From contig JBEKVV010000007.1 in assembly GCA_049513715.1 (NCBI GenBank), forward strand, positions 29,142 to 93,141: a stretch of DNA of 64,000 nucleotides, read 5' to 3'. The notes below the pieces were generated by a model, which did no database searches, was not told the origin of the DNA, and saw nothing but the letters and a program-made list of their open reading frames with translations. Below, piece after piece: positions 1 through 64,000 of the stretch (positions within the stretch are counted from its first letter, which is position 1; each line of letters starts with the position of its first letter). The position numbers were made by a program, and so were the translations under genes. The stretch comes from Candidatus Bathyarchaeia archaeon (lineage in GTDB: Archaea > Thermoproteota > Bathyarchaeia > 40CM-2-53-6).

Positions 1-1
1 A

Positions 2-373
2 TCCAAAATGGCGATCAGCGCGGTGGGTGCTGGGAACATCTTCGGATTCTACATCATCTCATCGCTCACCGCGCCATCCATCTATGCGATTTATCGATTG
101 GCAAAGCCTCGAGAATCTGGAGACATCAAACCTCCACGAGCTGCTTGGATTTATGGTGCGGCCGGGCTTGCCCTCAATTCGTGCGGTGTTTTCGCTTTCT
201 CATTTGCTCTGAAGGTGGGATCTGCATCGCTTGTAGGGCCGATTACCGGAGCCTACCCCCTTGTAACGGTAATACTGGCTGTAGTGTTGCTGCACGAGAA
301 ATTAGATCGGCTTCACATAATCCCGCTCGTCCTCGTCATTATCGGTCTCATAGCGCTTGGGATCACGAGTTGA
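2..373 (+). CDS. EamA/DMT family transporter (C-terminal part, 5' end outside window)
   Basis: Hydrophobic ORF with typical EamA C-terminus (ASLVGPITGAYPLVTVILAVVLLHEKL). Confidence 0.85.
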   Translation, partial: SKMAISAVGAGNIFGFYIISSLTAPSIYAIYRLAKPRESGDIKPPRAAWIYGAAGLALNSCGVFAFSFALKVGSASLVGPITGAYPLVTVILAVVLLHEKLDRLHIIPLVLVIIGLIALGITS

Positions 374-621
374 AGTTCATGCAAACAAGTGGAGGAGGGA
401 AAGATCTTCGTCCTCTTATTACCCCCCGCGGAGCCGAATTTCAATTTAGCACAGACACGGGGCGGGGCTGTTGGCCTTATATGTACCGGTAAATTGGGGT
501 CAAAATCCCTTTGCCCCATCTCTGAATACAAATTATGTGGGTTCAAAGGTGGGTGTAAAGCTGAACTCCCTGCACCGCAGATTCACTCCCGAAGATCTGC
601 CACACAGCGAAAAACTAGTGG

Positions 622-1593
622 CTAGTTGTGTTTGGACAGAACTGTTCGTAGGGTGTTCAGAGAAATGTTGGCGCCGCTTACAATCACCACTACTTTCTCT
701 CCCACTTTGAGCTTGGCCTTCTCAAGTAATGCAGCGATGGCGGCTGCTGCTGAGGGTTCGATTACCAAGTGGCACTCCTTCATTACTGTGAATACAGCGT
801 TCTGAATTTGTTCCTCGCTGACGAGTAGGATTTCGTCGACGTTCTGTTTTGCGATTTGGAAGGTCAGTTGACCCGGCGCCCGAGTTGCCAACCCATCTGC
901 GATTGAACTTGTATCAGCTAGGCGCGTGATTTTTCCTGTTTTGATTGATTGGTACATGGATGATGCTTTCTCGGGTTCAACCCCGATAACCTTCGCTGCA
1001 GGCTTCAGGCTCTTGATAGCCGTGGAAATACCTGAGATGAGCCCACCACCCCCGATCGGTACGATGACTGTATTCACGCTTGGTAGGTCTTCAAGGATTT
1101 CCAGGCCAATTGTCCCTTGCCCAGCAATTATGTCCGGGTCATCGAACGGTGGAATCATCAGGGTGCCTGTGGCCTTCTGAATCTCCAGCGCCTTACTGAA
1201 CCGCTCATCATGAAACAACCCATGCTTGATTACTTTGGCTCCGTACTCTTCAATGGCGTTTACTTTCTCCTGAACAGCGTTCGTTGGGACGACTATAGTC
1301 GCATTTGCACCAACCAGTTTCGCCATGTAGGACACGGCTAGCCCATGGTTGCCAGATGACGCTGCAACAAACCCAAGCTTTCTTTCCTCTGGGCTAAGCT
1401 TGAGGATCTTGTTCGCTGCGCCGCGAATTTTGAAGACCCGTATGGGTTGGTAGTTTTCGAGTTTAAGGTACACGTTCGCTTTCGTTAACGCGCTTAGCCT
1501 AGGCGAATAGTACAATGGCGTCCTGTAGGCCACGTTTGCGATTCTGCGCCTTGCTTCTTGAATGGTGCTCAAAGTTACGGGAAGCTGACTCAT
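622..1593 (-). CDS. Threonine/serine dehydratase (PLP-dependent, catabolic type)
   Basis: KLENYQ..FKIRGA PLP-lysine motif, SSGNHG, PIGGGGLISG, EPSAAA. Confidence 0.9.
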   Translation of the reverse strand: MSQLPVTLSTIQEARRRIANVAYRTPLYYSPRLSALTKANVYLKLENYQPIRVFKIRGAANKILKLSPEERKLGFVAASSGNHGLAVSYMAKLVGANATIVVPTNAVQEKVNAIEEYGAKVIKHGLFHDERFSKALEIQKATGTLMIPPFDDPDIIAGQGTIGLEILEDLPSVNTVIVPIGGGGLISGISTAIKSLKPAAKVIGVEPEKASSMYQSIKTGKITRLADTSSIADGLATRAPGQLTFQIAKQNVDEILLVSEEQIQNAVFTVMKECHLVIEPSAAAAIAALLEKAKLKVGEKVVVIVSGANISLNTLRTVLSKHN

Positions 1594-1601
1594 CGCCCTT
1601 G

Positions 1602-2039
1602 CTATCCCGTCGAAGCCGCAGCAGCCTTCAGCCCTTTCGGAAAATACGCTTGAACCTTGGGCTGCATCAAATAGTAAATTATCACCAAATCCAAGACCAG
1701 CGCAACCAGTTCACCTATCCCAGGCCTAACGAACAAGGAGAAGACTCCGAGCATTATGCCCAAAATGGCGCAAACCAAACCAGCAATCCATGCCCACCGC
1801 TTCCCAACCCACAAGCCTATGGCGAGAGCGAAATCAATCAGGGCGAAAACTAGCAGGGCGATTCCTCCGCCGATTATCCTAGTGGGAAACCATCTGACAC
1901 GCGGAATCATGTCTGAAAGAATGAACCCCTCAATAACAATCGAGAGGCCACCCAGCAAAACCATGACACCCAAGATAGCCTCGAGAACGGCAAGTATAGT
2001 GACCCCGATCGGGCGCTCCTTTGTCATCAACATGGCCAC
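1602..2039 (-). CDS. Membrane protein (RPIGVTILA-type, ~4 TM)
   Basis: N-terminal ERPIGVTILA, hydrophobic helices, C-terminal YL..P.V.AYF. Confidence 0.75.
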   Translation of the reverse strand: MAMLMTKERPIGVTILAVLEAILGVMVLLGGLSIVIEGFILSDMIPRVRWFPTRIIGGGIALLVFALIDFALAIGLWVGKRWAWIAGLVCAILGIMLGVFSLFVRPGIGELVALVLDLVIIYYLMQPKVQAYFPKGLKAAAASTG

Positions 2040-2052
2040 TTCTCTTGTTGTT

Positions 2053-2175
2053 TTAGCTCTTGCCTTTCTCGGCTAGTTCCTGCTTGATTTTCTCAGCCAG
2101 TTTCTTCTTTTCATCCTCATCCTTCGAAGAAATCCACTGTAGTTTGAGGTAGAAGACGTCTTTCCTTGAAGCCAT
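2053..2175 (-). CDS. Small charged protein, 40 aa (MASRKDVFYLKLQWISSKDEDEKKKLAEKIKQELAEKGKS)
   Basis: Below ORF-track cutoff; ATG start, helical K/E-rich composition, TTATAT box upstream, lies directly before 1602-2039. Confidence 0.6.
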   Translation of the reverse strand: MASRKDVFYLKLQWISSKDEDEKKKLAEKIKQELAEKGKS

Positions 2176-2361
2176 GGCAGGCGCCTGAATCTGTGTATTC
2201 GTTGCGCAGTCGCATCACACTGGAACCGAGAAATATAACCTTAGGCCGCCACAAATTGCAGCACCTATCGTAAGCGCGCAAAATCCTCCCACGTGACCGA
2301 GCGGAGTTTACTTGCCTTTTACTGTCGCTATGAACTCACTGAGCGGAATCGTTGGTAGTGT

Positions 2362-2413
2362 CGTACTCAAGACCAGGCTATCCGAACCGGATGGTTCTCT
2401 AGACTACGGCCGC
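2362..2413 (-). tRNA. tRNA-Gly-like 5' fragment containing a 21-nt BHB intron (2378-2398); no 3' half found
   Basis: GCGGCCGTAGTCTAG^...^CCTGGTC matches the archaeal tRNA-Gly 5' end; TTTTATA box ~30 nt upstream; no T-arm or 3' acceptor strand downstream. Confidence 0.6.
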
Positions 2414-2617
2414 AACCAAGCAATCTGATGCATCAGATCGCACTATAAAACTCTAGCCGGAATCCCAACAGTAGTATACTTCTACCTTCCCGCAACCTTT
2501 GATTGGAGACGCATCAACGTTAGAACTCCGAGAACACTCCCGACGTTTATTTCATTCTGAACAAATAGCCGTTCTTCTTCCGGTTCTTCGGTTTCGGTCG
2601 AAGTCAGGCAGGTTAAG

Positions 2618-3358
2618 TCAGTTCGCCACCGTCCCCAAATCGGCTTGTAGCTGATCGAAGTTGAACCCTGGCGCAAAGTCGGATTTCTTCGCTTCCGGAG
2701 GAAGAATTGCATACGCCTCGTCGACACATTCATCCCACCACGCCCAAGTCGCCTTTTGGGTATTCCCCCAAGTGAGGACGGTCACGCCAGTCGAATCGTA
2801 TGCGACGACAAATACCGCGTGGCCATCCTGGGTCAGCGGACCCGGAGCCCAAGGCTGGCGAGCGTCAAACTCCTGAATGCAATTCTGTTGCACCTGAAAC
2901 CCCAGGTAGACCCCGCCAAAAAGCTGAATTGCCTGTTGAATGTGCGTGTGATTCTTCCTGTCGATGCTGGCGTAAGCCAGGATCTTGTCTCCGGAAGCAG
3001 CGTGACTGCGCCAGTAGCTCAGCACATCGAGCTCGTTCAGGCCGGAGTCTATTCCGCCCGTCAGATGCATGTACAACTTGACCACATCCTGCTTAGACAT
3101 GATCTTCTGCCGGCCGACCAAGCCACGATAGGTCGTGACCGCGTGGGCCAGAGCAGCGATAGTGCAGTCTCCCAGGGTATCGTTACCGTCCAAAGGGAAC
3201 AACTTTGTCGGGTCCGACGTATTCAGTTTCTGGTAGACCCTGGGTAGAACGTCGTAGGAAACAGGTGGCGCTGCAAGTGCAGGTGTCAGATAGTTCTCCA
3301 AGCGCAGCGTGCGATAGTCTTGCTTCGGTGGGTGCTTTCCAAATCTATATCCAGTCAT
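2618..3358 (-). CDS. Papain-like cysteine peptidase (C1/C39-like), mobile-element type
   Basis: GDCTIAA (catalytic Cys), GHAV (His), TWG; SD GGAGGT before the ATG at 3358. Confidence 0.7.
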   Translation of the reverse strand: MTGYRFGKHPPKQDYRTLRLENYLTPALAAPPVSYDVLPRVYQKLNTSDPTKLFPLDGNDTLGDCTIAALAHAVTTYRGLVGRQKIMSKQDVVKLYMHLTGGIDSGLNELDVLSYWRSHAASGDKILAYASIDRKNHTHIQQAIQLFGGVYLGFQVQQNCIQEFDARQPWAPGPLTQDGHAVFVVAYDSTGVTVLTWGNTQKATWAWWDECVDEAYAILPPEAKKSDFAPGFNFDQLQADLGTVAN

Positions 3359-3871
3359 GAATGTGACCTCCTTTTGGTTGAAGTTATTTTCTTTCTGCTT
3401 CTTTCGGCACCTAACTGCAATTAGCGCGCACATCCTCCGTCCACTAATAGCTGAAACTATCTATTTGGAGCTATCTATCTGTAGATACTTCTCTGCTCCA
3501 CAATTCGTCCTTCCAAACCCAACGCCACCAGCCGGTCATGCCGTCAAAGTAAGTGCATTGATCAGCGTCCCGATCTCATACACTTGGAGGTCGATGGTGA
3601 CTGAATCAGCTGGGATTGATTCCACCCATGCAGAATGGGTACTCAAGGAAAAGGAGATGGTTGGTGATATGCCTCTGATGACAGTGGTCATGGTGCGTAA
3701 AGGTTCCGGTGGTATACATGCAGATATCTTTGGTAATGTGAAACTTCAGCAGGGAGCGTTTGGTACCAGAGAAGTATTCGTATACGACCTGCCACCATTA
3801 GCCGCTGACATTTCGTTGCCACGGTGATGACATATGAATATGTGTGTGGATCTTATGGTGCGCACACACGA

Positions 3872-4144
3872 TTACCTACGAACGGAACCCCAAACCACTA
3901 TTGTGACGCCAACAAGAGTAAGAGGAATTGGACAGAAGAATCCGAGAACGTAAACGTAGAGTCCAATGATTTGCAGTGTCTGACTAGCCTCAGCACTTGG
4001 TGGTAGGCAAGAAGCGGAGAGCACTATGCATGGACGTAACACGTAGAATGTGGCAACATACCAGATCACGCCTACAGCAGTCAGAACCAATCCAAACAGG
4101 ATTCGTTCCCGAGGTTTCATGTCGATACTACCGCCTGTCGCCAT
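3872..4144 (-). CDS. Small 2-TM membrane protein
   Basis: Two hydrophobic helices, ATG start. Confidence 0.5.
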   Translation of the reverse strand: MATGGSIDMKPRERILFGLVLTAVGVIWYVATFYVLRPCIVLSASCLPPSAEASQTLQIIGLYVYVLGFFCPIPLTLVGVTIVVWGSVRR

Positions 4145-4296
4145 TGAAGCTGGTAGTTAGCCATAGTGCAGTTGCCTCCAGCGATTCGTGTATGTGGGTC
4201 CAGTGGTGCAGGCAACACGAGTTTCGCTTACCCATTGCGCATCCGATACTATAGCGACAAGAAAGGAAACAATCGCACTCATAGATTGCGTTTAAA

Positions 4297-4327
4297 CGTA
4301 CTCAAGACCAGGCTAGACTACGGTCGT
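4297..4327 (-). repeat. Second, intron-less copy of the tRNA-Gly-like 5' fragment (att-like direct repeat)
   Basis: ACGACCGTAGTCTAGCCTGGTCTTGAGTACG is 29/31 identical to 2362-2413 after removal of its 21-nt intron. Confidence 0.8.
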
Positions 4328-4466
4328 ATGGCTCGTCCTTTGGTTCCAGTGAAGTCGAATTCAAATAAAAATTGAACCAGGAAAGACAAAGTAGAAATTA
4401 CGCAGGTGTTCTTCACATTAGATTATACAGCGGCAGGGAATTTGGAGCTTTCCATAGGGGAACGGC

Positions 4467-4913
4467 TTACTCGAGGAACTTGCGCATCGCAACCGCAGAC
4501 TCCGAGCACAACTCAACGAACTCAATCGAAGCCTTCACCGGCTCATCCACGTTTTCTCGATCAATCGGTTGGAATCCGAGGCCCTCGAAGTAGGCTGTGG
4601 CAGTTGCAGTCAACAGGTAAGCCTTCTTTACCCCCTTGGCCCGTGCTTTTTCCAAGACCGTCCCGGTCAAGACTCTAGCGTATCCTTGGCCGCGAAATCG
4701 CTTGTCCACGGCAACAGACCTCAGCAAGCAGTTTTCGCCGTAGTGCTCGAATCCGGCAACACCAATGATGCCTCCGCCCTGATCCAATGCAACAAGAAAA
4801 TTCTCCAAATTCTCCCTGACTCCTTTCACCGGTAATTCACTCTCACTTAGAAGGCCAATGATTCGCGGCAAATCGGCAGCCGTTGCTGCTCGCAACGTCA
4901 TCGGCGCGGACAT
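4467..4913 (-). CDS. GNAT N-acetyltransferase, ArsN2-like
   Basis: LLRSVAV..RGQG acetyl-CoA motif, YLLT.TA..YF..LGF, S.EF..LC.ESA..M. Confidence 0.85.
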   Translation of the reverse strand: MSAPMTLRAATAADLPRIIGLLSESELPVKGVRENLENFLVALDQGGGIIGVAGFEHYGENCLLRSVAVDKRFRGQGYARVLTGTVLEKARAKGVKKAYLLTATATAYFEGLGFQPIDRENVDEPVKASIEFVELCSESAVAMRKFLE

Positions 4914-4931
4914 TAGGATCGACTGAACGTT

Positions 4932-5252
4932 TCAGGTTGTAAGGTGGCCTTTGCCTGAGGCAAGCGATGATGAACCCAGACTCTCGTCAACGTCTTCTGG
5001 TTCCATGACAACTCGAGAGTTAGTACTCGACACGCCCGCTAACCTGGCAATTTCTCCGAGCGCCTTGTGGAATACTTTTCTATCCTTGTGTTCCAGTACG
5101 ACTAAGACATCATAATCGCCAAGTATAACATCGAAGTCCTTCACAGCGCCATCTCGTTCCATGGCTTTCATATTTCGAATATCCCTGATCACGCTTCCTT
5201 GATAGCCGGCAACTGTTCTAATCTCGACGTATGCTTTCGGCACAGATTTCAC
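4932..5252 (-). CDS. Lrp/AsnC ligand-binding-domain protein
   Basis: KAYV.I, ILGDYDVLV, GVSSTNS motifs. Confidence 0.75.
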   Translation of the reverse strand: MKSVPKAYVEIRTVAGYQGSVIRDIRNMKAMERDGAVKDFDVILGDYDVLVVLEHKDRKVFHKALGEIARLAGVSSTNSRVVMEPEDVDESLGSSSLASGKGHLTT

Positions 5253-5447
5253 ATCCTATGCTCATTGCAGCCCTGCAACTTGCACCCACCTATATTCGTA
5301 GTTTTCTGTTTCAAGCGAGACGTGGCGCTTTCCGCGCAGATAACCCTCGAAAACCTTCTCAACCGCTTTGCCATACGTCAGGTAACCAGTTATTGCGGCT
5401 TCAGGAACGTGCCCTAAAATGTTCAACTCGCTCTGGGGAATGAGGCC

Positions 5448-5984
5448 GTGAGAGGCCGTCTTCCGCGTCCCGTCCGAATAGTCTACAAGCGGTTGCCAAA
5501 CGACATTCGCGAAATCCCAGGCGTGCTCCGCGCGGCGACGTCGCAGAGATTAGTTATCGAAAGTCCCATCGTGGTTTCCCGTCCAATGCGTGAATCCGGC
5601 AAAATTGTCGCAGATAACGGCTACCTGGCGATTTGGTTCGTTTACAGAAATAGGGGGTATGATGTCGGCAAATTCTTCGACCGAGCGAGGAATTGCGTGG
5701 GCTACTACTGCGACATGGTAAAGCCAACCAAACAGTTGCTAAGGGGATCGTCAAGAACGGCGATTGTAACGGACCTCTTCCTCGACCTGTGGATATGGCC
5801 GGACGGGCGGTATACTGTTCTTGATGAGGACGAGTTCAAACATGGGCTGCGGAGAGGTGAAATCCCGAGGGCTCTTGCCTTCGAAGCCCAACGGCAGCTC
5901 GCCCGGTTGGTGAAGAGGACAAAAGCGAAACGATTCCCACCCGCATATGTTCGAAGAATTGAACCGCTCGAAAGACCGCGGTAA
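5448..5984 (+). CDS. DUF402 family protein (FomD-like)
   Basis: YYCD, DLFLDLWIWPDG..VLDEDE motif. Confidence 0.85.
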   Translation: MRGRLPRPVRIVYKRLPNDIREIPGVLRAATSQRLVIESPIVVSRPMRESGKIVADNGYLAIWFVYRNRGYDVGKFFDRARNCVGYYCDMVKPTKQLLRGSSRTAIVTDLFLDLWIWPDGRYTVLDEDEFKHGLRRGEIPRALAFEAQRQLARLVKRTKAKRFPPAYVRRIEPLERPR

Positions 5985-6018
5985 GAATGGTTAGATACGG
6001 AAAGACTCGGAAATTCGG

Positions 6019-6753
6019 TCAGGGTCTCTTCATTATGAAGGTCATGTAACCCACGAACTCCTCGCCAAATCTTCGAACGAGCTCATCCTCTTTGGCTGCC
6101 TCTGCAACACCTCTTTGCACGCCCTCATCGGAGACATTCTCCTTGGCAAGGGTTCGAATCGTTTCATTTGTTAGGTTGTAGTATTCCAGCCAAGCTTTTC
6201 GGCTGCACTCTTCTTCTCTGAGAACCTTGAAGCCGCGTTCAGTGTACCAACGCCGCAGGTCCTCAAGGGTCAGCGGTTGCCCCTCTTCTTCGAAGAAAAT
6301 GTCCATAACGGCTTTCGGGGCTGGAACTTTCTTGCAGTAGATATCGGAGATGGCCAAGTAACCTTCAAGTTTGACTGCGTCTGTTAGAACTCTCCAGCCT
6401 GCGTCTCTGAAAATATAGAGTGCACCCAAACACACGCCCAGATCGTATACATGACGGTCGACTCCTAAGCTGTTGACGTCATGGCAGCGAAAATTGAGTA
6501 CTGAGTCTAATCCATGCTTCGTTGCCGTCTCAGTCGAATACTCCACGAATTCTGGGTTAGCGTCGAAGCCGTCGACCCTGCATGCAAAGTTCTCAGCTAG
6601 GAATCGAGCGAATGCTCCCTTTCCGGACGCTAATTCAATTACACGTGAGGACTCGGTCAGATTGCTTGTCTCTGCAATGACCTGCCAAGTCTCTCGATCT
6701 ATCGGATTAAGAACAACTGTGTTTGCGTAGATCTGAGAGTATTTGATTATCAA
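6019..6753 (-). CDS. Class I SAM-dependent methyltransferase
   Basis: VIELASGKG motif I; start placed at TTG 6753 after AGGAGG. Confidence 0.85.
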   Translation of the reverse strand: MIIKYSQIYANTVVLNPIDRETWQVIAETSNLTESSRVIELASGKGAFARFLAENFACRVDGFDANPEFVEYSTETATKHGLDSVLNFRCHDVNSLGVDRHVYDLGVCLGALYIFRDAGWRVLTDAVKLEGYLAISDIYCKKVPAPKAVMDIFFEEEGQPLTLEDLRRWYTERGFKVLREEECSRKAWLEYYNLTNETIRTLAKENVSDEGVQRGVAEAAKEDELVRRFGEEFVGYMTFIMKRP

Positions 6754-6767
6754 GATAACTGTCCTCC

Positions 6768-7697
6768 TTAGCAGTTGAAGGTTCGCGTCGCCTTTGACGC
6801 TAAGGCCGCTAAGCGTTTTCCATCTGGGCTCCATGCAACTGCGTTGAAGAAGCAATCTGGGTTGGCGTAAATCTCCTTCGGGGAGTGGGTGTCCAACAAG
6901 TAGACTGAGCCGCGGCCGACCCCTGCTTCTGTTGTTGCCGTTACTATGGCCGCAACCGTTCCCGCGGGGTTCCAGGCGACCGCGACGGGGTAAACTCGTT
7001 TGTTTTCGAATTCAATCGGCGAAAGCGACCTTCCATCGAAGCTTGCGATGAATCCGTTATGCCAGACCACATCATAACCAACCACTAAAGCTGATTCTCC
7101 GTTTGGTTTCCAATCGACCCCGATCAAATCAGCTCGCCCCTCATTGACGGCCTTCAGGAGCTCTGCTTTCAGGTCGTACTGGAACAATGTTGGTGATGGA
7201 ATGAATTCTTCAGCGTAACAGTTCGAGGTCACCAATGCCTGTTCCGATGTGGGATGCCAAGCCACATGGCGTAGGTTGGCTCTGCCATCGTCAACAGTCT
7301 GCACAGACCCTCCGTCGTATTTCATTAGGTTGCCCTTGTTTCCTGCCACGAGGGCAACGGTTCCTTTCGCATTCCACTCCGCACTGCGGAGGTTTTCTGT
7401 TGTAGGGGAATTCAGCTTCTTTGAATGGCCTTTCTCATTGAGGAGAAGCATCGTCCCAGCGTTTCCGACAATGAGGGCCTCTCCTGTTGCATGGTTCGTT
7501 GCCACCGCCCGCAGGTTTTGTTGGGTTCCGGCGTCGATGCGGGTTTGCTTGCCCTCCGTAATTTTCAGAACTCGACCACGGTCACCCACGACAAGGAGAT
7601 ACGAGCCTGAAGGATCCCAAGCCAAAGAGCGAAGGTTGCCACCAAGCTTGATACTCCTAATCTTCTGATCTTCGTAGTACAGTAGGAGTGATGGCAA
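6768..7697 (-). CDS. WD40-like beta-propeller protein
   Basis: Repeated NLR.(V/A)(A/E)W.P.G..AL.VG blades. Confidence 0.8.
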   Translation of the reverse strand: MPSLLLYYEDQKIRSIKLGGNLRSLAWDPSGSYLLVVGDRGRVLKITEGKQTRIDAGTQQNLRAVATNHATGEALIVGNAGTMLLLNEKGHSKKLNSPTTENLRSAEWNAKGTVALVAGNKGNLMKYDGGSVQTVDDGRANLRHVAWHPTSEQALVTSNCYAEEFIPSPTLFQYDLKAELLKAVNEGRADLIGVDWKPNGESALVVGYDVVWHNGFIASFDGRSLSPIEFENKRVYPVAVAWNPAGTVAAIVTATTEAGVGRGSVYLLDTHSPKEIYANPDCFFNAVAWSPDGKRLAALASKATRTFNC

Positions 7698-7794
7698 TCA
7701 TTCACGTTCCATAGAGCGCCCCACACGAGGATCCCTACGAGTGAACTTGACTACTGCCTCAAAAACTAGATTTGAGAGTTCTGTTAAGTAGGGC

Positions 7795-8151
7795 GTGAAG
7801 AGGTTACCCTTGCCCAAGGCGAAGCGCCACAGCCAACGCACCATCGAACTGTACTCGGAACGGCCTATCAGGCGGCCGCGAGACATGCTGGATTTCATAA
7901 AAGCCCTGGACGAGGATGAGGGCATTAGGATAATTGGTGACGTGAAGAACCATGAGAATGGCGGTTTCATTTTCGTGGGGTACTACCGAGGCAGTTACTG
8001 CGTCAACATCTGCGATAGAGTCTGGAATCCTAAACTACGGAAATACGTGGCTGGCGAGAAAGACGAATGGTACTACTTCGACACGTCGAGGGAAGCCTTC
8101 AACTTCGTTCAGAAAGAAGCAAAGAAGCCCCTACGAGCTTGGCTGTACTGA
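7795..8151 (+). CDS. Hypothetical protein
   Basis: 118-aa ORF with protein-like composition in an otherwise free interval. Confidence 0.65.
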   Translation: MKRLPLPKAKRHSQRTIELYSERPIRRPRDMLDFIKALDEDEGIRIIGDVKNHENGGFIFVGYYRGSYCVNICDRVWNPKLRKYVAGEKDEWYYFDTSREAFNFVQKEAKKPLRAWLY

Positions 8152-8186
8152 AAGGGCCCCTTTGACTACTTTCTTTAAGCGTAGAT

Positions 8187-8564
8187 CTACTGAGCGCGTT
8201 GGAAGAGTCCTACTACGTTCCCTTCGGAGTCCTTGAAGTACGCTGCAAAACCCATGTCACCGATAGCCATTTTTGCTCTAACCATTTTGCCGCCGTTCTT
8301 CTCGATCATTGCGGCCGCTTGATCAATGTTTTGAACCATTATTGTGACGACGGGTACTTTGACTGGGTCCTGTCGTTCCAGCATTCCGCCATTAATGGAC
8401 CCGGGTTCCTTTGGCATGCCGTTCTCGTCGGACGGCGCGGTTCCAACCATGACATACTCCATCTCGGGCATATCCATCATGTTCCAGCCGAACACAGTGC
8501 TGTAGAATTTCTTCGCTCGCGCCAAATTGTCAGCGGGTATTTCGAAGTGTACAACTTTGTCCAT
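8187..8564 (-). CDS. VOC/glyoxalase family protein
   Basis: VVHFEIPA..RAKKFY..VFGW, FKDSEGNVVGL. Confidence 0.9.
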   Translation of the reverse strand: MDKVVHFEIPADNLARAKKFYSTVFGWNMMDMPEMEYVMVGTAPSDENGMPKEPGSINGGMLERQDPVKVPVVTIMVQNIDQAAAMIEKNGGKMVRAKMAIGDMGFAAYFKDSEGNVVGLFQRAQ

Positions 8565-8724
8565 ACGAAACTACCTTGTTCCGCCACCGTTACCAACTCT
8601 CGAATATAACTTGTGAGGATTACGTTTGAGCCACACAGGCTTTCGGGCGAATAGGGAAGGCCATCCAAATCAGGAAGGCACGATTGTACACAAAAAACTC
8701 ACACTGAAATCTGAAGACAGAGGC

Positions 8725-9153
8725 CTATGTGTTTCGCTTCTTCTTGACTATCCTTGAGCCTAGTTCTATCCAGTTTCCGTTCGGATCCTTAACGTAGGCG
8801 AGCAGCCATTTTCCTTCCTTGAAAGGTGCGATGGTTCCTCTGCGATTCTTGGAGAGTCTACCATAAGCCACGGCCGCATCCTTAACCTCAAACGCAAGAT
8901 GATCCAAACCGGACTTTCCGCCATGCTTGTATTTTCTTGGGTACCAGTTCAGTTCAAGAATCTGCTTAGACCCCTTCGACGTCAACCACGCCACCCGCCC
9001 TCCAGTCTCCACGATCTTCGTCTTGAACAGCAGCCTCATACCCAACTCCTTACGGTAGAACTTGATTGACTTCTCAAGGTCCGTGACGTGGATTCCAGTG
9101 TAGATGAATTTAGTTCGCAAGAGTTCCACCTGTCCATCGTATTTTCGCAACAT
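8725..9153 (-). CDS. VOC/glyoxalase (lactoylglutathione lyase-like) protein
   Basis: YTGIHVTDLEKSIKFY, LDHLAFEV, KDPNGNWIEL; start uncertain. Confidence 0.9.
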   Translation of the reverse strand: MLRKYDGQVELLRTKFIYTGIHVTDLEKSIKFYRKELGMRLLFKTKIVETGGRVAWLTSKGSKQILELNWYPRKYKHGGKSGLDHLAFEVKDAAVAYGRLSKNRRGTIAPFKEGKWLLAYVKDPNGNWIELGSRIVKKKRNT

Positions 9154-9243
9154 GTTGCATTGGGGTACGAATTGTTTGCGGTTCCCTGGGGTCGTGTCTG
9201 CGCAATCCTTAGTGCGGCATGGTTCATGAGAACTGCAAGGAGT

Positions 9244-9435
9244 CTAGAGCAATTCGGGTTTGAGGGCGGCCCTCCTCGTTAGCTGTGGCGAAGTTTTCCC
9301 ATGAACTTTGCAGTACTCCTCGCATTCGTTCGCCGTCCCTTCATCCTCGTACCCGTGAGCGCATTCTTCACACAAGAAAACCCTCTTCCCCAGATAACTG
9401 ATCTGCATAACCAACCCCATTCTCCTCCAAGCCAC
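9244..9435 (-). CDS. Small zinc-binding protein
   Basis: CEEC..Y.....A..CEEYC pattern. Confidence 0.7.
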   Translation of the reverse strand: MAWRRMGLVMQISYLGKRVFLCEECAHGYEDEGTANECEEYCKVHGKTSPQLTRRAALKPELL

Positions 9436-9806
9436 TGAAGTCAGGGCGCCAGCGTCAGTTCAACGAACAATTTGGACTTTCTCGTTCAAGAAAAAACTCA
9501 ATCTGCTTCTCCCTTCCCACCAAAACCAGGGCCGAAGAGTGACGCCTGTGAAAGGCTGCTGACCATTGGTCTGACCACGTATTTGAGGGCGGAGAACGCC
9601 TTGCTCCAAGCCATTCAACGTTTCCGCAGGCAGCCTGAAGGCCAGGCAGCACCACAAACTCGAATGTAGAACCCTAGTAATACATTCGCATTGGCTTGCT
9701 TTCGCATTCAATCCCGTCTACTGTTCAAGATTCTTGGCATGAATTTCTCCACCGCGAGTCTCCATTGTCGGAGACACTTCAGACTCCTCACCGAATCCAA
9801 AGCCAA

Positions 9807-11234
9807 TTACGCAACGCCATCAAAACCCAAAACACTCCACAATAACCCGCCCATCCCCCTTTTCAAAGAGGAACTTGCGCGAGGATTTGGCGATTTGGCG
9901 AATATGGGGCACAAAACTGCCCCACTGCCCCCCACCCCCCACCTAACAATAATAGAAAGACAAACAAGCACGCGCGCGCCCGCAAAAATCACACCACCCC
10001 CCCTATGGGGGGGTAGAACACCAAGCACCCCAGCCATGCTGCGAAACCGACTCTCCGCATCGGCCTTCGCACCTTCATCCACCCATAATCCACGTTTGGC
10101 TAAACCCGACAGTGCCTTACTCAAGTTCACAAGCACGGTTAGGGCTCTGGGGGTATCAAAATCATCATCCATACAGCCCCGAAAATCCGACTCCGCTCTA
10201 TGAACCAGAGCCGCAAGCTTCGCATTACCTTTGACTCCGGGGTTGAGTTTGGTTGTGGTGAAAACCTCGAAAGCCTTCGCCAGCGAGTTCGCCTTTCCTT
10301 TGGCCTTGTTGAGCCTAGCCGCCGAAACAACCACTGGCTCTCGGTAGTGGGCTGAGGCGAAATAGTACCTCAACTCATACGCCCTGTAGTCCTTCAAAGC
10401 GTCCCGAATTCGGATCATGTTTCCTAAGGATTTGCTCATCTTCTTCCCGTTAACACTCAGCAGGCCTGTGTGCAACCAAAGCCGAACAAACGGCGCCTTA
10501 CCCGTCAACGCCTCCGCCTGAGCAATCTCAGCCTCATGGTGCGGAAACATCAGTTCAGAGGCGCCGCCGTGAATATCGTACGTGTCGCCGAACTTGGCCA
10601 TGGATATGGCTGTGTCTTCCACATGCCACCCCGGTCGGCCGAACCCCCACGGGGAATCATAGCCCCAACCACCCTCAAGCTTCCTCCACACCGAGAAATC
10701 CTCAGGGTGACGCTTAGACGAGCACAACTCAAGACGCTTCAACCCCAGGTCCTCTCGGCTCTGCTGGGACAGTTCACCAAACTTGGGAAACTTGCTAACC
10801 TCAAAGTAGACACCGGTATCCGTTTCGTAAGCGACTCCCCTGCCGACGAGGCCAGCAACTTGCGCTTGAATCTCCGGCATGTGGTCAGACGCCCTCTCAA
10901 GGTCGTCAATGTTCCTTATTCCGAGATTTCTGATATCTTCCAGAAAGGCCACCTCGAACTCGTGCGCGAGCTCCAAGGGTTCCCTGTGCAGTTGCCTCGC
11001 CCGCTGCGCAACCTTCTCGGCCACGTCGGTGATATTCATCAGGTAGTTGACTTTGAACCCTGAATACTCCAAATACCGAACAATCATGTCGAAGGCAAGA
11101 TACGTGCGGGCGTGGCCTAAGTGAACGTAATCGTAAACCGTGGGCCCACAAACGAACATTTTCAGCGTGCTGCCGGCGAGCATGGGAAAAACCTCCTTTC
11201 GCCGTGAAAGCGAATTGTAAACCTGTAAGGTCAG
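9807..11234 (-). CDS. cysS: Cysteine--tRNA ligase (short form; probable CTG start; atypical C-terminal read-through)
   Basis: CGPTVY, HLGH, GRPGWH, FPHHE.E.AQ, KMSKS; conserved N-terminus LQVYNSLSRRKEVF lies upstream of the ATG at 11183. Confidence 0.88.
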   Translation of the reverse strand: MTLQVYNSLSRRKEVFPMLAGSTLKMFVCGPTVYDYVHLGHARTYLAFDMIVRYLEYSGFKVNYLMNITDVAEKVAQRARQLHREPLELAHEFEVAFLEDIRNLGIRNIDDLERASDHMPEIQAQVAGLVGRGVAYETDTGVYFEVSKFPKFGELSQQSREDLGLKRLELCSSKRHPEDFSVWRKLEGGWGYDSPWGFGRPGWHVEDTAISMAKFGDTYDIHGGASELMFPHHEAEIAQAEALTGKAPFVRLWLHTGLLSVNGKKMSKSLGNMIRIRDALKDYRAYELRYYFASAHYREPVVVSAARLNKAKGKANSLAKAFEVFTTTKLNPGVKGNAKLAALVHRAESDFRGCMDDDFDTPRALTVLVNLSKALSGLAKRGLWVDEGAKADAESRFRSMAGVLGVLPPHRGGGVIFAGARVLVCLSIIVRWGVGGSGAVLCPIFAKSPNPRASSSLKRGMGGLLWSVLGFDGVA

Positions 11235-11463
11235 TTCCCGATCCCTCCCCTCAAGTTGTTTGGCAACCTCGCTACTCAGGTCTATATACCCCTAGGTTTC
11301 CAGAGGAAATAACAAATCGCCAGCGCATGCTCCCTCGTCCACTGGCATCGCGAGATCTCAGAACCCCTTCTCTCAATCGGTACAGTAACAGGGCACCAGC
11401 TATCCCTATGCCCCAAACCTAACCATGTGGGGCGAAACCGGCTCAAGTCAGTGGCTTTGTCGC

Positions 11464-11697
11464 TTAGGTGGTCGGTTTCTTTCTGCCTTGGACGATATAG
11501 TAATTCTCGTCCACGTCTATCTCAAGGTCCGGCACAAACGACAGGATAAATTCGATCAATTCATCCATGCTACGCTTATGTTTCTCCTTGAGCTGCAGGA
11601 AGCCCTGTAGGCTGACCAGGCGTTCGTACATGTCAGAGCTTATCTTAACGCTACGACTCAGCCGCCTCTTCTTGCTCTGCTCAAAAGGCCTCGACAC
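11464..11697 (-). CDS. Ribbon-helix-helix-like DNA-binding protein
   Basis: RSVKISSDMYERL...SMDELIEFIL pattern. Confidence 0.65.
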   Translation of the reverse strand: MSRPFEQSKKRRLSRSVKISSDMYERLVSLQGFLQLKEKHKRSMDELIEFILSFVPDLEIDVDENYYIVQGRKKPTT

Positions 11698-11848
11698 TAT
11701 TTCTCCCTAGTAGAAATGTGGTGTTAATTCCTATTATTATTATTTCTCCTCTTATTACTACAGCTCCAATCCACCTTAAATACAAAGACGTACTGCATGT
11801 CTTCTGTAAGTTCAGTGTAGATTTTGAACCTTGGAGGTGAAATGAAAA

Positions 11849-11932
11849 ATGGCAAAGAAACGCAAGGTTAAGATGCGAGTTAACGCAGACGCTCCAAGAT
11901 CCGAGAAGGGCAGCAGCGAATACGTAGCATAA
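11849..11932 (+). CDS. 27-aa basic peptide MAKKRKVKMRVNADAPRSEKGSSEYVA
   Basis: Perfect SD GGAGGTGA 8 nt upstream, CTTAAA box further upstream, hairpins downstream. Confidence 0.55.
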   Translation: MAKKRKVKMRVNADAPRSEKGSSEYVA

Positions 11933-11959
11933 GCCCAACGAGGCTAATGCTGCTTGAAC

Positions 11960-11998
11960 GAGGTTCCTTCGGGAACCTTCCCGATTTACCCTTTTTCT
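11960..11998 (+). terminator. Hairpin AGGTTCC-TTCG-GGAACCT followed by a pyrimidine/T tract
   Basis: 7-bp stem with UUCG loop and downstream CTTTTT. Confidence 0.55.
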
Positions 11999-12105
11999 GG
12001 TAAGTTCCTAATTCCTCTGGCGATCGAGGCCACATCTTCCATATGGATAATGTCTTAAACTAAATCACACATACGTAGCCGAACTCCCAGTAGTGTGCTC
12101 AACTC

Positions 12106-12876
12106 ATGATTGAGTTAATCGAAGGGCGCATAGCACAGCTCATACTCCTCATCATCGTGCTAGCCGCTATCTATGAGGTAACACGCATCGCCCGCGGACG
12201 AAAAATGAAGACACGGGGCATCCCAGGCCTGGAAAGGCTAGATGGGTGGATTAAGCAGGCAGGGACCCTAGATCGAAGTGTATTCTTCACTCCTGGGACT
12301 GGTGCAGTCACGTACCCGGACACGCTTGCCGCATTGGCGTTGCTTGAATATGTGGCAGAACGTTGTGTCGAGCAGAACGTCAAATTAATCGTCGGTAACG
12401 CGGATTTGAACGTGCAACAAGTCGCAGAGGACATTGTAAAGACGGCGTACACCAAAGCAGGCAAAGCAAAGGAATACAATCCGGACATAGTCCGCTTTAT
12501 CTCCGGAAGGCAATTCGCTTTTGCAGCGGGCGTAATGGGCATTCTGCGTCGTGAGAAACCTGCCGTTAACATATTCGTTGGGGATTTTTCAGCAGAAGCA
12601 TTGGCAATCGCTGAAGCGGGCCGATCCGATGCGATTGCGCAGTTCGGTGGCACAACGAACGTGGACCAACTACCCTTCTTCATGGCCACCTGCGACCTGA
12701 CGCTCATAGGTGAGGAGCTATTCACTGCACAGGGTTACTTGAAAAATGACCCGGATACCATTTCGACATATGTTGGGCCCGATGCAGGAAAAATCATAGC
12801 GATTCTATTGATCCTCGTCGGGGCCATCCTCGTTACGTTCGGCAACCAAATTCTGGTTAGCCTACTGGACCTGTGA
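12106..12876 (+). CDS. DUF6754-like membrane-anchored protein
   Basis: R.IPGL, FAAGVMG...REKPA.NIF.G.F.AEAL, QLPFF...CD..LIGEELF. Confidence 0.8.
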   Translation: MIELIEGRIAQLILLIIVLAAIYEVTRIARGRKMKTRGIPGLERLDGWIKQAGTLDRSVFFTPGTGAVTYPDTLAALALLEYVAERCVEQNVKLIVGNADLNVQQVAEDIVKTAYTKAGKAKEYNPDIVRFISGRQFAFAAGVMGILRREKPAVNIFVGDFSAEALAIAEAGRSDAIAQFGGTTNVDQLPFFMATCDLTLIGEELFTAQGYLKNDPDTISTYVGPDAGKIIAILLILVGAILVTFGNQILVSLLDL

Positions 12877-12886
12877 GGTTTGAAAA

Positions 12887-13579
12887 ATGGCTACAACTAA
12901 ACGCAAAATGACCCGAGAGGAGCTAATTCTTCAAGTCATAATTTTCTCGTTAGGGTTTTTCTTCGCTTTTGTCTACTACGTTAGGGTATCAGAACCCATA
13001 GACTTGCAGGCAGTCTCACAACAACTGTTCGCCTACCTGACCGCAATGCTTACCGCCGCTTTCGCAATCGGCATGATTAACCTCACCCGCGTTCACTGGA
13101 TCAACATCAAGCGGAAGCGAGCGACCTGGAAATTCAGCGTCATACTCATTGCTTCATTGTACGGAATGGCCATAGTTAGCTTGATTTCGTCGCCGTTCGC
13201 ATTGGATCCACAAGCCGCAGTTATACCTCAAGGCGTCATCAATTTGTTCAACCCAATCTTCGATTTCTTGTACTACAAAGTCCTTGTCACAATTAACTCC
13301 AGCATCTTCTCACTCCTAGCCTTCTTCATCGCATCAGCCGCCTACAGGGCATTCAAAGCCCGATCACTAGAGTCAACTATTCTTCTACTCGCAGGGCTCT
13401 TAGTGGTCATAGGGCAAGCACCTGTTGCGGACGTTGCTTGGCCAGGTTTCGCCACAATACGGGACTGGATCCTAGCATACCCAAACACAGCAGGGCAAAG
13501 GGGAATCCTGATTGGTGCAGCACTCGGTATTCTCGCGTTCAGTGTTCGGCGCATGATTCGCTATCCGTGGGGAAGATGA
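12887..13579 (+). CDS. Integral membrane protein (DUF6754 operon)
   Basis: Multi-TM, FSLLAFFIASAAYRAF and PNTAGQRGILIG motifs. Confidence 0.8.
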   Translation: MATTKRKMTREELILQVIIFSLGFFFAFVYYVRVSEPIDLQAVSQQLFAYLTAMLTAAFAIGMINLTRVHWINIKRKRATWKFSVILIASLYGMAIVSLISSPFALDPQAAVIPQGVINLFNPIFDFLYYKVLVTINSSIFSLLAFFIASAAYRAFKARSLESTILLLAGLLVVIGQAPVADVAWPGFATIRDWILAYPNTAGQRGILIGAALGILAFSVRRMIRYPWGR

Positions 13580-14425
13580 ATGAACAAATACAAAGTCGCT
13601 TCTGATCCTCGAATGATCTATGTTCTCTTGGCACTGGTGGTTACTGTGCCGATACTCACCCATTCGGTACTGCCAGTTCCTATTAGTGACACAACGCGGG
13701 CGGTCTTCGATTACATTGACAAATTACCTGCCAACAGTTTAGTTGTTCTGAGCTTCGATTACTCTACCAGCGTAGTTCCAGAACTTCATCCGCAAGCAAT
13801 AGTCGTGACCCAACATGTGTTCTTACGACCGCTGAAGGTACTGTTTGTGGCACAGTACACTGACGGTCCAGCCCTCGCAGACGCGGTGCTTGACGCGATT
13901 AACAAAGGCAACAAGACATATGGCGTCGACTACGCCACTCTAGGGTATATTCCGAATTCTGCAACAGTCATAGGAATGACGACAAACCTCCAACAGTACT
14001 TCCCCGTGGACACCCGCGGCACCTCCACGAACGACCTCCCTATCATTCGAGAGTTTCCAGCCGCAAAGATGACGTCCCTACTCGTCTCGTTCTCGGCAGG
14101 AGATCCCGGTTTATTGACGTACCTTCAGTATTGGGAAACCCCCTATGGTATTCCGACTGCCGCCGGCTCCCCGGCTACCCTCGCGCCTGGGTATGAGCCG
14201 TTCTATAATTCTCATCAGATCGTTGGCATACTCATCAGCATGCGGGCGGCGGCAGAATACGAACTCCTACTCACCGCTGAATACCACACACCTATTGGAT
14301 TAAGTGGAGCTACGTCAGCAATGGTCGCCCAATCAAGCTCTCAAATGCTCATTGTTGCTATGGTCATTGTGGGAAACGTAGCCTATTTTGTCGGAACCCG
14401 ACGCACCAAGGGGGCCCCCAAGTAA
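13580..14425 (+). CDS. Membrane-anchored protein with large soluble domain (DUF6754 operon)
   Basis: N- and C-terminal TM, SFDY....PEL.PQ, YGVDY..LGY, AAEYE. Confidence 0.8.
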   Translation: MNKYKVASDPRMIYVLLALVVTVPILTHSVLPVPISDTTRAVFDYIDKLPANSLVVLSFDYSTSVVPELHPQAIVVTQHVFLRPLKVLFVAQYTDGPALADAVLDAINKGNKTYGVDYATLGYIPNSATVIGMTTNLQQYFPVDTRGTSTNDLPIIREFPAAKMTSLLVSFSAGDPGLLTYLQYWETPYGIPTAAGSPATLAPGYEPFYNSHQIVGILISMRAAAEYELLLTAEYHTPIGLSGATSAMVAQSSSQMLIVAMVIVGNVAYFVGTRRTKGAPK

Positions 14426-15178
14426 ATGGTTAACATTTTCAACGTCATCGGGGTCTGGGTCGCAGTCTTCCTCACACTGATGGTCCTGAGCTTCCTTTAC
14501 AAGGAGAATCCGTTCTTCCGCTTAACGGAGTACATTTTCATCGGATTAAGCAGCGGGTATGCTTTCGCAGCTTCTATCAGGTTATTCATCAACCAAGCTT
14601 TGAACCCCATTTTCGTTAATGGCAGCTTCGATTTCATTATCCCAGTTATACTGGGCGCACTGTGGTATACGCAGTTCAGCAAGAAGTACTCGTCCCTCTA
14701 CCGCCTTCCCCTAAGCCTCGCCATTGGATACGGGCTGGGAATTACAATCTGGAGCATCATGCAAACCTACTTCGTGCGACAAATCAGCGCAACCATGATC
14801 CCAATTTTCACCGGCGACATCGTTGGAACCATTGATGCCCTCGTCCTGGTTCTGGGAACAATCCTCTCATTGTCATATTTCATTCTACACAGAGAACAGA
14901 CGGGCGCGTGGGGTGGCGCCACGAAAATTGGAAAATACTTCGTTCTCGCGACACTTGGAGCTGTTTTCGGAAGCACTGTGCTCGGCCGCATGGCGCTTAT
15001 CATACAACGCGTCCAATTTCTAGCCGGCGACCCGGCGTTTCCCTGGCCTGCCTTGAGAATGGGAACGGCGCAGGATGGTAGTCTGGCTCCTGTTGCAATC
15101 GTCTTCTTTCTGATAGCTTTCGGTGTCTACCTATATCGGGAGCGCGGGAAACCACCCAACAACGTCAAGAAAACATGA
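14426..15178 (+). CDS. Integral membrane protein (DUF6754 operon)
   Basis: SFLYKENPFFR..E.IFIG, FG.TV.GR...I.R.QFL. Confidence 0.8.
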   Translation: MVNIFNVIGVWVAVFLTLMVLSFLYKENPFFRLTEYIFIGLSSGYAFAASIRLFINQALNPIFVNGSFDFIIPVILGALWYTQFSKKYSSLYRLPLSLAIGYGLGITIWSIMQTYFVRQISATMIPIFTGDIVGTIDALVLVLGTILSLSYFILHREQTGAWGGATKIGKYFVLATLGAVFGSTVLGRMALIIQRVQFLAGDPAFPWPALRMGTAQDGSLAPVAIVFFLIAFGVYLYRERGKPPNNVKKT

Positions 15179-15179
15179 A

Positions 15180-15458
15180 TTACAGTTTGCCTTTCGAAAG
15201 CTCCTCTATCCGCTCAATGATCCTGCCCACGTTCTCTTTCTTCATGAACAATCCCGTGTACTTGGGTCCCTCTAGTTCGAATAACCACTGAAGCGGTCCC
15301 AAGGCGAGGATCGCGAACTGGGACGCAATGAAAGAGAATGGCCGCGTGGCTTCAAGGAACATGATTGCGGGGGCTTCAAGCCCCTTATCTACAACGAGCC
15401 TTGCAATGTTGTTTATCAGTTTCCTTTCTTCTTCATCGGTCAAATCAAATTCCGACAA
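15180..15458 (-). CDS. Conserved hypothetical protein
   Basis: GLEAPAIMFLE..RP.SFIASQ motif. Confidence 0.75.
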   Translation of the reverse strand: MSEFDLTDEEERKLINNIARLVVDKGLEAPAIMFLEATRPFSFIASQFAILALGPLQWLFELEGPKYTGLFMKKENVGRIIERIEELSKGKL

Positions 15459-15478
15459 CTTGCCAGAATCTTCCCGCC

Positions 15479-16240
15479 TTACACTGAGCGGAAGACGGTT
15501 TCTTCCGGGTAAACTTCGATGCCTTCAGACGTTATCCGGTACGGGCAGAGCCTATCAGTGTGTTTAGCGCCTCGCATCTTCCTGACTTCAAGTGCCTTAA
15601 CATTCGACTCTTCTACACGGTACATATGCAGGACAATGACCCCTTGGGCAAGGAAAGCCTCGGCACCGAACCTAGTCACGTCCTGTCTATCCTCCGAGTT
15701 CTCCGCCAACATGAAAGTCGTGAGGTCCATCTCAGTGAGCTCTTTAATTAGGCGCAGCGTTTGCTGGCGAATATCAAAATCTTCTTTGTATTGCAAGGTA
15801 AGCGCTGAAATCGAATCTATTACACAACGCTTCGCGCCGATCTTCTTCTTTACTTCCGCGATCGCGTTGACAACGTTGTCGATGTTGAATTTGGCTGCAC
15901 CAAGGAAACTTTGCTGAAGCGCGGTTGGAACGAACGTCCCCGTCCTCTCCCGCTTAATGGGGGAGACGTCAACAAATCCGAACTTTCCTGTCTTTTCCTC
16001 TTCGGAAATGTTCCAACCGTACCTCTGAGCGTTGCTCGCGATGGAATAGGGTGGTTCGTCAAAAGTAACGTACATTCCGTTCTCCCCAAACTCAGTCGCG
16101 CCCTTGTAGAGGTATTGAACACCGAAAGTTGTCTTACCAGTGCCAGGGCCGCCAAGTAGCAGGAAACTATAACCTCTGGGCAAACCGCCTTCAATCAGTT
16201 CATCCAACCCCTTGATCCCAGTCTTAACTCGCTCATCCAA
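15479..16240 (-). CDS. KaiC/RAD55-like ATPase
   Basis: TGIKGLDELIEGG, Walker A GGPGTGKT, Walker B VIDS, KMRG; start approximate. Confidence 0.9.
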   Translation of the reverse strand: MDERVKTGIKGLDELIEGGLPRGYSFLLLGGPGTGKTTFGVQYLYKGATEFGENGMYVTFDEPPYSIASNAQRYGWNISEEEKTGKFGFVDVSPIKRERTGTFVPTALQQSFLGAAKFNIDNVVNAIAEVKKKIGAKRCVIDSISALTLQYKEDFDIRQQTLRLIKELTEMDLTTFMLAENSEDRQDVTRFGAEAFLAQGVIVLHMYRVEESNVKALEVRKMRGAKHTDRLCPYRITSEGIEVYPEETVFRSV

Positions 16241-16349
16241 AGCTAGAACCAGACCTCCGTGCCCAGAATGGACGGCCAACTCGATAATAAGCACTATCAA
16301 TAACTTCGTGGACTCAATCTACCAAAGTTCAAGCAGAAGGGTTACGCTG

Positions 16350-17843
16350 ATGGAAAACCTGCGACGTTTCATCCAAAACCTTGCGTCCGCAGGATATCAG
16401 CTCGACCGCTCAGCTTTTGACTACATCAAGACCCTAGACGATCCCCAAGCCGACAAATTCGAGAAAACCCTACTTTCTAGAATCGGCGAAGAACCCAAGG
16501 CCAGCCGCATACTGACAAAAGAGAACTTAGTGGAATTCACCGCGCCAAGTCCCTTCGGTTCATCTCAAGTCTTAGCATCAGTCGCGCCCACAATACCAGC
16601 CAAACAAATCTCCCCTCGGCTTGAAATCCTCAAAGACCCATCGAAGCAAATCGGAACAGGCAGCGGCATCGAAGACTTCTCGCATTACTTCCGCGACAGA
16701 TTTCACAAACTATCCTCAAGATTCCGCGAGCGCCCGGACTCACGTGACGCGGGCAGCATCGCAATGGCAATGAAGGCCGCACAAAACGAAAGAGTCAAAA
16801 TCCTTGCCATGGTCATGGAAAAACGCGAACGCCAACGCAGAATATTCCTGCAGGTCGACGATTTGGAAGACAGCACAACCGTACTTGTTTCTCCCGAAGA
16901 GCGCAGTGCCTATGAAGTGGCACAAAAGACCCCCCTAGATCAGGTGGTCTGCATTTCCGGCGTCCGCGCAAAGGGTGACCTTATTGTCGCCAAGGAGATC
17001 CTGCTTCCCGACATCCCCGACCATAAGCCACACTTGGCTGACGAGGAAGTGTGGGCAGTCCTCCTGTCGGACCTGCATATTGGGAGCAAGAAGTTTCTAG
17101 GTGACGCCTTGAGCCGGGTTCTCGACTGGTTGAACATGAAAACCGGCGCACCAGATCAAAGGGCTATGGCTGAACGCACGAAATACGTTACGATCTGCGG
17201 CGATATAGTCGACGGTATCGGAATCTATCCTCGCCAAGAACACGAGCTGGAGATCATAGACCTCTACGAACAGTACAAGGAAGCGGCGAAATATATCGGA
17301 AAGATTCCAGACCACATTGAAACCATAATATTGCCAGGTAACCACGACCCAGTTAGGCAGGCGCTCCCACAACCAGCCATACCGAAAGACTTCGGAGAGC
17401 CCTTGTACGAAAGCCGGGCGTTAATCTCCCTCGGTAACCCCTGCGAGGTCGCTCTCCATGATGTCAAGCTACTTCTACACCATGGCAGAAGCCTAGACGA
17501 CGTAATCACGAGTGTCCCAAACGTCGATTTCACGCAACCTGAAAAGGCGATGAGGCTTCAACTACAGTGCCGGCACCTTGCCTCAGAGTATGGCAACAGA
17601 ACCTCAATTTCGCCAGAAAAAGTTGACCACCTCGTCATAGAGGACGTCCCAGACATATTCCAATCCGGCCACATTCATGTGGTCAAGTTCGAGAACTACC
17701 GGGGCACGCAAATTGTGAATTCCGGCGCTTGGCAAGCCCAGACCGACTACCAAAAACGAGTGGGGCTTGTGCCCACGCCTGGGATCCTAACTGCAGTTAA
17801 TCTGAGCACCCTCGAGGTCCGTCCCATCAAGTTTCTAGATTAA
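16350..17843 (+). CDS. DNA polymerase D small subunit DP1
   Basis: OB fold followed by calcineurin-like motifs SDLHIGS, GDIVDG, PGNHD, HG.SLDD, GHIH. Confidence 0.95.
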   Translation: MENLRRFIQNLASAGYQLDRSAFDYIKTLDDPQADKFEKTLLSRIGEEPKASRILTKENLVEFTAPSPFGSSQVLASVAPTIPAKQISPRLEILKDPSKQIGTGSGIEDFSHYFRDRFHKLSSRFRERPDSRDAGSIAMAMKAAQNERVKILAMVMEKRERQRRIFLQVDDLEDSTTVLVSPEERSAYEVAQKTPLDQVVCISGVRAKGDLIVAKEILLPDIPDHKPHLADEEVWAVLLSDLHIGSKKFLGDALSRVLDWLNMKTGAPDQRAMAERTKYVTICGDIVDGIGIYPRQEHELEIIDLYEQYKEAAKYIGKIPDHIETIILPGNHDPVRQALPQPAIPKDFGEPLYESRALISLGNPCEVALHDVKLLLHHGRSLDDVITSVPNVDFTQPEKAMRLQLQCRHLASEYGNRTSISPEKVDHLVIEDVPDIFQSGHIHVVKFENYRGTQIVNSGAWQAQTDYQKRVGLVPTPGILTAVNLSTLEVRPIKFLD

Positions 17844-18397
17844 TCAAGGCAGCTCAATGTCCGAGCGAGGATTCTTGCTACCCTGATTGGCTCGGGTAGG
17901 CGTGAGATTGTGGCTGTGGAGCGAATTATGCTCCTCGCATGGGCAGGAGATGCTCCCTTCACCTCGAAGAAGAGTTTTGGTTCGTTTCGCAGGGGTTTAC
18001 ATGAGTAAAGTGGCCCTGCGTTTTGCACGGCTTCCCAGCGTTCCTTCCAATCCTTGAAGTGCTTACGTAGTGCCCTGTAGACTGCCGCATTGTGTGGTTT
18101 TTCACCACTTACCGCGATAACAGGCCTCTTCGTGACCCGCGCAAGTTTGGCAATGTCCACAACGTTGAACCCCCCAAACGAAACTCCTGACAACATGGCA
18201 ACATTATGTGGCACAGTCTTCAAGAGCGCCACCATCTTAGCATTGGAATCTCGACCGTCAACTTCTATGCGACTCGTTTTAACACTCTGTACGCGTAGGC
18301 CTTGGAATAGAACGGCCACTAGAAGCGTATGTTGTATCGTTTGTTTGTTCGGACGGAAGGCGCCATCGTCGACTCCGACAATGCGCAAGTCATGCAT
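17840..18397 (-). CDS. DUF99 family (endonuclease V-like) protein
   Basis: IVGVDDG, LSG..FGGFNVVD, PEPIRVA; overlaps the cdc6 stop. Confidence 0.85.
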   Translation of the reverse strand: MHDLRIVGVDDGAFRPNKQTIQHTLLVAVLFQGLRVQSVKTSRIEVDGRDSNAKMVALLKTVPHNVAMLSGVSFGGFNVVDIAKLARVTKRPVIAVSGEKPHNAAVYRALRKHFKDWKERWEAVQNAGPLYSCKPLRNEPKLFFEVKGASPAHARSIIRSTATISRLPEPIRVARILARTLSCLD

Positions 18398-19643
18398 GGT
18401 GTTTCTGTAACGATTTCGGGACGTAACCAAACAATCTGCCAGCAAGATTATCCTCGGCGTATGTGTCGGCGATTACGCGAGGAGCGACCCCGATTCTGAT
18501 CTTCTTGGTTCTCCCGTAACGGCCGAAACTCACGACCCGTGCGTTGAGTATGCCCATCACGTCCAATTCGTTGATTAACCCACTAACCCTCCGTTGTGTT
18601 AACGGTTCCAAGTCACTCATTGAGCAGAGTTCATGGTAAACCTCGTAAACGTCTCCCGTTATCGCCCCGCCCGGGGCCGGCAAATGGTTGTTCAGGAGAT
18701 ATGCCCCAACAAGCAAGATCTTTGAGTGGGCAGGCAGAGATTTCAACACCTCCGAAACGCGGTCGTGCTCAATCTTTTGCTGCGCCAAGCGAACGTGCTG
18801 CTCTTGCACATGGGCACCCCCTTCTCGCTCCGCTAGTTCCCCAGCAACCCGCAGAAGATCCAAGGCGCGCCTAGCGTCACCATGCTCGCCCGCTGCTAGG
18901 GCCGCACATAGCCTGACAGAGTTCTCCTCAACGCTTCCCTTCAAGAACGCAACACTAGCTCTCTCTTGAAGAATATCGAACAGTTCATCTGCGAGGTACG
19001 GGCGAAAGACAACCTCTTCCTCACTGAGCGAACTTAGAACCCGCGGATCCAAGAATTCTTTGAAGTGAAGGTCGTTAGATATTCCGACGACACTAATCCA
19101 GGACGAGTTGAGGTTCTCGTTTATCCTGGTCAGCTCGTATAGTAGAGAATCATCAGCATTATGCTTTATGAGAGCATCAATCTCGTCCAAGGTAACCAAC
19201 AGCGCTGTTCTATCTGCGTTGATTCCATTCGAAAAACGGTCCAACAGCTCCCCAACAGCAATCCCTGTAAATGGAACGTCGACGCCAATGGCTCGACAGA
19301 TTTCTGCCAGAACGCGGTAGTTCGTTCCAGCCAAACGACAGTTAATGTAGGCAAGCTTCACTGGTGCCCCTAGTTCATTCGCCTTCTTCTCCAGCTTGTC
19401 GAGAACGAACTTCGTGACGATCGTCTTTCCGGTCCCAGTCTTGCCGTAAACGAAAACGTTCGATATCTTAGATTGGTGAAGTGCTGGCGCAAGTATACCC
19501 GCAAGACGCTGAATATGCTCGTCTCTATGCGGCAGGTGCGGAGGCATGTAATCATGCCTAAGAACATCTCTTTCTGCGAAAATCCTCGCTGGCGAGAGAT
19601 ATTTGTCGAATATACTTTCTAGGGCGTCCGTTGTGGTTGTGAT
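18390..19643 (-). CDS. cdc6: Orc1/Cdc6 replication initiator (probable ATC start)
   Basis: YGKTGTGKT, LDEID, GDARRALDLLR, wHTH with GRYGRT; conserved N-terminus extends 32 codons beyond the ATG at 19547. Confidence 0.95.
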   Translation of the reverse strand: MTTTTDALESIFDKYLSPARIFAERDVLRHDYMPPHLPHRDEHIQRLAGILAPALHQSKISNVFVYGKTGTGKTIVTKFVLDKLEKKANELGAPVKLAYINCRLAGTNYRVLAEICRAIGVDVPFTGIAVGELLDRFSNGINADRTALLVTLDEIDALIKHNADDSLLYELTRINENLNSSWISVVGISNDLHFKEFLDPRVLSSLSEEEVVFRPYLADELFDILQERASVAFLKGSVEENSVRLCAALAAGEHGDARRALDLLRVAGELAEREGGAHVQEQHVRLAQQKIEHDRVSEVLKSLPAHSKILLVGAYLLNNHLPAPGGAITGDVYEVYHELCSMSDLEPLTQRRVSGLINELDVMGILNARVVSFGRYGRTKKIRIGVAPRVIADTYAEDNLAGRLFGYVPKSLQKHHA

Positions 19644-19649
19644 TTAGTC

Positions 19650-20190
19650 CACCTCCAATGGTAATGCCACCATTGCATGTTGAAACATTGCTAACCATTC
19701 TTGTACAAGAAAACCAACTAAAACCACTGGAATGACGTGCTATGAACCGTGGGTACTACTCTCAAAAATTGTTGTAAACCATTAACAAGAGCAATGAAAG
19801 AACCCCCGCACCCCTACGCTTCCACTCCAAACACGATATGTCATTTGGTGGATGGGAGTAGGGGAAAGAAAATGTCATTAGTAGCTGCGCAGAAGATGCC
19901 TAAAGTACAATGTGTCAGTTTCTGTATACAACATACTCAATTTTTCCAGTGCTGAATGAATCAAGTGCATTGATAGAATTTATTGAATAGTCCAGTTGAA
20001 ACAGAGGGGTTAGGCTTCTCTATACACCCTTAATCAGTAAGTACTTGTTCGCAAAACATGTGGACAACAGTTGAACAGCACAATTACCCCTTCATTTCCA
20101 GTGCACGGTCTATTTTACCGATGGAAATGACCATACTTATGGATCAACAACTATGTTCAACTTATTACATGTGGACAGCTACTATTCAGT
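19650..20190. other. Replication origin oriC with ORB elements
   Basis: ORBs TCCAGTTGAAACAGAGGGG (19991-20009,+), TGCACTGGAAATGAAGGGG (20087-20105,-) and weaker AGTGGAAGCGTAGGGG (~19811-19826,-) in AT-rich DNA upstream of cdc6. Confidence 0.85.
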
Positions 20191-20199
20191 TGGTCTTCC

Positions 20200-20592
20200 A
20201 TGAAAAAAAAGATCAAACTCGAATTTTTCGATCGCGCCGGCGTTAAGCACAGCGTCGCGATTGAGGGAGACCTTACGATAGACAAAGTGAACCGGCTCTT
20301 GGAATACGCTGAGATTGTTGCTGAGTCAAACCCAACCACGACTCTTCCTCATACCCCACACGAAAGCAAAATGAACCGGCTCTTGGACGTAATTAACACA
20401 AAACTCTCGGACCATAGCTTCGACTCGAAGGAGCTCTGGCAAACCTACAGTGAAACTTGGGGAGACGATTTCAGCTTCGGAGCTGTCTCAACATACCTTT
20501 CACGCCTAGTGGATCGGGGAACTCTTGAGAGAAGTGGGTCTACATCACACTGGCTGTACAGGCTCAAGCCTTCTCCGACACTTTCGCAGTGA
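20200..20592 (+). CDS. Origin-adjacent protein with C-terminal winged helix
   Basis: FDSKELWQTY...GAVSTYLSRLVDRGTLERSG...WLYRL wHTH pattern. Confidence 0.8.
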   Translation: MKKKIKLEFFDRAGVKHSVAIEGDLTIDKVNRLLEYAEIVAESNPTTTLPHTPHESKMNRLLDVINTKLSDHSFDSKELWQTYSETWGDDFSFGAVSTYLSRLVDRGTLERSGSTSHWLYRLKPSPTLSQ

Positions 20593-21262
20593 GTGTTTTC
20601 TCGGCAGACTCAATCGCCGACCGTGCCGTATCAGTCACCTTATACCTAAAGGGAGCATGATTCGACTCCCTGTCGACATACCCCTCTTGGTACAGTTTCT
20701 TCATTAGCCGTGATGTGTGTTCCCGAGATTTCTCAAGTCGCCGTCCCAATTCAGGCGCTGCCTTCGGGCCTTCCAGGCTAAGGATTTCAAGCGTTTGTCG
20801 CTCAGTCGATGTCAAGGAACTCAGAATATCACCGCCACCGATGAATGTTCCAGTCCTTTCACGTTGAGATGTACTTGCTGGAACGGGGGGCGCCTGTTGA
20901 GCTGCTGCGACCTTCGTCTTCAACTGCTCAAGCTCCGAAATCAGTTTCTTGTCATTGGACAGGATCTCCTCAAGCCGGTCCAAGAGCTGCAAATATCCAG
21001 TCCGGAGCTTGGCTTGGTCTTCCTCCAAGTTGCCGTTGCGCTGGTTTAGCGCCTCAAACCCTGATTTGACCTCGTTCACAATCGATTCAGAGACCTCAAC
21101 CCGCGATGATAACGCGTCCACAACTACACTGATCAGAGAGGCTGATTCTGTAACCGCTTGCTTGCTCTGCTTGAAATAACGTACCGTCTTTCTGCCCACG
21201 GCCAAGACGAAAATCAGCACTACAATTGAAGCGGCGTCAACAGCAACAGCGAATGGATCCAA
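20564..21262 (-). CDS. Membrane-anchored coiled-coil protein with C-terminal wHTH
   Basis: N-terminal TM helix, heptad region, then LTSTERQTL...APELGRRLEKSREHTSRLMKKLYQEGYVDR. Confidence 0.85.
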   Translation of the reverse strand: MDPFAVAVDAASIVVLIFVLAVGRKTVRYFKQSKQAVTESASLISVVVDALSSRVEVSESIVNEVKSGFEALNQRNGNLEEDQAKLRTGYLQLLDRLEEILSNDKKLISELEQLKTKVAAAQQAPPVPASTSQRERTGTFIGGGDILSSLTSTERQTLEILSLEGPKAAPELGRRLEKSREHTSRLMKKLYQEGYVDRESNHAPFRYKVTDTARSAIESAEKTLTAKVSEKA

Positions 21263-21269
21263 GGCTCAA

Positions 21270-21569
21270 TGACATCACGTCACCCTGAGTGTTTTAACCT
21301 CTTCGCACAACGTGACATCACACGGCATCAATGACATCACCGTGATGGTGATGTGACGAAGCGATGATGAAGCGTAATCTCACAGTGATGTCACAGAACC
21401 CAACTGCCAGGAGTTTCGCAGCACAGAAACGCCTTGTTTTGAGGTTTCTCGTTGAAATCGGTGGCTGAAAACCTTTCCACCATTCAAAGCAGTGAGTTGC
21501 CATGTCACGTGATGTCACACCTGGGTTCATGATCGGGAAAGCGGAGCTCACATGTCAATGTGATGTCAC
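21270..21569. repeat. Cluster of six TGACATCAC/GTGATGTCA motifs plus partial copies
   Basis: Exact 9-mers at 21270, 21313, 21332 (+) and 21385, 21509, 21560 (-). Confidence 0.9.
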
Positions 21570-22012
21570 AGGATGTCTTTGAAGCTTTGTCGATTGGCGA
21601 GGGCTGAGATGCCTTCCAGAAGTCTATGATTGAGTTGCTCCACGGCGGTTCGATCTGTGGGAGTGTTCTTACGCAATTCTTGGGCGTAGCTTTGGATTGT
21701 GTCGGATAACTCAATGAATGGCTGAAGGGCCGCGTTGTCGAACAAACCAACGTACCCCAGCAGTAAAACGGTGTATATTGAGCGAATTACGTTATTTTGG
21801 GCTTGCAATAGGCTTCGATTATAGGCGCCACGGCTAATTCTCGTCTTTGACGGCCTGAAAAGGGGTCTCTTACTTTTTTTGGCGTCGGTTGATAGGGACT
21901 CAGCCAGTAAGGTTTCCAGTTGGGCGCTGGTCAGTTGACTGTTCGTCAGAAGGAGCTTCGTCACGGGGTCACGTAGCTGGTCGCGAATTGATTCGCGGGC
22001 ATCTGAAGCCAT
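21566..22012 (-). CDS. Conserved hypothetical protein, HTH_10-like DNA-binding signature
   Basis: LTSAQLETLLA...ISRGAYNRSLLQAQ resembles the LT..Q..L / IS......L..A HTH pattern. Confidence 0.75.
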   Translation of the reverse strand: MASDARESIRDQLRDPVTKLLLTNSQLTSAQLETLLAESLSTDAKKSKRPLFRPSKTRISRGAYNRSLLQAQNNVIRSIYTVLLLGYVGLFDNAALQPFIELSDTIQSYAQELRKNTPTDRTAVEQLNHRLLEGISALANRQSFKDIL

Positions 22013-22275
22013 GTCTGGTTGTTCCGAGGTTGGTACTCCCCAGTGGATACGCTTTTGTATTCATTTAAGGCCTTTTCCGCCACCCAAGTTGCAGGCATGA
22101 CCTGTTGGTTCCGGTTCGCGCGACGAGGGCTCCCAACATTCGATCGATCGTCAACGTCCCATCACGGATTTTCTCGCGGCCAAATCACCAGTAAGAAGAT
22201 TGATGTCTACAATATGGAAGCTTGAAATAACCCGCTCCATCATCACACTCTGCAACTAGAGAAGTGGAAGTTAAG

Positions 22276-22542
22276 TTGGGTCGACGGCGAAGAAGGGTAG
22301 TCAAAGTAGTCAAGAAGAAGCTTCCAACAGTATTCACTTGCCCTTCATGCGGCGAAGAGTCGATCCGCGTGAAGCTTCCCCCGGGTGCCGGTATGGCAAC
22401 TGTGCAGTGCGGGTCGTGTGGCTTGAAGCAAGAATTTGAGGCGACACCATCGAGCCAGATTGTGGACATATACTGCAAGTTCACTGACACCTTCTATGGA
22501 AAAGATAGGTCTCCTGCGGAGAATCCCCAGCAAACTGCTTAG
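22276..22542 (+). CDS. elf1: Transcription elongation factor Elf1
   Basis: MGRRRRR..KKKLP..FTCPSC...CGSC...VDIYCKF.D. Confidence 0.9.
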   Translation: MGRRRRRVVKVVKKKLPTVFTCPSCGEESIRVKLPPGAGMATVQCGSCGLKQEFEATPSSQIVDIYCKFTDTFYGKDRSPAENPQQTA

Positions 22543-22617
22543 TATCAGTTTGGCCCTTACGAAATGGCCTCTCAGTGTTAAATCGGGGCAGGGCATCTTC
22601 TAGACTAGGCCACTTCA

Positions 22618-25600
22618 ATGGGGGAAACGGTTCTCAGTGGAAATGATGCTTATTTCCAACTATTGAAGAGCCAATTCGATGAAATATACGACCTTGCGCG
22701 ACAGGCACGTGCGAAAGGGTTCGACCCTTCACGTGAACCGGAATCACTCGTCACACATGATGTGGCGGAGCGGGTTGAGAAGGCAGTAGGACCAGCGGGA
22801 ATCGCGGCCAGGATCCGCGAGCTCTCACTTCTCATGCAACGAGAGCTTGTGGCGCTGAAAATCGCGGAGGAAATCTCTCTTGGAGGCTATGCTGTTGATG
22901 GGGAGAGAGCCGCTGAACAAGCTGTGAGAACCGCCTCCGCGATATTGGACGAAGGTATAACCGCCGCGCCGATTGAAGGCATCTCGAGTGTCAGAATAAA
23001 GCAGAATCAAGACGGATCAAAGTACTTAGCCGTTTACTTTGCCGGCCCCATCCGGTCTGCCGGCGGAACCGACATGGCTCTCATTCTGGTAATCGCAGAC
23101 TTCGTTCGACACGAGTTGGGTTTGGGAAAGTACAAGGCCACTGAGCTGGAGGCCAAGCGTTTCGTAGAAGAGTTGCGTCTCTATGAACGAGAGGTTGCAC
23201 GGTTCCAGTTCAAAGTATCAGACGAGGAGCTATTCAACGCTATCATGCGTCTGCCTGTTGAAGTAAACGGCGTTGAAACCGACCCGTTTGAGGTTAGCGC
23301 CTACCGCAATGTTCCAAGAATAGACACAAACAGAGTGAGAGGCGGGGCTCTGAGGGTTGTTCATGATGGACTGATTGGGAGGAGCCACAAGGTCCTCAAA
23401 GTTGTGGAAGGCCTGAGCATTGAAGGATGGGGCTGGCTGAGGGAAATCAAACCACCAGTACAGGAGGCCGATGAAGCACGTGAATTCATGTTCATGGAAG
23501 ATGTCTTGGGAGGGCGGCCCATCTTCTCATTCCCCCAGTTTCCAGGCGGTTTCCGTCTCAGATATGGCAGGGCACGAAACACTGGACTAGCCGCCATTGG
23601 ATTACACCCATCAACCATGATCGCCCTAGGCAAGTTCATCGCAGTTGGAACGCAATTACGATTGGAGAAACCAGGAAAAGCGGGCATAGCGGCATCGGTT
23701 GATACAATAGAGCCCCCCATTGTCAAGCTCAAAGATGGCTCCGTTGTCAGACTTTCAGACCCACATGAGGCAGAGGAGGCAATTGATTCCATTGAGATGA
23801 TTCTATTTCTCGGTGACCTGCTGGTGGGCTTTGGAGAATTTCTTGAAAACAACCGTCCACTCCTACCATCAGGTTTTGTTGAGGAATGGTGGGCTGAACT
23901 AGTCAAGCTGCGTTCGACCGCACCCTACGGCGGGGTAAAGGATTTGTCAGAACACGTAGGAATCGACCGGGAGCGATTATCGGGATTCATGGAAAACCCG
24001 GCGGACTTCGCACCCACTGTGGAAGAGGCGCTGCGGTTCGCGAAGGGTTCAGAGGTACCTTTGCACCCCAAGTACACTTGGTTCTGGGATAATATCGACC
24101 CCGCCGATTTTGACTACCTACGGGCCCGATTTGCGGATTCAAACTTGACCAATCTATCACGGGAACACATCTCCACAAAGAACGAGTCACGAGTGAAGGC
24201 GATTCTGGAAAACCTGTGCGTACCGCACAAAGTCAAAGACGGCAGTATTCACCTTGACGACGAGTCTCCGATTATGCACGATTGCCTGGGGCTATCTTCC
24301 CCTCTAGGAGCTATAGAGGGTAAGGATGTCTTCGAGAAAATACTGCATGCAAGCGGCATGCGAGTAATGCGGAAAGCCCCTGTATACGTAGGCGCCAGAA
24401 TGGGTAGGCCAGAAAAAGCGAAAAGGCGCGACATGCGCCCCGTCGTTCATTGCCTATTCCCGTTGGGCTTGGCTGGAGGGGTTAGGCGGAACGTAATCGA
24501 AGCCGCAAATGCGCACTCATTGATTTCGGTTGACATTGCATTCCGAAAATGCGCCAAATGCGGCAACGTGACCCACTTGGGACTCTGCGAAAAATGCGGG
24601 GAACCCACCAATCAGGCATTTTGGTGTCAGAGGTGTGGGGCTGAGAGTAAGGAGAAAACCTGCCCATCGTGCAAGGGCAAGGCCCAAGCTTATGATCGAC
24701 GGAGTGTCGCGCTTCGGGACCTCTTGACCTCGGCCGAACGAAGGTTGGCGCTCACAGTCGTTCCGGAAGCAGTAAAAGGAGTGCGGGGCCTCACAAACGA
24801 CACGAAGACCCCAGAGGCCCTAGAGAAAGGGCTGCTGCGAGCAAAGCATGATGTGTCAGTTTTCAAGGATGGGACAATTCGGTTCGACGCGACGAACGCG
24901 CCGCTCACCCATTTCAATTCGAAAGAAGTGGGAGTTCCAGTAGACAGGCTAAGGCACCTAGGTTACACCCACGACATAACTGGCAGACCCTTGGAATCTG
25001 AATCACAATGTGTTAACCTCAAAGTTCACGACATAATCGTCCCTGGACAGTGCGGAGACTATTTCGTCAGCGTAGCAAAATTCCTCGATGAAATGCTTCA
25101 AACATTCTACGGCGTGCAACCTTTCTACCGAGCAAAAAGTAGGCAGGACATGGTAGGTCAGCTTGTTGTCGGGCTTTCTCCCCACACCTCAGTTGGGGTA
25201 ATCGGCCGAATAGTGGGGTTCACACAGGCAAGCGTCTGTTTCGCCCACCCGTTTTGGCATGCTGCCAAGAGAAGAGATTGTGATGGCGACGAAGATTCAG
25301 TTAGCCTCGCCCTTGACGTACTTCTCAATTTCTCGAAGCATTTCCTTCCATCAAGGATTGGGGGAATCATGGATGCACCTATCCTTCTCACGGTGGCGAT
25401 GAAACCGAGGGAAATTGCGCGCCAAGCCTTCAATATTGAAACCCAAGAACGCTTACCTCTTAGGTTCTACGAAGAAGCATCGCGACGGGCCGACCCAAAG
25501 GGTTTGGCCGCACTCATTGAGACCGTTCAGGCCCGCCTCGGAACCGAAGGAGTGTTGGAGTCACTTGGCTTCACGCATGGCGTGAACGATGTTAACAGTG

Positions 25601-26037
25601 GGAACCTGGAAAGCGTGTACAAGAAGCTGGGTTCAATGCTGGACAAAGTTACATTGCAGCTGAAGTTGGCGGAGTCCATCAAAGCCGTAGAAGCCGGGGA
25701 GGTTGCGAAACGAGTTCTTTCGACGCATTTCATGAGAGATCTGGCAGGGAACCTGAAAGCTTTCGCAGGGCAAAAGTTTCGTTGCACCAAATGCAACTCG
25801 AAATTTAGGCGCGTCCCACTAAAGGGAATATGCACTAGGTGCGGTGGAAAACTCTCACTCACGGTCTACAGGGGCGGTGTGGAGAAATACTTGACCGTAG
25901 CCCAAGACTTGATCAAACGATACAACATCGGAAAATACCACGAGCAACGCGTGCTTCTCCTTCGGGAGGAAATCAAATCCCTCTTTAGCCAGCAGGAGGA
26001 AAAGAGGAAACAGCCATCTTTGGCGCAGTTCGTCTGA
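22618..26037 (+). CDS. DNA polymerase D large subunit DP2
   Basis: AGPIRSAGGT, FRLRYGRARNTG, catalytic KRRDCDGDED, Zn fingers, C-terminal PIP-like QPSLAQF; no intein. Confidence 0.97.
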   Translation: MGETVLSGNDAYFQLLKSQFDEIYDLARQARAKGFDPSREPESLVTHDVAERVEKAVGPAGIAARIRELSLLMQRELVALKIAEEISLGGYAVDGERAAEQAVRTASAILDEGITAAPIEGISSVRIKQNQDGSKYLAVYFAGPIRSAGGTDMALILVIADFVRHELGLGKYKATELEAKRFVEELRLYEREVARFQFKVSDEELFNAIMRLPVEVNGVETDPFEVSAYRNVPRIDTNRVRGGALRVVHDGLIGRSHKVLKVVEGLSIEGWGWLREIKPPVQEADEAREFMFMEDVLGGRPIFSFPQFPGGFRLRYGRARNTGLAAIGLHPSTMIALGKFIAVGTQLRLEKPGKAGIAASVDTIEPPIVKLKDGSVVRLSDPHEAEEAIDSIEMILFLGDLLVGFGEFLENNRPLLPSGFVEEWWAELVKLRSTAPYGGVKDLSEHVGIDRERLSGFMENPADFAPTVEEALRFAKGSEVPLHPKYTWFWDNIDPADFDYLRARFADSNLTNLSREHISTKNESRVKAILENLCVPHKVKDGSIHLDDESPIMHDCLGLSSPLGAIEGKDVFEKILHASGMRVMRKAPVYVGARMGRPEKAKRRDMRPVVHCLFPLGLAGGVRRNVIEAANAHSLISVDIAFRKCAKCGNVTHLGLCEKCGEPTNQAFWCQRCGAESKEKTCPSCKGKAQAYDRRSVALRDLLTSAERRLALTVVPEAVKGVRGLTNDTKTPEALEKGLLRAKHDVSVFKDGTIRFDATNAPLTHFNSKEVGVPVDRLRHLGYTHDITGRPLESESQCVNLKVHDIIVPGQCGDYFVSVAKFLDEMLQTFYGVQPFYRAKSRQDMVGQLVVGLSPHTSVGVIGRIVGFTQASVCFAHPFWHAAKRRDCDGDEDSVSLALDVLLNFSKHFLPSRIGGIMDAPILLTVAMKPREIARQAFNIETQERLPLRFYEEASRRADPKGLAALIETVQARLGTEGVLESLGFTHGVNDVNSGNLESVYKKLGSMLDKVTLQLKLAESIKAVEAGEVAKRVLSTHFMRDLAGNLKAFAGQKFRCTKCNSKFRRVPLKGICTRCGGKLSLTVYRGGVEKYLTVAQDLIKRYNIGKYHEQRVLLLREEIKSLFSQQEEKRKQPSLAQFV

Positions 26038-26046
26038 GTTGGTGCA

Positions 26047-26322
26047 ATGTCCAAACGATCTGGAGTTAATCCGAAGGCTTACTTGACTTCAAAGCGCAAT
26101 GTTAAAGCGGGTTTGGTTTCGCGGTCAAAGATTCTGTCCGCGCTCGAGCGGGGACGCATGACTACACCTGAAATAGCAAAGGAAACCACGCTATCATACA
26201 ACTGCGTGGCTTATCATCTCAAAAGTATGAAAAAAGACCGTTTGGTGGAAAGAGGATCGAAGACGAGGCCATTTACTTGGAGCCTGACCCCGTACGGACA
26301 ACAAAGACTGCCCACACAATGA
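26047..26322 (+). CDS. Winged-helix DNA-binding protein
   Basis: TTPEIAKETTLSYNCVAYHLKSMKKDRLVER. Confidence 0.8.
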   Translation: MSKRSGVNPKAYLTSKRNVKAGLVSRSKILSALERGRMTTPEIAKETTLSYNCVAYHLKSMKKDRLVERGSKTRPFTWSLTPYGQQRLPTQ

Positions 26323-26416
26323 ATGATTGAATCTGGGCAGATCCACAAACATACTAATTACCCGCCCCGTTCTATTCCTCAATTTGGTATGCAGGTCCAA
26401 ACGTGAGCGATGCCTG

Positions 26417-27184
26417 ATGCAAACAGAGGTTCGGTATTACCAGGAGCCCCAACTCAGCAAACCAGTAATGATCTGTGGGCTTCCGGGGATCGGCTCGGTC
26501 GCTTGGTTGGCGGTTAACCACCTCCAGAAGGAACTCAAGGCGGAGCTTTTCGCCGAGATTTTCTCTCCCATGTTTTCGCCTAAGGTTTGGTTAACAGACG
26601 ATGGTATCGTCAAGTTGATGAAAGGTGAGTTCTACTTCTGGAAGAACAAAAGTCCTGCACCAGACCTGCTGCTCTTCACCGCGGATGAGCAGCCGTATTC
26701 GCCTGAAGGGCAATATGAGTTGGCGGACGTGGTTCTGCAGCTCGCCAACAAGTTCCAAGTCGCGAGGGTGATTACGATGGGTGGAATGGCAACGGATAAG
26801 TTCACTGAAGAACCGAAAGTGTACGTTGGAGCAACCGATGCTGACCTCGTGAAGGAGTTGGAAGGTTATGGTGCAGTGAAACTTGCAGGTGGAGCAATCA
26901 CTGGAAGCAACGGCTTGATTTTCGGGTTAGCAAAAACGCGCAATCTGCCTGCGATTTGCCTTCTTGCCGAGACACCTGGCTATCTCACGCTTGACGCCAA
27001 TGCAGCGAAAGCCGCTCTGCGATTGTCGATGAAACTATTCAACACGTCGATTGACTTAACCGCACTCGACAAACAAGCAAAGGAGAATAATGAAGCGGTG
27101 CGGCGCGCGAAGGACATGTCTCGGGGAACGTTCCCGCACGAGGGCAAAAAAGGTGGAGACAGGGAACTCCACTACGTGAGCTAG
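26417..27184 (+). CDS. PAC2 family proteasome assembly chaperone
   Basis: GLPGIG.V, ITMGG, G.ITG.NGL, CLLAETPG. Confidence 0.9.
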   Translation: MQTEVRYYQEPQLSKPVMICGLPGIGSVAWLAVNHLQKELKAELFAEIFSPMFSPKVWLTDDGIVKLMKGEFYFWKNKSPAPDLLLFTADEQPYSPEGQYELADVVLQLANKFQVARVITMGGMATDKFTEEPKVYVGATDADLVKELEGYGAVKLAGGAITGSNGLIFGLAKTRNLPAICLLAETPGYLTLDANAAKAALRLSMKLFNTSIDLTALDKQAKENNEAVRRAKDMSRGTFPHEGKKGGDRELHYVS

Positions 27185-27206
27185 AGTTTCCCCCGTAGGG
27201 TTGAGC

Positions 27207-27362
27207 ATGAAGGTAATGTGCAACCAGTGCGGCAAGATACTCAACCTTATGCAGTCGCAATCTTTAGCCATTCAAGAAGATGGGCAGCTGAAGACCTTCC
27301 ACTTCTGTTCCGAAGAGCACATGAAAGAATACTCAGTGAGAAAGGGCTTAGGGAAGGATTAA
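27207..27362 (+). CDS. Small TRASH/YHS-like metal-binding protein (51 aa)
   Basis: MKVMCNQCGK...HFCSEEH; below ORF-track cutoff. Confidence 0.7.
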   Translation: MKVMCNQCGKILNLMQSQSLAIQEDGQLKTFHFCSEEHMKEYSVRKGLGKD

Positions 27363-27409
27363 CTGTTGACAATCCTAATAGCAAGCCCCGGTTAAGCTGG
27401 ATTATTCAA

Positions 27410-27706
27410 ATGTCTACCACCGAAGACCTGAAGTCTGCGTCCGCGATTTTCGGGGCACTCGGAAACCCGGTTAGGCTTCGAATTCTGTTGATGCTCATGG
27501 ACAGTAAGAAGCCTCTGCACATAACCGCAGTCGCCAGCAACCTGAAGATGGATTACGGAGGCGTGTACAGGCATGTTGAAGTCCTCAGGGACGCGGGTTT
27601 GCTTCAAGTATACGAAGTGGGAAGGTCTCGTGTCCTTTCACCTATGAACGTGGAGTTGCTTCGCGATATGATTGCGAGAGCGAAAACTTTCACAAAGAAA
27701 CATTGA
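27410..27706 (+). CDS. ArsR/SmtB family transcriptional regulator
   Basis: FGALGNPVRLRILLML, VYRHVEVLRDAGLL. Confidence 0.85.
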   Translation: MSTTEDLKSASAIFGALGNPVRLRILLMLMDSKKPLHITAVASNLKMDYGGVYRHVEVLRDAGLLQVYEVGRSRVLSPMNVELLRDMIARAKTFTKKH

Positions 27707-27807
27707 TGGTATAATAAATAACTCATAATACCATGTTTATTTCGTAAGTTTGTCATAATGGAAAGGTTAAGTAGTTGAGGCCTTTTGTGCGCATTTTTGT
27801 GGTTTAG

Positions 27808-28497
27808 ATGGCGGAGGGGTTGTTTGCAAAGCGCAGTGTCGGCCTTACAGGAGCTGCGATCTTAGGAAGCCTAGCCGCAATTTCGGAAATTATCATTCCA
27901 GCCAATATCCAACCATTCTTCCCGATACTGCCATTCTTGCGCTTTGACCCAGCCGAACTGTTCTCAGTATTGGCCTTCCTGATATTTGGTCCGATAGCGG
28001 CCTTGATTTCGGCCACAGTCCAATGGATATTCCTTATGGCTACAGGAATCGACACGCCGCTAGGCCCGACTGTAAAGTTCGCGGCAGTCTTGTCAACTTT
28101 AATTGGACTTTGGGTAGGCAGCGCGCTGTACCGTCAGTTTGGCGGGCGTTTTCGGCGTGTATCCTTAGCCTTGGGTTTCATGCTCGGGTTGGCAACTGTG
28201 GCTCGAGTTGGGGTGTTGCTGATTGTGAACTATTTCGTTTTCACGTTTATCGGGCCAGTAATCTTTGGAATAGACTACCTTGGCTTTAGCCAACGTACAC
28301 TCCAAGCGACTCTAGGCTTGCGGTTCGCAGGACCGTGGCAGGTTCTGATGTCGATGCTCTTCTTCACGAGTATATTCAACGCGATGCACGCTGTATTTTC
28401 GGTCGTTGTTCCGTACACAATCTTCACACCGTTGACATTGAGGGTTCCTGAGATTGCTTCAGAGCACCCATGGATTAGCAGATTTTCCAGAAAGTAG
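27808..28497 (+). CDS. ECF transporter S component
   Basis: FP..PFLRFDPAE motif, multi-TM. Confidence 0.8.
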   Translation: MAEGLFAKRSVGLTGAAILGSLAAISEIIIPANIQPFFPILPFLRFDPAELFSVLAFLIFGPIAALISATVQWIFLMATGIDTPLGPTVKFAAVLSTLIGLWVGSALYRQFGGRFRRVSLALGFMLGLATVARVGVLLIVNYFVFTFIGPVIFGIDYLGFSQRTLQATLGLRFAGPWQVLMSMLFFTSIFNAMHAVFSVVVPYTIFTPLTLRVPEIASEHPWISRFSRK

Positions 28498-28524
28498 CTG
28501 TAACCAATCGAACAGGGCCAATTC

Positions 28525-29451
28525 TTGATCGTAGCGTTAGCCGGGGGAGTTGGAGCGGCAAGGTTCCTCGAGGGCTTTGTCCGCGTGGTTCCGCAAGAAA
28601 AAGTCACAATCATAGGCAATGTCGGAGACGACATTGAGATTTACGGGCTTCATGTTTCACCAGACTTGGACATAGTTGCGTACACATTGGCCGGGTTAGT
28701 GGATCCAAACAAAGGATGGGGATTTCGCGGAGACACTTTTCATTGTCAGGAAATTCTTTGCAAATATGGATACGAGACTTGGTTCCACATTGGCGACCGG
28801 GACATGGCCACACACCTGTATAGGACCCAACAACTTCGCAGAGGAAGTCGGCTCTCGAAAGTAACACATGACCTCGTCCGAAGCCTTGGGCTTCGAGTGA
28901 AGTTGTTGCCTGCCACGGACGATCAATTAACGACATACGTAACTTCGCGGGGAAGGCGCATGCATTTTCAGGAATATATGGTCAAACGAGGAACGAGGCC
29001 AAGGATCGATAGGGTGATCTTCGAGGGCGCAAAATCAACCGAACCTGCTGATGGGGTTCTTGAATCAATTACCAGGGCAAAAGGTGTCCTTGTTTGTCCA
29101 AGCAATCCAATCGTCAGCATTGGCGCGGTTCTCGCAGTTCCAAAAATCAGGGCCGCTCTACAACGTGCCAAAACGAAAGTGGTGGCGGTTAGTCCGATCA
29201 TTGGTGGGAAAACTGTGAAGGGACCTGCTGACAAATTGATGAAATCACTTGGTGTTGAACCGAGCGCGTTTGGTGTAGCTGAATGCTACCGCGACTTTCT
29301 TGACACAATCATCATAGACCGTGTTGACAGAAAGCTCGCGCCAAAGATAGAGGCTCTCGGAATCAAAGCTACCGTCACACAGGCACTCATGAAAACAATG
29401 GCTGACAAAGTCAGATTGGCTAGGCTGGCATTAAGTGAAATAGAAAGTTGA
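28525..29451 (+). CDS. cofD: 2-phospho-L-lactate transferase
   Basis: LAGGVGAARF, NVGDD, SPDLD, GDRD.ATH, PSNP.VSI. Confidence 0.95.
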   Translation: MIVALAGGVGAARFLEGFVRVVPQEKVTIIGNVGDDIEIYGLHVSPDLDIVAYTLAGLVDPNKGWGFRGDTFHCQEILCKYGYETWFHIGDRDMATHLYRTQQLRRGSRLSKVTHDLVRSLGLRVKLLPATDDQLTTYVTSRGRRMHFQEYMVKRGTRPRIDRVIFEGAKSTEPADGVLESITRAKGVLVCPSNPIVSIGAVLAVPKIRAALQRAKTKVVAVSPIIGGKTVKGPADKLMKSLGVEPSAFGVAECYRDFLDTIIIDRVDRKLAPKIEALGIKATVTQALMKTMADKVRLARLALSEIES

Positions 29452-30113
29452 CTTCCCAGTCACCCCAACGCCGGGCCGTGCACGCAATCGTCCCGGTAAA
29501 AGTCCTAAGCAAATCAAAGGTTCGCCTCTCGTCTCTGCTCGATTCCAAGGGGAGAGCAGACCTAACGGTTGCCATGCTCAAAGACGTACTCTTTGCTTTG
29601 GGTAAGGCTCGGAGAGTTGGGTCCGTCACTGTTGTAAGCGCAGATAGGAAACTGCGAGCAATCACGGAGAAGTTTGGCGCAGGGTTCGTCTGGGAGGCGA
29701 GGAGGCGCGGTCTAAACAAGGCACTGATACTCGCAATCATGCAGACAGACAGAGGAGACACATCGGCAACTCTGATCGTGCACGCGGACCTGCCTCTGAT
29801 TACGGGCAGAGATGTTGATGAATTCCTGAAACAGTCCAGTGGTTACGCGGTCACACTGAACCCATCAAAGGATGGAGCTGGGACCAATGCTCTGCTCTTG
29901 GAAAGAGCCAGAATGATTCGGCCTGCTTTCGGCAAGAACAGTTGCGAAAGGCACATGTTGCTCGCCAAAAGGAAAGGTCTGAGTTGCAAAGTCGTGCGGT
30001 TGGAAGGGATTGGGTTCGATATAGATGAGCCAATGGATCTCCTCCAACTTATGGGGCGCGAAAGGGGTCGGAATACAGGACGGTTCTTGCAGAGCTTGCT
30101 TGGCTGGATTTGA
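29448..30113 (+). CDS. cofC: 2-phospho-L-lactate guanylyltransferase
   Basis: VPVK....K.RLS, ADLPL, GTNAL, DID.P.DL. Confidence 0.9.
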   Translation: MTSQSPQRRAVHAIVPVKVLSKSKVRLSSLLDSKGRADLTVAMLKDVLFALGKARRVGSVTVVSADRKLRAITEKFGAGFVWEARRRGLNKALILAIMQTDRGDTSATLIVHADLPLITGRDVDEFLKQSSGYAVTLNPSKDGAGTNALLLERARMIRPAFGKNSCERHMLLAKRKGLSCKVVRLEGIGFDIDEPMDLLQLMGRERGRNTGRFLQSLLGWI

Positions 30114-30271
30114 TTCACATTGAAGCGCACTTGCTTGCTCTACGCCCGTCTAGGTCACTCGGTTCATTTTCAACCTCAACTAGCTAGTTCATGGTTCCTT
30201 GGGCTTGTTAATCTCAGTGCGTGTAATCGGGGCAAAGAAATTAAGAGATAATGCGTTTCTGATTGGGTTGG

Positions 30272-31633
30272 GTGTCTGAATTAGCCTCACCAAAGGAGTC
30301 CCACGATAAGGTGCTGCAGCTCCTGGAACAGCACCATAAGTGGTTCTCCGAATCAATCCCGTTGATAGCATCGGAGAACGTTCCCAGCCCCGCGGTTCGC
30401 GAAGCCATCGTTTCAGACTTCGGGAACCGGTACGCGGAAAAGGCCTAGGCACAAACGCCTAAGCCTCCGTATGGATGGGTCGGGGAGCGCGTCTACGCGG
30501 GCTGCGTATACATAGACCAAGTTGAGCAACTCTGCATAGACTTGGCGAAGCAACTTTTCCGCGCCGAATTTGTTGACGTCAGGCCAGTTTCAGGTGTCTG
30601 CTCGAACTTGGTCATTTACACGGTTTTCACAAACCCCGGTGACCGAATGCTCGCGTTGGCCATACCTAACGGCGGCCATATCTCCACAGGCCGTAAGGAC
30701 TTCTCCGGAACCGCAGGTGCAGTCCGCGGTTTAGATGTGGACTACTTTGTATTTGACCGGAAAGAGATGAACATCGATGTCGACAAGACGAAACAGAAGA
30801 TCCAGAAGATGGCTGTGGAGGAAAAGAAACCACCCAAGCTAGCTATGTTTGGTGGCAGCTTGTTCCTGTTTCCGCAACCTATCAGAGAATTGGTTGAGGC
30901 ATTGCACAGCGTTGGGGCAAGCGTCGCCTACGACGCAGCCCACGTTGCTGGGTTGATTGCTGGAGGCCATTTCCAAGACCCCCTAAGAGAAGGCGCGGAC
31001 GCCGTATCGTTGAGTACTCACAAGACGCTGTTCGGCCCCCAAGGAGGAGCGGTCATCTCATTCGAAAAATACGCTGAACAGATCAAGAAAGCAACGTTTC
31101 CATCAAACACAAGCAACCACCACCTTAACAACCTCGCTGGGAAAGCCGTTGCCTTCGCTGAAATGCTCGAATTCGGGAAACAATACGGAGAACAAGTCAT
31201 CACAAACGCCAAGGCGCTCGGCCAAGCATTGAACGATATAGGATTGACCGGTCTTGCGGAGCACAAGGGTTTCACGGAATCCCACCAGATCGCCGTCGAT
31301 GTGACGAAATATGGTTTGGGCGGAGACATGGAGCGAGCCCTTGAGAACGCAAACATAATCGTTAACCGACAACTGCTACCAGGTGACATCCAAGCCGGAA
31401 GGCACTACCAAAACCCCGGCGGCATTCGCATTGGAACCTCAGAGGTCACTCGCCTAGGAATGAAGAAAAGCGATATGGTCGAAGTGGCGCGGTTCATCAA
31501 ACGCGTCGTAGTAGACAAAGAGGAGCCAAAGAAGGTCAAACAGAGTGTTGCAGAGTTCAGGAAAAACTTCCAGAATGTTCACTACTGCTTCGAGAGCGCC
31601 AGGAACGCATACGAATACATCAAGATTAGCTGA
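30272..31633 (+). CDS. glyA: Serine hydroxymethyltransferase, interrupted by a 33-nt intron (30440-30472)
   Basis: LIASEN, RYAE|GW.GERVYAGC after removing the insert, GGHIS, YDAAH, STHKT PLP motif, GIRIGTSE. Confidence 0.93.
30440..30472 (+). other. Bulge-helix-bulge mRNA intron
   Basis: Central helix GCGG/CCGT, 3-nt bulges AAA and ATG, intron hairpin AGGC-C-TAGGC/GCCTA-A-GCCT, in-frame TAG at 30446. Confidence 0.88.
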
Positions 31634-31709
31634 GGCTTCCACAAGCACTCTGGAAATGAAAGTTTAATTGCCTCAGCAAAGGCCAAATAGATACAGTGAA
31701 CGCTGAACC

Positions 31710-31886
31710 TTGTCGAAACGTGAAAAAAGGCGTAAGCGGGAAGCGCCAATGCCCGCTGCGAGCGCAGGCTTACTCCGGTTCTTCGAGGAAGAGACGCCAG
31801 GGGTAAAAGTCCGCCCTGAAGTCGTCATTATGATGTCCATCGGCATCATCGCTGTAAGCCTCTTCATGTACTTGACGTTCAAGTAA
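31710..31886 (+). CDS. secG: Preprotein translocase subunit Sec61beta
   Basis: Basic N-terminus, PAASAGLLRFFEEE..G.KV.PE followed by one TM; below ORF-track cutoff. Confidence 0.9.
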   Translation: MSKREKRRKREAPMPAASAGLLRFFEEETPGVKVRPEVVIMMSIGIIAVSLFMYLTFK

Positions 31887-32904
31887 CCGTCTCTTTGAAA
31901 TCCAATAGTTTAGTTTGGGCGATCACTGGCAGAGGAGCCGCTCTGATTCCTAGCTTTCGTTCGATCTGGGACGCTAGGATGTCCGTGTACCCCGTGAAGA
32001 TGTAGACCTTCTTCGGGTTAACCTCCTTCACGAATTGCATCAGCTGATCGTAATCAGCGTGGCTGCTGAGAGGAAAAGAAGTGGATCTTCTGAACGCCTG
32101 CCGAAGCGCCCAACCGGTCGTGACTGCGCGCGAGGCGTTCTTCGGGGTATCGTCCCCTCTGCCGGTGGTGATGTAAACGCATCCGCCTTTCTTCATCATG
32201 CGTTTTCCTTCAGTCGTCGATGAATCATGGTAGTCCAACTTGACACCGTTCTCATCGTGGACTTGGTTGGCGCGGGTGATAGTTGGGCTGCAAAGAACGG
32301 GGATCTTGGTGTAAACGTTGAAGAGCCTCACTAGTTCTTGGGGTTTCCCGGATGAGTATACTTGGAATGTGGGGGTCTTTCCTTCCTCAATCTCTGTCAC
32401 AGACCACCTGACAATGTCCGCATACATGGTGCTCCTTCTTGGAAAGAGATAGGAAGGGTGCCCGTAGGTCGCTTCAACAACCAGGTAATCGCATGACTTG
32501 TGCTCAGCAGCCTGTGTTGTAAGGGTGTCTACGCAGTTAATGTCGCCAGTATAGATCGCTGTGAAGTTCGGGGCGACGACTTCATACTGACATGACCCGA
32601 GCATGTGTCCCGCGTTCAAAACTTTCACTTCGGTTTGATCGAACCGGAGCGTTTCCCCTACTTTGACAGGCTGAGTGTTCTTGACGGTCTTCTCTTTCAG
32701 TGATTCGTAGATTCTCAGTGTTTCCTGAGTTGAGTACTTCTTTGCTGATGTGGCGAAGCCATAGGTGTGGTCGGAGTGAGCGTGAGTGACGAAGGCATGC
32801 CAATCGCCACGCAAGGGCCTGCCCGAAGTCGGATCAAAGATTAGGCGAGGGCCTCCAGTATCAAACACTACTCCGTCAGCCCATCCAACTCTCTCTTGGC
32901 GCAA
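31879..32904 (-). CDS. MBL-fold metallo-hydrolase, beta-CASP-like RNA-processing nuclease
   Basis: THAHSDH, AGHMLGS, YTGD, EATYG, LSSHAD. Confidence 0.88.
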   Translation of the reverse strand: MRQERVGWADGVVFDTGGPRLIFDPTSGRPLRGDWHAFVTHAHSDHTYGFATSAKKYSTQETLRIYESLKEKTVKNTQPVKVGETLRFDQTEVKVLNAGHMLGSCQYEVVAPNFTAIYTGDINCVDTLTTQAAEHKSCDYLVVEATYGHPSYLFPRRSTMYADIVRWSVTEIEEGKTPTFQVYSSGKPQELVRLFNVYTKIPVLCSPTITRANQVHDENGVKLDYHDSSTTEGKRMMKKGGCVYITTGRGDDTPKNASRAVTTGWALRQAFRRSTSFPLSSHADYDQLMQFVKEVNPKKVYIFTGYTDILASQIERKLGIRAAPLPVIAQTKLLDFKETVT

Positions 32905-32943
32905 CGACAGGCCTTCTCTCGAAGATGTCCTAGGACCACTTGG

Positions 32944-33543
32944 TCATTGCTGTATGGTTCTGTGGTCTACCACATATTGCCCGTATTTTGTCTTGAGTAG
33001 TTCTTGCTCTGTGAGCCTGCGTTTCTGAATCTTCGTGGGATCAGGAGAAACAAGCGCACTGTTCCCGAATGGGTCTTTGATTACAAGTGTGAATTTTCTC
33101 GGTTTCTCTTTCATCATTTCTAGTTGCTTTAGCATTTTCTCACCTTTTGCTAATCGTTTTCCAGTCGTTGATGTGAGCATGAATGTAAGTGCGTCTTCGA
33201 TTCTTTCGAGGATTCCTTCCACGTTCGTTATGAAACCTTCACTGTATGGGCCGGGTGTAATTGTGGCACCGAATTCTGGTATACTGACGGTTGCTGTACC
33301 TGATTTGATTACGCGTATGTTCAGGTCGTCGACGGTGGTGATTTTTGCGGAGAGCGCTGCCGGTTCTCGTGTTGTAAGAGTCATGACGTCAGTGTGCCTG
33401 TATCCGCATTTTTGGCATGTGGATACTATGATTAGTACTGAGCCGAAGTGTTCAACCTTGTATTCGCTCTGGCTCGATACGATAGGTTCGGCGTCGCAGC
33501 TTGGGCAACGCAGCATGTCATTGGTTTCTTTGGGCGAAGCCAA
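32944..33543 (-). CDS. ZPR1 zinc-finger protein
   Basis: CPSC..CQKCGYR, PGP.SEG.ITNVEG.L.R, DPFGNS; start placed at TTG 33543. Confidence 0.9.
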   Translation of the reverse strand: MASPKETNDMLRCPSCDAEPIVSSQSEYKVEHFGSVLIIVSTCQKCGYRHTDVMTLTTREPAALSAKITTVDDLNIRVIKSGTATVSIPEFGATITPGPYSEGFITNVEGILERIEDALTFMLTSTTGKRLAKGEKMLKQLEMMKEKPRKFTLVIKDPFGNSALVSPDPTKIQKRRLTEQELLKTKYGQYVVDHRTIQQ

Positions 33544-33980
33544 GGCGAGCGTTTCCCGAACTTCCGTTAGGAACTGGTCGGATATGAAGTTTGGAGGATG
33601 CAGGAAGAAATCAGCTTGCGATGCGCTAGCAAACCCTTCGGCCCCACCATCGAGCGAATCTGAAAGTGGCTCCTCCATCACATGATGGGGAGTCCCTTCG
33701 GACTCTTGAAATCCAACGGAATCTTATCGGAATCTGCTCGGAAATGTGGAAACGCCGCGATCGTAGCTCCTGATATGGGTGGCAAGCTCAGCGATCGTGT
33801 TTGCGTAGTTTTCGTTGTGCACTTTCGCGGTGGTGATAGCGAATAATGACTTTACTCAGAGGGGTTACTTTCGCTTGGTGGGGTAGTATTGACCGCGGTA
33901 GGCCTTGCGTCCGGGAGGTAAATTCCCCCGGTGGCAGCCGATAGGCAGGTTTATGTCATTTTCACCCACCTCTCAAGCCT
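33543..33980 (-). ncRNA. Candidate large structured RNA (~440 nt), family unknown
   Basis: Several long-range stems whose G-U pairs favour the minus strand; no convincing ORF. Confidence 0.55.
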
Positions 33981-34015
33981 ATATGGCGGTGTATGTGTTT
34001 AGTACGTGGTAACTG

Positions 34016-34177
34016 ATGGATACAACGAACGGCGACCTCTGTCCAAGATGTGGTCTAAGAACCCTAACTATATACTACGAGGACGGCTCGGACTTGCAGC
34101 TTGGGGCCCATTGCGAGGAATGTGGGCTTAAGGGGTTCTTTATGAAAGACAAACTAATGCCGCTCGCCACAACCTGA
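34016..34177 (+). CDS. Small zinc-ribbon protein (53 aa)
   Basis: MDTTNGDLCPRCG...AHCEECG; below ORF-track cutoff. Confidence 0.7.
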   Translation: MDTTNGDLCPRCGLRTLTIYYEDGSDLQLGAHCEECGLKGFFMKDKLMPLATT

Positions 34178-34295
34178 CAACATGCCCCTCGTCTCGAACA
34201 GCAATTCCAATTCTCCGAAGGTAAGGTGAACGATTGATGCATAACACTGAAAAGTATGCCCCAGGTTGGTAGCAAATTCGTGGAGCTGAAACTTC

Positions 34296-34916
34296 TTGCC
34301 TACTCCGGCGTGGTTTTTTGGATTCGATTCCTTGATGGAGTTTATCGCTTTCACGATCGCCATCGCGGTTGCGTACCAGGCGTTGAAGGGCTACCGCCTG
34401 TCGAAGGAGAGAACGCTTCTATATCTCAACCTCAGCTTCGTTTTGCTTGGCGCGGGTCTGCTGATTGAGGGCCTTTCGAACCTTGTAGTCGTGCTAGCAA
34501 GGTTCCATAGAGGATTTCTGATCCTTGCGCCGATAGGATACACGATCAATTTCATCACCCAGGTCTTGGCGTACGGGGTTCTCATATTCACATACGTCCA
34601 ACAAACTAGGAAGATGGGGGTGGAGGTGGCGATGGCTGCTGTTCCCCTTCTTTTATTTGAACGTAACGCGTTCACAGAATTGATTCTGATTTTTCTATTG
34701 GCCTACATTGCGATTCAAACGTTGATTAACTATAGCATTAACAAAACGACTACGTCACTGCTGGTCTTAGGTGCTTTTGTTTCCCTTGTCCTCAGCCATA
34801 TGTTCTTTCTACTCTTCACTCTAGCTCCCCTGTTCTTTGCGTTTGCTCATATTGCGCAACTATTCGGATTCCTTCTCCTATTGGCAATGTTGCTTCGGGT
34901 GAACCAGCCCACATGA
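34296..34916 (+). CDS. Multi-pass (~7 TM) membrane protein
   Basis: Hydrophobic helices throughout; overlaps the next gene at ATGA. Confidence 0.8.
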   Translation: MPTPAWFFGFDSLMEFIAFTIAIAVAYQALKGYRLSKERTLLYLNLSFVLLGAGLLIEGLSNLVVVLARFHRGFLILAPIGYTINFITQVLAYGVLIFTYVQQTRKMGVEVAMAAVPLLLFERNAFTELILIFLLAYIAIQTLINYSINKTTTSLLVLGAFVSLVLSHMFFLLFTLAPLFFAFAHIAQLFGFLLLLAMLLRVNQPT

Positions 34917-35224
34917 TTCCGGGCGAACAGGCTACACCAGCAAAGGCCGCGGCAAAGTACCGATCTCAGCTGCGAATCTATGTGGACATCCTGCGAGTGA
35001 TTCAACGCGAAAACAACCAAGCCAAACCGACCAGAATTTTGTATGGGGCGAACCTGTCGCATGATAGGTTGCTCAAGTACCTTGATGAGTTGAAGACCTT
35101 GGAGGTAATTCAGGAGACTGGGACGGATGATAAGGTGTACAGTTTGACACAGAAAGGAATTGAATTCCTCAACAACTTCCGTAGAGTAGAATCTTTCGCG
35201 GGAGCGTTCGGGTTCAAGATCTGA
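34913..35224 (+). CDS. Winged-helix transcriptional regulator (archaeal HTH_45-like)
   Basis: RS.L.IY.DIL, PTRILYGANLS...L.KYL, Y.LT.KG..FL. Confidence 0.85.
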   Translation: MIPGEQATPAKAAAKYRSQLRIYVDILRVIQRENNQAKPTRILYGANLSHDRLLKYLDELKTLEVIQETGTDDKVYSLTQKGIEFLNNFRRVESFAGAFGFKI

Positions 35225-35367
35225 AGAAGAGAATGTCGCACGCTGGCCCTAAGGAGGGTTTCGCCTTCAGAATTCGTTCTTGAACGCGGGCCATTGGGTT
35301 ACCCTGCCACAACAAAGCAAAAGCCAAAAAGACCGATTCCGGTTAGCATTCGTGCTCGTGTCCGCGC

Positions 35368-36297
35368 ATGCCTAGGTACTCACGTGTGCTCCAGATTCAA
35401 CAAGCGCAGGTAACTAAGCCTGCCTGGTTGCGTGTGAAGTACCCAACAGGGGAAAATTACGAGAAGATTATGGGTATACTGCGCGCGCATGATTTGCATA
35501 CGGTGTGCGAGGAGGCGCATTGCCCCAACTTGGCTGAGTGTTGGAGTGGTGGGACAGCCACCTTCATGTTGATGGGTGACACGTGCACGCGCGGCTGCAG
35601 GTTCTGCATGGTCAAGGCTGGAAACCCACACGGAGAATTGGATCTCTTCGAACCGCTCAAGGTTGCTAAAACCATAGCCGACTTGGGGTTGCGCTATGTG
35701 GTAATAACGTCCGTCGACCGCGACGACCTACCTGACGGTGGCGCAAACCATTTCTCATCAACCATCAAAGCCATCAAGCAACACGACCCAGACGTGATCA
35801 CTGAAGTTCTCATTCCGGACTTTCAAGGCAATTTGGATCACGTCAAGAAGATCGTTGACGCTGGACCTGAAGTAATAGCACATAACATCGAAACCACCGA
35901 ACCCCTAACCCCTAAGGTGCGCGACCCCAGAGCAACCTACACGCAATCCCTCAAGGTTCTAAGGGGAATCAAAAACCTCAACCCGTCAGTCTACTCAAAG
36001 TCCTCTATCATGCTCGGCTTAGGAGAGAGTGAAAACGACCTTACCAAGACCATGAAAGACCTGAGGAATGTCGATGTGGACATCCTCACAGTGGGGCAAT
36101 ACCTGAGGCCGTCGAAGGGACACATTCCAGTTAGTGAATTCGTATCACCGGAACGCTTCGAGTACTACAAGCAGATTGCTCAAGATCTCGGATTTCTCTA
36201 TGTAGCGTCTGGCCCGTTCGTCCGCAGCTCCTACAGGGCCGGGGAGTTCTTCGTTCAGGCTTTAGTTCGCAGCAAGAGGCTGGAAGCCGCAAACTGA
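35368..36297 (+). CDS. lipA: Lipoyl synthase
   Basis: CEEAHCPNLAEC, CTRGCRFC, RSSY. Confidence 0.97.
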   Translation: MPRYSRVLQIQQAQVTKPAWLRVKYPTGENYEKIMGILRAHDLHTVCEEAHCPNLAECWSGGTATFMLMGDTCTRGCRFCMVKAGNPHGELDLFEPLKVAKTIADLGLRYVVITSVDRDDLPDGGANHFSSTIKAIKQHDPDVITEVLIPDFQGNLDHVKKIVDAGPEVIAHNIETTEPLTPKVRDPRATYTQSLKVLRGIKNLNPSVYSKSSIMLGLGESENDLTKTMKDLRNVDVDILTVGQYLRPSKGHIPVSEFVSPERFEYYKQIAQDLGFLYVASGPFVRSSYRAGEFFVQALVRSKRLEAAN

Positions 36298-36441
36298 TTT
36301 TCCTTTCTGCAGCAACGACTGCTTTCTGAGCTTTTCATAGGCAGGATCTCGATAAAACCTCTGTTGCCTTGAAGGGCAAGATTTAGTAGGGTTGGTCTTG
36401 TTTTCGGGTCAGTTTCATGCAAGCTCTGAAGGTGCTAAACC

Positions 36442-37524
36442 TTGAGTCTTGAACTTCTGCAGGTCATCAAACCGACTGGCGATTATGTAGAGAAGTTGGA
36501 GCCGGAGATACCAAAGGACGAATTGAAACGGCTCTACAGGCTTATGGTGCTCACCAGGAATCTGGACATTCGTGGCCTTCAACTGCAACGCCAAGGCAGA
36601 ATCGGGTTCTATATAGGCTGTCTCGGCCAAGAGGCGGCGCAAATTGGAAGCGGTTACGCTCTCAAACCTGAGGATTGGGTTTTCCCAGCGTATAGGGAGC
36701 TTGGGACGGCGCTCCAGCGTGGAGTGACCCTCAAGCAGTTGATGAACCAGTACTTTGCGAATGCTGAGGACCTTGAGAAAGGGCGCCAGCTGATGAACCT
36801 CTTCGGCGTCAAGGCAGTGAACTTCGTCACTGGCTCCGCGCCGATTGCGACACAGATTCCGCATGCCGTGGGTGTTGCCTTGGCTGCTAAGATTCGAGGC
36901 GACCCGATTGTTACCTTGGCCTACTTCGGCGACGGGGGAACTTCTGAGAACGACTTCCATACCGGAATGAATTTTGCAGGCGTCTACAAGACGCCAACGA
37001 TATTCTTCTGCCAAAACAACCACTGGGCCATATCGGTACCGGTTGAAAAGCAGACTGCTTCAGAGACAATAGCGATCAAAGCCAAGGCGTATGGTTTCGA
37101 AGGCGTCCGCGTAGACGGCAACGATATTCTCGCTGTTTACAGAACCACGAAGGAGGCGGTTGATAAGGCCCGGAAGGGTGGAGGCCCAACACTCATTGAA
37201 GCCGTCACATACCGCATGGGACCACACTCCTCCTCCGATGACCCCAAGAAATACCGGACCGAACAAGAGCTTGAGGAATGGCAGAAGAGGGATCCAATCA
37301 TCCGATTCCGCAAGTACTTGGAGAAGAAGCGAATTTGGAGTGAAACAGACGAGAAGAAAGCGCAGGAAGACGCGAACAAGCAGATTGATGAAGCAGTCGC
37401 CTACGCTGAAAAATTGCCCAAACCTGCCCTTGAGACGCTCTTCACTGATGTTTACGCAGACATGCCTTGGAACTTGGAAGAGCAGCTGAGGGAGCTCCGT
37501 GAGGAGCGGGCCGGGGGGAAGTAA
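36442..37524 (+). CDS. pdhA: 2-oxoacid dehydrogenase E1 alpha
   Basis: GDG.TSE..F..G.N TPP motif, NN.WAIS, HSSSDDP. Confidence 0.93.
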   Translation: MSLELLQVIKPTGDYVEKLEPEIPKDELKRLYRLMVLTRNLDIRGLQLQRQGRIGFYIGCLGQEAAQIGSGYALKPEDWVFPAYRELGTALQRGVTLKQLMNQYFANAEDLEKGRQLMNLFGVKAVNFVTGSAPIATQIPHAVGVALAAKIRGDPIVTLAYFGDGGTSENDFHTGMNFAGVYKTPTIFFCQNNHWAISVPVEKQTASETIAIKAKAYGFEGVRVDGNDILAVYRTTKEAVDKARKGGGPTLIEAVTYRMGPHSSSDDPKKYRTEQELEEWQKRDPIIRFRKYLEKKRIWSETDEKKAQEDANKQIDEAVAYAEKLPKPALETLFTDVYADMPWNLEEQLRELREERAGGK

Positions 37525-37527
37525 AAG

Positions 37528-38502
37528 ATGGCGATGCTGAACCTAGTTCAGGCCGTGAATCACACTCTGCGCGATGAGATGCGCCGCAACGACCGTCTCG
37601 TAGTGTTGGGAGAGGATGTGGGTGTTGACGGGGGCGTATTCCGTGCGACTGAGGGCCTATTCCAAGAGTTTGGGCCGAACCGTGTCATAGACACACCCCT
37701 CGCCGAATCAGGCATAATCGGCGTCTCCATTGGGATGGCACTATACGGATTGAAGCCTGTTCCGGAGATTCAATTCATGGACTTCATCTACCCCGCCTTC
37801 GACCAAATCCAAAGTGAGCTCTCCAAATTCCGGTACCGTTCAGGGGGCCAATTCACAACACCTGTCACGATACGGACACCGTACGGTGGGGGAATCAAAG
37901 GCAGCCACTACCACTCCCAAAGCACGGAAGCATTTTTTGCTCATACCCCCGGGCTGAAAGTGGTTATTCCAGCAACGCCCTACGACGCAAAAGGCCTCCT
38001 CACATCGGCCCTCAGAGACCCGGATCCTGTCCTCTTCCTCGAACCAAAGAAAATCTACAGGACCGTGAGAGGGGAAGTGCCGGATGAGGATTACACGATT
38101 CCGATCGGCAAAGCAAACGTTGCACGGGACGGCGACGATGTCACAGTCTTCGCGTACGGTGCAATGTTGCACGTAGCGATGGAGGCCGCGGAAATCGCCA
38201 CTGCCAAAGGAATCAAGGTCGAGGTCGTGGACATTCGAACCATAACCCCCTTCGACATCGACACAATAATGAGTTCAGTGAAGAAAACGGGAAAAGTCGT
38301 AATTGTTCACGAGGCATGTAAGACGTGCGGCTTCGGTGCTGAAATTGCTGCGCAGATTGCAGAACGCGGCCTCTTGCATCTGGAGGCGCCCATCGTGCGT
38401 GTAGCAGGTTTCGACGTACCTTTCCCCTATGTGCTGGAAGATAATTACATGCCCAACGCGAACCGTGTCTTGAACGCCATCGAGAAAGTTCACAACTTCT
38501 AG
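37528..38502 (+). CDS. pdhB: 2-oxoacid dehydrogenase E1 beta
   Basis: GEDVG..GGVFR, DTPLAESGI, EIQFMDF, HSQS.E. Confidence 0.93.
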   Translation: MAMLNLVQAVNHTLRDEMRRNDRLVVLGEDVGVDGGVFRATEGLFQEFGPNRVIDTPLAESGIIGVSIGMALYGLKPVPEIQFMDFIYPAFDQIQSELSKFRYRSGGQFTTPVTIRTPYGGGIKGSHYHSQSTEAFFAHTPGLKVVIPATPYDAKGLLTSALRDPDPVLFLEPKKIYRTVRGEVPDEDYTIPIGKANVARDGDDVTVFAYGAMLHVAMEAAEIATAKGIKVEVVDIRTITPFDIDTIMSSVKKTGKVVIVHEACKTCGFGAEIAAQIAERGLLHLEAPIVRVAGFDVPFPYVLEDNYMPNANRVLNAIEKVHNF

Positions 38503-38520
38503 GAAAGCGGATGAACTGAA

Positions 38521-39750
38521 TTGGTATTCGAATTCAAACTCCCAGATGTCGGCGAAGGCGTAGCCGAGGGCGAGGTCGTGAAATGGCTTGTGAAGGAAGG
38601 CCAGGAAGTCAACGAGAACCAACCCCTCGTCGAAATAATGACCGACAAAGTCAACGTTGAAATTCCATCGCCGAGGAAAGGCACCGTCCTCAAACTAAAC
38701 GCGAAGGAAGGCCAAGTCGTAAAAGTCGGACAAGTTCTCATAACAATCGCAGAGAAGGGCGAAGCATCAACTGCGCCCACACCCACAGCTTCGCCACCCC
38801 CAACTCTCGCTGCACGGAAGGCAGAAGAACCGCCTTCAAGAGCCGTTGCACCTCCCGTTCAAAGAAAACCACACGAGATCCTCGCAACCCCGGCCACCCG
38901 CAAGCTAGCCAGAGACCAAGGCGTCGACTTAGCACTGGTCCAAGCCACAGGCCCAGGCGGACGAATTACAGAAGATGATGTACGGAAGTTCAAGGAACCC
39001 GGAAAGGCCCCTACAGTTGCGGCCGTCACCGTCGCAGGCCCGCGTGGTTCCGAGGAACGAGTTCCGCTGCGTGGAATTCGCCGCAAAATAGCGGAAAGAA
39101 TGGTCAAATCGAAACACACCGCCGCCCACGTCACGCATGTGGATGAGGTGGACATGACCGAGATCGTCCAAGTCCGGGACAAGGCTAAAGTGTCCGCTGA
39201 GAAACGTGGCGTCAAACTGACCTATCTGCCATTCATCATCAAAGCCCTAATTCCCGCCCTGAAACAGTACCCGTACCTCAACGCAACCCTCGATGACGAG
39301 AAAGAGGAAATCGTCCTCAAGAAATACTACAACATTGGAATCGCCACAAACACAGACCAAGGCCTTGTCGTTCCAGTCCTCAAAGACGCCGAACACAAAT
39401 CAATCACACAACTTGCCGAAGAGATTGAAAAGCTCAGTGAGAAAGCTAGAGCAGGGCAATTAAGCCTGGATGAGATTCAAGGGAGCACATTCACGATAAC
39501 AAACATAGGAGGTATCGGTGGCGTGTTCGCTACCCCCATCATCAACTACCCTGAAGTCGCGATACTCGGCGTACACAAAATTACGAAAAGACCAGTTGTT
39601 AAAGAGAACCAAATAGTCATCCGAGACATGACATACCTTTCAGTCTCATTCGACCACCGCGTCCTAGATGGCGCGATGGCAGCCGAATTCATGAATACGA
39701 TTAAGCAATACCTCGAGGACCCCAAGCTGCTCCTCTTGGAGACAGACTAA
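38521..39750 (+). CDS. pdhC: Dihydrolipoamide acyltransferase E2
   Basis: Lipoyl domain TDKV, E3-binding ATPATRKLA, DHR..DG. Confidence 0.93.
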   Translation: MVFEFKLPDVGEGVAEGEVVKWLVKEGQEVNENQPLVEIMTDKVNVEIPSPRKGTVLKLNAKEGQVVKVGQVLITIAEKGEASTAPTPTASPPPTLAARKAEEPPSRAVAPPVQRKPHEILATPATRKLARDQGVDLALVQATGPGGRITEDDVRKFKEPGKAPTVAAVTVAGPRGSEERVPLRGIRRKIAERMVKSKHTAAHVTHVDEVDMTEIVQVRDKAKVSAEKRGVKLTYLPFIIKALIPALKQYPYLNATLDDEKEEIVLKKYYNIGIATNTDQGLVVPVLKDAEHKSITQLAEEIEKLSEKARAGQLSLDEIQGSTFTITNIGGIGGVFATPIINYPEVAILGVHKITKRPVVKENQIVIRDMTYLSVSFDHRVLDGAMAAEFMNTIKQYLEDPKLLLLETD

Positions 39751-39910
39751 GGGCTCCGCTAGCTGATAATACGTAAGAGCTAGAAGCTCAGGCACGCAGT
39801 AGGTCTTTGACTGTTGAAGCGACCCTTACGATATCGCTTTCCATCAGAATGTCAGTCAACGCCACGCTTGGCGTACAGTTAACTTCCCATCTCATCATTC
39901 TCGGCTTTCA

Positions 39911-40279
39911 TTAGAGGTTTTGAATTGATGAATCGATCTCTTGGAATACGCCAAGTGCCTCTGCCCTATTTGCCGAGATTGCGAGATAACCGTTTCCAAC
40001 TCTTGTGAGTAACACAGAATCCTTTTCCATGTTGACAACCACGCTGTGGAGTTTGCCAGCGCCGCCGGTTGATGTCAATCGTTCCGCCACGCCTGACAGG
40101 ATAAGTGGCCCTAATTCCATGAAAGCTCTGTCTTCCGCGTCTGTTGTGTAACTCTCGATACCAGGCCGCATTTGGCAAAATACTACTTTACCATCTTGTG
40201 AGTAAGCGGCCCATCTTATCTTTGGATGTAAACGGAAAACGCCTTCAGGTGATAAAGACCCTGGCAAAGGAGAGGCCAT
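39911..40279 (-). CDS. Roadblock/profilin-like small protein
   Basis: PKIRWAA...GKVV..MRPG pattern with alternating beta/alpha elements. Confidence 0.65.
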   Translation of the reverse strand: MASPLPGSLSPEGVFRLHPKIRWAAYSQDGKVVFCQMRPGIESYTTDAEDRAFMELGPLILSGVAERLTSTGGAGKLHSVVVNMEKDSVLLTRVGNGYLAISANRAEALGVFQEIDSSIQNL

Positions 40280-40477
40280 TTTGATGGTATGCTTCCTATG
40301 ACTTATGACTTTAGGTTCCCTTTCAATAACTTTCAAGCGTTACTGGAAAAGGACGAGTGAACGTGTCCAATGGGCATTGGAACTAGATAATTTCCTTGGC
40401 CTTGCTCGCCCAAAAAGGCCAAAAGGTCCTTTTGCTTCTCCCGTGCAAGTCGTGTCGGTTCTACAGGAGAATCGTGA

Positions 40478-41869
40478 ATGACTCTGAAGACAGAGGCAGT
40501 TGTACTCGGCAGTGGGCCGGGCGGGTATGTTGCAGCAATTCGGCTTGGCCAATTGAGAAAGGAAACAGTTCTGATTGAAAAGGACAACTTAGGGGGCGTA
40601 TGCCTGAACATTGGGTGCATACCATCCAAGGCTCTCATTCGGGTAGCGAAACTCAAGAAAAAGCTCGAAGCCGCCAAACAAATCGGAGTAGATGTATCCG
40701 GAGTTAGGATTGATCTGCCCAAGGTTCAAGCTTGGAAGCAGGGCGTGGTAGACAAGTTGACGTCGGGAGTCGAGTACCTGTGCAAAGGCAACAACGTGAA
40801 AATCATCAAAGGCCAAGGCGCATTCAAGAGTTCCCATGAGCTTGAGGTTCAAACCGCAGCTGGCACTGAAACTGTCGAGGCAAAAGACACGATTATAGCG
40901 ACGGGCTCGCGGCCATTCGAACTTCCGAGCTTCAAGTTCGATGCAACCCACATTATCAGCTCAACTGAGGCATTGGCGTTGCAAGAAGTTCCGAAGAATC
41001 TTGTTGTTATTGGTGGTGGCGTGACGGGGTTGGAAATTGGAACCATGTACGCTCAGCTGGGGAGTAAGGTTACTGTCATCGAAATGTTAGATCAGCTCCT
41101 TCCTGGCACGGACTTAGATCTCGTCAGGGTTGTGGAACGAGGTTTGCGTAGACTCTCCGTGGACTACCACGTGAAGTCGAAGGCGAATGAGTACCGCAAC
41201 GGAGAGGTATACGCAACCCTCGAGGATGGGAAGGAAGGCCTCTTCGATGCCGACAAAGTTCTGGTTACGGTTGGAAGGCGCCCAAACAGCGACCTGATTG
41301 GACTAGGGAAGACGGGCGTCGGGCTTGATCCGCATGGTTTCATTCAAGTCGACAAGAAGATGCGAACCAACGTGCCTGGCATTTACGCGATCGGAGACGT
41401 TGTTGGGCCGCCGATGCTTGCCCATAAGGCCTCAAAGGAAGGCATCGTAGCGGCAGAAGTTGTGGCGGGCATGAACAGCGAAGCTGATTTCCGCGCAATC
41501 GCAGGCGTGATCTTCACCGACCCTGAAATCGCAACCGTTGGCCTCACAGAGGCTCAGGCAAAGGAACAAGGCTTCGAGCCGGTCGTAGGCAAGTTCCCAT
41601 TTACAGCATTGGGACGCGCCCTCTTGGCTGGAGAAACCGAGGGTTTCGCTAAGATCGTGGCGGACAAGAGTTCTGATTTGGTTTTAGGCGTGCATATAGT
41701 TGGCGCCGACGCCTCCGACATGATCAGCGAGGCGGCGTTGGCCATTGAGATGGGCGCGACGTTGGAAGATATCGGGTTCACAATACACCCACACCCAACC
41801 TTACCCGAGAGCATCATGGAAGCAGCGGAAGCGGCGAAAGGAAAAGCCATACACATCCTGCAAAAATGA
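40478..41869 (+). CDS. lpdA: Dihydrolipoyl dehydrogenase E3
   Basis: GSGPGGY, GGVCLNIGCIPSK, HPHPTL.E. Confidence 0.96.
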   Translation: MTLKTEAVVLGSGPGGYVAAIRLGQLRKETVLIEKDNLGGVCLNIGCIPSKALIRVAKLKKKLEAAKQIGVDVSGVRIDLPKVQAWKQGVVDKLTSGVEYLCKGNNVKIIKGQGAFKSSHELEVQTAAGTETVEAKDTIIATGSRPFELPSFKFDATHIISSTEALALQEVPKNLVVIGGGVTGLEIGTMYAQLGSKVTVIEMLDQLLPGTDLDLVRVVERGLRRLSVDYHVKSKANEYRNGEVYATLEDGKEGLFDADKVLVTVGRRPNSDLIGLGKTGVGLDPHGFIQVDKKMRTNVPGIYAIGDVVGPPMLAHKASKEGIVAAEVVAGMNSEADFRAIAGVIFTDPEIATVGLTEAQAKEQGFEPVVGKFPFTALGRALLAGETEGFAKIVADKSSDLVLGVHIVGADASDMISEAALAIEMGATLEDIGFTIHPHPTLPESIMEAAEAAKGKAIHILQK

Positions 41870-42528
41870 AAACCACAGGAAACCTGTTAGATCTTGGTCT
41901 ACGAGAGTACGTTGAAGTCTGGAGTGTTCAACGGAAACTCGTAGAACTTCGAGCGAGGAAGGCGATTCCGGACACTCTAATCCTTGTCGAGCATCCGCAT
42001 GTCTTCACGATCGGCAAAGGTGTAACAGGCGACGTTCCAACAGAGATCAGCGGCGTTCCAGTCGTTCGAATAGAACGCGGCGGACATTGGACATACCACG
42101 GGCCAGGTCAATTGGTCGGTTACCCGATCTTGGACATCGATGCCCGCCAACGTGACATACACCGTTTTCTGCGAAACATGGAAGAAACACTGATACTCGC
42201 ACTCACCAAATTCAGTGTACAAGCCGGGCGGGGTGAGCAGACGGGCGTCTGGGTCGGCCCTAAGAAGATAGCTTCTATTGGGGCTGCGATTCGGAACTGG
42301 ACAAGCTTCCACGGTTTCGCGTTAAATGTGAACACGGACCTGCACTATTTCCACTTGATAAGCCCCTGCGGATTTCCTGGCTCAACGATGACCTCGATGC
42401 AAGCTTTGCTCGGCAAGAAGATGGACTTCGATGCTGTGAAACGCGAGGTTCGAACGCAGTTCGAGAAACTCTTCGAACTTCAATTAGTAGAGGTTGGGCC
42501 TGAGGCACTAGAGGCTATGGCTGCCTGA
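41866..42528 (+). CDS. lipB: Lipoyl(octanoyl) transferase
   Basis: EHP.VFT.G, RGG..TYHGPGQLVGYP, KIASIG, HGFALN, PCG. Confidence 0.95.
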   Translation: MKTTGNLLDLGLREYVEVWSVQRKLVELRARKAIPDTLILVEHPHVFTIGKGVTGDVPTEISGVPVVRIERGGHWTYHGPGQLVGYPILDIDARQRDIHRFLRNMEETLILALTKFSVQAGRGEQTGVWVGPKKIASIGAAIRNWTSFHGFALNVNTDLHYFHLISPCGFPGSTMTSMQALLGKKMDFDAVKREVRTQFEKLFELQLVEVGPEALEAMAA

Positions 42529-43736
42529 GCGCGGCTCTTACGCCGACTTATCGTGAAAATGGACAAAGCCACCACTCCAAGTGTGGATGTCACGATGCTG
42601 TACTCGAACGCAGACGCAGGATTGATGTTAGTCCATAGAGTTCCGAAGATCGAATTCGCAAGAAGAGAACCCACCCCTATGAGCATGTAGTAAATCGCGT
42701 AGCCTGTTCCCTTCAGCTCCGCCTTGGTGAAGTCTGGAATCATTGCTCGTTGAACTGTCTCCGAGATGGCAAGGTAGCTACCGAACAGGAAGGCTATGAA
42801 GAAAGCGTACGCCCAATAGCCCACAAGCCATAACCCCGCGAAAGACGTAGCCAAGAACGCGACGTAGGAAACACAAAGTATTGGGAGTTTGCCGATCTTG
42901 TCTGCCAGGATCCCTGCTGGTAATCCGAAAATGACCGTGGCGACGTTAAGAGTTGCATACACAACTGCGATGTCATCCTGATTAATCCCAAGCAAGCTAG
43001 CCTTCAACAAAACGAAGGAGTAATTGTAAGCACCGACCGAGAATATGCCCAAGACAACAAGCAGGAGCGAGAAATCGCGGGTCAATACGGCACGCGCGTT
43101 TTCAAATGGGCTACTGTGTCTAGGGAGTGCCTTCGAGTCGGCGACGTAGAGAACTAGGATTAGGAGTGCTATGAGGGCGGGAACAAATGAAACCCAGAAC
43201 ACACCCCTGAACCCGATGAACGGGAAAACGGCAAACGCCAAGAGGGGCCCCACCACGGCGCCGATTTGGTCAAAGGATCTGTGAAGACCAAAACCTTTGC
43301 CGGACTCGGATTTCGAAATTGAGTCACTAATCAAAGCGTCTCTAGGCGAGGTTCTCGTTCCTTTTCCGGCTCTGTCGACAACCCGTACCGCGAAAACTTG
43401 GGTCCATGAGTTGGTAAGGGCGAAGATTGGTTTGGCTATGGTGGAGAGACCGTAGCCTATCAGAACGAATGGCTTTCGTTTGCCGAATCTGTCTGTCAGA
43501 ACGCCTGAGAAGACCCTGAACATGTCGTTTACGGATTCCGCAACGCCCTCGATTAGACCGAGGACGGCTGCTGTTGCGTGCAGATCTAGCACTATGAAAT
43601 ACGGTAAAACGCCTAGGACCATTTCGGTCGATATGTCTGTGAAGAGGCTGACGTAACCCAGACGAATGACGTTTTGAAAACGTCTCGAAAAGCCGGGTTT
43701 CTGATCATCGGAATTGACAGCGTCCTTGTTCTCCAT
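42480..43736 (-). CDS. MFS transporter
   Basis: DRFGKRK, DR.GKG.RT.PRDALI, multi-TM. Confidence 0.9.
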   Translation of the reverse strand: MENKDAVNSDDQKPGFSRRFQNVIRLGYVSLFTDISTEMVLGVLPYFIVLDLHATAAVLGLIEGVAESVNDMFRVFSGVLTDRFGKRKPFVLIGYGLSTIAKPIFALTNSWTQVFAVRVVDRAGKGTRTSPRDALISDSISKSESGKGFGLHRSFDQIGAVVGPLLAFAVFPFIGFRGVFWVSFVPALIALLILVLYVADSKALPRHSSPFENARAVLTRDFSLLLVVLGIFSVGAYNYSFVLLKASLLGINQDDIAVVYATLNVATVIFGLPAGILADKIGKLPILCVSYVAFLATSFAGLWLVGYWAYAFFIAFLFGSYLAISETVQRAMIPDFTKAELKGTGYAIYYMLIGVGSLLANSIFGTLWTNINPASAFEYSIVTSTLGVVALSIFTISRRKSRAQAAIASSASGPTSTN

Positions 43737-43857
43737 GAGCTTAAACCCGCTACCCGAGTGCTCAGATCATGCCTTATTCAACAGTTGCAAGTGAACTAAA
43801 TCGTTTAAATGGCTCCGTCTCGACACTCGTTGCCTTACCTAGGCGGCCTCATCACTA

Positions 43858-44847
43858 GTGACACCTTTGTCCGATTCCTTCGGGCGCGTTGCGCGCAAGC
43901 TCAGAATCTCAGTGACGGATAGGTGTAATTTCCGTTGCCAATTCTGCATGCCCAAAACGCCTGTATGGCTGCCCCGAAGTGAGATTCTAACCTACGAAGA
44001 GATCTCCCGCATCTCATCAATCCTCGCCAAGATGGGCGTAGAAAAGATTCGTTTGAGCGGCGGAGAGCCATTGATGCGTCGGGACATCGAAAGACTGGTT
44101 GGAATGCTTTCCAAAGTCCCTGGAATACGCTCGTTGAGTATGACCACGAATGGGTTCTTGTTGACAGAGAAGGCTGCAGCGCTCAAGAAAGCCGGCTTGC
44201 AGAGCGTAACAGTGAGCCTCCACAGCCTCAAGCCGGAAAGATTCAGCGAAATCACCGGCGGCGGGGTCTATGACGTCGTGGCCGCGGGAATAAAGGCTGC
44301 GAAGAAGAATGGTTTCAGTCCGCTCAAGATTAACTCGGTGATAATACGCGGCTGCAATGATGATGAGATAGCGGACCTCGCGTCGCTCGCAAGAGCTGGC
44401 GACATTACGGTTCGGTTCATCGAATACATGCCGTTCGACGGGCAACACATGTGGGGAATGGAAAAGGTCGTCAGCGGCAAAGAAATCATTGAAAAAATCC
44501 GTGAGCGATATGAACTCGTTAAGGTTCCGCGCGAGAGTGGAAGCACCGCTGAGGTCTACCGATTCGCGGACGGTCCGGGAATGATAGGTGTAATCACTTC
44601 GATAACAGAGCCATTCTGTTCTGATTGTGATCGGGTCCGTCTTTCCGCCGATGGTAAGATAGTTCCTTGCTTGTTTGACAAGACCGGTTTCGACATGATG
44701 CCGCTATTGCGGGACGGTGCATCTGATGAGGCCTTGTTCAGTTTCATTAGGGACGCAGTTTCCCGCAAAGCTCCAGGTGTCGAAACACTTCTGAAAAACT
44801 ACCACGGGCTTGAACACGTTCGGCCAATGCATACAATCGGTGGCTAA
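43858..44847 (+). CDS. moaA: GTP 3',8-cyclase
   Basis: LRISVTDRCNFRC..CMP, FC..C.R.RL, C-terminal IGG. Confidence 0.95.
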   Translation: MTPLSDSFGRVARKLRISVTDRCNFRCQFCMPKTPVWLPRSEILTYEEISRISSILAKMGVEKIRLSGGEPLMRRDIERLVGMLSKVPGIRSLSMTTNGFLLTEKAAALKKAGLQSVTVSLHSLKPERFSEITGGGVYDVVAAGIKAAKKNGFSPLKINSVIIRGCNDDEIADLASLARAGDITVRFIEYMPFDGQHMWGMEKVVSGKEIIEKIRERYELVKVPRESGSTAEVYRFADGPGMIGVITSITEPFCSDCDRVRLSADGKIVPCLFDKTGFDMMPLLRDGASDEALFSFIRDAVSRKAPGVETLLKNYHGLEHVRPMHTIGG

Positions 44848-44994
44848 CAAGAGACTGGAAGAGATTCGGATGCGTATAAGCAGTGTTTTCCTGCCGCAAT
44901 GTTATAATACGATGTTTACGGTCTCACTCTCGAAAACCCTGAACACCAGCAACTCTCACAATTAACACAACAACCGAACAATGGTGGTAGCAAT

Positions 44995-45333
44995 ATGAGT
45001 CAACCGAACCTTGTTCGAATTGGCCAGAAACCCATTATGAATTATGTAACCGCGTGTGTGACGCTGTTCAACTCAGGTAACGGGGAAGTAATGGTTAGAG
45101 CGCGAGGCCAGGCCATAGAGAGGGCAATTGATACGGTGCAATTGCTGAAGCGAAGTTTTCTGAAAGACGTTTCGATTGAGAGCATCAACCTGGGATCGGA
45201 AGACGTTACCCGTTTCGACGGAACCCGAGGGAACATATCCACAATAGAAATCACTCTCTTCAGACAGGGCGAAGAATCCGACGAAGAAGAATACGAAGAA
45301 GAAACCGTCGAACCTGTAGCAGAGACGAAGTGA
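44995..45333 (+). CDS. Alba DNA/RNA-binding protein with acidic C-terminal tail
   Basis: IG.KP.MNYV.A, ARG.AI.RA.D, S.IEI.L. Confidence 0.9.
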   Translation: MSQPNLVRIGQKPIMNYVTACVTLFNSGNGEVMVRARGQAIERAIDTVQLLKRSFLKDVSIESINLGSEDVTRFDGTRGNISTIEITLFRQGEESDEEEYEEETVEPVAETK

Positions 45334-45419
45334 GAAATCACCTGCATTATCCGGGCAATAATAGTATTACAATGTTAAATGAAGCGCGGCCTTCGCTGCA
45401 TTGTTCTAACACCTGATGT

Positions 45420-46163
45420 TTATTCTTCCGCGCTTTTTCTCTGCAAAGGGAGTGGAGGTTTTATCCGTTGGTGAATCTCGTTTGGTTCAAGGCCGTATTC
45501 TTGTCTCAATAAGTTCTCGAGTTGACTCAGGTTTTCTACGGGGACGGATCTTCCTTTGTGCAAGGTCAGGAAAGTATCTCCCAGAACTAGCGCTTCTCGG
45601 GGATCGTGGGTAACATAGATTGTTGGTAACTGAAGCAAGGTGAATAGATTCTTCAGCTCTGAAACCAATCGTCGTCTCGTCTTGAAATCAAGGTTCTTCA
45701 TGGGCTCATCCATTACTAACACTTCGGGCTGTGTGGCCAACGTTCTAGCAAGAGCGACTCTTTGCTGTTCACCTCCACTTAGAGCGAACACTTCTCTGTT
45801 AAGGAGATCCGCAACGCCTAGCATTTTGACAAGGTGGTCAACGCGCTGTAGACTCGCCTTGTCTGTTGGATCACGAAGTCCGTAAGTTATGTTACTGCGC
45901 ACTTGCATATGCGGGAAAAGGCAGGTATTCTGGAATACGTACCCAATCTTCCTCCTCTCGATCGGCACCGAGTTAATCACATTATGGTCCTTGATGATCG
46001 TGCCCGCATCGGGATTCAGTATACCCGTGATCAGGTTCAGTAGAGTTGTCTTTCCGCTTCCATTATCGCCTAGAACAACCAAAACCTCATCATTTAGTTC
46101 GAAGTCGACTGGGCCGAGATGAAAGGCTCCTAATTGCTTTGTGAGTCCTTTTACGGTTAGCAT
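45420..46163 (-). CDS. ABC transporter ATPase (tungstate/molybdate)
   Basis: GDNGSGKT, LSGGEQQR, MDEP, VTHD. Confidence 0.9.
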   Translation of the reverse strand: MLTVKGLTKQLGAFHLGPVDFELNDEVLVVLGDNGSGKTTLLNLITGILNPDAGTIIKDHNVINSVPIERRKIGYVFQNTCLFPHMQVRSNITYGLRDPTDKASLQRVDHLVKMLGVADLLNREVFALSGGEQQRVALARTLATQPEVLVMDEPMKNLDFKTRRRLVSELKNLFTLLQLPTIYVTHDPREALVLGDTFLTLHKGRSVPVENLSQLENLLRQEYGLEPNEIHQRIKPPLPLQRKSAEE

Positions 46164-46164
46164 C

Positions 46165-46944
46165 TCAAATCAACCAGTGTTTCCGAGGATTTTGTAGTCC
46201 CGAGAGCCAAAACCACAACCCGAGGGCGGAGCAGGACACTATTAGGACTAGGAAGACACCGGGAAGCATCATAGCCATTCCACCTATGGCGTTGTCCTCC
46301 CAAAGCTGGATTGACACGGTTTTCGGATTGTAAGCCATCATGACAGTCGCGCCGAATTCACCCAGAGACCTCACCCACGCCAAAACAATGCCAGGGGCAA
46401 TTCCTGTCTTCGTTAAGGGAAGGGTGACCTTGAGGAATGTCTGCCCTGGTCCCTTTCCCAAAGTTCTCGACACGTATTCGTAATTTGGGTCAAGCCTCTC
46501 AAATGCGCTCGCAGCCGTTAAAACGACGAACGGAGACGCAACGAAGGTCTGTGCGAGAACGATGCCCACCGGATTCTGGGTCAACACGAAGCCAGCCCGT
46601 CCGAATAGTGAGGCAGCACCATAGACGTTCAAGAGAAGAGCCCCGTCAATCAGTGGTGGAATCGTCAACGGGATTGCCATCACAATACGCAGTAGAGCAG
46701 ATAGTTTCGGCGCAGTTCTCGACATTACATATCCAAGGGGAATGCCAGTGAGTGCACAAATCGTTGTCGAGACGGTTGCGGTTTCGAGGCTGAGTGTTAT
46801 AGACGAAAGCAGTTCGGGCCGCTTCAGTGCCTCAAGTACGTTCAATGAGCCTACTCTAGCAACCACTCCGAGCAGCGGTATGATTACAAAGAGGAAAAGG
46901 AAGCCTGATAGGGCCAAGATGGTGGCACGATAGATCAAGCTCAT
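46165..46944 (-). CDS. ABC transporter permease (ModB/WtpB-like)
   Basis: LAQ.FVA.PF, RSLGEFGAT.M.AY.P. Confidence 0.9.
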   Translation of the reverse strand: MSLIYRATILALSGFLFLFVIIPLLGVVARVGSLNVLEALKRPELLSSITLSLETATVSTTICALTGIPLGYVMSRTAPKLSALLRIVMAIPLTIPPLIDGALLLNVYGAASLFGRAGFVLTQNPVGIVLAQTFVASPFVVLTAASAFERLDPNYEYVSRTLGKGPGQTFLKVTLPLTKTGIAPGIVLAWVRSLGEFGATVMMAYNPKTVSIQLWEDNAIGGMAMMLPGVFLVLIVSCSALGLWFWLSGLQNPRKHWLI

Positions 46945-46960
46945 TTCGTTTGCACCCTTC

Positions 46961-47971
46961 TCAAGATTGCGAGTTCACGATAGCTGCAATGACCGGCGGA
47001 ATTGCACTCGGATCTCCACCAGCAACGAAATGAACCTGCGAAAACCCGTGCTTTCTCAGCGTCTGCTGGCCGGTGTCTGAGAGTAAGAACTTCACAAACG
47101 CCACCGCTCCATCATTGTTCTTGGCGGTGGTCGGTATTGTGACCGCAAACACGATTGGTTGACCGTAGACGGTTTTGTTTGTCTGTAGAGTATAGCTTGC
47201 TTGCTTGTAGGAGTCGGCGTAGCTTGGGGCTCCTAGGTTGATTTGCGGCGGGAGCGTTATGAAAGGTAAACCTCTTTCAACGGCCTCGTGTCTGTAAAGC
47301 GGAATCGCGTCACACTCACCACTCTCCAAGAGAGTGCTCAGAACCTCTTCGGGCCTAATTTGACTCGGGTTTCTATCTCCACGCAGAATAAGGGAACTGA
47401 TTGAAGAATTTCCGTAGTACCCATTCGCAAGTTTAGCGACAATGATCATGTAGTATCCCTTCGGATCCTGCTCAGGGTCTGTTCGAAGGAATCTGATTTG
47501 AGGAGTAGCCAGCACAAGGTACCAGGGGATTGTTCCTTGGCTTGCTTCGTTGAATAGGCCCACAAATCTGCTCTTGTTGCTGTAAGCGATCACAATCTCG
47601 TCAGACGAGAAGACCACGTACCATTTCGCGAGAGGAGGAATGTTATTTTCCAGCATTTGGATTGGGGGCACGCCTGCGCTGATGAAAACGTCGGGGGATC
47701 TCTGGCCGTCAATCACGAAGTTTGCGTTCTGAACGGAGCCATGGCCTTCGCCTGTGTAGTCGTAACCCATTGTCGCAAAGGTTGGACCTATTCCATGTTC
47801 CATCGTATCAAGGAGTGAGCCAGCGTACAGGACGTTAACAGTTCCCCCTGACTGTGAACCCATGAACTTAGCGTTCCAGGCGTAGTACAGTGAGCCGAAC
47901 ACAGCCAGTATGACCAGTAGAATGGCGACGAGGGCCGCCTGACTTCGTTCCATCGACGCCACTTCGGGCAT
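46961..47971 (-). CDS. Tungstate/molybdate-binding protein (WtpA-like)
   Basis: YAGSL, GS, DP..DP.GY, LP..INL motifs; N-terminal TM anchor. Confidence 0.88.
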   Translation of the reverse strand: MPEVASMERSQAALVAILLVILAVFGSLYYAWNAKFMGSQSGGTVNVLYAGSLLDTMEHGIGPTFATMGYDYTGEGHGSVQNANFVIDGQRSPDVFISAGVPPIQMLENNIPPLAKWYVVFSSDEIVIAYSNKSRFVGLFNEASQGTIPWYLVLATPQIRFLRTDPEQDPKGYYMIIVAKLANGYYGNSSISSLILRGDRNPSQIRPEEVLSTLLESGECDAIPLYRHEAVERGLPFITLPPQINLGAPSYADSYKQASYTLQTNKTVYGQPIVFAVTIPTTAKNNDGAVAFVKFLLSDTGQQTLRKHGFSQVHFVAGGDPSAIPPVIAAIVNSQS

Positions 47972-48000
47972 CTGCAGGGGTCAGCTTTCTATAAGCCTTG

Positions 48001-48018
48001 GTAAGCGTCAACGCTTAC
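48001..48018. promoter_or_regulatory. Perfect inverted repeat GTAAGCGT-CA-ACGCTTAC, candidate operator
   Basis: Located in the short spacer between divergent wtpA-like and tfx-like genes. Confidence 0.6.
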
Positions 48019-48051
48019 ATTCCTCCCAAACGTTAGGAGTTGAGGATTGCG

Positions 48052-48471
48052 ATGTCCAGGTTGAAGCCCGTGGGCACCCTGCTAACGGACAGACAATGGC
48101 AGGTCCTGCGACTTAGGGCAACAGGATTAACTCAGTCACAGGTGGCGAAGAGGCTTCACACTACGAGAGAGAACATCAGCATCATTGAGCATCGAGCCCA
48201 TGAGAACTTGAATGCGGCAAAAGCAACACTCGCCGCCATAGAGCAACTGTCCGAGACTAAGGAGCTTGTCATTCCAAGCGGAACAAGCGTCTTCGAAGCC
48301 ACATCAATTATTCTCCGAAGAGCTGATGTGCTACGAATCAAAGTAAAGATGAATGCCGACTCAATTCTAGCCGCTCTCCGATCAAAACGTGGCGGAAGGA
48401 TTCGGGGACATCACTTGGTCGCCGCCATCAGAGTCAGAATTGACCCAGATGGTAGGCTTGTGATAAAGTGA
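48052..48471 (+). CDS. Tfx family DNA-binding protein
   Basis: LTDRQ..VL.LR..G.TQ..VA..L.TTR.N.S.IE.RA..N...A..T. Confidence 0.88.
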   Translation: MSRLKPVGTLLTDRQWQVLRLRATGLTQSQVAKRLHTTRENISIIEHRAHENLNAAKATLAAIEQLSETKELVIPSGTSVFEATSIILRRADVLRIKVKMNADSILAALRSKRGGRIRGHHLVAAIRVRIDPDGRLVIK

Positions 48472-48631
48472 TGCAACGCAAAATCAGGTTCATTCAGAAA
48501 GCTCAAGGGCGCTTCAGAAAAATGAAAACTTGCTTTGTTGCGCGTTTATCGAGTTAGTTGCACGCGCGACAGATGAACGGAACCCTTTTACAATTCACAT
48601 TCCAAGGCGCCTCACGTTCAAGGGATTTTCG

Positions 48632-49981
48632 ATGGCAGCGAAAGTTGAAAAACCGAAGATAGTCGTTACGCCGCCAGGCCCTAAGGCACGAGAACTTCTC
48701 GCCAAGGACACGAATGTTCTTTCACATTCCGTGGTGAGGTGGTACCCATTAGTTGCCGAATCAGGGTCCGGGTGCATCGTAAAAGATGTTGACGGTAATG
48801 AATACGTTGACTTCAACTCCGGTCTTGTGGTGTTGAACGTTGGCCATTGCCATCCGCGCGTTGTCAAAGCGATTAAGGATCAGGCTGAGAAACTCATTCA
48901 TTATTCGTGGACTGATTTCTATTACAAACCGATTGTAGACTTGGGTGAACAGCTCACAAAAATAACGCCCGGGTCGTTCCCGAAGAAGGTCTTCTTCTCA
49001 AACAGCGGCGCCGAGGCAGTCGAGGCTGCAATGAAAATGACTAGGTGGCACACCCGCAAACCACTATTCCTAGCCTACACAGGCGCGTTCCACGGCCGAA
49101 GCTTTGGAACAATGAGCCTAACCGCCAGCAAACCCGTTCAGAGACGGCACTTCTTCCCCCTGGTCCCTGAGGTGACCCACGTTCCATACCCCTACTGTTA
49201 CCGTTGCCCGTTCGGACTCAAGTACCCCGAATGCGACATGTGGTGCGTCGACTTCATTGAGGAAGAGGTTCTCAAGAAGTACCACCCACCGGAAGACACA
49301 GCCGCGATGTTCATCGAACCTGTTCAAGGCGAAGGCGGGTATATTGTTCCGCCTGACGATTACTTCAAACGCCTCAAGAAAATCCTCGACAGATACGAAA
49401 TCCTGATGGTGGACGACGAAATCCAGTCCGGCATGGGCCGCTCAGGAAAGTGGTTCGCCATAGAGCACTTCGGCGTCGTACCGGACATTGTGACAGCGGC
49501 GAAGGCTCTAGGCTCGGGCTTGCCGATAGGTGCAACAATCGCCAAAGAGGAACTCATGGACTGGGAAGGCGGCTCGCACGCAAACACGTTCGGCGGAAAC
49601 CCGGTCGCTTGTGCAGCAGGGCTTCAAGTAATCGAGATCATCAAGGATGAGAAGCTGCTGGAGAACGCAAACAAGCAAGGCACCTATTTGATGAAACGGT
49701 TGAAGGAGATGCAACAAAAGTACCCAATCATAGGCGACGTGCGCGGCAGGGGCCTAATGATAGGAGTAGAACTCGTCAAGGACCCCGAAACAAAGGAACC
49801 CGCAGCCCAAGAATCACTGGACGTGATGAACAAATGCTTCCAACGCGGCGTGGCAATCATAACCGCTGGTAAAAGCGCCATGCGCTTCGCCCCACCACTA
49901 ATCATCTCACACGAAACCATCGATGCAGGCCTAGAAGTGTTCGAAGGCGCAGTCAAAGAAGTCGCAGCACAACTCAAGTAA
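48632..49981 (+). CDS. Class III aminotransferase (4-aminobutyrate/ornithine type)
   Basis: NSGAEAVE, FHGR, EPVQGEGG, DEIQSG.GR.G, AKAL. Confidence 0.92.
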   Translation: MAAKVEKPKIVVTPPGPKARELLAKDTNVLSHSVVRWYPLVAESGSGCIVKDVDGNEYVDFNSGLVVLNVGHCHPRVVKAIKDQAEKLIHYSWTDFYYKPIVDLGEQLTKITPGSFPKKVFFSNSGAEAVEAAMKMTRWHTRKPLFLAYTGAFHGRSFGTMSLTASKPVQRRHFFPLVPEVTHVPYPYCYRCPFGLKYPECDMWCVDFIEEEVLKKYHPPEDTAAMFIEPVQGEGGYIVPPDDYFKRLKKILDRYEILMVDDEIQSGMGRSGKWFAIEHFGVVPDIVTAAKALGSGLPIGATIAKEELMDWEGGSHANTFGGNPVACAAGLQVIEIIKDEKLLENANKQGTYLMKRLKEMQQKYPIIGDVRGRGLMIGVELVKDPETKEPAAQESLDVMNKCFQRGVAIITAGKSAMRFAPPLIISHETIDAGLEVFEGAVKEVAAQLK

Positions 49982-50016
49982 TCAAGCAGAGGCCTCGGTC
50001 ATCCCCGACCCCCCTT

Positions 50017-50562
50017 CTACTTTTTCAGTTTCGCGCGGTAATGCGCCCGGAACTTGGCTACCTTGGGTGCCACGACAACTTGGCAGTAGGATTGGTAGGG
50101 ATTCTGTTTGAAATATTCTTGATGGTAGTCCTCGGCTTTGTAAAAGGTCTCAAACGGAGCAAGTTGGGTCACGATGGGTGCATCCCAGATTTTCGCATCC
50201 TCGATCTCCCTCACAACCTGTTCTGCAATCATTCTTTGCTCTTCATTGTGGTAGAAGATTGCTGAGCGGTATTGGGTTCCCACGTCCGCCCCTTGACGGT
50301 TTAGGGTGGTTGGGTCGTGGACCGTGAAGAAGATTTGCAGAATTTCCTTGTAGGAGATTACTGTTCGGTTGAAGGTGATTTGAGCGACCTCCGCGTGCCC
50401 GGTTCTTCCCGTACATACTTGTTCGTAAGTGGGGTTGGGTACGGTTCCGCCTGAGTACCCTGACTCAACTTTCTCCACGCCTTTCAGTTCAGAGAAGACG
50501 GCCTCGGTGCACCAGAAACAGCCACCGCCGAGTGTAGCCGTTTGAATGGTTCCCTGCTGCAT
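50017..50562 (-). CDS. msrA: Peptide-methionine (S)-S-oxide reductase
   Basis: GGGCFWC, AEDYHQ.Y. Confidence 0.96.
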
Positions 50563-50681
50563 TCTACTCTTCCCTGTTTCACAGATGTCAGATCTGCATT
50601 TTAATTTTCATGCGCAAAAACGCGGTCAATCTCAATCCTGACCCATTTCTATACTAATATTGAAATGGTGAGACAGATGCA

Positions 50682-51131
50682 TTGCCGGTCATGAAAGCCA
50701 AGTTTGGTTACACTGGCATTAGGGTTCGCGATCTCAACAAAGGAGTAGAGTTCTTCACCAAGGTTCTCGGCATGAAGGTTCAAGCTCGCGTTCCAGCCCC
50801 TTGGAACAAGGGAGAATTCGTCAATTTAGTCACAGGGGACGGGAAGCACTGGTTGGAGATTAACTGGTACGCAGACGACAGCCCCGTCGCAGGCCCCTAC
50901 TCAGAAGGAGAACAATTAGACCACCTAGGTTTTGAGGTGGACGATTTCGAAGGGGCGTTGAAACAATTGAACGACGCAGGCTACCCAACCCTAATCGGTC
51001 CAACAAAAGCTGGAAAATGGCATTTCGCCTTCGTCAAAGTCGTGGACGACATTTGGCTGGACGTCTACAAGATCGACAAGGCGCCAAAGAAGAAACCGAA
51101 GGCAAAGACTGCCAAGAAAAGGCGCAGATAG
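50682..51131 (+). CDS. VOC family protein with Lys/Arg-rich tail
   Basis: YTGIRV.DL....FF...LGM, LDHLGFEV; tail KAPKKKPKAKTAKKRRR. Confidence 0.88.
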   Translation: MPVMKAKFGYTGIRVRDLNKGVEFFTKVLGMKVQARVPAPWNKGEFVNLVTGDGKHWLEINWYADDSPVAGPYSEGEQLDHLGFEVDDFEGALKQLNDAGYPTLIGPTKAGKWHFAFVKVVDDIWLDVYKIDKAPKKKPKAKTAKKRRR

Positions 51132-51230
51132 ACGAACCTCACTTCCCAGCTGAAGGTCCACTTCTTCTGATTGGACTCCACAACCCTCACGGTAAGACAT
51201 ATGTTCCCTTAAGCTTGGATTAGGGCCAGA

Positions 51231-52109
51231 GTGGTTGCTATGGAAGTGAAGCGGGTTGCAGTTCTGGGCGCCGGCCTAATGGGGCACGGCATAGCCCAAG
51301 TTTGTGCGCAGACCGGCAAATTCGATGTTACGATGCGAGATATCGAGCAACGGTTCGTCGATAACGGCATGAAGATGATTCAGGACAGTCTTCAAAGATT
51401 CGTCAAGAAAGGAGCCATTAGTGAAGGTGAATCAAAAGAAATCCTGAACCGAATTCACCCCACATTAGATGTGAAGCAGGCTGTTCAAAACGCGGATTTG
51501 GTCATCGAGGCGGTCACGGAGAATCCACCTCTCAAGAAAGCGGTCTTGGCGGAGGCTGACCAGTACGCGCCCCCACACGCAATCATAGCCTCAAACACGT
51601 CATCAATCAGTATCACAGAGATTGGCGCCGCAACCAAGAGACCTGAGAAAGTTTGCGGAATGCACTTTTTCAACCCACCACAACTGATGAAGCTCATCGA
51701 GATTATCCGCGGTTTGAAGACCTCTGATGAAACTATCCAGTCGATTCGAGAAATCTCAGTGAAACTTGGTAAGGAGCCGGTGGTTGTGAAGAAGGATACG
51801 CCAGGGTTCATAGTGAACCGGATCCTGATCCCAGCGCTCAATGAGGCCGCGTTCTTGGTCGCTGAAGGTGTGGCTGATCCTGAGGATATTGACAAAGCAG
51901 TTGTCCTTGGCTTGAATTGGCCCATGGGTCCCCTGAAACTACTCGACTACGTAGGCATTGACACTACACTCTTCATTGCGGATGTGATGGTGAACGAAAC
52001 TGGTGACCAAAAGTTTCGTCCAAGCAGCCTGCTGAAACAGATGGTCCGCGGCAACCTGCTCGGTAGGAAGACTGGGCGGGGTTTCTACGACTGGACGCAG
52101 AAGAAATAA
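51231..52109 (+). CDS. 3-hydroxyacyl-CoA dehydrogenase
   Basis: GAGLMGHGIA, SNTSS, GMHFFNP, PGFIVNR, PMGP. Confidence 0.95.
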   Translation: MVAMEVKRVAVLGAGLMGHGIAQVCAQTGKFDVTMRDIEQRFVDNGMKMIQDSLQRFVKKGAISEGESKEILNRIHPTLDVKQAVQNADLVIEAVTENPPLKKAVLAEADQYAPPHAIIASNTSSISITEIGAATKRPEKVCGMHFFNPPQLMKLIEIIRGLKTSDETIQSIREISVKLGKEPVVVKKDTPGFIVNRILIPALNEAAFLVAEGVADPEDIDKAVVLGLNWPMGPLKLLDYVGIDTTLFIADVMVNETGDQKFRPSSLLKQMVRGNLLGRKTGRGFYDWTQKK

Positions 52110-52228
52110 CCAATAGGTAATGCGATTATGCCCGCTTGAAATCGACCACGAATATTTCTGGTTCTGGCCGTCAAACCTCGCACTATGCTCAGCTCTCCGT
52201 TTTATGCCGTGAGACAGTGAAAACTCAA

Positions 52229-53152
52229 CTAGGATTGATGCTTGCGCGTCGCGAGAGCGATTGCAGCGAACAGAAAGCATGCACCAATCACTGTCAGCGC
52301 TGAAGAGCTCTCGCCGAGAAGAAGTATTCCGCCTACTAAGCTCACTAAAGGAATCAGGTAGAGTTGTATTGAAAGCCTCGACACAGCTCGACTGCTAATC
52401 AGTGTGTAGAGTATCATGTTAGCAAGCACCGTGCTCAGAACTGCAAGATAGATTACTGAAAACCAGCCCAACGGTGACAGAGCGAAAACCTGAACGACAA
52501 AATTCCACGAGATCAAAGGCAATGTGAAAACCGTACCTATTACAGCGACCCAAATTGCAGTAGGTAGCGCACCATAATTCTCGACGAGCGGCTTCGAACC
52601 CACCGAGAACACACCGTACATGAAAGCTGCTAGTATCACCGCAAAGGGGCCCGTGATTTGCAGAAAGCTGAGGTCCGCATTGATTGAAAGGATGAATGCG
52701 CCAACAACTGCCAACGCCAACGCGAGCATCAATCTCGCTCCGATCTTTTCTTTTAGGAAAACCCCGGAGAGCAACACAATGAAAATTGGTCCGAAGGAAA
52801 TCAGAAGCCCCGCCAAGCCTGAGGAAACGATGGTTTCGGCGTAGTTCAGTGAAAGATGGTACCCGACAACGCTAGCGAAGGAAACTAGGAGTATTCGTGG
52901 AATGTGACGTCTTTCGATCGGTTTCTTGGGCCTGCCAAATGCAGGGGCCAAGAGCAGGAAGCCGCCCGAGGCTATTAGCCATCTTAGGATGGTCAGGTTG
53001 ACCGGGCTTAACTCGAACTCTGCTCTTCTAATTGCCACGAAAGCTAATCCCCAAATCACACTGAGGGTTATGACAAGACCGTAGTTGAAGACCAGGTTTT
53101 TGACAGGAACTCTGGCCGGTCTCTCAAGAATGGTCCTAGAGTTGGGTTTCAT
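52229..53152 (-). CDS. EamA/DMT transporter
   Basis: IWG..F, two EamA repeats. Confidence 0.88.
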   Translation of the reverse strand: MKPNSRTILERPARVPVKNLVFNYGLVITLSVIWGLAFVAIRRAEFELSPVNLTILRWLIASGGFLLLAPAFGRPKKPIERRHIPRILLVSFASVVGYHLSLNYAETIVSSGLAGLLISFGPIFIVLLSGVFLKEKIGARLMLALALAVVGAFILSINADLSFLQITGPFAVILAAFMYGVFSVGSKPLVENYGALPTAIWVAVIGTVFTLPLISWNFVVQVFALSPLGWFSVIYLAVLSTVLANMILYTLISSRAVSRLSIQLYLIPLVSLVGGILLLGESSSALTVIGACFLFAAIALATRKHQS

Positions 53153-54260
53153 GACGTGTCGTCTGCTCCAGCATTAGTAGCGTTTCCTTTCGTTTCTTCC
53201 CCCAGCGGTAGCCGTGTAGTTCGCCATCTTTGCCAATGACTCTGTGGCATGGAACTACGAGTGAGACCGGGTTCGTTGCGCAGGCTCTAGCGACTGCGCG
53301 GGATGCGTGAGGTGTACCCATGATGTTGGCGATTTTGCTGTAGGTTGTGGTGTGACCGTAGGGTATGGATTGTATTTCCTTCCAGACTCTCCATTGAAAG
53401 GCAGTCGCTTGTACGTCAACGGGTAAGTTGAGGGAGAAGGGTTGTCCGGCGAAATAATCCACGAACGCGGCAACCCGCTTGTGCATACCCCCATCGTTAC
53501 GATGCAGGTCTGCCGAAGGATAATCCTCAGAGAGCGCGGCCTTGACTGCCGTATCTGTGTTTCCCATACACACAGCGCATATTCCGCGCTCCGTGGATCC
53601 CACGAGCAAACGCCCAAGTGGGCAGTCAACGATAGTGTAATCAATTCGCAAACCCAAGCCGCCTCGGCGTAAGGTGCCCGGATTCACACCGAATCTGCTT
53701 GGAACCTTCTCGTACAGCCGACTTCTGGAACTGAAACCAGATCTGTAAAGTGCCCTTGCTACTGTTTCCCCATTCCTAAGGGAACGTTTCATCTTGGCTA
53801 GACGACGAGCTTCGATATATTGGCGAGGTGAAATTCCTACAACTCGTTTGAATGTTCTCTGCAAATGAAACGGACTGATGCCCGCATAAGAACTAAGAGT
53901 CGAGAGAGTGAGTTTTCGGCTCAGATTATCCTCCATGTATTTGCAGATGCGGTCAATGAGCTCCACGTGAAGGGAACGCGTAGGTTCCTGAGGTTTACAT
54001 CGCCGACACGGCCGAAAACCAGACCGCTCAGCTTCATCGTGCGAAGAGAAGAACACTACGTGCTCTCTACGGGGGCGTCGGGCGGGACATGAGGGGTTGC
54101 AGTAGATTCCTGTTGAACGTACAGCGAAAACGAACGCGCCGTCTAAGTTGGCGTTCCGAGTAAGCACAGCGTTCCATTGTTCATTTTCAGTCAGAATCTT
54201 TCTGTGGCCTGGTTGCTCTCGCATTTCTGGCTGATCTCCTGTAACTGGAACTTGTGACAC
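53136..54260 (-). CDS. ada: Bifunctional Ada regulator / O6-methylguanine-DNA methyltransferase
   Basis: STGIYC.PSC, RPCRRC Zn domain, AraC-type HTH, PCHRV active site. Confidence 0.93.
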   Translation of the reverse strand: MSQVPVTGDQPEMREQPGHRKILTENEQWNAVLTRNANLDGAFVFAVRSTGIYCNPSCPARRPRREHVVFFSSHDEAERSGFRPCRRCKPQEPTRSLHVELIDRICKYMEDNLSRKLTLSTLSSYAGISPFHLQRTFKRVVGISPRQYIEARRLAKMKRSLRNGETVARALYRSGFSSRSRLYEKVPSRFGVNPGTLRRGGLGLRIDYTIVDCPLGRLLVGSTERGICAVCMGNTDTAVKAALSEDYPSADLHRNDGGMHKRVAAFVDYFAGQPFSLNLPVDVQATAFQWRVWKEIQSIPYGHTTTYSKIANIMGTPHASRAVARACATNPVSLVVPCHRVIGKDGELHGYRWGKKRKETLLMLEQTTRHETQL

Positions 54261-54721
54261 TTCCGCTCACCTCGCTATGGGGAGCCTTCCCAACGATTCC
54301 AGGTACACCCGTCTTATGTATAGGTCAGTCTCGAAGGTTCTGCTGCCAGTTTTCGAAAACCACTCCTGACGAATACCCAAGCGGATGTGTGATCTGCGAA
54401 ATGTGATCGCGCGCAGTCTTGATGGAAGCGATGTTACTTGGGGTTGCAGGGCTACTATGTAGCGGAGCTTTCCCCATATGTCTAGCATTCGTGCCCAGCC
54501 TGAGAGCTTTTCTGTGAACATTCATTACTTCACTAGCAAGTTGTTGGGTGTCATGAAATAAGTAGGTTGACTCCGAATCTTGCTGTCAAAGTCCGCAGAA
54601 GCAAGAGAATGGATGATGCGTTGCGGCTGTCCATAGAGAAAGGAACAGAACTCATACGAAACTCAATTTCCAAATTCACTAACCTCATGTCAGAGTTGCA
54701 GTGTCTCGGGTCGAGAATGGG

Positions 54722-55666
54722 TCAGATTAGGAACAGGATTGCGACTCCAATCACGGCTATTACTGCGCCCAGCATTCCTCGCCAGCTGGTTCTTTGCTTG
54801 TGCACTATCCACACCAATGGGATTATGAGTACTGGCATCAAAGACATCAGGGTCTGCGCGATGCCTGTTTCGGTGTAGGTTACTGCAACCATTGAGAGTG
54901 TAACGCCCAAAAAAGGCCCAATGAAGGCAGCGGCAGCAGTGTGTCCCATCCCTATCGTGCTCTTAATGGCCTTGCGAAGTTCAGGCAACCTCCCTACAAC
55001 TAGCATGACCATCCAGAGAGACAGTGCTCCCAGAATCATGCGCATCAATGTCGCAGACAAGGGATTCAATGTCACTGCGGGGTTCAAGTCGATTCCTTTC
55101 TTTGCGAGGACCAAACCCACGCCTTGGCCAATTGCTCCGATCAAAGCGAAGAGGACGCCGTAGCTTTTCAGTTTCTTTGAGAGTGGAATTTCTCCAGAAC
55201 GTTCGTCCGTTTCCAATATGACCATGACAACGCCGCCTAGCGTTATGGCAATTCCAACTATAGCCAATGCTGAGATTACTTCCCCCAACATCAGATACGC
55301 GCCAACGGACGCGAATATCGGCGCCAACGCCATGACCAGAACCGAGCGCCTAGGCCCAATCGTAACGTAGGCAGCGAACAATCCCGAGTCCCCAACCCCC
55401 AAACCAACAACCCCACTCGCCCCCATCCAGAACCATTGCCCGTTACTCGCTAATGGCAAAATGGTGCCCAACAAAATCACATGTGTAACCACAAGGAAAC
55501 CAATCGCCATCAACGTACGGTAAGCGTTGACGCTAAGTGAACCAATCTTTTTCCCAGCCGAAGTGAAGATTAGGGAACTAATGGTCCAGAGGCAGGAAGT
55601 AACCAACGCAGCGGACTCACCAACCACACTTAGGTTCAACTCACTCACCACGACTGGGATGCGCAC
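54722..55666 (-). CDS. EamA/DMT transporter
   Basis: ~10 TM helices in two EamA repeats. Confidence 0.85.
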   Translation of the reverse strand: MRIPVVVSELNLSVVGESAALVTSCLWTISSLIFTSAGKKIGSLSVNAYRTLMAIGFLVVTHVILLGTILPLASNGQWFWMGASGVVGLGVGDSGLFAAYVTIGPRRSVLVMALAPIFASVGAYLMLGEVISALAIVGIAITLGGVVMVILETDERSGEIPLSKKLKSYGVLFALIGAIGQGVGLVLAKKGIDLNPAVTLNPLSATLMRMILGALSLWMVMLVVGRLPELRKAIKSTIGMGHTAAAAFIGPFLGVTLSMVAVTYTETGIAQTLMSLMPVLIIPLVWIVHKQRTSWRGMLGAVIAVIGVAILFLI

Positions 55667-55847
55667 AACGAGACTGTGAAAGGCCCTATTTCGTCTTTAT
55701 TTCAACAAATCGCGGGTCTACTAAATCTCCGATCCAGCGAAACTTTAGCGCGTGTTGACTAGAGCGCATGTTGTGTGCGCGCAACATCCAGACCCATACA
55801 CAAAAGAGATTTAAAGCGATGATGACCTACGGAGTCTGTGGAAGCTT

Positions 55848-56234
55848 ATGGTCTCTGAGAAGGTCTTGCATTTTCAGGGTAAGAACAAGGATTTGAAGCA
55901 GCTGGCTGAGCAGATAGCGGGACAACTCCAGTCGGAGGGCTATAAGGTTCAGTCCACTTCGCCGCCGTTAGGAATAGTCATTCAGGCTCAGAAGGCGGGA
56001 ATCTTGCGTGATATTATCACAGCAGACAGAGCATTCACAATATTGGTAGCGGGGCAGCCGAACGACTTCACAATACGTGTCGGGATTGGAAAGTGGGTTC
56101 AGAACATAGCGGTGGCTGCTGCCGAGGCGTTGCTTCTCTCAGTACTATTTCTCGCAGTAGATGTGCCGGAGATGCTCTGGACAAGGCATGTTGAAGGCGA
56201 GATAATCAAGGAGATAACTCAGATCGTAGGGTAG
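55848..56234 (+). CDS. Conserved hypothetical protein
   Basis: Clean 128-aa ORF with TTTAAA box upstream. Confidence 0.75.
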   Translation: MVSEKVLHFQGKNKDLKQLAEQIAGQLQSEGYKVQSTSPPLGIVIQAQKAGILRDIITADRAFTILVAGQPNDFTIRVGIGKWVQNIAVAAAEALLLSVLFLAVDVPEMLWTRHVEGEIIKEITQIVG

Positions 56235-56318
56235 TTTTCTCGCGGCTGCTTCCTACCTCTCGTAATTCTGCAAGCTAACGTCGAAGTTCTGCGGTAGTGT
56301 TCGCGCTAGAACCGTATT

Positions 56319-57671
56319 CTAGGTCGTGAGCTCTTCTACTGACTCTCGGAAGACCCGTGTGTGGACGTCTACATCTTTTCGCGTGGTGTAAGGCGACATG
56401 AGGGCCATGTTGTGGAAGGGCGTCAGGAGTATGCTTCGGTTGAGGTCGTAGAGGTGCACGTATTTGTTCAACAGTGGATCCTTCGCGGCGATGGCTTCAG
56501 CGCCGTTTTTCGGTGGGGTTGCTCCGAAGCGGTACTCAACTCGCGTACCCAATCGGACTGTGTGCCATGGTAGGCCCGTTTCCTGAATCGTGCCCTCGAC
56601 GCCCTCGTTGAATCGCTCCGCCAGAGGAATCATGTGGTCGTAGGCTTTCCGAGTGATCACTTTCTCCAGGGTCGCACGCATCGCAGCGAGGGCGAGGGCG
56701 TTGCCGGTTAGGGTTCCGCCGAGTCCGTTGACGCCTGTTGTTTCAGCGAGCATATTGCCGATTGTTTTGTCGAAAATCTCTTGGCTTACCCCAAACGCTC
56801 CGGCAGGTATGCCGCCTGCAACTGGTTTCCCCAGTGTTATCATGTCAGGCTTCAGGTGGTGGGCCGCACTATACCCTCCGGGGCCAGCGCACCATGTGTG
56901 CGTCTCGTCGATAATCCAGACAGTGCCGGTCCTTCGAGTAATTTCACGCACGCCCTCTAGGTAACCTTCTTCCGGTAATATGATTCCACAGTTGGTCATT
57001 ACTGGCTCCATTAGAACCGCAGCCACATCTCCTCCCATGAGGGCCTGCTCGAGTGCCTGGAGGTCGTTGAACTCGATAATCTTGGTTGTGAGCTCAGGGT
57101 CGACTGGGGGTGGCATCGCGCCCTCGCGCGGAACCACCTTCCCATCCACGAGTCGGACGAAGGTCTCATCTACGGTTCCGTGGTAGCAGCCGTTGAAAAC
57201 GAGAATCTTCCGTCGACTGGTGGCTTCGCGTGCCATTCGAAGCGCGAACCGGTTTGCGTCCGTCGCCGTCATCGCAATCTGCCAGTACGGCAACCCGAAA
57301 CGGTGCGCCAGTTCTTCCCCAACCCGAATTGAATCCTCCGTGGGAAGCATCATCGTGATTCCCTTGCGCATCTGCCTAGCCGCAGCGTCGACAGTGGCCT
57401 TCGGGGAATGGCCGAACATAGCTCCTGTGTCCCCAAGGCAGAAGTCCACGTATGTGTGGCCGTCCACATCCGTTATCTTGGAGCCCACCCCCGCCTTCGC
57501 GAAAATAGGGAAGCGACCAGGCCACTCAATCATCCAGTTCATAGGCACACCCCCAATCATCGACTTCCGAGCACGCTCAAACATTCTCCTCGACTTTGGG
57601 TGAGTTATTATGAACCGTTTCTCTTCGCGCTGTATGATTGTCGTCGCTCGAGTGCGGTCGATTTCAGCCAT
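56319..57671 (-). CDS. Class III aminotransferase (glutamate-1-semialdehyde aminomutase-like)
   Basis: DVDG..Y.DFCLGD, YHG, DETH, GK.(V)AGG.P. Confidence 0.88.
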   Translation of the reverse strand: MAEIDRTRATTIIQREEKRFIITHPKSRRMFERARKSMIGGVPMNWMIEWPGRFPIFAKAGVGSKITDVDGHTYVDFCLGDTGAMFGHSPKATVDAAARQMRKGITMMLPTEDSIRVGEELAHRFGLPYWQIAMTATDANRFALRMAREATSRRKILVFNGCYHGTVDETFVRLVDGKVVPREGAMPPPVDPELTTKIIEFNDLQALEQALMGGDVAAVLMEPVMTNCGIILPEEGYLEGVREITRRTGTVWIIDETHTWCAGPGGYSAAHHLKPDMITLGKPVAGGIPAGAFGVSQEIFDKTIGNMLAETTGVNGLGGTLTGNALALAAMRATLEKVITRKAYDHMIPLAERFNEGVEGTIQETGLPWHTVRLGTRVEYRFGATPPKNGAEAIAAKDPLLNKYVHLYDLNRSILLTPFHNMALMSPYTTRKDVDVHTRVFRESVEELTT

Positions 57672-57748
57672 GATGTTTTCCTCGGAACTCTTGCCCTAGT
57701 CCTCTTCTACGGCCGTCGCAGAACTGTTGAAGTGAACATTTGGCAACT

Positions 57749-58678
57749 CTACAATATGAAGGATAGGAGAAGTGTTAGTGTCACAATGCTCACCAAAGTC
57801 GAGAGTATGATCACTTTCGTTACGAACTGCGAGTCGCCTTTGAACTTGACCGTAAATATTACCGCAAGCACTGCAGTTGGCATACATGCCTGAACCAAAG
57901 TCACGTTCCTCCCTAGGCCTCCGAATCCAATGAGGGTTGAAAGAAGAATTACAGGAATGATTGGGAAGAGAAGCTTCAATGCCGAGCTTAGACTCACAAG
58001 TGGCCAATCGACGGAGTTTGGCTTTAGCGCGGGCTGCGCAAGCTCCATACCAAGCACAACGAGCATGGCAGGTATTGTCGCCTGGCCCATGAGGTTCAAA
58101 GGTTGCAAAACTGGCTCGGGAACCGCAACCCCAAGAAGTCTCACGGCAAAGGCCGCGAAAACTGCATAGATGTGAGGAAGGCGCATTACGCTGCGCAGAG
58201 ATTCCTTCAGGCTTTGAGTACCTTGCGAGGCTATGAAGACCCCTAACGTGTAGGAGAGCACACTGCTCACAACAAAGTAGACCACGGCCAACTCCAGCCC
58301 ATTTTGGCCAAACGCTAACAGGTTAACTGGCAGCCCGTAGTTTCCGGTGTTAACCAAGGACGTTGACAGTACAAACGCGCTCATCGACTTCTTGCCCAAT
58401 CCGAGTGCTTTGCCGATACTCCACGAGACAGACATCATCACGAGGGCCGTGGCAACAGTGATGAAACTGATTTCAGCCCACGTACGAACCCCCAACGATG
58501 ATTGAATGATATCCGTGAAGACGAGGCATGGCGTGAACGCGTAAAGTATGATCTCGGATAGGGACCCAGTTTCTATCGAAGTGAGTCGTCGTATGATGAA
58601 GCCAGTGGCGATGATGATGAAAACCGGGGCTATGACGTTTTCAAGGATTTGAAGCACTAAGCTTGGGGTTACAGCCAT
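57749..58678 (-). CDS. AEC (auxin efflux carrier) family transporter
   Basis: N.GNYGLP, MPTAV motifs. Confidence 0.9.
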   Translation of the reverse strand: MAVTPSLVLQILENVIAPVFIIIATGFIIRRLTSIETGSLSEIILYAFTPCLVFTDIIQSSLGVRTWAEISFITVATALVMMSVSWSIGKALGLGKKSMSAFVLSTSLVNTGNYGLPVNLLAFGQNGLELAVVYFVVSSVLSYTLGVFIASQGTQSLKESLRSVMRLPHIYAVFAAFAVRLLGVAVPEPVLQPLNLMGQATIPAMLVVLGMELAQPALKPNSVDWPLVSLSSALKLLFPIIPVILLSTLIGFGGLGRNVTLVQACMPTAVLAVIFTVKFKGDSQFVTKVIILSTLVSIVTLTLLLSFIL

Positions 58679-58830
58679 ACCCTTTCATCTTGAGTTCGCA
58701 AGTCACGATCGAATGTCTTGAAACAGGCGCAAACTGGAAACGTGGGCCGGTAATAAGCCTCAACAGTAAAAGAGCTCTTTGAAAATCACCATAGACCTGA
58801 ATAACGAGCGAACAGGGATCGCATTCCGTC

Positions 58831-59487
58831 TCAGATACGGAGTCCCAGCAGAATCGCAATTCCCAGTGCTATTATCACGAGATTGCCAGCCGCGAAAGTT
58901 ACTGCCTGTGCTTTCGCAGGAAGCCGTTTGTGTGCTATGCCGCTGATTGACGCGATTAGGCTTTGCCAGGATAGGGATGCGAGGAACGCTCCGGAGATGA
59001 ATAGAACTGCGTCTGCAGGAGAATGCGAAAAGTCAGCCCCCATCCCTAAGATTAGTGTTGTGAAGTATGTTACAGTGACAGGGTTGAGGAGAGTCAATCC
59101 TAGAACCATTCCGTAGGCTTGTGGACAACTCGAACCTTCAACTCGAGGTTTGTGCTCGGACCCTGAGGGGTTTCTTCCGCGGTATAGCAACCACGCGCCT
59201 AAGGCAATCAATCCTAAGGCGCTTGCAACACGGAGGATAGATGCGAAGGGCGAGAGGATTGAAATCAAGAATGTGCCTGCGAGGGCGGCAATGGTTGCGT
59301 AGATTAAGTCTGCTGACGCCGCACCAGCTCCAGCACTGAAAGCAACCCGAAACCCACGACGGAGGCCTAATTCCAAGATTACAATAGCAATCGGCCCTAT
59401 TGGCACCGCGATACCATATCCTGCCACGGCACCGCTTAGAAACGCATCGAAAGGCAAACCTACCACGATGAGGAGCAAGTCACGCAT
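58831..59487 (-). CDS. LysE family translocator
   Basis: A.PIGP, G.GAA.AD, TLLNP. Confidence 0.88.
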   Translation of the reverse strand: MRDLLLIVVGLPFDAFLSGAVAGYGIAVPIGPIAIVILELGLRRGFRVAFSAGAGAASADLIYATIAALAGTFLISILSPFASILRVASALGLIALGAWLLYRGRNPSGSEHKPRVEGSSCPQAYGMVLGLTLLNPVTVTYFTTLILGMGADFSHSPADAVLFISGAFLASLSWQSLIASISGIAHKRLPAKAQAVTFAAGNLVIIALGIAILLGLRI

Positions 59488-59488
59488 A

Positions 59489-60613
59489 TCAAGGGATTAT
59501 TTCGGCACCGTTGAATTTCGGATACCCGAAGTCTTTCTGTTGAATTTTGCCCGTTTCTATTAGTGATTTGATTTCTGGAACAGCGCCACGGAGTGCTTCA
59601 ATCATGTTCACGACCGTGCCGCAGACTTCCTTGAATCCTTCCGCACCCCAAAGGTTTGTTACATTTGCGTAGAGGCAACGTCCACCACAAATGTCGAAAA
59701 CTTCGCATGAAGTGCAAGGCTCGGACACGAATGCGGCATCCTTCAACCTGTCGACAGATGCGTCTCGAATGCTGCCTAAGTAGAAGTCCTTCATGCCCGC
59801 CATGACAGGACACGGCGTGATGTTTCCATCGGTCTGAATGTTGAACACACACCAGCCAGCACCACAACGAAGATGATTTGATTCCCTGTTGAGCATCGAC
59901 TGCATGACACCCACAAACGGGTACAATCGCCAAACCTCCCCAGAATCCTTCATGTGGTCTACCCAAGTCCGGATTAGTCTTCTCAGTCGTGGGTTGTAGT
60001 TGTCCGCTGCCCATTCCGAAAACCGACGTTTTGGGTAATCGTTCTGAAAGAACAGCGCATCCAATTGCCAATGAACAGACGAAATTGGCACATCGTCTCC
60101 GTTAATCAACGCTAAGACCTGTGTGTCAATTTCAGTCTCCTCGGCAACCGTCATTCTGGCGACGATTTCGCCTGAGAACCCTCGCTCTCGAATCGCCTTC
60201 AAGTTGCTCGCTACCCTCTTGTATGTGCCTTCTCCCCGGTAATGGTCGGTTGTTTTTTCGTCGCCGTCGAGGGAGACGAAAATCGAGTCAAGCCTGTTCA
60301 GGTATTTCGATTCTAATCTATCCAGTAGGAGGCCGTTCGTTTGAATGGCAAAGTGGGCGTTCGGAATCGCATCCATCGTTTCCTTCATCTTGTCCACTTT
60401 GAGAAGGGGTTCGCCTCCATAGAAGATGAGGACAGGGTCACCGTCATGTTCTAGGAATTTCCGTAATGCGTCAATTTGGTAGTTCACAGAGGAAGGAACT
60501 GAATAGTCGATTGTGAGGCCGTGGAAATCGCTTCCGAAATCCTCGCAAGACTTTCCATAGCAATACTTGCACCTCTGGTTGCAGTTCGTGGTCAGAGTAA
60601 CGTAGAAATTCAT
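59489..60613 (-). CDS. Radical SAM/SPASM protein (AF0577/TIGR04084-like)
   Basis: CNQRCKYC, FYGGEP, HWQL, SPASM cysteines C..C.....CGGRC. Confidence 0.85.
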   Translation of the reverse strand: MNFYVTLTTNCNQRCKYCYGKSCEDFGSDFHGLTIDYSVPSSVNYQIDALRKFLEHDGDPVLIFYGGEPLLKVDKMKETMDAIPNAHFAIQTNGLLLDRLESKYLNRLDSIFVSLDGDEKTTDHYRGEGTYKRVASNLKAIRERGFSGEIVARMTVAEETEIDTQVLALINGDDVPISSVHWQLDALFFQNDYPKRRFSEWAADNYNPRLRRLIRTWVDHMKDSGEVWRLYPFVGVMQSMLNRESNHLRCGAGWCVFNIQTDGNITPCPVMAGMKDFYLGSIRDASVDRLKDAAFVSEPCTSCEVFDICGGRCLYANVTNLWGAEGFKEVCGTVVNMIEALRGAVPEIKSLIETGKIQQKDFGYPKFNGAEIIP

Positions 60614-60868
60614 TCAGAGGAATCTCCCGTGACTGACATTGCAGAGGCGCTCAAGCGTCTTCGTTGTGCGCAATCCCCCTAATCTCGGTGTCGAACCGTT
60701 TCCACAACGAATCCTCAATGAGGTATGAAAGCATCCCGACGGCTAGAGAATTCCAAAGATTCGGAAGCGTAACCTACCAGCGTCACGTGTGTACGGGGTT
60801 CATTCGTGTGCTCGCATAAACGAAATCAACCACTTCACTGATTCAAAGGGGGACGGTGAATTAGATCA

Positions 60869-61570
60869 ATGCCTAGAATTCCATTAATTGAGGATTTGAC
60901 TCGCACATCAATTCCTCCAGGCACGAATATTCTCGTTGAATTCGACCCAGCATCGCAATGGTACAACGCCTCCCTCACAATTGCAGCAGGGTGGTTGAAG
61001 ACTGGGGGAAGCGTAAGCTATATTGCGCAATCTCAATCACCAAACGACATCCGTTCTCAACTCCGACAGTTCGGGCTTGATGCAGAGGAACTCGAACGGA
61101 ACGACCGCTTATGGATAACTGACTTCTACACGCTCTCTCTGGGCCAGAAGTCCAAGGAAAAGTTCGCACCTGAATCGCTGAAGGTCGCCGACGTGAGCCT
61201 ATGGATTGCGAAAGAGGCGATGGTTGATTCCTCGGCTCCCGAATTTCTCGTGTTGGCTGACAACATCTCCGTTCTTGACAGGTTCAACGATGAGAGAAAT
61301 TGGGTAGAAATGTTCCTAACCCGGCCTATTCCGATGTCGAAATTGAGACAAGTAACTCAGCTAATAGGCATCCTTGATGGAGTTCACAGTGGTTGGGCGT
61401 ATAAACAACTGGAGGCAGCGGTGGAGGGCATCGTCGATTTCAAGGTCGAGGATCAAGGCGAAGAAACCCGTGACCTTATGCGAATCAGAACCCTAAGGAA
61501 AGTGGCGTTTGACCGAAAATGGCACGAGCTAACGATGTCTGAGAAATCTGAGGTTACGCTTCGGAAGTAA
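60869..61570 (+). CDS. KaiC/RAD55-like protein with degenerate P-loop
   Basis: KaiC-like overall layout, but the Walker A position reads EFDPASQW. Confidence 0.75.
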   Translation: MPRIPLIEDLTRTSIPPGTNILVEFDPASQWYNASLTIAAGWLKTGGSVSYIAQSQSPNDIRSQLRQFGLDAEELERNDRLWITDFYTLSLGQKSKEKFAPESLKVADVSLWIAKEAMVDSSAPEFLVLADNISVLDRFNDERNWVEMFLTRPIPMSKLRQVTQLIGILDGVHSGWAYKQLEAAVEGIVDFKVEDQGEETRDLMRIRTLRKVAFDRKWHELTMSEKSEVTLRK

Positions 61571-61629
61571 CAAAGCGGGAAAAGGGAATTACCCGCGTTC
61601 TTGCATGCCGGGATGGGCTTGCAGTGACG

Positions 61630-62376
61630 TCACTTCTTTCCGTAAATGATGCCTATCTTCCCGAGCATGAACGGAAGTCTCAGCGCTTTCGGGATGAATT
61701 CTGAATGACTTGTGTTCGCAAACGCCACTTCTTTGATGCCCCAACTCCTGATCGTCGCAACTAGGTCATCGACGTCACCATAGTATTTCTTCACAAGGAA
61801 TAGATCCTGAAACGCGAACGCGCCCCCCTTCTTGACCACTCTCAAGGCTTCCCTGATGAGCTCCCTTTTGTCACTGACGCCGCCCACCTCGTGGAAAACG
61901 AGGTTGCTAACCACCGCATCGAAGTATGCGTCTTCAAATGGCAGGGAGGCTGCGCTTGCCTTTTGGAACGTCATACGGCTCGCTACACTTTCGATCGCTG
62001 CATTCTTCTCGCAGACCGCTCTCGAGTATTCCCATGTGCCACCCCAGTGGTCAATTCCGGTAACGTGAGTGTTGGGATACCGCTTTGCCAGTTCGATTGC
62101 CAATGGGGCGTTCCCACACCCGATGTCGAGCGCCTTGCCTTCTCCGTTCCATTCCAAGTGCTCAATCACTAGGCTGCGAATCGGGACTTGTAGGTTTCCC
62201 CCTCGTTGTGAGAACCTTTGGCGTGCATACGCAAAATACGCGAATGACAAAAGAAACGGAACCGCTCCAACGATGAGTAGGGGGGACACAATCGATAGCA
62301 GAAGGAATGGAATGCTCATCGCGCCTGAGCCGTAGATCAATTTGGCGGATACCCAATTACCGTATTCGGGATCCAT
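61630..62376 (-). CDS. Class I SAM methyltransferase with N-terminal TM segments
   Basis: LDIGCGNA, LPFED..FDAVVSN.VFH. Confidence 0.88.
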   Translation of the reverse strand: MDPEYGNWVSAKLIYGSGAMSIPFLLLSIVSPLLIVGAVPFLLSFAYFAYARQRFSQRGGNLQVPIRSLVIEHLEWNGEGKALDIGCGNAPLAIELAKRYPNTHVTGIDHWGGTWEYSRAVCEKNAAIESVASRMTFQKASAASLPFEDAYFDAVVSNLVFHEVGGVSDKRELIREALRVVKKGGAFAFQDLFLVKKYYGDVDDLVATIRSWGIKEVAFANTSHSEFIPKALRLPFMLGKIGIIYGKK

Positions 62377-62510
62377 GGTCTGGCTACAACTCTTGTTATC
62401 TAGGTTTTTTCAGTATGATTAAGTCACCCGTGTCAGTCGTGATATCGTTTGGAACGAACAGACGGCCATTATGATAACCTATACTGGGACGCGAGTCGAC
62501 GTCAGTTCTT

Positions 62511-62912
62511 CTATTCTTCTTGGTTTTCTGCTAATGAGATAGGTAGGCCGTCTGGGTCTAGGAGGACGGCTAGTTTGATTCCTTCTGCTTCACGTTGAGT
62601 AGGGGGCATGACGAAGACGACGCCCTTGGAATTCAATTCTTCAAATTTCTTTTCGAGGTTGTCAACTGTGAACCCAATCGAGCAAGTGCCCGCTAAGGAT
62701 TCTGTTTTCTCGTTCATGTTTGGACGTAATCTTCCCCCACCGTGCAGGGCAAGCACGGTTGATCCGGTCTCAAATTCCGTCCATTCAGGGGATTCAAACT
62801 TCAACGCTAACCCGAGCTTGTCACGGTAGAACTCCACCGAGCGCGACATGCTCGAAACAGTCACCATTACGTAATCAATTTGTTTAAACAAGGAAAATTC
62901 TCGTCCATGCAA
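62511..62912 (-). CDS. VOC family protein
   Basis: V.SM.RS..FYRD.LGL, DPDG..I.L. Confidence 0.88.
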   Translation of the reverse strand: MHGREFSLFKQIDYVMVTVSSMSRSVEFYRDKLGLALKFESPEWTEFETGSTVLALHGGGRLRPNMNEKTESLAGTCSIGFTVDNLEKKFEELNSKGVVFVMPPTQREAEGIKLAVLLDPDGLPISLAENQEE

Positions 62913-63103
62913 TTGCTTATGAGTTTCATTTCATTTATCCCTGTAATAGTTTTACTCATCCACGCCTCTGCAAGCTTCAAGGTTCTTAACGTCGTGTTCA
63001 CGGGGCACGAGGGATATCGTTTAAACCTAGAACACTCGAGCATTGGATATCTCAACATTCGAATGTTATGCCGAATGTTCGTGGGAAAGGGTTGAAATGG
63101 CAA

Positions 63104-63702
63104 ATGGCGAAAAAAAGGAAGACGACACGGAAAAAAACCAAACCGAAGAAGTTTGAGGCTGTACCCGTAGGTTTCCATACAGTGACTCCTCTCGCGGTTA
63201 AGGGTGCTGCGCAGGCGCTTGAGTGGTACAAGAAGGCCTTCGGCGCCAAAGAGCTGGAGAAGTCGAGGGCGGCATGCTAATGCATGCCAGATTCAAGATC
63301 GGCGACTCAATCATCATGATGTCCGACATATTCCCAGGGGCCCTCCACAAAAGCCCGCTCGACTTGGGCGCCGCGTCCGTTACACTCCATGTCTACTTGA
63401 AGAATGTGGATGAATTGTGGAAGCGGGCCGTCGAGGCGGGAGCGAGGGTGGATATGCAGCTCGATGACATGTTCTGGGGAGAACGGTACGGCCAACTCAC
63501 AGACCCGTTCGGCCACTCCTGGTCACTTTCAAAACGCATACCCATGTCCAAGGAGGAAATGCAGCGTAAACGCCAGGAAGCAATGAAGATGTTCGAGCAA
63601 GGAAAACATCCCGGGTACGAAGAACAAACGGGTTCTGTTAACTCGTCGGCTCATGTTGCGGGCCTCTATGTTAACTCATCTGCATCGACTGGGCGTCTTT
63701 GA
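63104..63702 (+). pseudogene. PhnB/VOC family gene, frameshifted near 63260; 3' end overlaps the TnpB element end
   Basis: Frame 1 FHTVTP..VKGAA.ALEWYKKAFGA and frame 2 MHA.FKIGDS...MFWGERYG...DPFGH.W. Confidence 0.75.
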
Positions 63703-64000
63703 ACTGCTACCATTGCTTCACTTGCAGACGCGATGGGCACGAACCTCATGCCTCTCGCCAGAATGTTTCTGGCCGCGTTTACATCTCGGTCAACCGCGAA
63801 TCCGCAGGAATGGCATTTCAGCGTTCGGTTCTCTTCGGGTTTCATTCTTGACCCACATATCGAACACTTCACTGAAGTCCCGTACGGATTCACATAGATG
63901 ACAGGTATGCCTTCCCATCTGGCCTTGTATTCGATTTGTCTTTGAAGCTCTGCGTAGCTCCAAGAGTTCATTCGGCCACGATACGTTCGACCCTGACCGT
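63631..64000 (-). mobile_element. IS200/IS605-like TnpB element, 3' (right) end
   Basis: TnpB ORF followed by two GAGTTAACA repeats ending ...CAGAACC; exact boundary inferred. Confidence 0.7.
63666..64000 (-). CDS. tnpB: TnpB RNA-guided nuclease, C-terminal part
   Basis: W....Q..IEYKA..EG, TS..CS.CG, C..CG...DRD.NAA.NI (Zn ribbon and RuvC-III). Confidence 0.9.
   Translation of the reverse strand, partial: GQGRTYRGRMNSWSYAELQRQIEYKARWEGIPVIYVNPYGTSVKCSICGSRMKPEENRTLKCHSCGFAVDRDVNAARNILARGMRFVPIASASEAMVAVQRRPVDADELT

Follow-up and report, generated by a model that had tools for sequence, protein, structure and literature searches.

A repeat array beside a predicted archaeal replication origin and its probable binder, a winged-helix protein with a predicted membrane helix

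We analysed a window of 64,000 nucleotides from Candidatus Bathyarchaeia archaeon (contig JBEKVV010000007.1), in which a Bathyarchaeia-type gene arrangement surrounds a predicted replication origin. The gene placement proposed in a preliminary description of this DNA (three open reading frames, together with cdc6, DP1, Elf1, and DP2) was recovered at the same positions. The orc1/cdc6 initiator gene (18390..19640, minus strand; TIGR02928, 408.8 bits) borders the predicted oriC (19641..20199), which carries ORB-like boxes at 19811-19829 (minus), 19991-20009 (plus), and 20087-20105 (minus), in a layout that matches the one presented in the available text of PMC4010727. The three reading frames are here called genes A, B, and C. 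Gene A (20200..20592, plus strand), encoding 130 aa with a small N-terminal domain and a winged HTH, is divergent from cdc6 across oriC and overlaps the 3' end of gene B (20564..21262, minus strand; 232 aa), whose product is the predicted binder of the array described below. Gene C (21566..22012, minus strand) encodes an all-helical protein of 148 aa belonging to no family. No Rfam match was found in 19500-22700, up to E=1.

An array of short repeats lies 1.17 kb from the ORB-like boxes at 19991-20009 and 20087-20105, close to the earlier estimate of about 1.2 kb. A search re-found the six exact copies of TGACATCAC already reported, i.e., 21270, 21313, and 21332 on the plus strand and 21385, 21509, and 21560 on the minus strand, and added a copy with one mismatch at 21348. 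Four copies had been said to extend into a quasi-palindrome; indeed, four of the five matches to GTGANNTCAC in the window (shuffle mean, 1.03) fall in the array, at 21312, 21385, 21509, and 21560. The CATGTCA-type partial copies mentioned with them are also there, preceding the copies at 21509 and 21560. Genome-wide, the TGACATCAC 9-mer occurs 31 times where Markov models expect 19-25; thus, the word itself is not over-represented and its clustering is the unusual feature. It is one of 53 9-mers with at least five copies per 400 bp genome-wide, the remaining 52 all stemming from five tandem or simple repeats, of which they are overlapping words. The 300-bp interval of the array holds 15 GTGAY/RTCAC half-sites, against 9 in the runner-up and a genome-wide mean of 0.99. 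The array, previously seen nowhere else in the window, is the densest such patch of the whole 2.79-Mb genome, and the genome-wide count that the preliminary description had called for finds the motif clustered and not evenly scattered.

The consensus could be refined to a palindrome, GTGAYRTCAC, and a half-site, TGTGAY. Half-site pairs have a 2-bp spacer in 161 cases and a 6-bp spacer in 3, and additional TGTGAY half-sites recur at 7- and 11-bp periods. The B-proximal cluster III (21270..21394) contains about 10 GTGAY/RTCAC half-sites, with full palindromes at 21312 and 21385; cluster II (21502..21569) contains the palindromes at 21509 and 21560, the latter enclosing the TGA that ends gene C. 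This gene is flanked by clusters I and II, which mirror one another. Across loci, the array extends over 0.3-5 kb, and its distal clusters lie within coding DNA whose codons are locked. In an aminotransferase gene, for instance, the codons of the site are V155 GTG (22/22), S163 TCA (22/22), R164 CGT (21/22), and V165 GTG (22/22), against a median of 0.48 and only 2 of 121 other columns reaching at least 0.95; the site outlasts the gene, being still present in a decayed copy. In lineage f20, TCA-CGT-GAY is fixed within the B coding sequence itself (8/8 loci), and in genome G210 all five genomic palindromes fall inside 4.8 kb. A Shine-Dalgarno or stop-start artefact was rejected, as half-sites occur on both strands, in intergenic as well as intragenic DNA, the latter with locked codons.

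The array follows gene B. The conservation check suggested earlier shows the palindrome kept at orthologous loci, within -25..+70 around the C stop codon at 116 of 118 unique loci bearing both C and B. At least six half-sites are present at 159 of 188 B loci, against 1 of 188 with a reversed-motif control (some genomes are counted twice in these figures). All 12 loci from genomes in which B was not detected are free of palindromes, with 0-4 half-sites per 250 bp. The lineages in which no B turned up are f8, f2, f41, and f43; the losses of B fall on four branches of a C tree, two of them forced by well-supported branches, i.e., B and the array were lost together two to four times independently. 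The array is retained in lineages without a detected C (f25, f38, f40, f46, f47, and f50-52) or without a detected A (f11 and f40). Some B loci of f9, f24, f4, f22, f30, f31, and f37 have weak or absent arrays.

The mirror symmetry of clusters I and II around C could also betray recombination sites (attB, dif-like, or the ends of an invertible cassette) at the 3' end of C, in place of a protein-coated array. G210 contains decayed tandem copies of the C 3' end carrying the site, and f31 and f37 have C flipped with respect to B, as such sites would allow. We hold this reading to be very improbable: the orientation of C relative to B is constant in Bathyarchaeia-class loci, no recombinase is found among the conserved neighbour families, and the sites are missing where B is missing and elsewhere reappear as many half-sites with 7- and 11-bp periods, among them those on the B promoter. 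Moreover, dif sites lie at the terminus.

Protein B is encoded by a single-copy gene in 169 of 301 genomes of the phylum and was not found in the other 132. It begins with a predicted membrane helix (residues 4-22, hydropathy 2.74) followed by basic residues, then by one predicted helix of 120 residues, a disordered linker, and a MarR-like winged HTH, so that a membrane-binding end, a stalk, and a DNA-binding domain are all predicted in a single chain. Of 79 unique named loci, 73 encode the membrane helix; in a count over 120 loci it is absent from 25, including all those of f24, f25, f38, f40, f44, f46, f47, and f50-52; the long stalk is retained throughout the loci. No ligand or sensor domain was found in B, and in particular no sensor domain outside the membrane. 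Its fold matches are MarR/ArsR-like (for 2eth, Z 13.4, rmsd 2.1, 90 aligned residues, covering the winged-HTH core). Pfam gives MarR at 25.6 bits for a cut-off of 24.6, a weak match to TrmB, and HTH_Crp_2 below cut-off; a profile search against PDB sequences returned one MarR protein and two designed coiled coils. Public annotations of B relatives read "MarR family transcriptional regulator" or "predicted transcriptional regulator". The winged-HTH core is common to B and the MarR family; MarR proteins are small soluble dimers with a ligand pocket made by their N- and C-terminal helices; for B, the predictions show a membrane helix and a helix of 120 residues in their place.

The recognition helix of B (20699..20728, minus strand), S179-R-E-H-T-S-R185-L-M-K, displays an Arg/Glu/Arg pattern like that of R180, E181, and R185, by which CRP of Escherichia coli reads TGTGA according to the available text of PMC11253593. 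Within its R-E-H-x-x-R motif, all matched proteins (158/158 and 148/148) have E, H, and the second R, and the first R is found in 156/158 and 148/148; an R-to-K variant in f24 goes with merely 1-2 half-sites at the locus. CRP and B hence have in common an R-E-x-x-x-R helix and a TGTGA half-site. They differ in the spacer, 6 bp for CRP and 2 bp in the B array, which has extra half-sites, and in the N-terminal half, a cNMP-binding domain in CRP/FNR proteins and a long helix in B, where no such Pfam match exists; CRP is absent among the fold matches listed for B. Judging from the sequences, the array is very probably bound by B, which would contact TGTGAY half-sites through this CRP-like helix.

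What, then, of A and C? Gene A was found in 200 of 301 genomes and its upstream regions are enriched in TGTGAA, which resembles the B half-site and makes shared binding by A and B conceivable. C had been called HTH-like, a description that retains weak structural support. Tfx/sigma-4 look-alikes come up in the Atlas at a TM of about 0.45. The model of C is weak (pLDDT 66), with no Foldseek match at E<=0.001 and helical hairpins only in VIA-align (best Z 6.3), and neither A nor C gave a significant profile match among PDB sequences. C has a predicted operator of its own (22045..22062), a GDATACA-N4-TGTATHC palindrome beside the TATA-like box of C, which is the top genome-wide match of its own matrix and is present at 144 of 157 C loci, against 0 of 157 for controls inside C. 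C is thus likely an autoregulated DNA-binding protein. We disfavoured A or C as binder of the array, because the array is lost while both genes stay and because each has its own motif: they would be separately self-regulated neighbours of the origin and not array readers. The preliminary description had proposed a system in which three proteins act on one array. The part concerning a membrane-anchored protein B as the likely binder of a conserved, origin-linked array stands; the joint action of three genes does not, since C has its own operator, A has its own upstream word, and each gene is lost separately.

The expectation that these genes would be linked to origins in relatives is borne out for B, which is linked to ORB boxes in distant lineages. 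In five genomes, all nine ORB matches are within 5.1 kb of B, and cdc6 lies 115-194 kb off in two genomes and on other contigs in three; in 24 further genomes, 28 of 42 matches are within 5 kb of it, in 15 of the 24. B keeps its ORB neighbourhood after the departure of cdc6, A, or C. The ORB pattern had no match near B in f27/f32 or f20, where the boxes may differ. The lineages whose B lacks the membrane helix are the same ones that have origin linkage without cdc6.

That B goes with the ORB boxes and not with cdc6 could also be expected if B, beside oriC, sequestered or licensed the origin, by membrane holding of new origins or by titration as the array doubles, and so timed initiation and not segregation. 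The single-copy status of B among polD, cdc6, and elf1, and the fact that no motor partner was found, also speak for such replication control. We nevertheless find it improbable. Indeed, the array does not overlap the ORB boxes, from which it is separated by 1.2 kb here and by about 4 kb at loci with a herA-nurA insertion; in f27 and f32 the distance between B and the top cdc6 is 12-32 kb, leaving more than 12 kb between array and initiator gene; and two f8 genomes have an intact oriC-cdc6 despite missing B.

Part of the array probably also touches gene expression. A predicted BRE/TATA element of B (21292..21304, minus strand; GAAGAG..TTAAAA) stands between two array sites, and cluster III flanks this TATA-like box and spans the predicted transcription start, with an equivalent position in relatives; in other Bathyarchaeia, TGTGAYRTGTGA boxes flank the TATA-like box. 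B would probably repress its own promoter, and we incline towards the formation of B dimers or loops. The simpler alternative raised from the start, a multi-operator autoregulatory promoter, is therefore partly true, one cluster flanking the TATA box and start site of B. The strongest cluster lies on the own promoter of B, as an ordinary operator would, which counts against a tether.

In its pure form, this regulatory reading is the main rival of a tether. It makes B a membrane-tethered one-component transcription factor with a main operator and auxiliary operators that loop out gene C or the promoter of B; the origin-proximal position would serve cell-cycle timing through gene dosage and have no mechanical function. 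There is precedent for auxiliary operators within genes (lac O2), the same self-operator logic is seen in C and A, the MarR/ArsR-like fold and the public names suit a transcriptional regulator, and several lineages do without the membrane helix. TrmBL1, an archaeal winged-HTH protein with a similar half-site (Thermococcales glycolytic motif, TATCAC-N5-GTGATA), acts as an ordinary regulator and represses from downstream of the promoter; as described in the available text of PMC4706686, it differs from B by the opposite facing of its half-sites, a large regulon, effector control, and no membrane helix or origin linkage. We consider a purely regulatory role rather unlikely. No regulon and no target beyond its own locus were found for B (11/11 matches to a 16-bp tripartite site are at the B locus, in four of five genomes), B has no ligand or sensor domain and always keeps its long stalk, and it remains at ORB boxes once cdc6, A, or C is gone.

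The earlier remark that no ParA/SegA gene is visible here was confirmed: this genome (G000) has no AAA_31 match at E<=1e-15, and tblastn with an f41 ParA gave a best E of 2e-6 only. Such matches occur in 6 of 26 B-positive genomes, none adjoining B, and G065 has B plus a strong ParA elsewhere in the genome. A ParA partner was rejected, none being near B among the conserved neighbours; so was the idea of an SMC loader, since among 50 genomes nine have B without SMC and nine have SMC without B. In B-less f41, parA lies directly upstream of C at five of seven loci, with parB nearby in two, and the insertion is missing from the other two. With ParABS, SegAB, and AspA-ParB-ParA, the B locus has in common a clustered or unique centromere-like site near the origin or upstream of the binder gene; it differs in having no ParA-family Walker ATPase beside the binder. 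In the available text of PMC12139799, PMC13722703, and PMC5120986, SegB and AspA are soluble, share an operon with a ParA-type ATPase, and have their site directly 5' of the binder gene, once in full form per genome; segS consists of three 7-bp repeats, and AspA is a winged HTH that spreads out from a palindrome. The placement of the site recurs at the B locus, with the difference that B carries a predicted membrane helix on a long stalk. It is not assigned to ParB, RHH SegB, or AspA: no ParB_N or RHH Pfam domain was found in A, B, or C, and AspA, one of many winged-HTH fold matches of B, ranks 21, a likeness no greater than to many MarR proteins.

We favour the following reading. B would coat and bridge the site clusters near the predicted oriC, two to five in number, and, with its helical stalk predicted to be rooted in the membrane, would keep the DNA around the origin there, so that origins are positioned for segregation. 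In other lineages, the forms that lack the membrane helix would depend on a partner or may only organise the origin. The co-loss of array and B, the recognition helix, the locked codons, the linkage to ORB boxes, the lack of a regulon, and the parA insertions at B-less f41 loci speak for this reading. Against it count the lack of a ParA in this genome and of co-occurrence with SMC, the lineages without the membrane helix or without B, the weak or absent arrays at some B loci, and the compactness of the array. For a self-limiting patch of protein and DNA that serves as the membrane anchor of oriC, we see the case as evenly balanced, and the positioning role of the tether might as readily prove true as false. 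Several bacterial systems bind origin or centromere arrays and have an envelope link or self-repression, i.e., RacA/ram of Bacillus subtilis, RocS of Streptococcus pneumoniae, and ParR/parC of plasmid R1; RacA requires DivIVA, and ParR requires ParM. B may work like bacterial RicO with a different build, a comparison of domain order and not of sequence. Both have, by prediction for B, a DNA-binding domain, a coiled coil, a membrane-binding end, origin-proximal sites, and no dedicated ParA; RicO has its DNA-binding domain at the N-terminus and an amphipathic helix at the C-terminus, whereas in B the order is reversed and the helix is predicted to span the membrane. The nine ricS sites of RicO spread over about 700 kb; the B clusters are confined to 0.3-5 kb, one of them on the B promoter. 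Conserved origin neighbours may also have no replication role, as haloarchaeal oapABC, a GTPase module, illustrates.

A literature search found the locus nowhere described; most subscription papers and supplements were outside its scope, and a mention in print is possible. Chromosome positioning and segregation are an open question for most archaea, and the available text of the reviews names only SegAB, AspA-ParB-ParA, and HpaAB. For the group to which Bathyarchaeia and Nitrosopumilus belong, this locus names a protein, predicts where it binds and through which three residues, and comes with lineages from which the gene was naturally lost. Nitrosopumilus annotations include close relatives of the f20 protein, and its single origin has been mapped (PMC4010727), which makes experiments feasible in a cultured organism. 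Even if the purely regulatory reading were true, there would be three new origin-adjacent DNA-binding proteins with predicted motifs. More tentatively, and with somewhat less confidence than in the patch itself, we propose that a stalked, membrane-rooted B coats kilobases by oriC and fixes the origin to the envelope, as an ancient centromere-and-anchor system independent of ParA and SMC in Bathyarchaeia, ammonia-oxidising archaea, and their relatives. If true, this would be the first archaeal origin-membrane anchor, with parA/parB taking the place of B at the same locus in one lineage.

Gene B (20564-21262, minus strand) and the array of GTGAY/RTCAC half-sites beside it lie in the gene order DP1, endonuclease dU, cdc6 (the initiator gene, 18390-19640), predicted oriC, gene A (20200-20592, plus strand), B, array, gene C (21566-22012, minus strand), elf1 and DP2, and the closest named relatives are Bathyarchaeia. 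Re-checking the sequence of the window confirmed what the preliminary description gave for the 9-mers (six), the palindromes (four) and the gene coordinates. The 2.79-Mb genome contains 31 copies of the 9-mer (19-25 expected) and 16 of GTGAYRTCAC (10.7 expected). On these counts the word is not common, and the unusual feature is its clustering. The array, with 15 half-sites, is the densest 300-bp stretch of the genome (runner-up 9, mean 0.99), and a genome-wide scan gave it as the sole non-tandem instance of at least five copies of one 9-mer within 400 bp. Genome scans for the array motif revealed no targets away from the B locus, and an Rfam search of the region matched no family. Six or seven of the other GTGAYRTCAC sites of this genome are explained by a dispersed, GC-rich, palindromic, REP- or MITE-like repeat family with nine copies of the core GTGTATACAC (C1:8168, C1:544525, C1:721471, C2:143451, C2:418797, C2:429972-430224, C3:520621 and C9:10563). 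The window also has, on the far side of DP1 (12106-16300), a kaiC-like ATPase gene and several consecutive genes for membrane proteins, of which one is DUF6754 and three are mostly unnamed.

Among 301 genomes across the phylum, B was detected in 169, with C found in 134 and A in 200, nearly always in single copy; a broader B model added three B copies previously missed. The loci studied in detail (the best 80 of 598, the best 30 in each of two other searches and 60 chosen stretches) are top-scoring or chosen ones and not a random sample. Where C and B share an orientation, a palindrome lies at the stop codon of C (cluster II) in 116 of 118 unique loci, and a second, mirror-image site (cluster I) stands 833-1107 bp upstream in 46 of the 71 loci with enough sequence. 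This upstream cluster is missing in the present genome and its genus, which retain cluster II and the promoter cluster of B (cluster III). The meta-profile of 72 loci shows three peaks over a background that is flat out to 7 kb. TGTGAY is the half-site; in the palindrome, 2 bp separate the two halves, and direct-repeat spacings peak at 7 and 11 bp. A 16-bp unit combining half-site and palindrome gave 11 matches across four of five genomes, every one at the B locus, and none in the fifth. In one genome (L020/L029/L043), A and B each look frameshifted beside an intact array, which may reflect sequencing error.

Several observations point to B as the protein that reads the array. At the 12 B-less loci (families f8 and f2, in the same gene order, f41 and f43), the palindrome is missing in every case and a 250-bp stretch has 0-4 half-sites, while C, and usually A, is retained; C directly adjoins A in f8, f2 and some f41 loci. 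Two more loci without visible B, on contigs ending there, were excluded from this count. Mapping the absence of B onto a tree of 45 C proteins requires four changes, at least two of them forced by well-supported branches. At least six half-sites are found at 159 of 188 B loci versus 1 of 188 for the control (duplicates counted), and arrays upstream of B persist at loci without detected C, and also without detected A. The recognition helix of B reads S/T/A-R-E-H-x-x-R, with E, H and the last R invariant among matched sequences, two off-pattern sequences per set being left out. In CRP, R180, E181 and R185 read TGTGA (PMC11253593). B itself is not a CRP, and as a MarR protein it is not typical. 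The two f24 proteins in which K replaces the first R have almost no sites. On the other hand, a strict rule is contradicted by f9, with R-E-H-x-x-R kept and 1-3 sites, by f4, f22, f30, f31 and f37 (3-4 sites), and by f17, where a palindrome is still found at the C stop 1.3-6.7 kb from B. On these sequence comparisons, B as array binder is well supported.

The two neighbours have motifs of their own. A candidate C operator, GDATACA-N4-TGTATHC, is found in 144 of 157 C loci, and its top genome match (22045-22062) lies beside the TATA-like box of C. This palindrome is retained in the B-less f8 and f43 and becomes TTGACA-N4-TGTCTA in f41, a shift which offers a natural test of C specificity. TGTGAA is enriched 10.7-fold upstream of A and at the oriC edge (117 of 146 regions), in B-less genomes too; between 19641 and 20199, related words stand at 19678, 19782, 20059, 20144 and 20170. 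A may thus have sites of its own inside the origin, and the resemblance of TGTGAA to the B half-site would permit some cross-binding.

In the structure model of B (mean pLDDT 82.7, pTM 0.34), a single helix covers residues 3-122, and after it come a disordered linker and then a winged HTH. Its fold matches are of MarR/ArsR type (best 2eth, Z 13.4, rmsd 2.1, 90 aligned), AspA being one among many. A strongly hydrophobic stretch at residues 4-22 precedes basic residues, so that a cytoplasmic C-terminus is predicted, which would leave nothing outside for sensing. Of 79 unique named loci, 73 have a predicted membrane helix, as do 95 of 120 loci in all; it is absent from all loci of f24, f25, f38, f40, f44, f46, f47 and f50-52 and from a few Bathyarchaeia. 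Public database names of B are generic, and Nitrosopumilus has annotated proteins closely related to that of f20.

Cluster III flanks the TATA-like box of B and spans its predicted start, as in relatives. By the TrmBL1 rule, binding downstream of a promoter leads to repression (PMC4706686), and by this analogy B likely represses its own promoter. A looped autoregulatory operator is one account of the module, possible but doubtful. The distal clusters, however, are found away from promoters. One of them is ~460 bp into an aminotransferase gene, and four degenerate codons there are each shared by 21-22 of 22 sequences (median codon fixation 0.48; 2 of 121 other columns equally fixed); this site is kept in a frameshifted gene copy and is intergenic where the gene is absent. 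A second cluster in f20 falls within B's own codons (8 of 8 loci). In genome G210, a single 4.8-kb stretch of decayed tandem copies contains all five palindromes; that the palindromes of the module are recombination sites is very improbable. At this G210 locus (L191, C15:50188-54978), the 3' end of C recurs together with the site block in degenerate tandem and inverted copies ~1-1.5 kb apart, and a hypF gene is inserted before B.

As regards the origin, B and cdc6 are a few kb apart in most loci of the Bathyarchaeia class, as well as in f20, f24, f30, f31 and f37, and they are still close in the rearranged L067, L107, L108 and f17. In lineages without cdc6 near B, where origins are predicted, all nine matches to ORB-like boxes in five genomes fall within 5.1 kb of B, and the B proteins of these lineages lack the membrane helix. 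In five genomes checked for the position of cdc6, it lies at a distance of 115-194 kb in two, and the other three have it on a different contig. In 24 further genomes, 28 of 42 ORB matches are within 5 kb of B (15 genomes); five genomes had no match and four only matches elsewhere. In f27/f32, a distance of 12-32 kb separates B and the top cdc6 in four of five genomes, and the ORB pattern search gave no match near B. One origin is mapped in N. maritimus (PMC4010727, PMC5333045). The module might also control initiation, a reading we consider unlikely. Where cdc6 has moved, two genes are repeatedly found by the ORB boxes and B (L155-L173, L180, L191): a conserved, small HTH-like gene (family F29, ~100 aa) and a gene of HTH-CBS type. 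In many Bathyarchaeia (L051, L058, L066, L069, L086, L089, L174, L176), a putative herA-nurA-like pair between B and A puts the array ~2.6 kb further from oriC.

As for partition partners, SMC and B do not co-vary in presence among 50 genomes. C and SMC are present or absent in the same families of this set, a match that mostly reflects one clade and does not count as independent evidence. Of 26 B-positive genomes, six have a ParA, which in no case adjoins B, and a search of the present genome found none. The B module thereby differs from SegAB, AspA-ParB-ParA and ParABS, which the sources (PMC12139799, PMC13722703, PMC5120986, PMC7617429) tie to a ParA. In five of seven loci of f41, which lacks B, the genes directly upstream of C are parA and a small gene without Pfam match, which on reading its sequence may be SegB-like (L184:1918-6480, L185, L186, L188:5158-6395, L194), with a parB gene ~2 kb away in two. 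This is suggestive of an origin-side locus that recruits partition genes, in one lineage; a similar ParA carried elsewhere by a B-positive genome weakens this reading.

No description of this locus turned up in the literature searched. The B module would work like RicO, with the domain order reversed and the B sites in a compact patch. In conclusion, the locus is a genuine, deeply conserved, uncharacterised origin-proximal protein-DNA module, for which we propose a functional role. B dimers would likely recognise TGTGAY, assemble on several clusters and limit their own expression. The membrane-rooted B stalk (an estimated ~14 nm if fully extended) may, with about equal chances for and against, hold the patch and oriC at the envelope, and thereby place origins for partition with no dedicated ATPase.
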